Shown here: piece by piece, positions 1-64,000 of the stretch
Position numbering within the stretch: the stretch's first letter is position 1
How the letters are laid out: every line of letters starts with the position of its first letter
From: Heterodontus francisci
Lineage: Eukaryota
Reading direction: 5' to 3'
Length of the DNA stretch: 64,000 bases
NCBI RefSeq assembly: GCF_036365525.1
Contig: NC_090372.1
Span: 90,224,873-90,288,872 of the forward strand
The notes under the pieces: model-generated
Database searches by the model: none
Told to the model about the DNA's origin: nothing
The model's input: the letters and a program-made list of their open reading frames with translations, nothing else
Translations under genes and position numbers: made by a program

Positions 1-112
1 TAGAGAACCTTTGTCTTCTGATTGTTTAGCTTAAGGCCCATTCTTTCATACACCTCTGTTAATGCATCATCAAGGGTTTGAAGCTTGGCCTCTGAGTGTG
101 TGCATACGCAAG

Positions 113-805
113 TGTCATGCAGGCCCCCACCTGCCAAGAATGAGGCGCACATTATTCCGCCACATGAACATTAAAAGTTCAAATTGCTGCTGGGAAAAAA
201 TAAGGCCTATTTCAAGGGGTTGCCAAGCCCCTGACAGGAAAGACATTTGCAAAGTAACAGACAGTACTTGGAATGGACAAAGGAAACACTCCCTGCTCCA
301 ATTTAATCCACAATGGATTTTGTACCAGATGTTGAAGGTGGAGTGGCTAGCATTCCAGGTTAACTGCTAAGATGGCCGAACATACAAACAGACATGTTCA
401 GACCAGTTTAGTCACATGACTAACTGGCTGTTGTTTTTTTTTAATTTGAACTTGCCACAGTGAATTTGAACTCAGAAAGCTGTTTGCTCCTGGACTGAAA
501 AGGTCTCTCTCCTGTCTGCTCTCATCTCTTTTTCATGGAACTGAAGACCCATTGAAGACCCATGAACCCCAAGAGAGAAAAGGTTCCTTCAGTGAACAAA
601 GTTTAAGAAGAATACTGGACCCCAACAAAAAGCAAGACTACCTACAATCAAAGACTAAAGCGAGTTTGAAGCACAGTAAAAACCCCTCTTCAGAGATTGC
701 CACAAACTTCTCCATTTTATTTTTCTTCAGCTCTTTTCTGTCCCTATTTGCATGTGAGTATCACGTATGCATGCTAGCGTGGGGTGCAGCGTGTATCCAT
801 AGGCA
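113..805 (+). mobile_element. Solo-LTR-like element, family A, 3'-truncated
   Basis: Starts TGTCATGCAGGCCCCCACCTGCCAAGAATGAGG. The same start occurs at 44309 (+) and 22477 (-). Collinear with those copies until about 805. Confidence 0.75.
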
Positions 806-810
806 TTTTT

Positions 811-890
811 CACAGACCTGAAAGTTAACTCTGCTTCTCTCTCCACAGTTGCTGCCTGACCTGATGGGTTTCCCCAGTACTTTCTGCTTT
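811..890 (+). mobile_element. Penelope-type pseudo-LTR tail fragment
   Basis: GACCTGAAAGTTAACTCTGCTTCTCTCTCCACAG..GCTGCCTGACCTG matches the reverse complement of 52865-52950 and 57251-57335. The CTGATGA half of the ribozyme core is missing. Confidence 0.65.
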
Positions 891-1168
891 GCTGCCACAT
901 ACTTTCCTTGCTGTGTCCCAGTGTCCTGTGAAGTTACGATTCTCTTCTTCCACTCAAGTGTAACATTCCTCCTTGTAGTTGTGCCGCACCTGGGTGAATA
1001 ATTTTAATTTTGCACATTCCAGACATAAGACTTAAATGTACCATAAAAGGCAAATACACAACAAAAATAAAACCATAGAACATCGAACATAGAACAGTAC
1101 ATCACAGTACAGGCCCTTCGGCCCACGATGTTGTGCCGAACATTTAACCTACTCTAAGATCAAACTAA

Positions 1169-4051
1169 CTACCTACCCTTCATTCTACTATCATCCATGT
1201 ACCGATCCAAGAGTCGCTTAAATGTCCCTAATGTATCTGCTTCTACTACCACCGCTGGCAGCGCATTCCACGCACCCACCACTCTCTGTGTAAAGAACCT
1301 ACCTCTGGCATCTCCCCGAAACCTTCCTCCAATCACCTTAAAATTATGCCCCCTGGTGATAGCCCTTTCCACCCTGGGAAAAAGTCTCTGACTATCCACT
1401 CTATCTATGCCTCTCATCATCTTGTACCCCTCTATCAAGTCACCTCTCATCCTTCTACGCTCCAATGAGAAAAGCCCTAGCTCCCTCAATCTTTCTTCGT
1501 AGGACATGCCCTCCAGTCCAGGCAGCATCCTGGTAAATCTCCTCTGCACCCTCTCTAAAGCTTCCACATCCTTCCTATAATGAGGCGACCAGAACTGAAC
1601 ACAATATTCCAAGTGTGGTCGAACCAGGGCCTTATAGAGCTGCAGCATAACCTCGCGGCTCTTAAACTCAATCCCCCTTTTAATGAAAGCCAACACACCA
1701 TACGCCTTCTTAACAACCCTATCAACTTGGGTGGCAACTTTGAGCGATCTATGGACATGGACCCCAAGATCCCTCTGTTCCTCCACACTACCAAGAATCC
1801 TGTCTTTAAGCCTGTATTCCGCATTCAAATTCGACCTTCCAAAATGAATCACTTCACACTTTTCCAGGTTGAACTCCATCTGCCACTTCTCAGCCCAGCT
1901 CTGCATCCTGTCAATGTCCCGTTGCAACCTACAACAGCCTTCCACACTATCCACAACTCCAGCAACCTTCGTGTCATCAGCAAACTTGCTAACCCAGCCT
2001 TCCACATCCTCATCCAAGTCATTTATAAAAATCACAAAGAGCAGAGGTCCCAGAACAGATCCTTGTGGAACACCACTGGTCACCGAGCTCCATGCTGAAT
2101 ACTTTCCATCTACTACCACCCTCTGACTTCTTTGGGCCAGCCAATTTTGTATCCAGAAAGCCAGCTTTCCCTGAATCCCATGCCTCCTTACTTTCTGAAT
2201 GAGCCTACCATGGGGAACCTTATCAAATGCCTTGCTAAAATCCATATACACCACATCCACTGCTCTTCCTTCATCAATGTGTTTTGTCACATCTTCAAAG
2301 AATTCAATAAGGCTTGTGAGGCATGACCTGCCCCTCACAAAGCCATGCTGACTGTCTCTAATCAAACCATGCCTTTCCAAATAATCATAAATCCTGTCTC
2401 TCAGAATCCTCTCCAATAATTTGCCCACTACCGACGTAAGACTGACTGGTCTATAATTCCCAGGGTTATCCCTATTCCCTTTCTTGAACAAGGGAACAAC
2501 ATTTGCCATCCTCCAATCATCCGGTACTACTCCAGTGGACAGTGAAGACGCAAAGATCATCGCCAAAGGCGCAGCAATCTCTTCCCTCGCTTCCCGTAAT
2601 ATCCTTGGGTATATCCCGTCTGGCCCTGGGGACTTATCTGTCCTCATATCATTCAAAATTTCCAGCACATCCTCCCTCTTAACCTCAACCTGTTCGAGCA
2701 TATCAGCCTGTTCCACGCTGTCCTCACAAACGACCAGGTCCCTCTCACTAGTGAATACTGAAGCAAAGTATTCATTTAGGACCTCCCCTACCTCCTCCGA
2801 CTCCAGGCACAAGTTCCCTCCACTATCCCTGATCGGCCCTACCCTCACTCTGGCCATCCTCTTGTTCCTCACATAAGTGGAGAATGCCTTGGGATTTTCC
2901 TTAATCCTACCCGCCAAGACTTTTTCATGTCCCCTTCTAGCTCTCCTAAGTCCATTCTTCAGTTCCTTCCTGGCTACCTTGTAACCCTCTAGAGTCCTGT
3001 ATGATCCTTGCTTCCTTAACCTTAAGTAAGCTTCCTTCTTCCTCTTGACTAGCTGTTCCACATCTCTTGTCATCCAAGGTTCCTTCACCCTACCATCCCT
3101 TCCCTGCCTCATCAGGTCAAACTTATCCAGCAGTCGCAGCAAGTGCTCCCTAAACAACCTCCACATTTCTGTCGTGCATTTCCCTGAGAACATCTGTTCC
3201 CAATTTATGCTCCCCAGTTCCTGCCTAATAGCATTGTAATTCCCCCTCCCCCAATTAAATATTTTCCCATCCCGTCTGCTCTTGTCCCTCTCCATGACTA
3301 TAGTAAAGGTCAGGGAGTTGTGATCACTATCACCGAAATGCTCTCCCACTGAGAGATCTGCCACCTGGCCTGGTTCGTTGCCAAGCACCAAGTCCAACAT
3401 AGTCTCCCCTCTAGTCGGCCTATCTACATATTGAGTCAGGAAACCTTCCTGGACACACCTGACAAAAACTGCTCCATCCAAACTATTTGCACTAAGGAGG
3501 TTCCAATCAATATTAGGGAAGTTGAAGTCACCCATGACAACAACCCTGTTACCTCTGCACCTTTCCAAAATCTGCCTCCCAATCTGCTCCTCCATGTCTC
3601 TGTTGCTATTGGGGGGTCTATAGAAAACTCCCAACAAAGTGACTGCTCCTTTTCTGTTTCTGACTTCCACCCATAATGACTCAGTAGACAAACCCTCCTC
3701 GATGACCTCCCTTTCTGCAGCTGTGATACTATCCCTGATTAAGAGTGCCACTCCCCCCCCCCCACCACTTTTACCCCCCTCCCTATTCCTTTTGAAACAT
3801 CTAAACCCCGGAACATCCAACATCCATTCATGCCCCTGTGATATCCACGTCTCCGTAATGGCCACAACATCGTAGCTCCAAGTACTGATCCATGCTCTAA
3901 GTTCATCACCCTTATTCCTGACACTTCTTGCGTTAAAATAGACACACTTCAACCCATCATACTGGCTGCAACTTTGCCCTGTCAACTGTCCAACCTTCCT
4001 CACAGACTCTCTGCACTCTGTATCTGCCTGTTCAACAGCTACCCCATCCAC
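1169..4051 (-). CDS. CR1 ORF2: APE endonuclease plus reverse transcriptase (960 aa, uninterrupted)
   Basis: EN motifs YFNARS, AITETW, GDFNFP, LDLVL, SDHN. RT motifs PGPDG, NYRPVSLTS, QHGF, YMDFSKAFD, GVPQGSVLGP, FADD. CR1-type C-terminus RPHLEYCVQFWSP. Start codon is GTG, and the frame stays open upstream to 4111. Confidence 0.95.
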   Translation of the reverse strand: MDGVAVEQADTECRESVRKVGQLTGQSCSQYDGLKCVYFNARSVRNKGDELRAWISTWSYDVVAITETWISQGHEWMLDVPGFRCFKRNREGGKSGGGGGVALLIRDSITAAEREVIEEGLSTESLWVEVRNRKGAVTLLGVFYRPPNSNRDMEEQIGRQILERCRGNRVVVMGDFNFPNIDWNLLSANSLDGAVFVRCVQEGFLTQYVDRPTRGETMLDLVLGNEPGQVADLSVGEHFGDSDHNSLTFTIVMERDKSRRDGKIFNWGRGNYNAIRQELGSINWEQMFSGKCTTEMWRLFREHLLRLLDKFDLMRQGRDGRVKEPWMTRDVEQLVKRKKEAYLRLRKQGSYRTLEGYKVARKELKNGLRRARRGHEKVLAGRIKENPKAFSTYVRNKRMARVRVGPIRDSGGNLCLESEEVGEVLNEYFASVFTSERDLVVCEDSVEQADMLEQVEVKREDVLEILNDMRTDKSPGPDGIYPRILREAREEIAAPLAMIFASSLSTGVVPDDWRMANVVPLFKKGNRDNPGNYRPVSLTSVVGKLLERILRDRIYDYLERHGLIRDSQHGFVRGRSCLTSLIEFFEDVTKHIDEGRAVDVVYMDFSKAFDKVPHGRLIQKVRRHGIQGKLAFWIQNWLAQRSQRVVVDGKYSAWSSVTSGVPQGSVLGPLLFVIFINDLDEDVEGWVSKFADDTKVAGVVDSVEGCCRLQRDIDRMQSWAEKWQMEFNLEKCEVIHFGRSNLNAEYRLKDRILGSVEEQRDLGVHVHRSLKVATQVDRVVKKAYGVLAFIKRGIEFKSREVMLQLYKALVRPHLEYCVQFWSPHYRKDVEALERVQRRFTRMLPGLEGMSYEERLRELGLFSLERRRMRGDLIEGYKMMRGIDRVDSQRLFPRVERAITRGHNFKVIGGRFRGDARGRFFTQRVVGAWNALPAVVVEADTLGTFKRLLDRYMDDSRMKGR

Positions 4052-4086
4052 TGATCCGTGGCTCCGGTTCCCATCCCCCTGCCAAA

Positions 4087-4215
4087 CTAGTTTAAACCCT
4101 CCCGAAGAGCTCTAGCAAACCTCCCGCCCAGGATATTGGTGCCCCTTCAGTTCAGATGCAACCCGTCCTTGTTGTACAGGTCCCACCTTCCCCAGAAGGT
4201 ATCCCAATGATCCAC
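4087..4215 (-). pseudogene. 3' remnant of CR1 ORF1 (SGNH esterase-like C-terminus)
   Basis: Hand translation WDLYNKDGLHLN*RGTNILGGRFARALREGLN*. The DGLH (DxxH) motif is typical of CR1 ORF1 esterase domains. One in-frame TGA at 4147-4149. Confidence 0.75.
4090..4099 (-). promoter_or_regulatory. Candidate -1 programmed ribosomal frameshift site (G GGT TTA AAC)
   Basis: Two overlapping X_XXY_YYZ heptamers in the ORF1 register, just before the ORF1 TAG. The -1 frame is ORF2. Same motif at 5312-5321 (+) and 40356-40365 (-). Confidence 0.55.
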
Positions 4216-4616
4216 ATAATTGAAGAATATCTGCATACTATGGGCTTCTAATTATCTGACTGTGAAAAGATGCAAACTATTATGCATTTGGAATCTGTAT
4301 TCATTTCTCTGCTAACTGTTATGTGAAAAGACATGTAACTGCAATTTAATGATCTTTGTGAAAAATAGGAAAATATTGGCTGTATTGCCAACTAGAAATA
4401 TTACACCAATAATTATGATGAGCTGCTGCAGAAGCAAAGACGTGTCATGGTGTAATAGTTGAAAAACCATGACAACAGCACAGATTTCCTCACTATTCCT
4501 GCATTCGTTTCCAAACATGTGCAAGGCAAACCTGGCAGCCAGAAGTTAGAGCAGTTACACGTTGGAGTCACCTTTGCATTTAAAGGACCACGCCAAAAAC
4601 CAAGGATGGCAGAGGG

Positions 4617-4750
4617 GTGGCCCCACAGTTCTGCAAAGCCTTCCTGATCACTCTCCTCCAGGCTATGAGGGCAAGGCGGGAGGTTCTTTTCCCCAGCGAT
4701 GGTAAGAAGTGGCCCTCCCGCCTGACCAAGGCAGTCTGGCTGGAGGGGGA
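4617..4750 (+). pseudogene. Harbinger Myb/SANT-like DNA-binding protein, N-terminal remnant
   Basis: APQFCKAFLITLLQAMRARREVLFPSDGKKWPSRLTKAVWLE, homologous to 62741-62965. Confidence 0.7.
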
Positions 4751-6437
4751 TGAACAATCAGTCTCCCAGTTAGCCAGGGCCTTCAAGGCCTTGTGCACAG
4801 CCAAAGTCATCCACACTGAAAGGGCAATCATATCCTGCAGTCAGGATGCTAACGCAGAGGTGGCACCGCGTAGGAACATCCGCAAGCATTTCCAAAAAGC
4901 ACCATGACACAAATGGGTCTGCATGGGTGACACAACAATGTAGAAAGGCCGAAATCAAAATCGTCTTCACTAACATGTGTGTTGCTTTTACTGTGTGAAT
5001 GAAGTGTGCCAGCATGTACCGATCATGGCTCCTCCCATTGCATCATTGGCCTTTCAGAACTGACATTGAATGGAATAACATCATTGTTATGCCAGTATCA
5101 CTCATGTGCGTCTCCACGGATGAAGTAACATGGACAATGGCTCAGTCTGCTGCTGCCAGTAATGGTGGATGCAAAGATGTTGCCGATGCAGACTGCTGCA
5201 CAACAGGTGAATGAGGGTGCTGTGTGGCTTGACGAGCCCACAGTGATTCCTATGGAACTGGTTCCTATGGACCGATATCCTAGGGGGAGTATTTGCTAGA
5301 GTGGTTGGGGAGGGTTTAAACTAAAATGGCAGGGGGATGGGAACCTTTGCAAGGAGTCAGAGGAGGGGGGATCAAAGACAAGAATAAAAGACAGTAAGGG
5401 GAACAAGAAAAGTGATAGGAAGAGAAATCAAGGGCCAGAATCAAACAGGGCCACAGTGAAAAATAGTGGGAAGGGGACAAGTAATGTCAAAAAGACAAGC
5501 CTTAAGGCTTTGTGCCTTAATGCGTGGAGCATTCGCAATAAAGTGGATGAATTAATCGCGCAAATAGATGTAAACAGGTATGATCTCGTCGGGATTACGG
5601 AGACATGGCTGCAAGGTGACCAGGGATGGGAAATGAACATCCAGGGGTATTCAGTATTTAGGAAGGACAGACAAAAAGCAAAAGGTGGTGGAGTTGCATT
5701 GCTGATTAAAAAGGAAATTACCACACTAGTGAGGAAGGATATTAGCTCTGATGATGTGGAATCTGTATGGGTAGAGCTGAGAAACATTAAGGGGCAAAAA
5801 ATGTTAGTGGGGGTTGTATATAGACCCCCAAACTGTAGTGGCGATGTTGGGAATAGCATTAAACAGGAAATTAGAGGCGCATGCGATAAAGGAACATCTG
5901 TAATTATGGGTGACTTTAATCTGCATATAGATTGGGCAAATCAAATTAGTCACAATACCGTAGAGGAGGAATTCTTGGAGTGTATACGCGATGGTTTTCT
6001 GGACCAATACTTGAGGAACCAACTAGAGAACAGGCCATCCTAGACTGGGTATTGTGTAATGAGAGAGAAATAATTGACAATTTAGTGGTGCGAGACCCCT
6101 TAGGGATGAGCGACCATAATATGATAGAATTCTTCATCAAGATGGAGAGTGACGTAGCTGATTCTGAGACTAGGGTCCTGAATCTTCGTAAAGGAAACTA
6201 CGAGGGTATGAGGTGCGAGTTGGCTATGACAGATTGGGAAACATTACTTAAAGGGATGATGGTGGATAGGCAATGGCAAACATTTAAAGAGCGCATGGAT
6301 GAATTGCAACAATTGTTTATCCCTGTCTGATGCTAAAGTAAAACGGGAAAGCTGGCCAAACCATGGCTTACAAGGGAAATTAGAGATAGCATTAGATCCA
6401 AGGAAGAGGCATATAAATTTGCCAGAAAAAACAACAA

Positions 6438-7784
6438 CAGTGATTGGGAAACTATTGGAAAAAATTCTGAAGGACAGGATTAATCTCCACTCGGAGAGGC
6501 AGGAAATAATCAGGGATAGTCAGCACGGCTTTGTCGGGGGAGATCATGTCTAACTAACTTGATTGAATTTTTCGAGGAGGTGACTAGATGTGTAGATGAG
6601 GGTAAAGCAGTTGATGTAGTCTACATGGACTTCAGTAAGGCTTTTGATAAGGTCCCACATGGGAGATTGGTTAAGAAGGTAAGAGCCAATGAGATCCAGG
6701 GCAATTTGGCAAATTGGATCCAAAATTGATTTGGTGGCAGGAAACAGAAGGTGATGGTCGAGGATTGTTTTGGTGAGTGGAAGCCTGTGACCAGTGGTGT
6801 ACCGCAGGGATCTTTGCTGGGACCCTTGCTATTTGTAGTGTACATTAATGATTTAGACATGAATATAGGAGGTATGATAAGTAAATTCGCAGATGACACG
6901 AAAATTGGTGGTGTCGTAAATAGTGAGGAGGAAAGCCTCAGATTACAGGACGATATAGTTGGGCTGGTAAGATGGGCGGAGCTGTGGCAAATGGAATTTA
7001 ATCCTGAGAAGTGTGAGGTGATGCATTTTGGGAAGACTAACAAGGCAAGGAATATACAATGGATGGTAGGACCGTAGGAAGTACTGAAGGTCAGAGGGAC
7101 CTTGGTGTACTTGTCCATAGATCACTGAAGGCAGCAGCACAGGTAGATAAGGTGGTTAGGAAGGCATATGGGATACTTGCCTTTATTAGCCGAGGCACAG
7201 AATATAAGAGCAGGGAGGTTATGATGGAGCTGTATAAAATGCTAGTTAGACCACAGCTGGAGTACTGTGTACAGTATTGGGCACCACACTATAGGAAGAA
7301 TATGATTGCACTGGAGAGGGTGCAGAGGAAATTCGCCAGGACATTGCCTGGGCTGGAGCATTTCATCTATGAAGAGAGAGTGGAAGGGCTAGGGTTGTTT
7401 TCCTTCGAGCAGAGAAGGCTGAGGGGGGAACTGATTGAGGTATACAAAATTATGAGGGGCATTGATAGGTTAGATAGGAAGAGGGGTCAAAAACCAGGGG
7501 GCATAGATTTAAGGTAAGGGACAGGAAGTTGAGAGGGGATTTGAGGAAAACTTTTTTCACCCAGAGGGTGGTTGGAATCTGGAACACACTGCCTGAAATG
7601 GTGGCAGAGGCAGGAACCCTCACAACATTTAAGAAATATTTAGATGAGCACTTGAAACGCCCTGGCATATGGCCAAGTGATGGAAAATGGGACTAGAATA
7701 GTCAGGTGCTTGATGGCCGGCGCAGACACGATGGACTGAAGGGCCTGTTTCTGTGCTGTATAACGCTTGGCTCTATGACTCTAT
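6438..7784 (+). mobile_element. Nested 5'-truncated CR1 LINE (third subfamily)
   Basis: RT pieces 6751-7077 (GVPQGS, FADD) and 7059-7517, own 3' UTR and CTCTATGACTCTAT tail. The host frame (ARKNN|RPEDWEQ) resumes at about 7785. AACAG at both junctions. Confidence 0.85.
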
Positions 7785-8656
7785 AACAGACCTGAGGATT
7801 GGGAACAGTTTAGAATTCAGCAAAGGAGGACCAAGGGATTGATTAAGAAGGGGAAAATAGAGTACTTGCGGGGAACATAAAAACTGACTTTAAAAGTTTC
7901 TATAGGTATGTGAACAGAAAAAGATTGGTGAAGACAAATGTAAGTCCCTTACAGTCAGAAACAGGGGAATTTATTATGGGGAACAAAGAAATGGCTGACC
8001 AACTAAATGCATACTTTGGTTCTGTCTTCACAAAGGAGGACACAAATATCATACCACAAATGTTGGAGAACACAGGGCTTAGTGAGAGAGAGGAACTGAA
8101 GGAAATCAGTATTAGTAGAGAAATGATGTTGGGGAAATTGATGGGATTGAAGGCCAATAAATCCCCAAGGCCTGATGGTATGCATTCCAGAGTATTTAAA
8201 GAAGTGGCCCCAGAAATAGTGGATGCATTGGTGGTCATCTTCCAAGATTCCATAGAATCTTGAAACAATTCCTACAGATTGGAGGGTGGCTAATGTAACC
8301 CCACTCTTTAAAAAGGGAGGTAGAGAGAAAGCAGGGAATTATAGACCAGTCAGCCTGACGTTGGTAGTGGGGAAAATTCCATTATCAAAGATTTTATAGC
8401 AGAGCACTTGGAGAACAGTGATAGAATCAGGCAGAGTCAGCATGAATTTATGAAAGGGAAAGCATGCTTGACTAATCTACTAGAATTCTTCGAGGATGTA
8501 ACTAGTAGAGTTGATGAGGGGGAGCCAGTGGATGTGGTTTATTTGGACTTTCAGAAGGCTTTTGACAAAGTCCCACATAAGAGATCAGCATGTAAAATTA
8601 AAGCACATGGGATTGGGGGTAGTGTATTGCGATGGATAGAAAATTGGTTGGCAGAT

Positions 8657-9003
8657 GTGGCGCAGTGGTTAGCACCGCAGCCTCACAGCTCCAGTGACCC
8701 AGGTTCAATTCTAGGTACTGCCTGTGTGGAGTTTGCAAGTTTTCCCTGTGTCTGCTTGGGTTTCCTCCGGGTGCTCCGGTTTCCTCCCACAGCCAAAAGA
8801 CTTGTAGGTTGATAGGTAAATTGGCCATTATAAATTGCCCCTAGTATAGGTAGGTGGTAGGGGAATATAGGGACAGGTGAGGATGTGGTAGGAATATGGG
8901 ATTAGTGTAGGATTAGTATAAATGGGTGGTTAATGATCGGCACAGACTCGGTGGGCCGAAGGGCCTGTTTCAGTGCTGTATCTCTAAAGATAAAGATAAG
9001 GAT
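8657..9003 (+). mobile_element. HE1-type tRNA-derived SINE with CR1-like 3' tail
   Basis: A box TGGCGCAGTGG, B box GGTTCAATTCT, tail GGGCCGAAGGGCCTGTTTCAGTGCTGTATCTCTA(AAGATA)n. Splits the host RT at WLAD|GKQRV. Confidence 0.9.
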
Positions 9004-10067
9004 GGGAAACAAAGAGTAGGGAAAAATGGGTCTTTTTCTGAATGGCAGGCAATGACTAGTGGGGAACCGCAGGGATCGGTGCTAGGACCCCAGCTATTCA
9101 CAATATATATTAATGATTTAGATGAGGGAACTAAATGTAATATCTCCAAATTTGCAGATGACACAAAACTGGATGGGAGGGTGAGTTGTGAGGAGGATGC
9201 AGAGAGGCTTCAGGGTGATTTGGACAAGTTGTGTGAGTGGGCTAATGCATGGCAGATGCAGTATAATGTGGATAAATGTGAGGTTATCCACTTTGGTAGC
9301 AAAAACAGGAAGGCAGATTATTATCTGAATGGTTATAAACAAAGAGAGGGGAATATGCAACGAGACCTGGGTGTTCTCGTATACCAGTCGCTGAAGGTAA
9401 GCATGTGCTAAAAAAGGCAAATGGTATGTCGGCCTTCATAGCGAGAGGATTCGAGTACAGAAGCAGGGATGTCTTGCTGCAATTATACAGGGCGTTGGTG
9501 AGGCCACACCTGGAATATTGTGTGCAGTTTTGGTCTCCTTATCTGAGGAAGGATGTCCTTGCTATAGAGGGAGTGCAGCGAAGGTTTACCAGACTGACTC
9601 CTGGGATGGCAGGACTGACGTATGAGGAGAGATTGAGTCAGTTAGGATTATATTCGCTGGAGTTCAGAAGAGTGAGGGGGAGATCTCATAGAAACGTATA
9701 AAATTCTAACAGGACTTGACAGGGTAGATGCAGGAAGGATGTTGTCAATGGTGGGGGAGTCCCAGAACCAGGGGTCATAGTCTAAGGGTACGGGGTAAAC
9801 CTTTCAGGACTGAGATGAGGAGAAATTTCCTTACCCAGAGAATGGTGAACCTGTGGAATTCGCTACCACAGAAAGCAGTTGAGGCCAAAATATTGTATGT
9901 TTTCAAGAAGGAGTTAGATATAGCTCTTGGGTCCAAAGGGATCAAAGGGTATGGGGAGAAAGTGAGAACAGGTTACTGAGTTGGATGATCAGCCATGATC
10001 ATAATGAATGGCGGAGCAGACTCGAAGGGTCGAATGGCCTACTCCTGTTCCTATTTTGTATGTTTCT

Positions 10068-11050
10068 ATGGCGTGGAGAACCTATCATTACTGAGTCGCT
10101 GCCGTGCATCCCTAGCTCGCTGCTCGCCCTGCATGCGGTGCCTGGTTGTCCCCTCTCCTCCCATTTGCCTTTCCTGCTGTAAGTCCTCAGCATCCTCATA
10201 GTCCGAGGATGAGTCCTACTCATGTCTCTCCACATCCTGCAAGGCCTCCCCCCTATTGAGTGTGTCATTGTGCAGAGCACAGCAGATGGCAACGATGTGA
10301 GCTACCCTTTCCGGTTCGTACTGCAGGGCACCCGATCTATCCAGGCAGCGGAATCGCATTTTCAGCATGCCCATCACCTGCTCAATGGTGGCTCTTGTAG
10401 CTCTGTGACTGGCGTTGTATCTCTCTTCTGCAGCATTGTTGTGGAGTCTCACTGGTGTCAGGAGTCATGTCGGAAAAGGGTAGCCCTTATCTCCAAGAAG
10501 CCACCCCTCCATCTGAACCAGTTCAGTGAACAGCAACGGCAACCGGCACTGGCGCAGAATGAAGGCATCACGGCAGCTGCCTGGAAAGCGGACACAGATT
10601 TGCATGATATGTTTCCGGTGATCACATACGAGCTGCACATTGATTGAGTGGAAGCCCTTATGGTTTATGTATTCAGCTGGTCACCCAGCGGGAGCCTTGA
10701 TGGCCACATGGGTGCAATCTATGACGCCATGCACCTATGGGAATCCCAATAAGGAGTCGAAATCAGTGACCCTCTGGGCTTGGCTTTCAGGCTCCGTCGT
10801 GAAGCAGACATAGTCACCAGTCCTCTGGAAGAGGGCATCGGTGACCTGTCTGATGCAGTGGTGCACTGCTGACTGTGTGATCCCACAACAGTCTCCAGTG
10901 GGCCCCTGAAATAATGCAGAGGCGTAGGTCATCATTCACAGAGATGTGTCACTGCCTCTCTCGACATCCGCAGTTGCTCTGACACTGCTGCTCTGACATC
11001 TGCAGGTATGTCATGCGGGACCTGTAGATGCGCGATGATCTGTCGTGGCG
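10068..11050 (-). pseudogene. HARBI1-like Harbinger DDE transposase, frameshifted
   Basis: ITQSAVHHCIRQVTDALF, VIDCTHV, KGFHSINVQLVCDH, TRATIEQVMGMLKMRFRCLD, CCALHN. Confidence 0.85.
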
Positions 11051-12396
11051 AGCTCTCCTTGGAGGCTGCTGGCGCATATGGATCCTCACAAGAAGCGCAT
11101 CAATGAATTTAGGGTGAACCATAACCATCTCCAAGTTGCAATTCAACTCGGTTCCTTCGAAGGTTCCTGACAGGGCAGAGATTGATGTTGAGTGGTACAT
11201 CAGGGGCTTTCATGCAGCAGCTATGTGGCATGGCATGGTATTGCCTGTCTTTCTCCCACTAAGAGTGTCACTGCATGACCACATAAAGATTGTACAATTT
11301 GCATCGATTAACCCACCAGACATGTAAGCTTCACACGCCCACCATCTGTGGCACTCTCCCCAAATACAGGGTAACTCGAGTTGCCAACCTTTACAGAGGG
11401 AAGAGTCGCAGTGGCTCCCTACATGTCTGCAGACGTGGCCCCTGTAATCCCATCCCCCCTCCCTCTTCCCTTCAAGTATGCAGAGTGCAAACCCCCGATT
11501 ATCTGGACTTAGCTTCACTGTCGAGTACTTCTGCTTCTGATGTCCCGTCGGCTTTTCTGTTCGTGAACGGGACGGCACGTGACGGCCGCCCCATCAACGT
11601 AAAATGCAGAAGTATGGAGCCAGAGGCGGCGGGATGCATAATCTGGAGGGGTAAGTAATGTTTTACATATGCTAATTGGGGTGCCACCGCTAAGCGGCAG
11701 GGGAGCTACACCGAGGTCCCCCGGCTGCCGGTAATATGTGGCGGGCCCTTCTCGATGTCGGGGTCGAGGCGGGTCTCTCGCCGTAGAATTTTACGGGCCC
11801 CCTCTGTCATGACCCATGGCATCGAGGGGCTGGTAAAATTCAGCCCATACTTACTGCACATACTGCAGTGATGGAAGCTTAGGCAGATGCCATCTTGGCT
11901 CTGGGTGTCACTGGGTTTCCAGGGCATCACAGCAGTCCAGCAATCTGTTCTCCAACAGATCTCTAGGGTTGCTGAGGCAACCCCCCGGGTGAGTGGCATT
12001 GGATCCATGGAACAGGAATCTAGTGTCCCCTCTCAGGATGACAGCATTTGTGCTCCCATATCCTGTCATTCCAACAGTACTCTTGCTACTATCTCTCAGC
12101 CAGATAGCTCAGACACCAGTAGCCCCGGCTGAGATGGCATAATCTGAAGCAGAGCCTATAGGTCCAGAGCAGCTTGAGGTCGTCTTCCAAGGCTCTCTGT
12201 GATCTCCTCAGTGGAAGCTCAGCAGCTTTCCATCTCTCAAGCTGCAGCCACTGGGAAAGCACCTCATAGGAGCAACAGAATAGGGAAAGGTGCATGAACA
12301 AGGATGATTAGTTTCATTTTTGTATGCATAATGCAATAATTACTTCAATAAATTTAGATTTGATATTGCATTTGATTTTTTTTTAATTTCTGCAAT

Positions 12397-13197
12397 CAAA
12401 GAACAAAGAACAAAGAACAGTACAGCACAGGAGCAGGCCATTCGGCCCTCCAAGCGTGCGCCGATCTTGATGCCTGCCTAAACTAACACCTTCTGCACTT
12501 CCGGGGCCCATATCCCTTTATTCCCTTCCTATTTATATATTTCTCAAGATGTCTCTTAAACGTCGCTATCGTATCTGCTTCCACCACCTTCCCTGGCAGC
12601 AAGTTCCAGGCACTCACCACCCTCTGTGTAAAAAACTTGCCTCGCACATCCCCTCTAAACTTTGCCCCTCGCACCTTAAACCTATGTCCCCTAGTAACTG
12701 ACTCTTCCACCCTGGGAAAAAGCTTCTGACTATCCACTCTGTCCATGCCGCTCATAACTTTGTAAACCTCTATCATGTTGCCCCTTCACCTCCGTCGTTC
12801 CAGTGAAAACAATCCGAGTTTTTCCAACCTCTCCTCATAGCTAATGCCCTCCAGACCAGGCAACATCCTGGTAAACCTCCTCTGTACCCTCTACAAAGCC
12901 TCCACGTCCTTCTGGTAGTGTGGCAACCTGAATTGCACGCAATATTCTAAGTGTCGCCTAACTAAGGTACTGTACAGCTGCAGCATGACTTGCCTATTTT
13001 TATACTCTATGCCCCGACCGATGAAGGCAAGCATGCCATATGCCTTCTTGACTACCTTATCCACCTGCGTTGCCACTTTCAGTGACCTGTGGACCTGTAC
13101 GCCCAGATCTCTCTGCCTGTCAATACTCCTAAGGGTTCTGCCATTTACTGTATACCTCCCACCTGCATTAGACCTTCCAAAATGCATTACCTCACAT
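12397..13197 (-). mobile_element. 5'-truncated CR1 LINE
   Basis: ORFs 12483-12776 and 12891-13187 match the CR1 ORF2 C-terminus. (TTCTTTG)n tail. ATCAA at both junctions. Confidence 0.9.
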
Positions 13198-13299
13198 CAA
13201 GTGAAGGAAGTACCAATAATTGTGTTAAGAAAGAGGGCGATATGCTATTTATTGAAAAAGAAAAGGTACGGAGGGTAGTGAATGGGATGTGCAGTTGCA

Positions 13300-13867
13300 G
13301 TTAGTGGGAGCGCTCCTCAGCGAACTGACCACTTGAGACCTGGCAGAAAATAAGTTGCTGCCTCTCTTCCTCTTTCTAATCGGTTCATCAGCTGGCAGGT
13401 GAGGTGGCGAAGCTGGTGGGGTTGTATAGCATGCAGAAGACAATCAAAAATCTGGTACCTGCTCAGTGGTGTACTGCAAGAATCCTCCTGAAGGTTCATG
13501 CAGCAGGAACATTGTTTCAGAATACCAGTTGTCTGCTTGATCAGGTGGCAGCATGGCTGTCACTGTACTTCTGCTGTACATGTGCACATAATTTCCTAAC
13601 CTGATTATGATGCATGTCAGGGATGATTAACCCTTGTCAACCAATAGCCAGCCTTTAACTCAAAGGTCCAGTTGGAATATAGGAAGCACAAAGGATCAGC
13701 AATGAACGAAAGGGTCATGATTGCTGCTGGGACAGTGGGCACAGACCTGCACAATGCTGCGCCTGTGGTCGCAAACCAGCTGCACAGTGTAATTCCTTTT
13801 CTATTTATAAAGACTGCAGCGTTCTCATGGGGAGCCCATAAGGCATTGTGCATGCAGTCAACGGTGC
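13300..13867 (-). pseudogene. Harbinger transposase remnant, catalytic/C-terminal part
   Basis: TVDCMHNALWAPHENAAVFINRKG followed by degraded downstream motifs. Confidence 0.65.
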
Positions 13868-13956
13868 CTGTAAGATGTAATCTTCTACCCCTTTACAAGT
13901 TACTCTACTGTTTGGATATGAGAATTAGGAGAAATAATGAGACCATAGTCAAAGCT

Positions 13957-14897
13957 CAAGTTAAACACTAGTGTCTTTACTAGGTTTGGTAGGAATACCA
14001 GTTAACGATACAATACACTCATTAGTCACAGAAATGTTACAAGGAGTTATACATATAATCACCTAGTGAGTGGTCACCTCCCATTGATCATACTCTTCAG
14101 CAACTGACCAAGTTGCTTAGCTTAAGCACAAAATCACTATTTACAATGATTTTTATACCTTCTTTTCCAAGGTAGGATGTTTCATTGACAAGATTGTACT
14201 GTCCTATCAAAATCCACCTTAAGCTATAATTGTAGAATGAGGTATCTAATTTTTTGTTCAAACTATGATATTAGAGATTATCTTGACAATAAGCATGTGT
14301 TTACATTTCCAACGGTAATATCTTTATCAGTAAACACAATAGCAGCTTCCTTTCCTGATTAAACACACATTTTACAACCACAGAACAATTAAATAATAAA
14401 AAATCCTTCAAATTACTGACTTCTTACAAGTTGTTGCTTGTAGAATTTCTAGTTTCTCTGCATTTCAAAAGAAGAAAAACTCTGACATCATCAATCAATT
14501 ATAGTTTGTGTCACACTCTTGCAGCTTTTCAAAACACTTTGGACCACATTAGGCCAGCTGAATTGGCATTTTTAAAAACATGTTCAGTCTCTTATCTTCA
14601 TTTTTTCAGAGAACATGACTCCATGTTTTTGTGTGCATGAAGCATCTGCAAAGTTTTAACTCAGCATCAAAGTGAAACATTGCTTGGAAAAGAAGGTATA
14701 AAAATCATTGTAAATAGTGATTTTGTGCTTAAGCTAAGCAACTTGGTCAGTTGCTGAAGAGTATGATCAATGGGAGGTGACCACTCACTAGGTGATTATA
14801 TGTATAACTCCTTGTAACATTTCTGTGACTAATGAGTGTATTGTATCGTTAACTGGTATTCCTACCAAACCTAGTAAAGACATTAGTGTTTAATTTG
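13957..14897. repeat. 215-bp inverted repeat (13957-14171 / 14683-14897) with 511-bp spacer
   Basis: Direct comparison of the arms finds 2 mismatches, both near the outer end. Confidence 0.95.
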
Positions 14898-15244
14898 TCT
14901 GTTTATTGGTTTCAACTCGATTTCTACGACTTTCTGCTTTTTGCTAATCATTCCATAGCCTTAAAGTGTTTTTTCACCTCTGACTCTATTTATCTGTAAT
15001 GAAAAGAGCTTACAGCTGTTAAGGTTACTTTAGCTCGAAAAGCCCTTTTGGCCTTCGCAATTCATGCTGGTCAGGTTCAGTCAGTTTTCTGTACAGCTTC
15101 CTGTATTTCATTTAAACTATTGATGCTCCTGGGTTGGATAGCCTCGCAAATTTCAACCACAAATTTTGATTCAAATAATATTACCGTCTCTTACAGCTTT
15201 ACACCATGGAGAAGCTTATCAAGTGAGAAAAACATTGTACTTAC

Positions 15245-15560
15245 TTCTCCTGCTTCTCATTGGCAACAGGGAAGGATATTAACTATTTTTCTTGGTGCCA
15301 GTGACCACCTTGATACATCAGTGCATTGTGATCTGCGAAATGCTGCTAATTTCATTTGTTTCAGCCTGGAATGAGCTCATTGCATATCAGTTGAGAATGA
15401 CAGTACCTAGACAGCCACAGACAGTGCTGCCCATGCCTTGCTTTGTGGCTGCAGCAGTTGATATATCTCAGTAACAAAGCGAAATTGCCCATCACTGAAG
15501 TTGAGGTCGGAAAAGTGCTCCCTGAAGACCCTCCTCTTGCTTCCTGTTGAACACCCTGCT
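15245..15560 (-). pseudogene. Harbinger transposase remnant, N-terminal part
   Basis: RRVFREHFSDLNFS..VTEIYQLLQPQSKAWAALSVAV, homologous to 41780-42205. Continues at 13867. Confidence 0.65.
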
Positions 15561-16169
15561 TCTCCATCTCTTTCAGTTTTTTCTGCTCTGTGGTGTCTTC
15601 CTTCATGCCCTCTGTCATGCTCGATTCTGAGAGGTAGTCTTGCCAAGCCTCCAATGTCTGGAGATGAATAATTATGAAGGATACAACAGCAACAGGACTG
15701 CAAGAGCAGAAAGGCCACTCTCTGTTAATGAATTAAACTTCCAATAGTCCTAGACCTAAAAAAAAAAATTATAATTTGAGCAAAAGCCAAAAGTAATAAT
15801 ACATCAATTTACCTGTATCTCTTGCACAATTCTTTAAATACTGCTGGTGATGGGTCCTTCATGACTTTAACATCATGCCCTGATGTGCAAGGTCAGCAAA
15901 GGGCATCTGACTGACTGGGGCCTTCCAAAATAATAACAGCAGCCTCAATTCAGCATGGCACACAGATCCATATCATGCTCTACATATTGCCACCGTTCAA
16001 TCGGCATGCGCGCTGTTGAAGTGTGCATGCGCATCTTGGAGGCTATTTTTGGACCTTAGGTGGTGACACACTGACTGAAAAATGAGCATTACACAGCCCA
16101 ATTTAACTCCCAGTACCTCTAACAGTGCAGCATTCCCTCAGTACACCATGATAATGAATTTGTATTCAT

Positions 16170-16490
16170 CTGACTGTCACAGTACCAAAATGGCTCTTAT
16201 CAAAGTCACAAATGACAACCTATGTGACTATGATAAAGGCAAACTATTCCTCCTCGCCTTTCTTGACCTGTTTGCAATTTTGGCATGGTTGACCACAGCA
16301 TTCTTCTCCAAAGCCTCTTCACCATTGTCCAGCTGGGTGGGACTGCATTCACCTGTTTCCATTCCTATCTATCTAGTTGTAGTTAGGGAATCACCTGCAA
16401 TGGCTTTTCTTCCCACTTCTGCAGCACTATCTCTGATGTCCCCCAAGGATCTATCCGTGGCCCCTCCTATTTCTCATCTACCTGCTTGAT
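16170..16490 (+). mobile_element. L2-like LINE RT fragment
   Basis: HSTKMALIKVTNDNLCDYDKGKLFLLAFLDL resembles the L2 HSTETAL..VTNDIL..LLDLSAAFD block. Confidence 0.7.
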
Positions 16491-16536
16491 AAGGAGCATG
16501 TTCGTCATGTCCAAAAATGTATTAACCTCTCAGCGT

Positions 16537-16715
16537 TGTTGTATGATTGCCTTTAAGAGTGATGTCCCTTTAAGATCGCAGTATGCGAATAAGCTAAGCA
16601 CCAGGATGCAGTCATGTGACTACATGATCATAGTCACTATGCAACTGTAACACCTAGAGAAAGGTTCTGTAAATAGTTTGCTCTGTACTGTACATAATCG
16701 TTTAGCTGTTAATAG
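16537..16715 (+). mobile_element. Partial solo LTR of the Gypsy family at 19057-25398
   Basis: TGTTGTATGATTGC..AAGAGTGATGTCCCTTTAAGA is the reverse complement of the LTR ends at 19299 and 25398. Cut by the CR1 at 16716. Confidence 0.8.
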
Positions 16716-17355
16716 ATGCATGCTTGCCTACATCGGTCGGGGTATAGAGTATAAAAATTGGCAAGTCATGCTGCAGTTGTACAGAACTTTAGTTAGGCCA
16801 CACTTAGAATATTGCGTGCAATTCTGGTCGCCACACTACCAGAAGGACGTGGAGGCTTTGGAGAGGGTACAGAGGAGGTTTACCAGGATGTTGCCTGGTC
16901 TGGAGGGCATTAGCTATGAGGAGAGGTTGGATAAACTCGGATTGTTTTCACTGGAACGACGGAGGTGGAGGGGCGACATGATAGAAGTTTACAAAGTTAT
17001 AAGCGGCATGGACAGAGTGGATAGTCAGAAGCTTTTTCCCAGGGTGGAAGAGTCAGTTACTAGGGGACATAGGTTTAAGGTGAGAGGGACAAAGTTTAGA
17101 GGGGATGTGCGAGGCAAGTCCTTTACACAGAGGGTGGTGAGTGCCTGGAACTTGCTGCCGGGGGAGGTGGTGGAGGCAGGTACGATAGCGACGTTTAAGA
17201 GGCATCTTGACAAATACATAAATAGGATGGGAATAGAGGGATACGGTCCCCGGATGTGCAGAAGGTTTTAGTTTAGGCAGGCATCAAGATAGGCGCAGGC
17301 TTGGAGGGCCGAATGGCCTGTTCCTGTGCTGTACTGTTCTTTGTTCTTTGTTCTT
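16716..17355 (+). mobile_element. 5'-truncated CR1 LINE, same subfamily as 12397-13197
   Basis: ORF 16678-17271 (RPHLEYCVQFWSP...). TTCTTTG-repeat tail. Confidence 0.9.
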
Positions 17356-18958
17356 TATTCCTGATCTGTTTGAGACCGTCAACAAACTGGACTCCACACA
17401 TCTCATTTATGTTGCCTAAGACAACATAAAGAACATAAAGAACAAATGTCACCTTCCTCAATATCATCTTCAGCCCTCTCTGAGAAAAGGAATCTTGCAA
17501 AATGAAGAATTTTCTGAAAACAGGAAGTGCAGGTTAAGCATAAGGAACTGCATCAACACTTTCAATGCTCTGCACAGGAAATCCCAGCCGTGAACTGGGA
17601 TTCCCAGTGAGCAATGCCAATTGCACAGGATGCAAATACCCACATTCAGCGAAAGGATCTGGGCCCCCACTCTGTGCCAGAGCACAAAATGCAGCATACA
17701 GAATGAGCATGGGAGAGAAATGTCAGCCTCAGGGAGATATACAGGAAAGAAAGTTGAGGTGGAAAAACAGACATGAAGAAAGAAGAGCGGAACAGAAAGG
17801 AAAATTATGATTAAACTGAAAAGCAAAGACAGGGAGACAAAGGGAAACACAAAACAAAGACATAAGAAAGAGAAATGCAGAATTTTAGATGGATGTCATA
17901 AAGTACTTTTTTATTCTTGTTTCCTGAATTACAGTCAGCTAGCCAGCAGGGAGGGTCAGATGATAGCAGATTCTAACCTATTTCGGATCAGCTAATTTTT
18001 CGACTTTAAATTATTAGTTTTGATTTTTACAGTTCTGTAATATCACTTTTATCATCATTCACACCCATATAATAAATGTACAGACCTCCCTTATGACACT
18101 TTTTGATACAATGTTATCTCATTTACTATGCTGGTTTATGGTTTACTCCCTATTATTTCTTTGACCTTCTGATACCATACATCCGGAATTGGAAGATCAA
18201 AGGAGCAATCTGGTTTACATATATTAGCTATAACACAGAGAGCATTGAAGCTATCCCTGCTTTTCTGTTTCATAGATTAGAATGGTATCTTTCCATTTCT
18301 CTGATCTCTCCGTGTCTCCAACCCGCAGCAAAATATTTCCTGAAAGGCCTAAAGGGCAGGCAGACCATCTCAATTCAGGTGCAATTGGCAAAAAGAGAAT
18401 TACAGGGCAAAGTTCCAAGAAAATGTGGTTTTGCTTGACTCAACATGTTTTCCATTTGGAAACTATTGCAAGTTTCTGAAGCATATTCATTTTTAATATT
18501 AAAATTATTTAATTTAACAGGGCATAATTTTTTCACCTTGCATCTAAAGTTTCTGCTCAATGTTTCCATATTGGTGAAAACTTTGGTTCTTATAGGGATC
18601 AAGAAGCGCCTTTCCAGTTTGTTGAAGTGCTAAAGTGTGATAAATTCTGTTATGTTTGGTTGAAAGCTGTTTCATGAACTTAGTATGTAGTTAATATCAT
18701 GTGGATAATGAGAGAAAACGTCAGATTTTCCACCCCTTCACCAATTCTATGCATCTGACAACAAGTAGGTCGATGAGAAGCCATAAATTTCTAACATGCC
18801 CCCCCAAATGCCAAAAAGAATTCAGTTAGAGACAAGAGCTGATGTGAAAGATGGAAGTTGACCCAATATCGATGTAGTGAGTGGAAGCTTTGCAGGCAGG
18901 ATGGAAAAATTGACCAGGAAAGCATATTTACCTAACCCAGTGGTGAATTTAATTCTGG

Positions 18959-19058
18959 TGGAGGTACTGGCCATGAAAGCGTCAGTGCACATTACCTAAT
19001 TTGTATTTAATAGAAGAAGACTGGGAAGATCAATGTCCTGTCCATGACCCATAGAATG
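18959..19058 (+). repeat. Left copy of a 100-bp direct repeat flanking the Gypsy element
   Basis: Matches 25400-25499 with about 11 mismatches and no indels (hand count). Confidence 0.9.
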
Positions 19059-19699
19059 TGTGATGTTAAGCAACACAATGAGATATGTGGATTGCAGTGC
19101 CTTGAAGATGTCTAACTGGTTTATTAACAGCTAAACTAGTATGTACAATACAGAGTAAACTATGTACAGAACCTTTGCCCAAGGGTGTTACAGTTGCAGA
19201 GTGACTATGGCTTCCAGTCACATGACTATACCCTGGTACTTTGCTCATTAGCATACTGAGTTCTTAAAGGGACATCACTCTTGAAGCGATCATACAACAT
19301 CCCCTTTCTTTCCAAAGATAAGTCTCATATGCTATAAGTAAAAAGACATAAAATTGTATAACATCAAAGTTAGTTCTACAGGGATAGAGATTATAAAATT
19401 TACAAGTATGAGGATAGGGATTGTGAAATTTACTAGTGCAGAAGCTTAAGAGTCCATATATCATTTTGGTGGTTCGACAACTCTCAGATCTTCTTATGGT
19501 ATAACTTTCTGGGGATGTGGATTTCACCGTTGGCTGTTTATGCAGACATGTTGTCAATGTGTTGGTTGTTGTCCTGTTGTTCCATCACACCCTCATCGTC
19601 AGAGCATGTTCTTTCAAGTCCGCTGTGCGCAATTGGAGTATTGCACACTTCTCTTAACTGGTTTCAGTTCCTCCTCAACACTGCTCCACTAGATGTTGT

Positions 19700-22600
19700 A
19701 ACCTCATAGGACCTCGACACAGCATACTTTGGATACCTCTGCGGGTAACCATGTTCTCATTGTGGGGTGTATGACCCTGACCTTTTGTTCTATGTGTAGT
19801 TGAGGTAGTTCCACCCCTGCATGTTGGTCATGCACCATCTTCATTCTCCCCTGTTTTTCGAGCAGTGTCTCCTGCATCTCGGAGAATTTGGACTGATGCT
19901 GGCATGGCAGAATCGTTCGCACTTGTCTGACAAACATGATCTCTGCTGGTGATAGCCACGCCATATCCATAGGTATAGCTCTGTCACATGGCAACATGAA
20001 AATCTTCTTTCGTTGCCCTACACTTCAGGATAGTACTTTGACTGTGCGAACCATTTGCATGGCAAGACCTTTAGACCGAGGGCAATGTGGTGAGGACGTC
20101 ACATGGTTTACGCCCCATTTGGCACGCATATCCCTGAAAGGTGTGCCCGTATACTGTGGCCCGTAGTCCGAAATAATTTCTTCAGGTGTACCAAATAGAC
20201 TGAATATGGCACTCAATGTGTCTGCAGTGACAGCACCTGAAGTGTTTTTTTCCTGTCTGACAATTGGAAATTTGGAGAAGTAATCGGTGACTAAGATAAA
20301 GTCGTCTCCATTCTCGGTAAATGGATCAATGACGATTCTGGACCAAGAGACTGATGGACTCTCGTGAGGGTGTAAAGGTTCTTTATGTGGTTGTGGTTGG
20401 TGGTTCTGGTATGCCTCGCACATCCTCACTAACTTTTCGATGTCACCATTGATCCCTGGCCAATAAACAGTGTCTCGTGCCAGTCGTCTCGTTTGCTTTA
20501 TGTCCATATAGCCTTGGTGACGTTGTGACAAGATATCCTGTCGGAGAGCTTTGGGCACAATCACTTGTTTTCCTATGCCTCTCGCGATATCGAGTTCCTC
20601 TCTTTAAGGCCAAAAGCATCTGAGTGTTTCTGGCACCTCTTTTACTGTGTTAGGCCAACCTTCTATGATGACTCTCCACAGTGCCTTCAGTTGTGGGCCA
20701 TTGGCTGCTTCTGATTGCAGTTGGTCACATTTGTGCTGACAAAAATGCAATAAATCGATTTCGAGCCCATTTTCCACCTAGATGTCTATGCTGTCTACTT
20801 TTAGATCCAGAGGAACTTCTTCAGTCTTGCTTGGGTTTGGCCATCTGCTCAGCGTATCCAAGGTGACCATTTTGGTACCTGGCTTGTAGCAGACGTCGAA
20901 GTCGTACCCCTGTACTTTCACTGAGAGTCGCTGTAGTCGAGGTGGTGCGATTGTCAATAGTTTGCACCAGATCATCTCCAGTGGTTTGTGGTCAATTTCC
21001 ACAGTGAACTGCTTACCGAACAGGTAGGTGTGGAACCTTGTGATCCCAAACACCAGAGCAAGTGTCTCACGCTGTGTGTTTGAGTAATTGGATTATGCTG
21101 AGGATAAACACTTGGATCCGAATGCAATTGGTTTGCCATCCTGCAGGATGCACGCTTCTAGCCCTTTCTGTGAGGCGTCGGCTTCCAGGATTGTCTTCTT
21201 CCTTGGATCATGGTACTGCAGGGTACAGGTTTCTGCTGACAATGCTTATTTGAGTGACTCAAACATATGCTGATGGTCCTTCTCACATAGATATGGTACA
21301 TCTTTCTTTAAGAGCTCTCTCAATGATGAAGCTTTATTAGAAAAATTTGGAATGTAAGGTGTCAAAAAGTTTAAAAATTCAAGACATCTCTGTAGTTCTT
21401 CCTTGTCTTGTGGGGTAGGCATATGCCTCACATCTTTGACTTTGCCTGGGTCAGGACAGATACTGCAACCCGAATAGATGGAGCCAAAGAAATTGATCTG
21501 ACTTGCAGTTACCTGGCACTCCTTGCTACTAAAAATGAGCCCTTCACGACGAGCTATTGCCGTCAGTGAATGAAAATTTCGATCATTGTTACAATCAGGT
21601 GAGAAAGGTGTCTTTCTGAGTATCCATCTGAGTATTCACCTGATCTTACCGTAACAGTGTTTAATTTTAAACACAGTGTTTTTAGCTCCCCCTTGGTGAA
21701 TCCTTGTTCACATCTTTTCAATTATAAGGCAAAGAAACTATCACAAACAGGTTTTCTTAGGTTTAAAGAAGAAAAGTTGAAATTCATTAAACTTAAACTT
21801 AAACTCTGATTCGGTTGACGTTTAAGGATACACGACACACCCACGTTAGCATGCGCACGCGATACACCATGCAAATAGAGACAGAACATAGCAGAAGAAA
21901 AATAAAGTGGAAAAATTTGAGGCACTATCTGAAGAGTTTTTGTTATGGTTCTTCGAGCTCACTGCAGAGTCCTTGATTGTAGGTAGATCTTGCTTTTTGT
22001 TGGGACCCAGTATTCTTCTTAAACCCCATTCGCTATAGGAGACTTTTCTCTCTTGGGGTTCAATTGTATTCAGTGGATTCAGAGGCTTGTGAGAAAGAGA
22101 TGGGAGCAGACAGGAGAGATCTTCTCAGTCCAGGAGCAAACTCTCCATTCAAACTCTCTGTGGCTAGTTTGAAAGACCCCTGGAACAGTCAGTTAATCAT
22201 GTGACCAGCTGGTCCAACCAGTCCTGGCCCCTGTGGATTGCATCACCCAAACAGGCCCTGGAATGTGCTTCCTCGCCCCCTCACTGTCAGGTGATCAACA
22301 TCCATTGTGGGTTGAATGTGTCAGGTCTACACAAGCACCGTCTGTTAATATGCAAATGTTCTTCTCCAGCCACGGCTGATCTGTTCAACAAATCATTTCC
22401 TCACTCCAACAACAGTTAAAAATTAATGTTCATATGACAATGTGCCTCATTCTGGGCAGGTGGGGGCCTGCATGACATCATGCTCTTCATTGGTTTTGCC
22501 CATTACCACAATATCATCGGCAATGCATATACATCCAGGCACGTTTTCTATAATACTGTCCATATGCTGTTGAAGCTCATCTTGACTGACAGATAGGCTG

Positions 22601-23400
22601 TAGGGTAGTCTGTGGAAGCAATATCTTCCAAATGGTGTTCTAAAGGTGGTGACTTCCTGAGATTCCTTAGCTAGGTGTACCGACCAATATCCATGTTTAG
22701 CATCCAACTTGGAGAAGAATTTGGCTCCTGTGAACTTGGGATTCAATTCCTCTAGTGTCGAATCTTGTGAGGGCTTATCTTTAGGGAGAGGTTTAGACAC
22801 CTCAAATCTAGACATACCCTGATTGCTCCATCCTTCTTTAGCATGCACGTAATTGAGCTGCACCAGTCTGTGTGATGATGCATACGACGGACGATGCCAT
22901 TGCGTTCCATATCATCCAACTCGCATTTAAGCTTTTCGTGTATGTGCATGCTACACTTTCTGGGAGAGTCAATTGACGGAATTGCATTCTTTCTGAGGTG
23001 CAGTACGGCATCGCCTTTGAAATCTCCTATGGCGTCACACCCTTGATCTCTTCTGCTGTAGTGAGTACCTTGGTGACCTCGTGGATCATCATAATGTTGA
23101 GGCCGTTACATGCTGGTAGTCCTGCCACTGCTGGTCCACTCGTGTCTACCAGGTAAAATATTTGTGGTTTCCATGCCAACTTGCCACAGCTGCATTGCAT
23201 TGTTAGTGTGCCACTGCAAGGGATGGGTGACCCATTGTATGCAGTTAGCTTTGCAGTTGTCAGTTGTACCATTAATTTCCAATGACCCCAGTACATAGAA
23301 TCATAGAGTCATTTATGACATAAAATGAGGCCATTCAGATGCTTCAGAATTTTGATTGGGAGGATATTTGCACTAGCTCCCGTGTCAATCTTAGTCCTGA
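19700..23400 (-). pseudogene. Gypsy pol (PR-RT-RNaseH-integrase), disrupted
   Basis: PR KIDTGASANI (about 23363-23392). RT FSKLDAKHGYW, RLPYSL, CIADD. RH EADAS..FGITRFHTYLFGKQFTVEIDHKPL. IN HQG..YWPG..C, DYFSKFP, IISDYGPQY. Confidence 0.9.
21587..22477 (-). mobile_element. Solo-LTR-like element, family A, inserted in the Gypsy RT
   Basis: TG...CA ends and a perfect 4-bp TSD TCAT (21583-21586, 22478-22481). Removing it restores EEHD|RNFHSL. Confidence 0.9.
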
Positions 23401-23589
23401 ATGTGTGCTTGCCAATTTTCTTTGGGCACATTATATTGATAGTAGCAAAAGCTTCCAGTGTTTGACTTCATTAACACAATGTGTCAGATTCACAATGTGA
23501 AATGCCTGATCGTCTTCTGGCTCAGAATCGCTCCACTCTGAGTCTTGTCTCAGGTCTGTTTCACTGTGGACTTCGTGTATCGACTTGCA

Positions 23590-24400
23590 TTTATGCAGGT
23601 CTCTGACACTCTCCTTGCTGTTGTTGCCCTGTTGCTGCACCTTGTCTTCTGTTTGTTTGTGTCCTATTGTGACTTCTGGCTGCGTCTTTGGGGCCACATT
23701 TCTTGCATAGGCAGGCCCAGTGTCCTTTTGCACTGCACGCCTTGCACAGGTCTTTGAAATGCAGAACAACTTCGTGGTGAGTAGGACAAACCACACTTAA
23801 CACACAGCTTGTTTACTTTTTGCAACCCGGTTGTTGTGCTGATACTGTTGGCTGAATCTAGTGCTTGCAGATGCTGTTGTTCAGCTACAATGGCTTCGTA
23901 TTTCCTGCCATCTTCTAGCAGCACATCAATGCTGTGACCTTTCTTTTTCCCCAAGAGGTCTTTTTGAAAGGCTTCAATAGGCATTGATACAATCACCAGC
24001 TCCATTATTCGCTCTCACAGCTCAAGTTCTGAAAAATCACTTTTGTTGTCCTTACTACAGCATCTACTGACAAATTGATTTATTGATTCAAGTGGCTGTT
24101 GCCTGTAGGACATCAATTCCAGGTGGTGAATACTAAAATTTATTCTTGCCCGAAACTGATCTTCTAGCACTTTCTATATCTTTGCAGGATCTTTCTGGTT
24201 CTGTTCAGGTAGACCAAAGGCATTGATTCTGTTCCTCCCCTCATTTCCAACTGCTATCAGTATTTTCACAGCCTGCTTCTCTGGTTCTACAACCGCTTAG
24301 TGTATGAAGCATAACTGCATTCTTTGTTAAAAAGTTTGACCTCATATAGGAAATCAATGGCCTTCGAGTTCATGCTGGGAAATTTTCTATCCACCTTTCT
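23590..24400 (-). pseudogene. Gypsy gag remnant with CCHC zinc knuckle
   Basis: CKACSAKGHWACLC (Cx2Cx4Hx4C), preceded by a second degenerate knuckle CVKCG. Confidence 0.7.
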
Positions 24401-25399
24401 GGTGTTTTTTTGCTTTCTGCTCTGTATTTAACTTTGTTCAGCTCTGTGTGTGCCTGCAGCACTGTATTTGTTATGACTTCTATTTGTGGCTTGAAACTGA
24501 TTTTAAAACTTTTTATATTAACTCTGTACTTTAAGAAATTATCTTTTATTTAGACTAGTTGCTTTGATACAGAGTAACAGGTGCTTGATAGTGTCCTCTG
24601 TTTATTTTGCTTTCAGTACTTCAGCTTGTACGTTTGCACAGTTGTTGACTGGCAGTTCAAGGGCTTTCCCCGTTGCTTTTTTTTGTGAGAGTTTACTTAT
24701 CTTCTTCACGGTTGAGTGGTTTAATAATCTTTCAGCTTGACTGCTTCATTGGATACTCTGCAGCATTTGTGCTTTTCCCGCACTTTTTATTTGGACACCT
24801 CCTGTAATGGTGCTGACTTCAATCAACCTGACAGAGGAATTGGGTTTCCCCATAGAGGTTTTTTTAAAAAATCAATCTTTTAAGCACTTCAAAGCTTTTT
24901 TTTTAAACAGAGATTCCTCAACCATTGGCACAATGACTCACCGGATCACAGAAATTTATTTACAGCCTTTCGTTCAGTGTTCTGTCTCCTACAGCTGGAG
25001 GTAAGTTTTTTCTTCTTTCCACTGTTTGTCCAGTATTTCTTTCACTCTTTTCAGGTACTTGTTTTAAAGTTTATTTACTTGATTACTGTTTTGCCTGTGG
25101 TCTTCAAAGTTGTAGTTGGTCTTTTCATCACAGCTGACACCATGTCATGTGTTCTTTGTGCGATGTTAAGCAACACAGTGAGATATGTGGATTCCAGTGC
25201 CTTGGAAATCTTTGACAGTTTTATTAACAGCTTCACTAGTATATACAATACAGAGCAAACCATGTACAGAACCTTTGTCTAGGGCGTTACAGTTGCAGAG
25301 TAACTATGGATTCTAGTCACATGACCACATCCTGCTACTTAGCTCAGTAGCATACTAAGTTCTTAAGGGGACGTCGCTCTTGAAGTGATCACGCAACAA

Positions 25400-25499
25400 T
25401 GGAGGTCCTGGCCATGAAAGCGTCAATGCACATTCCTTAATTTGTATTTGATAGAAGAAGACTGGGAGAATCAATGTCCTATCTATGACCTGTAGAATG
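25400..25499 (+). repeat. Right copy of the 100-bp direct repeat flanking the Gypsy element
   Basis: Matches 18959-19058. Confidence 0.9.
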
Positions 25500-27249
25500 A
25501 GGCATGAAGTCGGAATAGGTTACTGGTGAGATTTCCCTCATTGTGGCAGAGTAATAAAACTGTGAAACTTCCACCCACCCCTCCGACCCTGGCTTAACCT
25601 GAACCATTTTCCTGCGTCAGGTTTCTTAGACATGCATGGTGGGATTCCTGCCATCAAGAAGAAGCATGTTGCTGCATCTGATTGCAATGGTTTGCTGACC
25701 TCCCACCCCAGGAACCACAGGAATTCAAGCTGGAACCAATTGTAGCTGGATCCTCCCTCAAAATCTTCCCTCCAACATCCTGATTGCTCCTAATATCCAT
25801 CCAAAATATTGCAGATTTTTAGTACCACAGATTTAAGGACATAATTTCCATGGGGTCACTGCATATTCAGGGCAAGCACCCATGTCTGAACGACCCCAGC
25901 TGGAATTACATTCAACTTGCACCACTTGTTTTGCCTAAATTCTATTCTTACTGTGGAATGCTCCATTATGGTATGGGAGTTAATAGGAAGCTCCAACTGC
26001 AGTAGTTTGTTACAGCAGTGGTGACGCAAGTGTGCAGAGTTTAAAAGTACAGTATGTGTAAACACTCCAGGTGGGAGTCATTGTGAGACTTGCCTGAGTT
26101 TGGTCACTTGGATTCATGGTATTATAGTCACAAAATGTCACTTTAAACACTGTTGGTCAAATATGTTCAGTGCTTTTTTTGCCACAGCCAGGTGACCTGT
26201 TTCTGTTACCACTCTTCAGCATAACTTTAAGAAGACTAGTTCAATATATTTTACTACTCAATGGAGATGCATCCACATTAAGGGCCTTGTGCACTGTCAG
26301 AAAAACAAACTTTCTTTTGCAATTTGATCCCAAAAAACTAAAATAAATCCTGAAATCCAATATAATAAAAAGGAATTTAATTCATTCAGTCCCCTTTCAG
26401 CAGTGTCCTTGGACATAACCCTTTTATCAACGCTGTTTTACAGGCATCTGTTGTTTTATGATTTGTCAGCTTCTCTGAGTTTTGTAAGTCGGCGTGTGTG
26501 ACTTTTACACTGTACAGCGCATGTGCGTTCAATGTTTCTTCCCTCAGCCATTGCACTTAGTAAAAATGTGCAGTGTACGTCTGTTACTTTGTAACCGTGG
26601 GTGCCTTTTACATGTTCCTCCACTGTGAGGACAAAATGAAGTGGTTATCTGTTGTATATCAGTGTCTGAATCTAGCGATTAAGGTGGTCCTTGTATTTCC
26701 TTGTGCTAGGTCAGTAGGTGGCCCTGCAGCGACAGGTACAACATGGGGTGGGGTTGGTGACTGCCTGGGCCTACATGCTTTGTGGCAGATTAATAATGAT
26801 TGCAGTGAGACGAATGGGTGCTACTAATGTGCTATAACCCTGAGAGATGTTTCCATCATCCATCATCATCCATGCAAGCCCTCGTTGTTGCTGGCCATTC
26901 ATTTAGCATGGCTAGAGATCTGTGTCAGTTCAGACTGCTGAGCCACAATGGGGTTGCTGAAGCTTTATGTTCTCTGGTCTTTTTTGAACTTCAAAAGCTG
27001 CTTGTCAGTCTTAACATGGCTACATGAAATATTGATGCTGAGCTATTGTGCTCTATTTGCAGGCAGACCCTCTGAGGTCTAATTTCCTGCTGATCAAGGC
27101 GACTTCAAGCAGGCACTTGAGCCAGTAGGGACTGCGGCACCTGTAATTCCACCTGCACTTGCTCCTCTTTGCACGTGTCCTGTGCTTCATTCAGCACCTA
27201 CAACTCATAAACTGAACCCCATAGAGTGCATTTATCCATGACTGCTTGT

Positions 27250-27535
27250 CACAGATTTAAGGTGATTGGTAGAAGGATTAGAGGGGACATGAGGAAACAC
27301 TTTTTCACCCAGAGAGTGGTGGGTGTCTGGAATTCACTGCCTGAATCAGTGGTGGAGGCAGAAACCCTCAACTCATTTAAAAGGTACCTGGACATGCACC
27401 TGAAGTGATGTAACCTGCAAAGCTATGGACCAGGTGCTGGAAGGTGGGATTAGATTGGGCTGCTAGTTTTTTTTTAGCTGGTGCAGACACAATGGACTAA
27501 ATGGCCTCCTTCTGTGCCGCAACTTTTCTATGGCT
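27250..27535 (+). mobile_element. CR1 3' end fragment
   Basis: HRFKVIGRRIRGDMRKHFFTQRVVGVWNSLP followed by a CR1 3' UTR. Confidence 0.85.
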
Positions 27536-28193
27536 CAATGGTTCCACTATATGACTGATTGATCCGGGCAGTGTGGAATGCTCAGTTGAGGCTTGTCAGT
27601 GGGTTGTGGCCCATCCTTCTCTTTGTTGCCCATAGGAGCAGAAAAAGAACATATTTTACAATTCTGGCAGCAAGACATCTCTTGAAACAGAGCTTATATG
27701 GTAAGACATTCCAGTATGCGAAGCTGCAGTGTGAGCCTGTGTGTGAGAGAAAGAATGAGTGATAAATAGAATAAAAATGCAATGTGAGGATGATACTGCT
27801 ACAAGCTTGGGAGGCTTCCAAAGTCCCTGACCCTCACACCTTTAAATGCCTGCAGGATCCCCAGTACATTCATCCTTCATAAAGAGCCAAGGGTCGTAGT
27901 TTAGGTGACTCGCTTCCTTTCATACAAACATGCAGAAATGACAGGTCCATCCAGCTTGTCCAATATAGTTGTGATGTCTTGTACTTCATAATACAAACAA
28001 TCCCCACCCACACATTACCATGTAATCTCCAGGGAGGGATGAAAAACCCAGATAAAAACCAAGGCCAATTAGGGGGGAAAAAAAGAAAAATTCCTCCCCA
28101 ACACCTTTAGGCAATCATAACTAGTTCAGGTGATAGAAAGGGATTTGGGTGTTTTAATGCATCTATCTCCAAAGATTCATAACAAAGCTGTGA

Positions 28194-29100
28194 TTTTTTT
28201 TTTATTCATTCATGGGATGTGGGCGTCGCTGGCCAGGCCAGCATTTATTGCCCATCCCTAATTGCCCTTGAGAGGGTGGTGGTGAGCTGCCTTCTTGAAC
28301 CACTGCAGTCCATTTGGGGTAGGTACACCCACAGTGCTGTTAGGAAGAGAGTTCCAGGATTTTGACCCAGCGACAGTGAAGAAACGGCGATATAGTTCCA
28401 AGTCAGGATGGTGTGTGACATGGAGGGGAACTTGCAGGTGGTGGTGTTCCCATGCGTTTGCTGCCCTTGTCCTAGTTGGTAGAGGTCGCTGGTTTGGAAG
28501 GTGCTGTCTAAGGAGCCTTGGTGCATTGCTGCAGTGCATCTTGTAGATGGTAAACACTGCTGCCACTGTGCGTCGGTGGTGGAGGGAGTGTATGTTTGTG
28601 GATGGTGTGCCAATCAAGCGGGCTGCTTTGTCCTGGATGGTGTCGAGCTTCTTGAGTGTTGCTGGAGCTGCACCCATCCAGGCAAGTGGAGAGTATTCCA
28701 TCACACTCCTGACTTGTGCCTTGTAGATGGTGGACAGGCTTTGGGGAGTCAGGAGGTGAGTTACTCGCTGCAGGATTCCTAGCCTCTGACCTGCTCTTGT
28801 AGCCACGGTATTTATATGGCTACTCCAGTTCAGTTTCTGGTCAATGGTAGCCCCTAGGATGTTGATAGTAGGGGATTCAGCGATGGTAATGCCATTGAAT
28901 GTCAAGGGGAGATGGTTAGATTCTCTCTTGTTGGAGATGGTCATTGCCTGGCACTTGTGTGGCCGAATGTTACTTGCCACTTATTAGCCCAAGCCTGGAT
29001 ATTGTCCAGGTCTTGCTGCATTTCTACATGGACTGCTTCAGTATCTGAGGAGTCACGAATGGTTCTGAACATTGTGCAATCACCAGTGAACATCCCCACT
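28194..29100 (-). mobile_element. 5'-truncated LINE, Zenon-like branch of the CR1 group
   Basis: ORF 28258-28980 with post-RT region LNWSSHI, VRSVMEYS, HSLHHRRTVAAV. ATGAATGAATAAAAAA tail. Clade assignment tentative. Confidence 0.8.
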
Positions 29101-29389
29101 ACAGCTATAGCTAACATAAACAGGGTTCTAGGTTGCACTCAAAGGACAGTTCACTATAAAAAAAATACACCATTTTATCCTTGTACGAGATTACCTCACC
29201 TCCCTCCTTCCTCCACCATTTCCAGGGACAATTTCCTTGGGTCTCCGAATGCAGCCTGCAACCATGGGATATCCCACTCCTACTTGCCAGCCTCCACATC
29301 ATCCCCACTGTCTTCAACAGAAGTTGGTATGGACCTATTGACTGCAGACTATGCTGTGCTGAAAGAGCCATGGTGCCTCTGCACTGCGA

Positions 29390-29552
29390 AATTATGATAC
29401 ATTTAAGGAAAAGTGAGGTAAGTATATAAGGGAGAAAGAAATTGACGGTTATGCTGATAAGGTGAGATGTAGAAGGAGACTTGTGTGGTGCATAAACACT
29501 GACATTGACCAGATGGCCAGAATGGTCTGTTTCTATGCTGTCATTTCTATGT
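29390..29552 (+). mobile_element. Old CR1 3' UTR fragment
   Basis: GGCCAGAATGGTCTGTTTCTATGCTGTCATTTCTATG tail motif. Confidence 0.6.
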
Positions 29553-30134
29553 AATCATCCCCATTATTCAGTTCAGGTGACTGTATAAAAGTATTGCAAT
29601 TCTAAATATTATTTTTTATAGTTGTTTTTGATTTGTTTGCAGTGGGCTAAAACTGAGACACTGACAGATGTCAAGTCGTATGGCCCAATTAGGTTTCAGT
29701 TATATTTAAATGTCAGGATATAAATAATAGAAAGTCAGTGTATTGTTTGGCAATGTTTCATTTGTACAGTTATTAAAACTACTGTAGGGAAGCACCTGGT
29801 CACACTTACCACAGATGTGTGCTATTATGCATCAAAACATAAGATATAACTAGGGAATAACCAGACACTGTAAGGAGCAGCATGTAAAATAGTGGCCAAA
29901 AACCCAATATGTTGGCAGACTAGAGAGCAAATGAGGCAGCCAAAATATTAGTTTTAACTTAATAATGCTGGCCCGAAACAACAATAATCTTTGTTTATTT
30001 CTGTTTTTTCTACCTATATCAACGTATTAGAGGTATTAGCAGACCAAAGTGACTGAAAGGCACAAAGTTCTAATTGAAACCTTTCAGCCATGTTGGCTTC
30101 TGATAACTGTCCTGTTACTTGCTGAAGTACGTAG

Positions 30135-30420
30135 ATTTCCCCAGTGGCTCAGTAAATTTATCAGTACGTGGCAGAGCTGTACAGACTAGCAACCTTCCAG
30201 CTTTGATACCTGTCCGTGCTGAGCTTGCTGATCTTAGGTGGGGGGGTCAGTAACAATGTTGCAAATAGCCTCAGTGTTCCTGAATCAGGGAGGTGGAAGT
30301 TAATCTGGGTTCCTGCTCCTGATTGCTATCCATTGATCCCTGCAAGTGTGCATCATGACTGGGTTTCGTTCTGATGTCCAATTGTTAGATTACTCTCCCA
30401 GCATTTGCTGTCAATAGACA
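30135..30420 (+). mobile_element. Old SINE-like repeat (unassigned)
   Basis: Degenerate A box GTGGCTCAGT. Body GCTGAGCTTGCTGATCT...CCTGCTCCTGATTGCTATCCA resembles pieces at 31085-31170, 31445-31525 and about 37020-37220 (-). Confidence 0.45.
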
Positions 30421-30700
30421 GTTGCATAAGGTATTGGAGGGTAGCTCGTACCTGTGGAGTTGTATCCCAGACTGAATTAACACCTTCAAGTGAGGAGGTA
30501 CGTGCAAAATTGGTGATCAAAAGAAAGGAAATAAACTTCTGTTGCAGTGTTAATATAATTATTGTTCAGTTCCATGTGAAAATTTTCTAGGGAAGTCATG
30601 CCAATAGAAAATAAATGTCATACGCATCCATCTATCACAAATTTCTAAATTCACTACTAATGCAATTTTTGAGGGGCACATCGCCTTCAGAAGCTGTTTG

Positions 30701-31026
30701 TTATTATTTATTTAGAGATACAGCACTGAAACAGGCCCTTCGGCCCACCAAGTCTGTGCTGACCATCAACCACCCATTTATACTAATCCTACATTAAGCC
30801 CATATTCCTACCACATCCCCACTTTCCCCTACCTATACTAAGGGCAATTTATAATGGCCAATTTACCCATCAACCTGCAAGTCTTTGGCTGGAAACTGGA
30901 GCACCCGGCGAAAACCCACGCAGTCACAGGGAGAATTTGCAAACTCCACACAGGCAGTACCCAGAATTGAACCTGGGTCGCTGGAGTTGTGAGGCTGCAG
31001 TGCTAACCACTGCGCCACTGTACCAC
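30701..31026 (-). mobile_element. HE1-type SINE
   Basis: Reverse complement of the 56378 copy, with a shorter G-rich middle and a (TAAA)n tail. Confidence 0.9.
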
Positions 31027-31171
31027 TGTTAGCTCTTGCTGGTTTTCGAGGTGGGTGTGTATACAAAGTTTCAGTGGATAAAAGCACCATGAGCTGTACT
31101 ACTGAGGCATATGAACCATGAAGGTCCAAGTTCAATCCTAGTCTATTCTGAATTTACTGACCTCAGCCAGG

Positions 31172-31445
31172 ACCTTAAAATTAGAGCTAGGCCATTCAGG
31201 AGTGATGTCAGTAAGCACTTCTTCACACAAATGGTAAGGAATATCTGGAACTCTCTCCCCCAAAATGCTGTTGAAGCTAAGTCAATTGAAAATTTCAAAT
31301 CTGATATTGCTGGACTTTTGTTAGGTAAGGGTATTAAGCAATAGGGAACCAAGGTGTGTTGGCAGAGTTAGGATGCAGATCAACCATGATCTAATTGAAT
31401 GTTGGAATAGACTGAAGGGGCTGAATGGCCTACTCCTGTTCCAAT
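31172..31445 (+). mobile_element. CR1 3' end fragment
   Basis: LKIRARPFRSDVSKHFFTQ..WNSLPQ followed by 3' UTR GGGCTGAATGGCCTACTCCTGTTCC. Confidence 0.8.
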
Positions 31446-31525
31446 GGCAGTGGTGCACCAAATGGCCATTACTGTCTCCTGAGATAGAAAAATCACCAGA
31501 ATTCCTGCTTTGGATTGGTATCTAG

Positions 31526-32588
31526 TGTCAGGGAAACCCTATATGCCAAATGGGAAATATTAATTTAATCAGTTGGAAACTTACCTTGGACTTTTAATGG
31601 GAAAAAAACAAAAAAATAACTTTTAAAAAACTAGCATCCAAGATGGCCACTGCCATTTACATCTGAAATACCAGGAGATTAGACTGGAAATAAGAAGTCT
31701 AACAAGAAGCCCAGCCAGGAAAATGGTTTGCTCTAAGTGATTGAATTACCTAGAATGGCTTCATTAACACAGCCGTCAAGGTCATCCCCAACCATTGACT
31801 TTGAAAGAGCCAACCCCCTCCAAGTGGTGAATGGACATCCTAGGACATGTAGAAACTTGAATTTCATTAGAAGATTCCAGAAAAACCTCATTGAAAACCA
31901 TGTGACCACCTGTTCATCTCTGAAGAAACAAGTTTTGCTACACAGACAAGCAGACAAGCAGTAACCGAGTGGACATTAGCTGAGAAGCTGCTGCTCCCCT
32001 GTCTCTCTCTCTTCTCTCTCTCTCCCCAGAAAATATCAAGTGAAAATTATCTGCGACTGGGGGACCCTCCAAGCCTGCAGACTGCTATAGCTAGCAACCA
32101 GGGGATGAGTGCCAACTACAAATTCTGTCTTTAGGAAAACCCTGAGCAAAGCAAGCCAGCCGAAATACACTTTGACCAGCAAGGACTTCAAGAATACAGT
32201 TTCAGCCGAGGACTACTGGATCACCCACTTTACAGACTGTATTTCAGTTCTATTTATTCTGGACTTTAATTCAACCACCAAATCTATGTTTCCCTCCTGT
32301 AATCTTTTGTGTGTGTGATTCTTGTGTGAATGTGTGCCTGAATATGTGCCTGAATATGTAGTGTATTTTTAGTACTTTTTAAATTGGGTTCAAGTGTTAA
32401 GTATAGTAAACTTACCTCTTTCTTGTTTAAACTCAAGAAAACCTGTCCGATTGGTTCTTTCACAATCACAGTAAAGGAAAAAGGTAAAACACTCACAGAG
32501 GTGTTAAGTACAACCACTGTTTAAAAGGAAAAATAAGAGGAAGGGGCAAGAGGGAAGCCTGAGGCCCTCTCCTCATCTGGGCGTAACA
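31526..32588 (+). mobile_element. Solo-LTR-like element, family B
   Basis: TGTCA...GTAACA ends with near-TSD CTAG/CTGG. Both ends homologous to 51412-52442 (-). Confidence 0.8.
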
Positions 32589-32911
32589 CTGGTAATCGCG
32601 ACCCCTCCCACACTGTGTACATGCTCACCCCGGCAACCATCTCCACCTCACTGGAAAATTAAGATGCTCAGATATTGATGAAGAAAGGCTTTGGCTTTCT
32701 GTATGTCTCCATGCTAAAGAAGCAAGCTGATACTCACCTTTTAAACTGAAACATGAAGAATGGTAGTAAAGGGCTACCGAGACAAGGGAACCGTACCTCA
32801 GCATGAGCTACTTGTCTGCAGTGGAAGAGGGGAAATTGGAGATGGCCTTATTGAAATTCAGCTTAGAGATTTGGTATAGTAGAGGCTGGAGACACATTCT
32901 GGACTAGAGAT

Positions 32912-35192
32912 ATACGAACATACGAATTAGGAGCAGAAGTAGGCCATTCAGCGCCTTGAGCCAGCTCCGCTATTCAATGAGATCATGGCTGATCTGTTTG
33001 TGTTTCGAATTCCACACTCCCATTTACCCCCGATACCCCTTGATTCCCTTGCCTAACAAGAAACTATCTATCTCCGCCTTAAAAATATTCAATGACCCCA
33101 CCTCCACCGACGTCTAAGGCAGAGAGTTCTAAAGTCGCACAACCCTCTCAGAGAAAACATTTCTTCTCATCTCTGCCCTGAAAGGGTGTCCCCTAATTTT
33201 AAAACAGTGCCCCATAGTTCTGGACTCACCCACAAGAGAAAACATCCTCTATACATCCACCTTATCAAGGCCATTCAGAATCTTATAAACTTCAATCAAG
33301 TCTCCCCTCACTCTTCTAAACTCCAGTGAAAACAAGCCCAGTCTGTCCAACCTTTCCTCTTAAGACAACCCACTCATTCCAGGTATCAATCGAGTAAACC
33401 TCCTCAGAACTGCCTCCAACGCATTTACATCCTTCCTTAAATAAGGAGCCCAAAATAACTGAAGGATAACATCCTTACTTATATTTTCAATTCCTCTCAT
33501 AATAAAGGATAGCATTCCATTAGCCTTCTTTATTATTTGCTGTACCTGCATACTAACTTTTTGTGCATCCTTCACGAGAACACCTAGATCCCTCTGCACC
33601 TTGGAATTTTGCAGTCATTCTCCATTTAAGTAATACTCTGCTTTTTTATTCTTCCTGTCAAAGTGAACAACTTCACATTTTCCCACATTATACTCCATCT
33701 GCCAGATTTTTGCCCACTCACTCAACCTATCTATATCAGTCTGCAAGCTCCTTATGTCCTCTTCTCAACATACTTTCTTACCTATCTCTGCAAATTTAGC
33801 TACCAAGCCATCGCTCCCCTCATCTAAGTCATTGATATAAATTGTAAAAATTTGAGGCCCCAAAACAGGCCCCTGCGGGACTCCACTGGTCACATCCTGC
33901 CAATCAGAATAGGACCCATTTATGCATAATCTCTGTTTTTTGCCAGCCAACCAATCTTCTATCCATACGAATATGATACTCCTACACCATGAGCTTCTAC
34001 TCTGCAAAATAACCTTTTATGTGGCACCTTGTCAAATGCCTCTGGAAATCCAAGTACTGTATGTCAACAGGCTCCCCTTTCTCCACAGCATATGTCACTC
34101 CTTCAAAGAACTCCAGAAAATTGGTTAAACATGATTTCCCTTTCACAAAACTATGCTGACTATTCCCAATTACTTTGAGTTTTTCTAAGTGCCCAGCTAC
34201 AACCGCCTTAATGATTCTTTCGAACACTTTCCCCATGACAGACTTCAAGCTAACTGGCCTATACTTACCTGTTTTCTGCCTTGCACCCTTCTTGAATAGA
34301 GGGGTTATATTTGCTACTTTCCAGTCTGACGGAACCTTTCCAGAATCTAGTGAATTTTGAAAAATTAACACCAACGCATCTATTACCTCACTAGCCACTA
34401 GAATGACCCTAGAATGAAGTCCACCAGGATCTGGGGACTTGTCAGCCTGCAGCTCCATCAGTTTGCTCAGTACTGCTTCCCTGGTGATTGTAATTTCACC
34501 AAATTCCTCTTTTCCACCTCCTGATTTACAGACATTGCAGGAATGTTTTGTGTATCCTCGGTAGTGAAGACAAAATAAAAATATTTCTTCATTTCATCTG
34601 CCATTTCCTTATTATCTACTATTAGCTCCCCATTCTCACTTTCCTTACTCTTTTCATTTTTAACTACCTGTAGAAACTCTTTCTATCCGTTTTTACATTT
34701 CTAGCTAGCTTCCTCTCATACACTAATTTCTTTCTCCTGATTAACCTTTTAGTCATTCTCCGCTGTTCTTTATATTCTGACCAATAATCTGAACTGCCAC
34801 TCATCTTTGCACAATGATATGCCTTTTCCTTAAGTTTGATGCTTTCCTTAACTTCTTCAGTTAACCTTGGATGGTGGGTCCTCCCCTTAGAAATTTTTCT
34901 TTATAGTAGGAATATACTTATTCTGAAATATCCCCTTAAATATCTGCTACTGCTTCTCTATTGATCTATCTCCAAGCCTAGTAACCCAGTTCACTTCAGC
35001 TAGCTCAGTTTTCATACCCACATAGTTGCCCTTATTCAAGTTTAAAATACTAGTCTTAGACCCACTCTTCTCTCTTTCAAACTGCATATAAAATTCAATC
35101 ATATTGTGGTCACTGCTACCTCGAGATGCCTTTACTCTGAGGTCATTAATAAATCCTGTCACATTACACAATACCAAGTCTAATACCAGTCC
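32912..35192 (-). mobile_element. Older CR1 LINE, heavily mutated ORF2
   Basis: ORF pieces 34947-35204 (SSDHN), 33997-34458, 33765-34007 (GVPQG) and 33360-33599. TTCGTATG tail. Confidence 0.9.
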
Positions 35193-37262
35193 TGTTTGAA
35201 CCAATTCAGACCGGAGTGCAGACCAGACAAAATGCGAAACTACCTCAATGTGTGTTTAGATCCAAAAATATCCAACAAGGAGCAGAGAATAATTTGCATC
35301 AGGGAAAATCCGATTTTACTCGTGCTGCAGTAATAGCAGTTACAGGATGCAACATAACATATAAAATAGGTTTTTCAACTTGTTTATTTCTTCAGCGATA
35401 GCAAACAAATACAAGGAGGACAGTAGTGGGTAGAAAGTAAAACCTCTTGTCTGTGCACAGTTCTTTCCAAGTTTGTAGATAAACCACCACATACAAACAC
35501 TACACATTTCTTGGTAATTTTGTGGACTAAGCAAAACCACACATAAGTCTGTATTAGGTAAATAGTGGAAAGTAGGGTTTTTTCTTCTAAGTACAAAGTA
35601 AATGGTGCAGCTTCTAGCAATAGCAATACTCTATAACTAACATCTAAACCTGCTGTCTCTTTGGATTCACTTTATTCTTTAAAAATAAATATCGGCCAAA
35701 AATGTGCTGACAAAATAACGACGTATGCCATTTTTAATGTGCAAATCAGCCAGCAGCTTGAGGCAAGGAATAGATACTCCATGAATTGAGAATTGCTACG
35801 AGTTGCTGGACGATTTGTGCAACTCTGCCATTAAAATAGCATCTCACCCTTAACCCCTTTGTGAGTTTCATGTTATTGCTGCATTTGCACATTAGTTGTC
35901 CATTAAACATATCACAGAAAGGGAAGTCTGGCAATTAATAGCATAACTGCTCTTTTAATGATCTGATAATTGTTAATGACTCACAATCAACCTCTCCATC
36001 CCAGAAAGTGAACAATTAAAAGTGTGGAATCTCATTCCTTCAGGTAGTGAATTGTTGTTGGAGATATTGAAAATTTCAAATTTCAAATTTTTAAAAACAA
36101 TTCTTATTTTACCTTTCTGCCTCTGTTTTCTACTTCAGTGTATCCCATGGTCTGGAGGCCAGCATAGTCACTGTTTGTCTGCCACACAATTTGACAGCTC
36201 TTCCTGTGTCACCGACAGCTCATCTTAAAGGAACTGAATTCTGCAGTGAAACCATTCACCACAGTGTAACCTTCAACTCTACTCAGTAATAAAGAGAGCA
36301 ATCAGGCAAAGGTAATAGCCTCCTACACAGTAGGATTAAAAAAGAAAAATGAATAGAATTAAACTGTTTAGTTTGCAGTACAGAGGAAGTAGAAGTGTCC
36401 TTCAGTACTAGCAGTGATTCTAACTTATATTCATTTTGCTACTGTCTCATGGGAGAGAACATAATCTCCCACAGCCCAGCTGAAGAGTTGCAAAGTCACT
36501 GTGTAAGTATTTACCAGCATTTTTCCTGCTTTCTCTCATTGATTCATGTTGCAGTGCAGTTCCCTCTGTGCCAGTCACCTTTCCTGACTAACTATTCTTC
36601 ACATGCAAGCTTAAGCAGTCAGCAGAATTTATTATCATTAGCATTACACCGATGGCTGCCAACTCTGATTGGACATATTCCTGAAGATGTCATCACATGA
36701 CCGACTGCCTCCAACCACCTGACCCCATGCTCCCGCCATTGGTGCCCTGTCTTTGTATGCCAATCGAAAAGTGAACAGACTCTTCATTATCTCTGGATGA
36801 TTCTTGACTGTCAGTCAAACAACCTTTTTCCCCATGTTTGATATCTTTGTATCAGATTTTTAAAAAGTGTTCAAAGAATTCATTTGTAAAAAGCACAATT
36901 TTTAGTGCCGTAATGATTTTTCTTCTGGGTTGCTCGCAGCAGTGTCCTAGAGATTAATCTTTAATTCTTGGAGATTCCAGAGCAATCCTGGAGGGTTGGC
37001 AAGCTTAATCAAAGCCTTACCCAAAACTGCTCTCACATACACATACTTGCATGCTTCTGATCATTAGATAGTGGTCTGGAGCAGGACGCTCCTTAATCCA
37101 GGGGCCCAGCTGAGCTCAGCAAACCAAGGGCAGTCGGAGATTGAAAGTAGGACCTTGCTATACTGTAGGTTCAAAAGCACATAGAGCAGTGCATTTATGC
37201 ATCAAGGCACTGGAGAAGCTGCAGGTCATCTCTCAGTATGATCTAAATATACACGTAGTACT

Positions 37263-37758
37263 TCATTATTTGTGGTTACACAACAGTACTTAATAATATT
37301 TGCTGCTATGTAATGGCATGATTACATTTGTTTAATGGGTGGGCTGTGACTAATTATTCTCCCTATTATTTGGCTAACCCCAAATAAATCCAGTATTATT
37401 GAAGAATAGATGGTGGGAGAATTTCCTGTGAATTAAGTGTAGCAAAATCATTCTCAATAATGAGCAGTGGCCATCTATGTACCTAGTTCTAGTCAGACCT
37501 TAGCTACATTTCCTATGTTACAACAGTGACAATACTTCAAAAAGTACTTTATTGGCTGTAAAATACCATGGGATGTCCTGAGATCATGAAAGGCACTTTA
37601 TAAATGCAAGTCCTTCCTTCAATAATCTTGGATGGAATCATTTCTGGTTAGCCAAATAATAGGGAGGAAAATTTGTTACAGCCCACCCATTAAACAAATG
37701 CAATCATGCCATTAAATAGGTAGAACTATTATTAAGTACTGTTCTGCACAAATAATGA
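37263..37758. repeat. Old imperfect inverted repeat (about 37263-37404 / 37617-37758), MITE-like
   Basis: For example GGCATGATTACATTTGTTTAATGGGTGGGCTGT pairs with ACAGCCCACCCATTAAACAAATGCAATCATGCC. Confidence 0.85.
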
Positions 37759-39000
37759 TTATATTGCTGCACTAAAAATAGTTATGCTACATAATACAAT
37801 ATTCTGCATGTATCTCAGGACCTGGGTGAATGTTTCCTCCAGAAAATAAGTTCACTTTACAGTCCTTTAATATGAAATAAAAATGCAAGCAAAAAAAAAT
37901 TATTTCCCAAGTCATCATATTCTTCTACTATCAACCTTTTATCCAGTGTAGAGACATTTCCCTTGGCTCAACCTCATGCTCAGTTATTGAGCTTTGAGCT
38001 AATGCTGCGACTGGTATGAAGACTGTTTGTTGGCGGCACTTTCCGTCTGGGAGCCTGGTATGGCCAACTGCACTGGAGCATATCCAAGCTGAGTGGATGA
38101 TTTCTCCATTGCTGCATTACCTGAAGGTTCTCAGGCAAGGTTTGCCAAAGAAACGTCATGGGCAGAAATACACAATGTGTGGCCTGGATCTGAGACACCA
38201 TGTTGACACAAGTGGCGACACACTGGCTCAATCCAGCCACATATTTATTCTATCCTGCCAATCTAAACTGCATGGAGCCTTGTAGAAGATCAGCTTCAGT
38301 ATGGAAAGAGATTAGCAGGGCAGGTTTTCTGTTGCTGACCTTTTTTTAAAGCCAGATGCTTAAGCCTCGGCATGGCTGACCCTGCAGAATTTCTGGTGTG
38401 AGTCCTAATTAAATGTTCACTCTGAACCCCTGATCAGTATTAGGGTTACCACTAGGAGTTTGTTTGATGAGGTGGGTGGGTTCTCCTGCAACTCTCAAAG
38501 GGACTGGAGAGGAGATTTAATTTTGCAATCAAAAATTGTATCGATTTTGGAAATACCACCAATGGCACAGCAACAGGCGGGAACCACATAGCTACAGATG
38601 TGGAGCTGTTGTTTCAGAAAGTGGACTAAAGGAGGGTTATCTGTTTTGGAATGTATCCTTCTGATAGGGGTGTGCAGCTAATTGTGTGGGAAATGTGGCA
38701 GAATAGTGAATGGTGTGACCAAATCCCAGGAAAACCAGACAGAAGTAAGAAGTCGGTTTTCTATCCTGAGAACTTTGCCAACATAATGCTACCAAGCATT
38801 TCCTTATACCAAGTAAATAGGCATGGAGTATGTATGCTATAAGGTGTTTCCTCACAACCTATCACACCTTGGCTGCTTTGCACGCAAACAACTAGGACAA
38901 CCGCATGTCTCTTTTATAACTTCACACAGACCCTACTGCACCTGCACATGTAACAATGCACCATTTATCCCATCCAATATTTCCCACTCTTCCTCCTTAA

Positions 39001-40465
39001 CTACGATGCTATCATTGCCCCTTCTTTTGTGAAGATATCCACAAAGTATTCATTCAGAACCTTATCCACATTCTTTGTCTCCTCACATAGGTTATCTTTT
39101 TGGTACCTAATCGGCCCTACTCTTTCTTTAGTTATCCTTTTGCTCTTCATGGACTTAAAAAACATCTTTGGATTCTCCTTGCTTTTACCTGCCAATATTT
39201 TTTCATGACCTCTCTTCGCTTTCCTAATTTCCCTTTTAATTTCACCCCTACACTTTCTGTACTCTTCTAGGCTTTCTGCAATATTAATCTCTCGGTATCT
39301 GACATAAGCTTTCTTTTTTTGCCTTATTTTAGTCTCAGTGCACCTCGTCATCCAGGCGGCTTTAGATCTGGCTGTCCCACCCTTTTTCCTTGTGGCAACA
39401 TATTTAACCTGAACCCTTTGAGTCCCCTTCTAGGATGCCTCCCATCGCTCTGACACCGATTTACCTTCAATGGCTGTTTCCAGTCCACTTTTGCCAAATC
39501 TCTTCTCAGCCTAGTAAGATTGGCCTTCCCTCAATTTAGAACCTTCACTTCTATCTAATCTTTGTCCTTTTCCATAGCTATGCTAACTTTAACTGAATTA
39601 TGATCATGACCACAAATATGTCCTCCCACTGCTACTCCTTCCACCTGCTCAACTTCATTCCCTATAACTAAATCCAGAATTGCTCCTGTCCTCTTGTTGG
39701 GCTTGCCACATACTGGCTAAAAGGTTTTCCTGATGCAATTTAGGAAATCTGTGGCCTCTGTGCCTTGACCGTATCCCAGTTAATGCTAGGGTAATTGAAA
39801 TCTGCCACGATTTCTGCTTTATTGATTTTACATTTGTCAGAAATTTGCCAAGAATTTGCTCTCCTATCTCCCTCAGACTGTTTGGACGTCTGCGTACATT
39901 CCCAGCAGTGTGATTGCCCATTTTTTGTTTCTTAGCTCAAAGCATATAGCCTCATTTGATTATCCCTCTAACATATCATCCCTTCTCACATCTGTAATTA
40001 TTTCTTTCATCAATATTACCACTCCGCCTCCTTTTTTATTCCCCTATCTCACCTTAAAACCTTGTAACCAGGAACGTTAAGCTGCCATTCCTGTCCCTTT
40101 CTAAGCCATGTTTCAGTAATAGCTGAAAAATCATACTTCCACGTGTCAATCTGTGCCCTCAGCTCATCTGCCTTATTCACTCTACTCCTTTAGATACTTA
40201 GGTATATATCATTAAGCACAACCAGACTCCTTTTTTGTCCGACGCTTGTTTGCTCTGCCTTCCAAACTTGCTTGCTAATTTTCTGCCTTTCATTTCCAGC
40301 TCTGCTTTTCTCCCTTCTGAATCTATGCTCACCTTCCCATCTCCCTGCCTCGCTAGTTTAAACCCTCCCCAACAGCACTAGCAAACCTGCCTGCAAGGAT
40401 ATTGGTCCCGGCCCTGTTGAGGTGCAACGCGTCCAGCCTGTACAGATCCAAACTTCCCCAAATAT
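39001..40465 (-). mobile_element. Old CR1 fragment (ORF1 end, EN, linker)
   Basis: ORF 39001-39351 (IRKAKRGHEK..KENPK..VLNEYF). ORF1/ORF2 junction GGGGAGGGTTTAAACTAG at 40370-40353. Confidence 0.85.
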
Positions 40466-41779
40466 GGTAAGCCTTAAGGGGGAAAAAAGGCTGTCATCTA
40501 AAAAGAATACCATATAAAGTGATAGATTCAACATTACAAATGAATGTGCAGATAAGCTATGTAAAACTGCAGCAGGGAACAGCTGAGCACTTTATGCATA
40601 TATGGGAGTACAATGTGATGATAACATTGGAACATTTTATTATGTTAAAGGTGCTATATAAATAAAAGTTGTTGCTGATGTTCAAGGGCAAGGAAGCTAA
40701 TCTTCTTCAACATAAGTTTTGTGGAACTATCAGAAGCAAAATGGAATTGGTTTAGCAACTATGGCAAAGCTTGTGGATATGAATACCTGTAGCATTGTCA
40801 ATCTGGCACTGATAGTGCAGGAGTTTTGCAATATTAGATTTGCAATATCAGGCCCACTGTGTGCATGGAACACACATGCCTAGAATTTCGTGCCTCTCAG
40901 CTGGGTTTAAACAAAGAGTTCTCATCCTTAAAGCTGAGTTATTTTTCAGGTGTGTTAAGCAACAATGCAGTTGCTGAATTATGGAGCAGCATGGACAAAC
41001 TGCTTCATTTCCTTCTGAAGTCCTGGAGACCCCTGCCGTGGGAGGAGGAGTGAAGGTTGGCAGAGAGGGATCTTTCATGAGCAGCGAGCAACCTTCCTAA
41101 AAAGACAGCAGTGTAAGTTGCGTGAAAGAAGATTACAGAAGCAATCAATGGGCTCGGCAAACCTGGGAGCAAATAAGAAATATGTTTTCGGATATCTGCA
41201 GACGTGGACTGTCCTTCACATACATGTACGCCACAAAATTCGACTCCTCAGCACCCGTTTTATTGGCTCCAAAATGGCATCCAGGGAACACAAGCACACA
41301 TTTCTGGTGCAAGCCGTGTTGGATGCCATTTTGGTGAGGATGTTAGCGTTCGCAAGGAGCATTCATAGGAATAATGCAGAATAGGCAGATCATGATGTCA
41401 ATCAACATGTAATGCTGATTTGACACCAGCACTTCCATGTGGAACTCAATGCTCCAATTGATGCCTTTACTTAAACAAACACAGCTGAACATGCATTCAG
41501 CCGCAGGAAGAACTCCCCACCAATTCTACTTAAAGGTATTATCAACTGCTTACAGGTTAGTTGCTGATTAATTACCACTGACTCTTGCTGCATTTATAGA
41601 AGTGTTTAGTGGTCTTTAGAGTTCTTTAGAATTGTGATACATGTTAAAGGACTTTGTCCTGACTTCAAGGATACTGCACAAACCAATTTCTCCCAGATGT
41701 CAGTGCAGTGTTTGCATTCCCTTTGGAATATAATATGACAAGGAGAATGAGCCGAGACGGTACTGAGCAGAACAAACTG

Positions 41780-42205
41780 CTGGAAGAGGGAGGAGGAGGA
41801 GGAGAAGAAATTCTCTCAGCAGGAGGCCATATCCACCCAGGGTGTTTATGGAGTAATTTCCCTACCTGAATCTCAGCAAGGAACAATGTGTAAGACATCG
41901 GCACTTCACTAAGAATATCCTCACTGAAATCTGCTACTGGCTGCAGCCACAATTGCAACCACAGAGCAAGGCAAGAACCGCTTTGTAGTCATTATGAAGG
42001 TGGACTGTGAACAGGTGAACTTTTATGTATCTTGCTTCTTCCAGGCTGGAGTGGGTGATATTTGCAACATCTTCTAGTTTGCTGTCCATTGTTGTATAAA
42101 GGGCTCATATTCCAAATGAAGCAGACAGAAGCAGGCAGAGTGAGCAGATGGCTTTGAGAGGAATGCAGGCTTCCTCAAGATGCAGGTTGCCATTAACTGC
42201 ACGCT
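41780..42205 (+). pseudogene. Harbinger transposase N-terminal remnant
   Basis: RRPYPPRVF..YLNLSKEQCVRH..TEICYWLQPQLQPQ...AINCT. Confidence 0.65.
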
Positions 42206-42219
42206 GCTTCCTGGGTCTC

Positions 42220-43329
42220 TCAGCTTACCTGGAGGTCCTGCTGTGGGATCTGAGAGGCTGCAGTGAGGTGAGATCTCCAAGGACGGGAGGAAGAGGACAA
42301 CTTCTCCAACCAAGAAGGCGAGGATAAAAGTGGCCGAGGATGCGAGCAGCAGAGGTGTGGTCCCTCCAACATGGTGACAGTGCACCGAGCATCCAGGACC
42401 TCAGGAGGGCGGGAAAGGTGTGACATCCCACATTCAGGCCCATCTGCTCCAATGGGAGGGAGGTCTTGTTCCAGGAGGCTGCAGATTTCAGCAGCGATCT
42501 GCCAAGAGAGCCTGAGCCTCCTGAGGCACTGGTGCTCAGACATGTGGACAAAGCTGACCCTCTGCCTGTAGACCCTGTTTTGGGGTTTCTCCTACTTCCA
42601 GCTGGATCTTGGTGGTCATCGCCTCTGCCCTGTGAAGGAGCATACTGCATGGAGAAGTCAGCTGGTGCTGCTGCCTGTATTGCTCCTGCTGCTGCTGGTA
42701 CTGTTGGTGGTCGTGTGGTTTCTGCTCTTGTCCCTCATCAGTGGGAGGCCTTCACAGGAGCAAGAGCCCCATGACAGCCTCAGACCACCACCACCACAAT
42801 TAGCCAAGTGGCGGGCAACCCTGTCATGCATGGGAAGCATGGCAGGAAAAAACGGGGTGGGTGTGGGCAGGGGGGGTCCCTAGTTAAAAAGCACTTAGTG
42901 CCTGAACAAGGGGCATGGCATCAGGAAGGGGAGGACCCACTGAGAGTCAACCCCCTACCCTTGCTACCGACCCCCTTACATCCCCTTCTCTCATGATCCC
43001 CACCCCGCGAGACCCCTCCCGCCCCACCCCACATGTGGCCTGGGTCCAGTGTCACTCCTGCGCCTTGGGTAGGTGCTCCATTGGCAGCATCCACCACCTC
43101 CACAGCAGCGCTGCTCAGTTAAAGAGCTTCCAGCCTCTGACTGGCCGGTAGCCTTCAGAGGGCGGGACTTCCATCATGGGGCTCGATCCTGTGAAGGCCT
43201 CCAACTGACCAGTTAAGAGACTAATTAGCACTTGATTCAGCAGACTTCCCAAAGAGGAGGTGCCACGGGGTTCTCGGTGTCGCTTTTGACAGACATCGAG
43301 ACCCCTGTCACCCAGATAAAATCTCAGCC
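42220..43329 (-). mobile_element. Harbinger element end (transposase pieces plus terminal region)
   Basis: MSEHQCLRRLRLSWQIAAEICSLLEQDL. Subterminal region similar to the MITE at 57900-58178. TIR-like TAAAATCTCAGCC ending 43329. Confidence 0.65.
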
Positions 43330-43670
43330 AACCTTTCAGGTTGATGACCTTTCATCAGAACTGGGATAAGTTAGAAATGTAATAGGTTTTAAGCAAGTGA
43401 AACGGGGGAGGGTGGAAAAAGAACAAAAGAGAAGGTCTGTGATAGGCTGGAAGACAGGAGAGATTAAATGACAAAAGAGTTGGTGGTGCAGGGCCAAAGG
43501 GAGTGGTAATGGGACAACAGCTGCCATCTGACAGAAAACCAAGAGAAAAACGAAAGTAAAACCAAAACCTGCAAAGAAAAAGGAAATAAAATGGAAGCAT
43601 AGATTATGGTCTGAAATTGTTGAACTTAATTTGAGCCCAGAAGGCTGGAAAATGCTTTATCGAAAGATGA
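43330..43670 (-). mobile_element. Penelope-like element 3' end with pLTR and hammerhead core
   Basis: Degenerate GIY-YIG tail IFR...QPSGL.IKFNNFRP* (one indel), then UTR ending CCCAGTT-CTGATGA-AAGGTCATCAACCT-GAAA. Confidence 0.75.
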
Positions 43671-43774
43671 ACTCACTCTCGTTTCTCTCTTTTGCTTTCA
43701 GACAGTAGCTGTGCATCATTCTGCCATTCACACCTCCTCCAGGCACATCTTTTGTTGTACTTGTTCCATATCCC

Positions 43775-44270
43775 TTCTGCCTGTGTCTTAACTCACACCA
43801 AGTCCCGTTCACCTATCACTCCTGTGCTCGTTGACATACATTGGCTCTTGGTCAAACAATATCTTGATTTTAAAAGTATCATCATTGTTTTCAGATCCCT
43901 CCACAGCATTTCCCCTCCTTACCTCTGTAATCTCCCTCAGCCCCACAACCCTCCGAGATAACTGCGCTCATCTATTTCTGGCCTTTTAAGCACCACCTAT
44001 TTTAATTACTCCACCATAGTTGGCTGCACCTTCAGTTGCCTGGGCCCTAAGCTCTGGAATACCCTACCTACATTTCTCTACCTCTCTACTTCACTTTCCT
44101 CCTTTAAGACACAACTTAAAACCTACCTCTTTGACCAAGCTTTTGGTCATCTGACCTAATATCGCCTCATGGGTATCAGTGTCAGATTTTGTTTTCTGAT
44201 GCTCCTGTTAAGCACCTTGGGACATTTTATTACATTAAAGGTGCTATCTAAATGTAAGTTATTGTTGAAA
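43775..44270 (+). mobile_element. L2-like LINE 3' end
   Basis: ACVLTHTKSRSPITPVLVDIHWL..DFK..PPYL. Tail AAGGTGCTATCTAAATGTAAGTTATTGTTG. Confidence 0.8.
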
Positions 44271-44302
44271 CAGCAACATGAGCTGATGAGCTTAGCATTC
44301 AG

Positions 44303-45200
44303 TGTCAGTGTCATGCTAGGCCCCCACCTGCCAAGAATGAGACACATTAGTTTTGTCATGAACATTGATTTTTAACTGTTACTGGAATGAAGAAGACTTG
44401 TTAAACAGATCAGTCATGGCTGGAAAAGGCATTTGCATATTAACAGACAGTGTTTGGAAGGACAAAGCAGCCATTCCTTGACATTCAACCCACAATGGAA
44501 TTTTGATCACCAGACATTGAAGGCGAGAGAGCTCGCATTCCAGGTTGACTGCTAAGATGACCGAATACACAAAAGGACATGGTCAAACCAGCTAGTCACA
44601 TGCCCTGCTGGGCAAGCTGAGTTCTTTGAATTTATACAAAACGTTTGGGCAGAAGCTGTTTGCTCCTGGACTGAGATGATCTCTCCTGTCTGCTCCATTC
44701 TCTTTCTCACAAGCCTCTGAATCCACTGAAGATACATGAACACCAAGAGAGAAAAGTCTCCTACAGCGAACAAGGTTTAAGAAGAACACTAGACCCCAAC
44801 GAAAAGCAAGATCTACCTACAATCAAGGACTCTACAGGGAGCTCGAAGAACTGTAACAACAACTCTTCAGATATTGCCTCAAACATTTCTACTTTATTTC
44901 TTCTGCTCTGTTCTCTCTCTATCTACATGTGTCTATCGTGTATGCATGCTAGCGTAGGCACGTCGTATATCCGTTGGCGTCAACCGAATTACAGTTTAAG
45001 TTTAAGTTTAATAAATTTCTACTTTTCTTCTTTAAACCTAAGAAAGCCTGTTTGTGCAGGTTTCTTTGCCTTATATTTGGAAAGCGGTGAACAAGGATTC
45101 ACCAAGTGGGAGCTAAAAACATGGTGTGTTTAAAATTAAACCCTGTTACAGTAAGACCAGGCGAAGGCTGAAAGGGCCTTTTTCTCATCTGGTCATAACA
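44303..45200 (+). mobile_element. Solo-LTR-like element, family A, complete
   Basis: Consensus start TGTCATG at 44309, end CATAACA at 45200. TTCAG at 44298-44302 and 45201-45205. AATAAA at about 45010. Confidence 0.85.
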
Positions 45201-46524
45201 TTCAGTGACAGCTGAACTGTGCTAACTATTGCTTTTCATTGGTATCCTTAGAACCAGCAAGCCACAATCAGGGACAGGAAGCAGCTAAGGACAAGGTACT
45301 AGAACATTAAAATCTGATGCTAGGTGCAGAACCTCACCCTCCCCATCACTTTCATTCAGCAGCCCAGATAGTCTTTGGGGATAATCCTGATAACTATTTA
45401 TCCTTCATACTCAGTAATATGCCTTTAAAAGTGTTCCACTTATCCTTTACTGAAAATGTTGTTGAACAATCTCAATTTTATTTTATTCCTTCATTTATTT
45501 GAGGTTAGCCTTTTTAACATTTCAGGTAGGAGGTAGGAATGACATTTGGGCATGACTAGCTGCACCCCCAATGGGTTCACACTAGCCAGCATTTTAACTC
45601 ATGATTTTTCAGCAGCATTGAGGCTGCCCACCACAGGATACTGGGGGCCCCAGTAATATTGAAATGTCAAATCAGAGGAGGCAGAAGGTCTGAAAGAGGG
45701 AACCCAAGTCCAGAAACAGGCTAAAGATGGGGTAAATTATTATTTTAATTCTCTTCCTATCTTTTGGCCACTCCTCTTAATACCGGGGCCTTCCCTCTAT
45801 TGAAGTAGAAACCTATGACTGCTGTGAGCAAATGTAGGATCTACTGGGTGTAGTAAAGATGAGCTGAGCCGAATTCCTGAGGTAGTCTTGAGATGTCCAC
45901 AGATATGCCTCCAAAGCGGGATTGTAATGGGGCAGGTCTAAGAAGTGTACACCTCCCTGCACAATTTCTTGGAGAAAATAAGAAGAGTACGAACCTACCA
46001 GATTTATGTCCCACCAACCAGAATTTCTACTCTTTTATTTCTAAGGCTTCTATCATTTGTGAATATACAAGCATACCAACAGGACTCCTGCTCTGTTGTT
46101 CATGGTGAATTGGAAGTCTTATAAAAGACAGGAGAATTATGCCAAGCAGTATTACCTGGGATGAAGATAAATCAGCATTAAGTCAGCTCAGAGATCTGAG
46201 AGTACTTGGATAGGGGAATTGAGGTGTGACTGTACTGGGATGCAATCTTTGGACCTAGCAGTACTTTGAGGTTGTCCTAGGATCTGGCGCCCTGGGTTTC
46301 AGTAACAATAAACAGAAACATTCTACCTGGGATCTGGGAGAATATGGGTAAATCCAGGATCAATGAGCATTCAGAATTTGGTTTAGAGGTTTGTAGGCAC
46401 AAGGGGTTTCTGGGAGTGGGAAGGGTAATTCTGGGTTGGGAAGGGGCCATGGTTCTAAGCTGTAGCTGAGCTGCCATGGGGCATTTGGAGCATTGTGCAG
46501 GGTGGTGTGGTGAGCAGAGTCTGT

Positions 46525-48127
46525 TGGAATGAGGAGGTTGTTGGGAATTGGAGGGGACAGAGTCTCAGAGGTCTGTGGGTGAATGGGGCACAGGAGGCTA
46601 GGTAACAAACTGCCCTTGGACCATCAAATAACATGTTCCCACCATCATTAAAAATTGTTGGGCTATCTCCATCCTGGAAGCCAGCCAAATTGACAGCCTG
46701 GCTGGCTCCCAGTTGGGAGGGAAAACTAGCATCAGGAGGATCAGGAGGTCTCAGCAGAGGACCCGTGGGGACCTAGCCCTTTATCATCGAGCCAGTGAGC
46801 TCTGGAAAATGACAGCAGGCTGGAAGATCAGGACACAGGGCTTCCAGCAGCGACCCTCAAGAAAGCAATTAAAGGAACAAAGGGATCAATCAGGAAAGGG
46901 GGCAATTAGATCAAGAGGTAGCAGTGGCCTTGGGGGAGGTAGCAGTCTGTATTCTTTGAATGTGGGGATTGGGGGAATCACTCTTGGTCCTCTCAGCTCC
47001 AGCTGCAGGTAAGTATATTTTAAAATCTTACTTTGTTGATTGTGACTAACATGTGTTTGCATGTACACATGGTTTTCCTGAGTGCAGCTGCTGCCAGTTG
47101 CCTCAGGGAAAAATCATTTCTACAGAGGTGACATCAAACAGACATTAGGTGCCTTATTTGCACATGCAAAGTGCCGAAGGCCTGTTGAAGGCACAGGCAC
47201 TTCACACCAATTTTCTGACCTTTACGAGTATGGTAGGCTCCTCATTAAGAGCCTGCACTTCCTGCCCACCACATTGGAAGGCTAAGGAGGCCATTTAATG
47301 ATGGGAAAACAGATTCTGCTGCATGCCTCAGTTTCTAGGCCCACAACTTTTATTAAGTTTTCCTTGTAAAATGTTTTATCACTATCTCTCCCCACCCTGT
47401 GTCAACAGACATTGTTGCATGTACATTTACTGCCTTCATTGTAGTATCTTGAATCACTTACAAAAATTGCATTTTTATAGTGCTTCTCATAGAAAATAGA
47501 AGACCATTTTAGTGCATCGTGCAAGGAAGAAAAGGATGCTAAGCAGAAGATGATAGGAGTTACGAACAGAAAGACTGTTGAAGAGTTAGATTTTTAAATG
47601 ATTTTTGAAGAAAGGGAGAAAGAGTCAGCAGGATAAATTGGTGAGTTTCCAAAATCAGGAGTATGCTGTTTGAAAGTTGAGTCATTAACAGAGGCAATGT
47701 ATAATTTTGAATAGTTGGAGAAGTGGCCACTGGTAGCAACTACAAATCATCCTTCTGGGATCAATGGCTATTTGTCTTTTGAACCTTATGCCCCAATATA
47801 GGCAACTTTAAAGATTGAAAGATCAGTGTGAAGGTGGGCAGTCTTTCAATATGTGCTGTCAGTATGTACCCTGAGTGTAAAAGCAACCAATTTACTCTTA
47901 AATGCTTTGAAACCAGGAATCTAAGCATATGGACTGCTATCAGTGCAAGGGTTGGGTGCAAAAGGGACTGTGGATGGATTACAAAAGAAGGTTGATGGAT
48001 GGAAACATGGTGGGCACATGTTATTTAATGGTCCAAGGGCAGTTTGTTACCTAGCCTCCTGTGCCCCGTTCACCCACAGACCTCCGAGACTCTGTCTCCT
48101 CCAATTCCCATCAACCTCCTCATACCA
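46525..48127. repeat. 121-bp inverted repeat (46525-46645 / 48007-48127)
   Basis: Arms about 90% identical by eye. The ORF track shows the same peptide (GPRAVCYLASCAPFTHRP) on both strands. Confidence 0.9.
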
Positions 48128-51100
48128 AGAGTATCAACACGTCCTCGGCCCTGCCAGGTTCTGTGCCTGATTCTGGGCTCCCCTATACCCTCCCTGGCTC
48201 CCAGTTAATATCGGGGCCAAAATAATTCATGTCTCCATGTATATGATCAAAGTAGAACTCCATGAGTTAGATATTGGTCCGTGACACCATAAGGCCGTAG
48301 CCAAATTTGATATTGGGCCTTGTCTGCATTTAACTAATGAGTTTAGATGTCAAGAAAAAATCTAAAAAACCCACAGCAATGGCCTTCAATTTACGTCCTG
48401 CATGGAATGAGAGGTGAAACTAAGAGTGAGTGAGTCCGGGCCAGCCATGGTCCACAACTGTTTTGTGAAGACAGGAGGAGCACTCCTGTTCCTTCTAGTT
48501 CAACAAAATACAAGAACATTAAGGACTATTAGTTAAATCACTCCAAACCCAGAAGAACTAGTTGGTGCTTGCACCATCAAAACTCTGCCTACCTCGGTAT
48601 CCAATTTCACATCAGGATGCTATAAACATTGTTTTATTTTATGGATCCCGATTTGAGTAACCAAATCAACCTGTCACTGGTGATTCAAAGGGATCTGATT
48701 CAATTTTGCATGAAACACACTTCCATAGTCAATCTGGCTCCCGAGATCACAATCTAATTTTGGATTTTGTTCACCATATTTCGTGCCTGAAAAATGGGCA
48801 CGTCGATGTCTAATTTCTTCCCTCCACGAGTCAAGTTCCCTGATGACAACATTTGAAATCAGTTATCCTATCCTTCTATGAAAGCAGTTTGCATCTGTTG
48901 AAAGCAAGCAAGTTACTTCCACTATCTAGAGAAGCATAAATAAACATAAAGTTATTTTTTCCCTGCCAAGTTACTGTAATTATGGGCCTCTCAGGCTGTG
49001 TCGTGCAAATGGAAAAAAAACGTCTGGCATATGAACTGAAAAGTGGAAAAGGTAGTATTAAAGCAATCTGAGGTATTTGTTTGACTTCACGATGAAGGGT
49101 GCCTTGTTTCCAGAGTGCCAAACAGAAAATGCAAAATTCCCAGTGGCTATAATCACTGTCTGGCTGATTATTTTAAGGTTAATGTCAAGCAATTGGCCTC
49201 ATTCCCAGCCACTGCCTTACCCTGAGAAAATAGATTTAGTCAGACATACAGACATCATCACTGGCCCTCACATTCCTAACATTTCACTACAGATTAAGGC
49301 GAAATGGTTCTAGTGTTTACTGAAATCTCCTAGGTGTTGCATTTTTCTCATGGTTTTATTCATCCAGGTCAACTACCTAAGGCCAAGACCTCCGAGAATC
49401 TAGTATTCCTTCAAAGCAAAAAGAAATGTATAGTTATTTACACAAACCTTGCATGTAAGTGCATATCAATGGTACTTGCTCTGACTTATCCTACAAAATA
49501 GGTAATGCAGCTAAAAAGCTGTTTCCTTGAGCACATAGCTAGGAATAACAAACAATAGTGACCACATACATTCCTGAGAATAGTGAAAAGTTAATCTTCT
49601 TAATCGGGATACAAGCTTACAATTGAAAGTGCTTCACATCTTTGAGAAGTTAAAGAAACAACAGGGAGAATGTAATTCCTTAATCTTACTCTGTTGTGAA
49701 TGCATAGTAATCCCTCAACATGGAACGCCTGGGTTTTGTAATGTGCATTTTTATGTGGACTGCCCACTATTGAAATTCATACTTCCCAGTGCAACCACTA
49801 AAGGCCACTGCCACATCCTGGCAACAGCTCTAGCTAATCCAGCTCAGAAAAGAAATCTGGGATATCTGGAAAAATAAATAGCAAATCAAAAAATTCCAAG
49901 TTCATTTTACAAATTAGCGGAGTGGGTAGAAAATTATGCAGAGTGCTCAGACTTCTGTGCCTGTGCAAATTGATCTTCTTCACTGGAATTCTGTGTTGAT
50001 GAAAAAGAAATCTGGGAATTCTAGAAATCAGAATTAAGAACAAACAATGCTGGAAGTATGTAGAAAATCCATCAGTTGACAAAGCATCTCTCCCAAAACA
50101 TGAATCTATTTTCAAATGCTAGGGCTGATATTGAGCTCCAAGAGCAAGAGCTCTCGGACATGTACTCGTTGGGCGCAGTGCACATTTGTGACACACGCAG
50201 ATTGCCCTTGCACCATTATGCAAGGTCAGCTCATTAACATATTGTTGTGACAGCCCAGGCACACAGTGGATAACATGCTGGGATTGTGCCAGGGTCAGTT
50301 GACAGGTTATCCAGTTCCAGCAGCTCTGAAAGGGCTGTTGGTCACTGTTAAACCTGTTTTCTGACTGAAGAAGGGGGAGAATTGCTGCAAAGGCTTGCAT
50401 TAGAGCTGCCTGATTCAGTTAAGTGCCTTTTATTGTTGGAGGTAGTAGAGAGAAATGTAGTCTTTAGATTTTTATGGAGCTGAGGCCATTTCCAGAGAAG
50501 GCCAACACCACAGAAACCTAGGTGGAGGTGATTAAAGACTAAATGCTGTCTCACCTGTGCTGGGAGGTTGCTATGTTTAGTTGGGAGGTTGCTATGTTTA
50601 GTGCCCTTACATTTTTATACATTTTAACTGCCCTCTGAAATGACCCAGCAAGCCACTCAGTTGTATTGAACCACTGCAAAAAAGTCCAGTAAGAATAAAA
50701 CTGGATGGATGCACCCGGCATCGCCCTAGGCTGCGGACACGACAAAGGCACAGTCAGCATAGTCAACCCTGAAAAGTCCCGCTTACTAACATCTGGGGAC
50801 TTGTACCAAAATTCGAGAGCTGTTCCACAGACTGGTTAAGCAACAGCCTAATATAGTCATATTTACCAACTCATACCTTTCGGCCAACATCCCAGACTCC
50901 TCCATCACCATCCTTGGGTATGTCCTGTTCCACCATCAGCACCGACCCACCAGAGGTGGCAGAACAGTGGGGGTATACAGTCAGTAAGGAGTGGCTCTGG
51001 GAGACCTCGACATTGGCTTCACAGTCCTTTCAGTTCTCCTGGCATCAGGTCAAACATGGGCAAGGAAGCCTCCTGTTGATTACCAGCTACTGCCCTCCTT

Positions 51101-51411
51101 AAGCTAATGAATCAGTACTCCTCCATGTTGAACATCACTTGGAAGAGGTGCTGAGGGCAGCAACGGCACAGAATGCACTCTGGGTGGGGGACTTCAATGT
51201 CCATCACCAAGGGTGGCTCAATAACACCACTACCAATCAAGCTGGCCAACTGCTGAAAGACAGAGCTGCCAGATTGGCTTACGGCAGGTGGTGAGAGATC
51301 CAACACAAGGGAAAAACCTACTTGACCTCGTCCTCACTAATCTACCTACGCTGATGCATCGGTCCATGATAGTATTGGTAAAAATGACCACCGCATAGTC
51401 CTTGTGGAGAC

Positions 51412-52442
51412 AGTTAGGACCAGGTGAGGAGGGGGTCTCAGGCTCCCCTTTTGCCCCTTCTCTGGTTTGACCACAACAGGGTTTATTCTTTTAAACACAG
51501 TGGTTTAACTTCCCAACTCAGTGAGCATTTGCTGCTGTTACTCTAATTACAATTGCAAATGAACCAATCAGACAAGTTTTCTTGAGTTTAAACAAGAAAG
51601 ATGTAAGTTTATTAACCTTATCACTCTAAACTGGTTAAAATTACAAAAATACGTGGCACATCCATGCTCACATGCATACGAGAGGCACACACACATATAC
51701 AAATGAATACAGAGGGGAAAAGTAGAGTTGGGCGGTTGAAGTAAAGTCTGTAATAAATGGAATTCAAATACTGAGTTTCAATGTCCTTTGTTGAAGTTAA
51801 AAAGTCTTGAAGTCCTTGCTGGGGCCACGTGCACAATTCAGGCATGCTTCTCTGGTTCCAGGAGACTGAAGAGAGGCGTTATCTTTCTTCTTGGTTGTTG
51901 TCTGTAAAGTTCTGTATTCTTGAGGTTTTGCTGCAGCCGAGGTTCCCCTGGGACTTTGCTGCTGAAGAGGGAGACAGAGAGAGAGGTGCTTTTCTCTTGG
52001 AGTTCAGTTGCAATCTTTCTTTCTTTCTGAGGCACAATTCACAAATTCAGTGCTACACCATCAGGTATGTCATGCCACCTCTTTGTTTGAAAACAGAAGT
52101 CTCTGGAAGGTTGTTTGAAATTCAAAGTTCTTTAGACATACTTGGTGGGAGGGGGTTGTCTCTTTCAAAGTCAAAGGTTGTCGATGGTTTTTGATCACTA
52201 CTATTGACAAAACTCTTCTCATTAATTGAATCAGGGAGCACCCCCATTGTTCGAGTTAGACTGGGTAATTTACCTCTATCTCTCAACCACTCTTTGGCTT
52301 CTCATATGCAAATTGTGCATGGCCATCTTTCGCTATTCTGCTCAGCTTTTTAAAAGTTATTTGTAATGTTCAGTAAAAAGTTCTCACAGTTTCATATGAC
52401 AAAATTAATATTTTCCATTTGGCATGTGTGGTTTCCGTCACA
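51412..52442 (-). mobile_element. Solo-LTR-like element, family B
   Basis: Perfect 4-bp TSD AGAC (51408-51411, 52443-52446). Ends AGTTA(mutated)...TCACA. Confidence 0.85.
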
Positions 52443-52864
52443 AGACGAAGTCCTGTCTTAACACTGAGGAAACTCTCCATTGTGTTGAATGGCACTACCA
52501 CCGTGCTAAATTGGATAGAATTAGAACAAATCTAGCAGCTCAAAACTGGGCATCCATGAGATCCATGAGGCACCAAGGACCTTCAGCAGCAGCAGAATTG
52601 TATTCCATCACAATCGGTTAACTTATGACCCAGGATATCCTTGACTCTACCATTACCATCAAGCCAGGGAATTAGCTCTAGTTCAATGAGGAGTGTAGAA
52701 GAGCATGCCAGGAGCAGCACTAGGCATACCTAAAAATGATTAAAGGTGAAGCAACAACACAGGACTGCATACATGCTAAACAGCAGAAGCATCATGCGAC
52801 AGAGCCCACAATCAACAGATCAGATCAAATCTCTGCAGTCCTGTCACAACTAGTAATGAATAGT

Positions 52865-52966
52865 AATAAAAACAGAAAGTACTGGAAATACTCAGCAGGT
52901 CAGCAGCATCTGTGGAGCGAGGAGCAGAGTTAACGTTTCAGGTCTGTGACCTTTCATGGGAACTGG
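52865..52966 (-). mobile_element. Penelope-type pLTR fragment with mutated hammerhead core
   Basis: Minus strand CCAGTT-CCCATGA-AAGGTCACAGACCT-GAAACGTTAACT. Confidence 0.7.
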
Positions 52967-53003
52967 TTCTATGATCTATCTCAGTCTCCTCCTGAGGACC
53001 CCA

Positions 53004-53273
53004 CAAGTTCTCCCTGTGTCTGCGAGGGTTTCCTCCGGGTGCTGCGGTTTCCTCCCACAGCCAAAAGACTTGTTGGTTGATAGGTAAATTGGCCATTATA
53101 AATTGCCTCTAGTGTAGGTAGGTGGTAGGGGAATATAGGGACAGGTGAGGATGTGGTAGGAATATGGGATTAGTGTAGGATTAGTATAAATGGGTGGTTA
53201 ATGGTCGGCACAGACTCGGTGGGCCGAAGGGCCTGTTTCAGTGCTGTATCTCTAAATCAAAATCAATAAATCA
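53004..53273 (+). mobile_element. HE1-type SINE, 5'-truncated
   Basis: Nearly identical to 8737-8990. Lacks A and B boxes. Confidence 0.9.
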
Positions 53274-53912
53274 ATCACAGAAGCCAGACTTCAGCCAATT
53301 TGATTCACTCCAGATGATATCAAGAAACAACTGAGTGCATTGAATATGGCAAAAGCTATGGTCTCTGACAACATCGCAGCTGTGGTGCTGAAAATTGTGC
53401 TGCAGTACAACAAACATCTCTAGTCAAGTTATTCCAGTACAACTACAACATTGGCATCTACCCAACAATGTGGAAAATTGCCCAGGTATGTCTTGTTCAC
53501 AAAAGCAGGACAAATCCAATCCAGCCAATTAACAGCCCATCAGTCTACTTTCGATCATCAGCAAAGTTGCTGGAAGGTGTTGTCGGCGGTGCTATCAAGC
53601 GGCACTTGCCCAGCAATAACCTGCTCACTGATGCTCAGTTTGAGTTCCACCAGGGTCACTCAGCTCCTGACTTCTTCACAGCTCTGGTCCAATCATGGAT
53701 GAAAGAGCTGAATTCCAGAAGTGAGGTGAGAGTGACATCAAGGCAGCATTTGACCGAGTGTGTCATCAAGTAAAATTGAGGTCAATGGGAATCAGGGGGA
53801 AGATACTCCACTGGTTAGAGTCATACCTAGCACAAAGGAAGATGGCTGTGGCTGTAGGAGGCCAATTATCTCAGCCCCAGGACATCGTTGCAGGACATCG
53901 TTGCAGGACATC

Positions 53913-53977
53913 AGCCAGCACAGACACGATGGGCCGAAGGTCCTGTTTCTGTGCTGTATAACTCTATGACTCTATGA
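53913..53977 (+). mobile_element. CR1 extreme 3' tail insertion
   Basis: GGGCCGAAGGTCCTGTTTCTGTGCTGTATAACTCTATGACTCTATGA, as at 7725-7784. Confidence 0.75.
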
Positions 53978-55497
53978 GTTCCTCAGAGTATTGTCGTAAG
54001 CCCAACCTGCTTCAGTTGCTTCATCAATGACCTTCCCTCCAACATAAAGTCAGAAATGGGAATGTTCCCTGATGATTGCACAGTATTCAGTTCCATTCAC
54101 AACTCTTCAGATACTCAAGCAGTCCAGGCCCACATGCAGCAACATTCCGGCTTGGGCTGATAAGTGGCATCACACAAGTGTCAGGCAATGACCATCTCCA
54201 ACAAGAGAGAATCTAACCATCTCCCCTTTCCATTCAAAGGCATTATCATCGCTGAATCCCCCACCATCAACATCCTGGGGGTTACCATTGAACAGAAACT
54301 TAACTGGACCAGCCATTTAAATACTGTGGCGATAAGAGCAGGTCAGATGATGGATACTCTGTGGCGAGTAACTCCGCTCCTGACTCCCCAAACTCTTTCC
54401 ACCATTTACAAGGCACAAGTCAGGAGTGTGATGGAATACTCTCCACTTGTCTGGATGGGTGCAGTTCCAACAACACTCAAGAAGCTCGATACCATCCAGG
54501 ACAACATAACCCATTTTATCGGCACCCCATTTACTACCTTAAGTCTTCACTCCAACCACTACTGACACACAGTAGTCGCAGTGTGTACCAACCACAAGAT
54601 GCACTGCAGCAACCTGCCAGCACTTCTTTTACAGCAGCTTCTAAACCCGCAACCTCCACTACTTAGAAGGACAAGGCAAGAGGTACATGGGAACACCACC
54701 TGCAAGTTCTCCTCCAAGTTACGTACCATCCTGATTTGGAAATATATCACCATTCCTTCACTGTTGCTGGGTCAAAATCTTGGAACTCCCTCCTTAATAG
54801 CACTGTGGGTGCACCTACAACACATGGATGGCAGCGGTTCAAGAAAACAGATCACCACCATCTTCTCAAGGGCAATTAGGGATGGGTGATAAATGCTGGC
54901 CTTATCAGTGACACCTACATCCCATGAACAGATTTTAAAAAATTCACAGTTTTGCCTTTCGCAATGTATGTTGACAGAAATTTGTTACATGCTTGGTGGA
55001 GCATCACACAGGAAGAATGTACAACATCCTAACAACAGTTCATGTACTTTCAAATGCACAGGCATGTCCATGTTTCACCACAGATCTCTGTATAGCTGTC
55101 CTGCCAATGCCTTTTCCTGTGTCCCATTAAATGTGGCATACAGCAAGCACACTGCCAACTGAAGTTCTGCATAGATCACAGACTGATATAAGGCAGTTGC
55201 AGATGGGCCCATTGCTTAGTGGGGAGACCGCCAAGTAAAATCTGGTGGCCTCCCAGCGGGCTTGGAGGGGATGCTCCTATTCGGGCACTCTTTAGTGCAG
55301 GTAGGGGCCCCCCAGTGGCACTTACAGCCCCTGTGGCAATGGCACCACCTGCCCTCGCCAACAACCCCCCCCCCCTCCCCTCCTTACCAGGGGCTGTCTG
55401 ACTGGCCCAGTGCCCCCATGCCCCACTTAGCTGGTTGTGAGGGCACTGTCCATTCATTGTATCCTTTTCTTCCATGTGCAGTCCCAGAAGTGGCCAC

Positions 55498-56739
55498 TGT
55501 TATGAAAGTGCTTCTATTTTTTAATATTTTTTGAGGACTCGTGTTTTAGAATTGTGGAGATGGATTCATTGGAGGTCTGAAGTGATTCCATAGATACTCA
55601 ACTTTGTTTTTTTAAGAGTCACTGGAAGGACTCTGTTTAAAAACATTTACTGGATGTCACATGTCTTCAGCTAAGTAAACAACAGGTGCCTTCTGACGAT
55701 GGGAGTTGTTTACAAGAGAAGTGACATGTCAAGATGTATGGTGCTCAGGAATGGGTTTTTGAATACTGTTTCGAGCCAGTTTGGAGGTCAGCCTGCTAAA
55801 AGAGAAGACCAGTTCATCTTTTCTCCATCTCTTTGACAAACCCTGAGTCTCAAGTGTACGAAATAGAGAAACCGAAACAGCATTTCTCCTGAGAAACTTC
55901 TGGAAGACTTCCTCTCGCCATCTTCTGAACGAATTGCTTCTGAAAAAATGCCAGTGACTGCCCCACCCCACCCCCTCATCTACGTGTACTCGGACGCCAG
56001 ACTGTATGCCATCTTGAACATTTCTTTTCCTTTTTCTTCAAGAATTAACAAGTACTTTGGCCAAAGCATCTTTATTTTTCCTTGTGTGTGTGTGTGTGTG
56101 TGTGTGGTGGGTATTTAGAAGGGAATATATATATTTACTGTCATATTTCAAACTGTGTATTAAAGCTTTGCATCTTTATTGACTAAGTCTTATTCAATAA
56201 TAAATTAATACTTCTGTTGTTTATTAAAGAAACCTAGCTGGTGGATTTTATTCTAAAATAAAAATAGAGCATATAATTGGTCGTATCAGTAACTGGGCAA
56301 ACATTTAAATATATGTTGTGACTTGTGGAGAAGTGGAACTAGAGAAAGACAGTGCACTCCTCTCGCCTTGGTCATTAGGGCGGCACAGTGGCGCAGTGGT
56401 TAGCACCGCAGCCTCACAGCTCCAGCGACCCGGGTTCAGTTCTGGGTACTGCCTGTGTGGAGTTTGCACGTTCTCCCTGTGTCTGCGTGGGTTTCCTCCG
56501 GGTGCTCCGGTTTCCTCCCACATGCCAAAAGACTTGCAGATTGATAGGTAAATTGGCCATTAGCAATTGCCTCTAGTATAGGTAGGTGGTAGGGAAATAT
56601 AGGGACAGGTGGGGATGTGGTAGGAATATGGGATTAGTGTAGGATTAGTATAAATGGGTGGTTGATGGTCGGCACAGACTCGGTGGGCCGAGGGGCCTGT
56701 TTCAGTGCTGTATCTCTAAACTAAATTAAACTAATAACA
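55498..56739 (+). mobile_element. Solo-LTR-like element, family C, with a SINE in its 3' terminus
   Basis: TGTTATG...GGTCAT[SINE]ATAACA with near-TSD CCAC/GCAC. Internal (TG)n at 56083-56106. Confidence 0.7.
56378..56733 (+). mobile_element. HE1-type SINE, full length
   Basis: GGGCGGCACAGTGGCGCAGTGGTTAGC (A box), GGTTCAGTTCT (B box), CR1-like tail, (TAAAC)n end. Confidence 0.92.
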
Positions 56740-56876
56740 GCACCATTCCCTGTGATGCTGCCAATTAATTAGCCACCGCAAAATGTGGCCCCGGTCCTGC
56801 AGACTGCCGAAGCAAGGTTCTCCCCCGCTTTCCGGCTCATTGGCAGGATCCCCTCCATGATGACTAAATCCAGCCC

Positions 56877-56907
56877 AATGTTTCAGGTCGATGAACATTC
56901 ATCAGAA
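56877..56907 (-). ncRNA. Truncated minimal hammerhead-ribozyme-like core (Penelope-type)
   Basis: Minus strand TT-CTGATGA-ATGTTCATCGACCT-GAAACATT. Likely inactive. Confidence 0.5.
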
Positions 56908-57250
56908 GAGTATTTTGCTCTTGTAGAGACATGACATTCCCTTAATAAATCCATGCCTTTATAAATGATGGTTAATACTGCCCTTCAGAACTTTTCTCCA
57001 ATAATTTTCCCACCAACAAGTTAGGCTGACTGGCTTGTAATTACTCGGTCTATCCCCTTCCCCCTTTTTTAACAACGGTACAATGTTAGCTGTCCTCCAT
57101 TCCTCTGGCACCACACCTGTAGCCAGAGAGGATTGGAAAGCGATGGTTAGAGTCTCTGCTATTTCTTCCCTAGCTTCTCTTAACAGCCTAGGATATATTT
57201 CATCCAGGTTTGGTGATTTATCTACTTTCAAAGATGCTAATACCCTTACT

Positions 57251-57350
57251 AAAATAAAAACAAGAAATGCTGGAAATACTCAGCAGGTCTGGCAACAACT
57301 GTGGAGAGAGAAGCAGAGTTAATGTTTCAGGTCAGTGACTCTTCATCAGA
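57251..57350 (-). mobile_element. ~100-bp Penelope-type mini insertion with hammerhead-like core and TSD
   Basis: Minus strand CTGATGA-AGAGTCACTGACCT-GAAACATTAACT...TTTTTATTTT. AATACCCTTA duplicated at 57239-57248 and 57350-57359. Confidence 0.75.
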
Positions 57351-57420
57351 ATACCCTTATTTCCCCTCTCAGTATGTTTCTCCCATCCAATACTTCACAG
57401 TCCTCTCCCTTAAACTCAAT

Positions 57421-58178
57421 GGGCTGAATTTTACAATGTCCCAGCGGGTCGGATGGTGGCGTGGGGGTGGCGTAAAATTGAGCAGGAGGCTCTGTGAGGC
57501 CTACTCGCCCTGCTCTCGCCTCCAATCAACTTTACGGCGGTCGGGCAGGGGAACGGCCCGTCTGCCCGAGGCCAATCAAGGCCCTGAAGTGGCCACTTAA
57601 CGGCCACTTAAGGGCCCTCACCCGCCTCTACGGGTATTTTACCCATGGCAAGTAGGAGTGCTGGGGACCTGAAAGGCCACCCAGTGAAATCTGCTGGCCT
57701 TTCCGCGCCCTGTGGGAGGGGGGGGCGGGGGGGGGGGGGGGGGGAGGTGCATGGCAGTTGGGCACAGGGTGCCCAATTGAGGGCCGACCACACCTCCCAA
57801 CCCACCCCCGGGACCCAAGACACCCCCCTCCCCCCAAACGACCACTCCAGCCTCACCAGGGACGGACCGATCCCCCGGTGATGCAAGCCCAATTTACCTT
57901 CGTTCCTGGATCCCTGTCATCAGCTGGGTTGCAGTCCCAGCAGTGGCCACCGCTCCCGATGGCGCTGCTGGGACTAAGAGCTGCCAGCCCGCTGATTGGC
58001 CGGCAGCTCACTGAGGTGGGACCTCCTCCCTCAAGCGGGTGGAAGTCCTGCCTCGGGAAAATTAAAGCCCGGGGACCCGTAAAATACGGGACGGATCCCC
58101 GGGCTAGGCGGAAGCGGGTTCACCACCGACTTTTACGTCGGTGGTGAATTCCCATCTGCCTAAGGTAAAATCCAGCCC
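57421..58178. mobile_element. Complete PIF/Harbinger-type MITE (758 bp)
   Basis: TIRs GGGCTGAATTTTAC / GTAAAATCCAGCCC (13 of 14 match). 3-bp TSD AAT. CpG-rich, no coding capacity. Confidence 0.9.
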
Positions 58179-58595
58179 AATGTCAGCATGTCCCCCTATT
58201 TTGTGAAGACAGCTAAAAGTACACTGGGTCCCTGCTATAATGCAGTCCGCTAGAGCATGGAACTTGGTATAATGTGGTTCCATCGACATGTATATTTATC
58301 ATTTCAAAATGTATTTCAGAATATCATTGAAGTACAAATGCTCCACAAATAATTTAGAACCAGCCAATGAGATGGCAGCCTTGTGACTAATTAAGGAGCC
58401 AGTTTTCTCTGTAAGAATACTGGTCAAACTTGCACTGATACCATACACTGAGCAACCCGAAATCATGAGTGCTGAATCACGAAAGAGAAAATCTTACACT
58501 ATTGCCAAGAAGCTGAAAATCATTACCCAGATCAAGGAAGGTACTACACAAGCATCTGTTTTGCAATGAATGGGGATCATTGAATCAATGCTTCA

Positions 58596-58940
58596 TTATT
58601 TATTTAGAGATACAGCACTGAAACAGGCCCTTTGGCCCACTGAGTCTGTGCTGACTATCAACCACCCACTTATACTAATCCTACATTAATCCCATATTCC
58701 TCCACATCCCCACCTTCCCTCAATTCCCCTACCACCTACCTATACTAGGGGCAATTTACAATGACCAATTTACCTATCAACCTGCAAGTCTTTGGCTGTG
58801 GGATAAAACCGGAGCACCCGGCGAAAACTCACACGGTCACAGGGAGAACTTGCAAACTCTGCACAGGCAGTACCCAGAATCAAACCCGGGTCACTGGAGC
58901 TGTGAGGCTGTGGTGCTAACCACTGCGCCACTGTGCCGCC
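58596..58940 (-). mobile_element. HE1-type SINE inserted in the transposase
   Basis: Reverse complement of the 56378 copy. Confidence 0.9.
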
Positions 58941-60147
58941 TAGTGACTTAAAGATGAAGAGAAGTTGAGAAGGGTCTCGATGGAGATGGATGAAAGTGGC
59001 CAAGCAAGAAGGAAATGCTGACAACACACCTCTTGACAAGGCCGTTCACACTTGTTTCACCCAGAAGAGAACCGAGGGTGTACCCATATCCAATCCTGTT
59101 ATTGAAGTTCAGGCTAAGACGTTTTGCCATCAAATGAATGTAACTACCAAAACCCCAATGGAGTTTGGAGCCAGCCAAGGATGGTTAGCAAGATTCAAGA
59201 CAGCACGGCATTTCATAAGTTACTATAAGAGAACAATGGTCTACGGATGAGCCAGCCACAAAATCATTTCCCACTGAATGAAAGAAGATTTTACATGAAG
59301 GGGGATACAATAAAAGAACAAATTTATAACTGTGACAAGATGGCCCTGTACTACAAAAAGTTACCAGAAAAGACAGTAGCAACAAGAAATGGCACCAACA
59401 AAATGTCTGGATTTAAACAGATAAAGACAAGATTGACAGCCCTCCTTTGCTCCAATAAACCTGGTCTTGACAAGCTTACTCCATTCGTCATTGGAAAATT
59501 CTTCAAACCACACTGCTTCCATCATCTAAACCTAAAATCACTACCACGCTAATACTCAAGAAGCACCAAAACCTGGATAACTTAAACAATTTTTGAAGAC
59601 TGGTTCCACCATGAATTGTACCAAATGTCAGAAAACATCTCAGACAGAACTACAGAAGAAGGCCATCTTGCTGCTTGACAGCTGCCCTGCACAACTACCC
59701 CCAGAGAGCCTGATAACACGAGATGGGAACATCAAATGCATCTGTACACAACATCAAAAGTTCAACCCCTTAACCAAGGCATCATATCGACCTTCAAATG
59801 TAACTACAGAAGAGAACCGATCAAGAGAATGGTGGTCAGTAAGGACAACATGACAACTTGCCTGAAGAAACTCAATATGAAAGTGGGAATTTACATATGC
59901 TGCCATGTCTGGCAAGAAGTGTTAATCAACTGTATCAAAAACTCCTGAAGACATGCCCTGGGTGCTGCATTCGAGACAGAAACCAACAACAATGACATGG
60001 AGAATTTTGAAGGCTTCACTGAAGAGGAAATATTTGAAAGCAAGAAGAGAGTCGTGGACTACAATAGATTCAATGCCCAGGATCTAAACAACATCAGGTT
60101 CATACCTGGAGCCAAATTAGATACTGACAACATCAATGCATGGCTGA

Positions 60148-60373
60148 ATAGAAACATAGAAACATAGAAAATAGGAGCAGGAGTAGGCCATTTGGCCCTT
60201 CGAGCCTGCTCCGCCATTCATTATGATCATGGCTGATCATGCAACTCAGCTGTTCCCACTTTCGCCCCATACCCTTTGATCCCTTTAGACCCAAGAGTTA
60301 TATCTAACTCCTTTTTGAAAACATACAATGTTTTGTCCTTAACTGCTTTCTGTGGGAGTGAATTCCACAGGCT
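60148..60373 (-). mobile_element. CR1 3' fragment inserted in the transposase
   Basis: (TTTCTATG)n tail. 3' UTR matches 9850-10070. Confidence 0.85.
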
Positions 60374-61589
60374 ACACCCAAGATGTTACCAATGAGACGA
60401 TGACAGATGATCAAATATTGGCCAATGTAACAGATCCAAACCCTAAAGAGGTCCAGCAAACTGAAAAAGACGATGGTGCTGACGCTGCCAAAACCAAAGT
60501 CACTGCCATCATCCCATACTGTCATCCATTGAAGAATCGCTGAGATGGTTGGAAGCCAATGAAAAATCAACTGCTGCAAGTGTGACACAACTTCAGAACA
60601 TAGTACATCTAACAGAGGCAGAGGCGAGGAGTAAATGTGAACAGTTAAAAATTACTGACTTCTTCAACTCACACCCATCTGTTCAATATTGATCAATTGT
60701 ACATGTATATTCACTTTTTGTTACCAGAAGAAATTAAATTAAATTTATTTAAATTGATTGTCTTCATTTTGTTTGTTTTATTATTCTGGCTACTGGCTTT
60801 ATGCTTTTGAAAGGACTTTGTTATAATATGGTCTCACCTATAATGCAGCCTCGTGATGTGGACCCCGTGGACCCCAGTATATTCATTGAGAACCATGCCC
60901 ATGCCTTCCTCCTCCACCCAGGTTACCTTTTTGGCCTCTAATAGGCTCTACTCTTTACTGAGTTATCATCTTGTTCTTTATGTATTAATGAAAGATCTAC
61001 GAGTTTTCCTTGATATTAGTTGTTCATTAGTGTGAGACTGGAGGCATGTGCAGGCCAGACTGGTTCAGGACGGTAGGTTTCCTTCTTTAATGGACACTGG
61101 CAAACCAGTTGAGCTTTATACAACAATCCAAAAACTTCATGGTCCCTTTTATTGATGACATCTTTTTATTTACAGATTTTTTGTTAATAAATGCAAGTTG
61201 TTGATATTGTCTTCATCATTGAAATATCATGGAGAAGTGTAGGCCTCCTGCTATCCCAGTGGAAAACCCCAGACAGCACTTCTTGAAAGTAAATCAAGAA
61301 CAAAGCTTCTGCCCTGGTATTTGGCCCCTGTCCCAATGGCACATTCAATGGACTTCAGCTCCCTGATATTATACCTGGCAGTCATGAGCTGGCCTCGATG
61401 AAATCATCTCTGTCACTGAATAAAAGTAATTGTTTTAAAAAGGGCTGATTCCTGTATCCAATCATGTGTGGGCAGGAGAGAAGATAGAGATATGGGGAAA
61501 ATATTCATTCAGGCCCCTTTTCGGACACAAGGCTTGTGACGCACGATCACCCCACGTCCGGTCCTGTTGAGACAGGCAGCATGCAAATG

Positions 61590-61860
61590 TCAAGAGGGCT
61601 CCCAGGTTTCCGATGTGGCATTGGTTCAGGAGGTAGAAAACAGGAGAGACACCGTGGCCTGATCTTAATTCTGCATAAGCAAATGAGTGTTGAATAAGTT
61701 AAAATGTCACCTCATGTTTTCACTTGGGGCCAGGAGGCCCACAAGGCACACCCTGAGAGGGGAATGGGAGCACGTGGACAGAGAGATCAATTCCCGGAGT
61801 CTGGCCCCAAGGATCTTGCAGCAGTATCAGAAGTTCAATCATCTCATACAGGTGGTCAAT
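61590..61860 (+). pseudogene. Harbinger Myb/SANT-like remnant (second family)
   Basis: RAPRF..LVQEVENRRD; RRPTRHTLRGEWEHVDREINSRSLAPR..Q..KFNHL. Confidence 0.6.
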
Positions 61861-61869
61861 GTCGGTGGA

Positions 61870-62345
61870 TGCATCTTTTAAAGCCAACATTTCTGTTGCT
61901 GCATGGCTGTCGTTATGGGCGTCCTGTCCACATATGATTAGGCACAGGTATGACAGGATATCCCTTGTCACCCAGCAGCCAACCTCTGGCTCTTCGTTGT
62001 GGGCCAAAAATGGCAGGTATGGCTGACTGCCTTTGGATAAGGCATCGTGGCTGCTGGTGGGATAGAGGGCATTCACCAGGAGGATCTTCTGGTTATGGTC
62101 ACACACCAACTGGACATTGATAGAGTGGTAGTCCTTGCAGTTATGGAACACACACACCCACCCCCGTTAACATATGGTGCCCGCAGAGCCACATATGCAT
62201 CTTGCACCATTGGGAATCCCGCCAGCCTGGCAAGTCCACGTGCTGTCTGCTCCTGTTTCTCTCTAGTCAGTGTGAAAACAATGAAATCTCTTTGCTTATA
62301 TATATATGGCCATTGTCACTGATGGATGGCAAACTGTGAGATGCT
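61870..62345 (-). pseudogene. Harbinger transposase remnant
   Basis: ISQFAIH, ARGLARLAGFPMVQ, KDYHSINVQLVCDH, YPTSSHDA. Confidence 0.75.
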
Positions 62346-62425
62346 GCTGATCTCTATTTTTCAGTTCGGTGCTCCTGTAGCATTGGCACCAGCGATGCCA
62401 AGGTGCCCAATTTCGCAAACATATA

Positions 62426-64000
62426 GGGCTGAATTTAGTGTTCCCGTCGTGGGTCTTGGCGGCGGTCCTGGAAGTGGATGCCGTCGCCGCTCGTGATAAA
62501 TGCGGCTAGCCGACCGCAATTATGCAGCAGGTGGCTACTTACCATAATGGAGACACATAGGACTTCCAATTACATGATGGAGGTGGGCTTCAAGCTGCTG
62601 ATTGTGGCGTCAGATGACTCCAGTGCAGGTGCTGGCGCTGCTTGCATTGCTGCCTTTGAGAGAGTTGCTGATTCTGGTTTTCTACTGGACACGGTGGTTT
62701 AACTCCTGGATCACCCCACTCCGGAGAAGGACACCACACTATGGCAGAGGCCCCACAGTTTAGTGATGCATCCCTAGAGATTGTCCACCAGACTGCAAGG
62801 GAAAGGCAGGTGGTTCTCTTTCCAAATGATGGCAAGAAGAGGCCCTCCCGCCTGACCAAGTAAGCCTGGATGGAGATCACTGAGGAGGTCAGCAGCCATG
62901 GGATCACCCACCGAGCATGGGTACAGTGCAGAAAGAGAGTCAATGACCTTCTTCAGTCTGCTAAGGTGAATGCTCCATAGGTCTCCTGTTTGGGGCTTGC
63001 ATGCGGCTACATGGGAGACAGCGAGACATGGGGACGGAGGCACCACAAAGGCACTGGCTAAAGGGGTAAGCATCCCCACATCCTGCCAGATGCAGGGCTG
63101 CATCTCGGCAACAGGTCACCTTCTTTCATAGCTCACCCCCATTACTTCCCCTGAGAGCAGCCATGGGGAGGAGCCATGTAGGAAACCCCAGCAGGGGCTG
63201 AGGGGCTTCCACCAGCAGAACTGTTCTCGCGCTCATCCTGGCAAGTCTTACTGTGTCCCTCTTTCCACTTGTGGGACAAATGGGCCAATAACAACAGGGA
63301 GACCTTGTGGTCTGGCAGAGAAATAGCCAATATCCAGCCTCTTTCCATGGCTGATGAGGAGACACTGGAGGTAGCGGGGGCCCAGGGCAGCCACTCAATA
63401 GCAGATGGTGAGACTCCGCCCAAGCATGAGGATTGTCTCATTCAAATTCCAACACATTTTTGGAGATTCACGCATGGTTGGCAGGACAAGATCTGCACAG
63501 CTTAACCCGCACATGTTGTCATGCAGGTCATTGTCCACAGGAGGCTCTAGCTGAAGTGGGACAGTTGTCAAGCTCTGAGGAGGAGGAGTCAGAGGATGCA
63601 CCATCACATAACGTTCTTGCACCTTCCACCAGCACCGATACTTTCACCTCAGTGGGTTTCCACTCGGCTTTAGAATAAGGGTCACAAGCTGGGTAAGAGC
63701 ACCGCACACGCATCCGAGCAGCTAGCTGTGGCTGTGACAGCCGAGGCCTCTGACAGTCAGATGACTGTACATGGCCAGGCCCATGCTGAGCCCCAGGCTG
63801 ATGACGAACCTCTGGGGTTGACAGCACAGGGCATGCTGGAGTTTCAGAGAGAGGTACAATTTATCACACCTTGCACCCGGGGAAATCCAGCAATGACCTT
63901 GAAGCCAATGGCCCTCTTGGCCTGACTGTCAGGGTCAGTCTGGTAGCTCTAATTGTTGCCAGCCCCCTTGAACAGGGCATTGGTGACCTCCTAATGTAGC
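62426..64000 (+). mobile_element. Left part of a Harbinger element (runs off the window)
   Basis: TIR GGGCTGAATTTA at 62426 followed by a Myb-like gene remnant. Confidence 0.7.
62741..62965 (+). pseudogene. Harbinger Myb/SANT-like exon 1 with a premature stop
   Basis: MAEAPQFSDASLEIVHQTARERQVVLFPNDGKKRPSRLTK*AWMEITEEVSSHGITHRAWVQCRKRVNDLLQSAK, then GTGAAT donor. TAA at 62861-62863. Confidence 0.8.

Follow-up and report, generated by a model that had tools for sequence, protein, structure and literature searches.

An ordinary truncated CR1 copy in Heterodontus francisci carries, at the junction of its two open reading frames, a real and deeply conserved signal of the recoding type; the frameshift itself is a prediction from sequence comparison. 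The copy lies in a 64,000-nt stretch of DNA (the window). Its signal comprises a slippery heptamer, U_UUA_AAC, the ORF1 stop codon directly behind it, and a run of five G 10 nt downstream. Programmed -1 frameshifting at the heptamer, which would join ORF1 to ORF2 in a predicted fusion protein, is in our judgment the probable function of the junction. Papers are cited below by PMC number, for the portion of each text that was available.

The CR1 Copy and Its ORF1/ORF2 Junction

Judged by its identity to a fuller family copy, L002 (96.6% over 1,732 nt, the match beginning at 4225), the copy at 1074..4225 on the minus strand belongs to a young family of CR1 LINEs whose ORF1 is of the esterase type. 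The best 40 of 1,988 first-look candidates among the genome matches, the window copy itself excluded, stand at 98% identity. The 5' truncation of the copy, at about 4225, has spared some 45 codons of ORF1 (4087..4225, minus strand), the end of an SGNH esterase that reads ...ALREGLN-stop and whose homologues carry PF13472. A premature TGA lies in this remnant at 4149-4147 (minus strand). With ORF1 so reduced and prematurely stopped, the window copy cannot use the signal itself and is a fossil of it. In L002, ORF1 is 311 aa long and has CxxC pairs (zinc finger) and the GDS and DGLH esterase motifs. At the level of the family, ORF1 has a CxxC zinc finger, a coiled coil and an SGNH esterase, of which the window copy keeps only the last 45 codons. 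The named ORF1 homologues nearest to this family come from sharks and rays. A protein labelled Pseudomonas aeruginosa at NCBI (P0006) is 73% identical to ORF1 and ends EGLN; it is probably host DNA in a bacterial record.

The ORF2 frame (1169..4111, minus strand) runs for 980 codons from stop to stop and has Pfam matches to an APE endonuclease (Exo_endo_phos, PF03372, residues 59-264) and a reverse transcriptase (RVT_1, PF00078, residues 545-784). The motif YFNARS begins at residue 58 and is followed by TETW, which is matched to the QET motif in an alignment with the human LINE-1 endonuclease chain (a weak match, E 0.006). Inside the endonuclease, a run of about 12 G at 3763-3752 (minus strand) encodes five consecutive Gly and leaves the frame intact. 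The 3' UTR (1074..1168, minus strand) ends, as CR1 elements do, in a hairpin and a short tandem-repeat tail without poly(A). No target-site duplication of at least 5 nt was found in the flanks tried around the copy. The zinc-finger/leucine-zipper and SGNH esterase ORF1, the APE-RT ORF2, the 3' hairpin and the short tandem tail are all shared with vertebrate canonical CR1, subgroup 7, ORF1 type IVB (PMC4120745, PMC13343379). For placement within canonical CR1, an endonuclease tree of 16 sampled elements, in place of an RT tree, and the closeness to named vertebrate homologues were available.

On the minus strand ORF1 ends GAG GGT TTA AAC TAG, and ORF2 lies in the -1 frame, open from 4111, as the sequence-only reading had described. 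Two overlapping heptamers are found here, G_GGU_UUA at 4093..4099 and U_UUA_AAC at 4090..4096, the latter being the predicted shift site. This is the arrangement of a -1 frameshift site, an X_XXY_YYZ heptamer in the ORF1 frame with the second ORF in -1. The ORF1 stop is directly 3' of the heptamer (4087..4089, minus strand); it is TAG here and TAA or TGA elsewhere in the junction sets. The G5 run at +11 to +15 (4075..4079, minus strand) is a candidate non-structural stimulator, conserved at synonymous positions. From the stop onward there is a variable hydrophilic linker (3941..4089, minus strand), which is open in the -1 frame and has no Met in the window-copy family. Upstream, a TAG in the ORF2 frame (4112..4114, minus strand) stands five codons before the heptamer and limits where ORF2 can be entered. 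The corresponding distance is five codons in 21 of 47 junctions and one or two codons in 11 of 47. Most shark lineages retain this TAG (T at the third position in 28/30, GCT or ACT then AG), which may be a second constrained element, one that is not common to the bird-like elements.

The window contains two more CR1 junctions. One is divergent (5315..5336, plus strand), with the heptamer at 5315-5321, TAA, G5 and an endonuclease at 41% identity. The other is decayed (40341..40362, minus strand), with the heptamer at 40362-40356, TAG and a G-run with one change. They belong to further 5'-truncated copies from other families (5271-7654, plus strand, and 40463-39007, minus strand), in which no more of ORF1 than its last codons is left, together with the junction. 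All three CR1 copies of the window are truncated no more than about 140 nt 5' of the slip site. Other LINE ORF2 fragments of varied age are found at 7847-9949, 12513-13196, 16279-17241, 27223-27402, 28318-29021, 33036-35186, 53420-54520 and 56926-57252, and the 64-kb stretch looks repeat-rich.

Conservation of the Heptamer

Three samples of junctions were drawn without using the heptamer motif; the copies in them are related, and the counts are not independent trials. The first sample covered 1.2 Mb of arbitrary genome stretches and the window, with the esterase minus its last 14 residues as query, and gave 30 matches. TTTAAAC is exact in 24 of the 30; four have one substitution, one has one deletion and one has no junction. 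The last Leu is encoded by TTA in 27/29 cases, against 3/104 at four other conserved Leu columns, and the base before it is T in 28/30, though the codon there encodes G, A, D, T, I or V. In the second sample, the query was a distant protein ending in KN, and 92 of 150 ORF1 matches were taken. Ten of the 92 were excluded because their frame stops or breaks ahead of the junction; the remaining 82, which form seven clusters, reach it, 78 with exact TTTAAAC and four with one base off. The third sample came from foreign contigs, where 44 loci yielded 19 junctions, 12 nearest to bird or turtle proteins and 7 from distant lineages. Here 17 of 19 have the exact heptamer, one has G_UUA_AAC and one U_UUA_AAU. 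Endonuclease identity among the sampled lineages is only 33-45%.

The codon before Leu varies widely. It is GGT, AGT, GCT, ACT, GAT, GTT, ATT, TGT, CAT, TAT, TTT or TCT, and its final U is constant; the foreign junctions have GCT, TGT, CAT, TAT, TTT, TCT and TCG. TCG is found only in the one G_UUA_AAC case, and G_UU(A) has been given as a natural exception among slippery heptamers (PMC5009743). In these alignments a varying codon with a fixed final U is the signature of U_UUA_AAC. From the elements' own codon usage, an exact match to the heptamer would be expected in about 3%; it is observed in 15 of 16 elements, which are related, so the comparison is not a p-value. These 16 are the elements with at least 130 open ORF2 codons, a filter that dropped 31 of 47. 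The heptamer is thus conserved beyond the need of the protein, as is expected of a frameshift site. Free synonymous variation of the heptamer codons, which would have spoken against the -1 shift predicted by the sequence-only reading, was not found in either own-genome sample or the foreign junctions, and the conservation at synonymous positions lends the prediction support.

The sequence-only reading had also described a tandem slippery site. Both heptamers are indeed present in the window copy, but G_GGU_UUA is found in 41/82 own-genome junctions, in 0/38 copies of the largest family sampled and in 0/19 foreign junctions. The tandem heptamer was rejected as a conserved signal on the last two counts. 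G_GGU_UUA is lineage-restricted and possibly a minor slip site. Polymerase slippage was rejected, the runs of three T and three A being too short for it.

Covariation at ORF1 C-Termini

ORF1 ends in Leu-Asn in named CR1 homologues from sharks, rays, coelacanth, frogs, turtles, squamates and birds. For a wider view, 150 representatives at 50% identity were taken, of which 90 carry the esterase motif at a distance of 18-50 residues from the C-terminus. Among these 90, 61 end in Asn (LN 45, GN 10, KN 3, SN 2, EN 1) and 29 do not. The search profile was built from 30 proteins, 28 of them ending in LN, and favours LN matches. The residue before LN has a codon that cannot end in U in 1/33 distinct ends, compared to 12/33 and 10/33 at the next two positions. 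Before GN, 8/10 residues are Gln, whose codons exclude a final U but allow a final G, and none of the ten is incompatible with G. The contrast between LN and GN in the preceding residue has a Fisher p of 2.7e-6, uncorrected for kinship. In seven further distant proteins, xKN occupies roughly this position and another 2-12 residues precede the stop.

At the protein level, ends in xLN, QGN and xKN fit U_UUA_AAC, G_GGA_AAC and A_AAA_AAC, respectively, and as a pattern the fit is strong. These are three of the four heptamers named as most shift-prone on mammalian ribosomes (PMC5009743). The DNA of GN- and KN-ending elements was searched for as well. Two scans of viral contigs with alignments gave nothing, a genome-contig scan gave 18 loci, of which one had a LINE ORF2 and no heptamer, and none of 32 pattern matches had an esterase. 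A LINE on a bacterial MAG contig (L197:2084-5427) has an esterase-like ORF1 and ORF2 in the -1 frame, with no heptamer at the stop; it is likely host DNA and represents a different junction type.

The G-Run and the Downstream Region

Downstream of the heptamer, positions +11, +12 and +13 are all G in 44 of the 47 junctions, out of 50, in which the heptamer could be anchored. A run of at least four G within +8 to +16 is seen in 35/38 junctions and in 3.2% of background windows, and G5 in 72/82 own-genome junctions. Both synonymous positions of the run are G in 15/16 elements, where codon usage predicts 18%.

Conservation does not extend to a downstream fold. The sequence-only reading had seen no convincing downstream pseudoknot, and the larger set bears this out for stems: local folds of the 90 nt downstream are no better than those of shuffles (mean z +0.2, 1/44 junctions below -2), and consensus folds of the region are empty, while the 3' hairpin used as a control folded. 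The best common helix, of 4 bp, is found in 22%. A classical stem-loop or pseudoknot 5-9 nt downstream was accordingly not found by the stem folds that were scored, which bear on pseudoknots only indirectly. For the window junction, z was -1.8 and -1.0 in single folds, and the second window copy has a downstream hairpin at z -2.7 that is not common to other copies. Four GG tracts, as would be needed for a two-tier quadruplex, are present in 45% of junctions and 19% of background windows, which is suggestive only. Long-range pairing with the 3' tail, of the luteovirus type, found no general support, own tails being no better than foreign tails (p 0.56, 19 elements). Tail pairing outdid shuffled queries for the most part in cluster 1, besides some isolated copies; it was no better than shuffled queries in the window-copy family, in clusters 0, 2 and 4 and in the bird-like elements. 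The tail strand is, moreover, already paired in its own hairpin, at -18 to -32 kcal/mol.

Since the G-run is conserved and neither a conserved fold nor general tail pairing was found, the stimulator may be the run itself, acting as a protein-binding site or as a small G-structure at the mRNA entrance of the ribosome. If the shift does occur, we give this proposal an even chance. In the older L066 family (L066, L225-L244, L357-L386), the G-run is now an unstable poly-G tract, and the distance from the heptamer to the next anchor ranges from 13 to 45 nt. The -1 register is found in 12/24 copies of this family chosen on ORF1 alone, the modal tract length being in register, and in 1/12 copies chosen by likeness to an expanded copy.

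The Linker, Start Codons and Other Routes to ORF2

The linker between the ORF1 stop and the endonuclease varies in sequence and in length (138-207 nt in most scored copies). It has 13, 249 and 358 stops in the -1, 0 and +1 frames, respectively (3,026 codons, 64 copies); in the first sample the numbers were 16, 54 and 95 (807 codons, 14 copies). The first ATG of ORF2 in the window copy is at 3823, which is residue 97 counted from the stop, 77 counted from GTG 4051, and 91 codons past the junction. It follows both YFNARS and TETW, in agreement with the sequence-only reading. No Met precedes the endonuclease motif in the window-copy family, in clusters 2 and 4, in the window copy at 5315, in L151, L154 and L155 or in the common form of the L066 family. 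Between the upstream -1-frame stop and the heptamer, neither an AUG nor a near-cognate codon is found in 32/47 junctions. In cluster 0 there is a Met four residues before the endonuclease motif; codon 9 there is ATG in 20, ACG in 10 and ACA in 3 of 38 copies, and the ATG looks like the product of CpG decay of ACG.

In termination-reinitiation, ribosomes that have terminated on ORF1 would restart nearby in the ORF2 frame, using an AUG if present and otherwise any codon, and a free ORF2 protein would be made. We regard this route as unlikely. In cluster 1, the most intact family in the genome, with seven copies that have 987-988 open ORF2 codons, the junction reads U_UUA_AAC_UAA_UG in 31/31 copies, a stop-start of the SART1 type. 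This very young family (L281, L283, L296, L307, L309, L311, L313), in which the heptamer and an overlapping UAAUG occur together, offers a natural test of frameshifting versus reinitiation. Among the bird-like loci, an in-frame ATG follows the stop by two bases in 4/12 (L156, L158, L159, L162), and L181 has TAATG. An adjacent stop is a constant feature, translation of the linker is expected under either model, and ORF2 of L1 is thought to start independently of AUG (PMC5009743). However, an AUG next to or overlapping the ORF1 stop in the ORF2 frame is absent in the window-copy family and present in cluster 1 and these five bird-like loci; its position is not shared among lineages, and in most it is missing altogether. 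The claim that AUG initiation is ruled out therefore holds for the window-copy family and several others, and does not extend to the one young family with UAAUG or to some of the bird-like elements. Because the AUG-bearing families all retain the heptamer and the G-run, we read the AUGs at the junction as tolerated linker residues or a second route, and not as a shared mechanism; reinitiation may operate as well where an AUG stands at the stop. Reinitiation would, moreover, leave unexplained the fixed third-position U in a varying codon, the invariable choice of TTA for Leu and the Gln before GN. Nor does it account for the seven distant proteins that have xKN at the same place and a stop only 2-12 residues later.

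Two further explanations dispense with recoding, and both appear very improbable. ORF2 might be produced independently of ORF1. Translation could begin at a near-cognate codon of the linker, such as the in-frame GTG 4051, or by internal initiation, or the template could be a spliced or shortened RNA; the motif would then serve as branch point, splice acceptor or promoter element. AACTAA/G of the main shark lineage does resemble a branch point, and TGGCAG/G there an acceptor, but CAG is absent in the L066, L058 and L105 lineages, there is no pyrimidine tract, and the linker sequence, including the GTG, is not conserved. The register of the motif with the ORF1 frame and stop would also be a coincidence. 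GT..AG ends were found in 0 of the 15 joints listed, of 36, in four runs, which is weak evidence against splicing, these being contigs whose RNA origin is a guess. Alternatively, the heptamer could be a by-product of protein constraint, with Leu-Asn at the C-terminus of ORF1 overlapping a Phe-Lys-Leu start of ORF2. ORF1 does end in LN from sharks to turtles, squamates and birds, and dual coding of L-N and F-K would force TTTAAAY. Such overlap needs an upstream start, but in 11/47 junctions a stop closes the -1 frame one or two codons ahead of the heptamer, and the 32/47 mentioned above have no start-like codon there; related esterases also end in GN, KN or other residues. The odds against this account are about as long as those against separate production of ORF2, and -1 frameshifting at U_UUA_AAC remains the preferred reading.

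The Proposed Mechanism

According to the frameshift reading, most ribosomes would stop at the ORF1 stop codon and release the 311-aa ORF1 protein. In a minority, the tRNAs for Leu and Asn would slip in tandem from UUA-AAC to UUU-AAA, and these ribosomes would read ...E-G-L-N and then, in the -1 frame, L-V-W-Q-G-D-G-N. The predicted product is a fusion of ORF1, endonuclease and reverse transcriptase of about 1,284 aa (311 + 973). Slippage may be stimulated by the G-run at the ribosome entrance, helped by a pause at the adjacent stop.

A lineage with a natural in-frame ORF1-ORF2 fusion was not found: there were 2 cases among 560 candidates, both apparently single gene models, which is weak evidence either way. 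A stingray protein named as a hydroxyacid oxidase 2 isoform (P0270) has a CR1 esterase joined in frame to the endonuclease via F-K-L; it is probably one copy with an indel and is mis-named. Some canonical CR1 lineages have lost ORF1 (PMC13343379), so a fusion is not needed for the function of ORF2.

A broader and more tentative proposal, which we hold at somewhat less than even odds, is that esterase-type CR1 elements across vertebrates, and their relatives in more distant animals, make reverse transcriptase as a fusion, swapping U_UUA_AAC, G_GGA_AAC and A_AAA_AAC among lineages. The shift would be driven not by an RNA fold but by the five-G motif 10 nt downstream, binding a protein or forming a G-structure.

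Relation to Known Systems

The -1 frameshifting of coronaviruses, at the same U_UUA_AAC, and of retroviral gag-pol (PMC5009743) shares with the CR1 junction the heptamer, the register and the output of much structural protein with little fused polymerase. Unlike these systems, CR1 has a fixed G-run in place of a conserved stem or pseudoknot, its host element is of the non-LTR type, and no protease is known to cut the fusion. In the -2/-1 frameshift of PRRSV nsp2, nsp1beta and PCBP act on an unstructured C-rich motif, which works only at a spacing of 9-11 nt (PMC4937337). In both PRRSV and CR1, a short motif in the primary sequence lies 10 nt beyond the slip site, and local structure is lacking. 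However, the CR1 motif is G-rich, the heptamer is different and no binding protein is known, so that the likeness is in geometry only.

Among non-LTR elements, the APE-type TRE5-A and TRE3-A of Dictyostelium are stated to need a -1 frameshift for ORF2 (PMC5911963), and the idea of such a shift is therefore not new for this class. They differ from CR1 in clade and kingdom, and the legend that makes the statement names no slippery site or stimulator (PMC5911963). SART1 couples its ORFs by a UAAUG stop-start (PMC2699510, PMC3708506). SART1 and mammalian L1 share with CR1 a bicistronic LINE RNA, and the UAAUG is found in one CR1 family as well. In SART1 and L1, however, ORF2 is a separate protein made by reinitiation, and no conserved slippery heptamer is described for them in the available parts of PMC3708506, PMC2699510 and PMC5009743.

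No report of a CR1 frameshift was found in the open literature searched; the earliest CR1 papers, which are outside that search, may mention an overlap or a shift. None of the papers searched combines the words CR1, slippery and retrotransposon. In the text available from the CR1 papers PMC4120745 and PMC13343379, the translation of ORF2 is not addressed and the word frameshift is absent. The second of these, a 2026 vertebrate-wide CR1 survey, does not use the word translation in that text either. The 2016 review of frameshifting does not contain CR1 in its first 300,000 characters (PMC5009743), and the accessible portions of PMC4120745, PMC3905857, PMC4255032, PMC6609765, PMC11835228 and PMC13405545 do not describe a CR1 shift.

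Significance

How two-ORF LINEs translate ORF2 from one RNA has been described as unclear (PMC3708506), and the worked cases use reinitiation. CR1 is abundant in the 6.0-Gb genome of H. francisci and is the dominant repeat of birds, making up 11.8% of the chicken assembly (PMC11835228). If the prediction is true, the fusion would set the ratio of ORF1 to ORF2 products, tie the enzyme to the ORF1 particle and move the annotated start of ORF2. Assays of CR1 retrotransposition would then have to keep the junction intact, the signal being about 25 nt long. The 2016 review knew stimulation by G-quadruplexes only from synthetic constructs (PMC5009743). A fold-free G-run stimulator in CR1, if true, would be a new kind of natural -1 stimulator.
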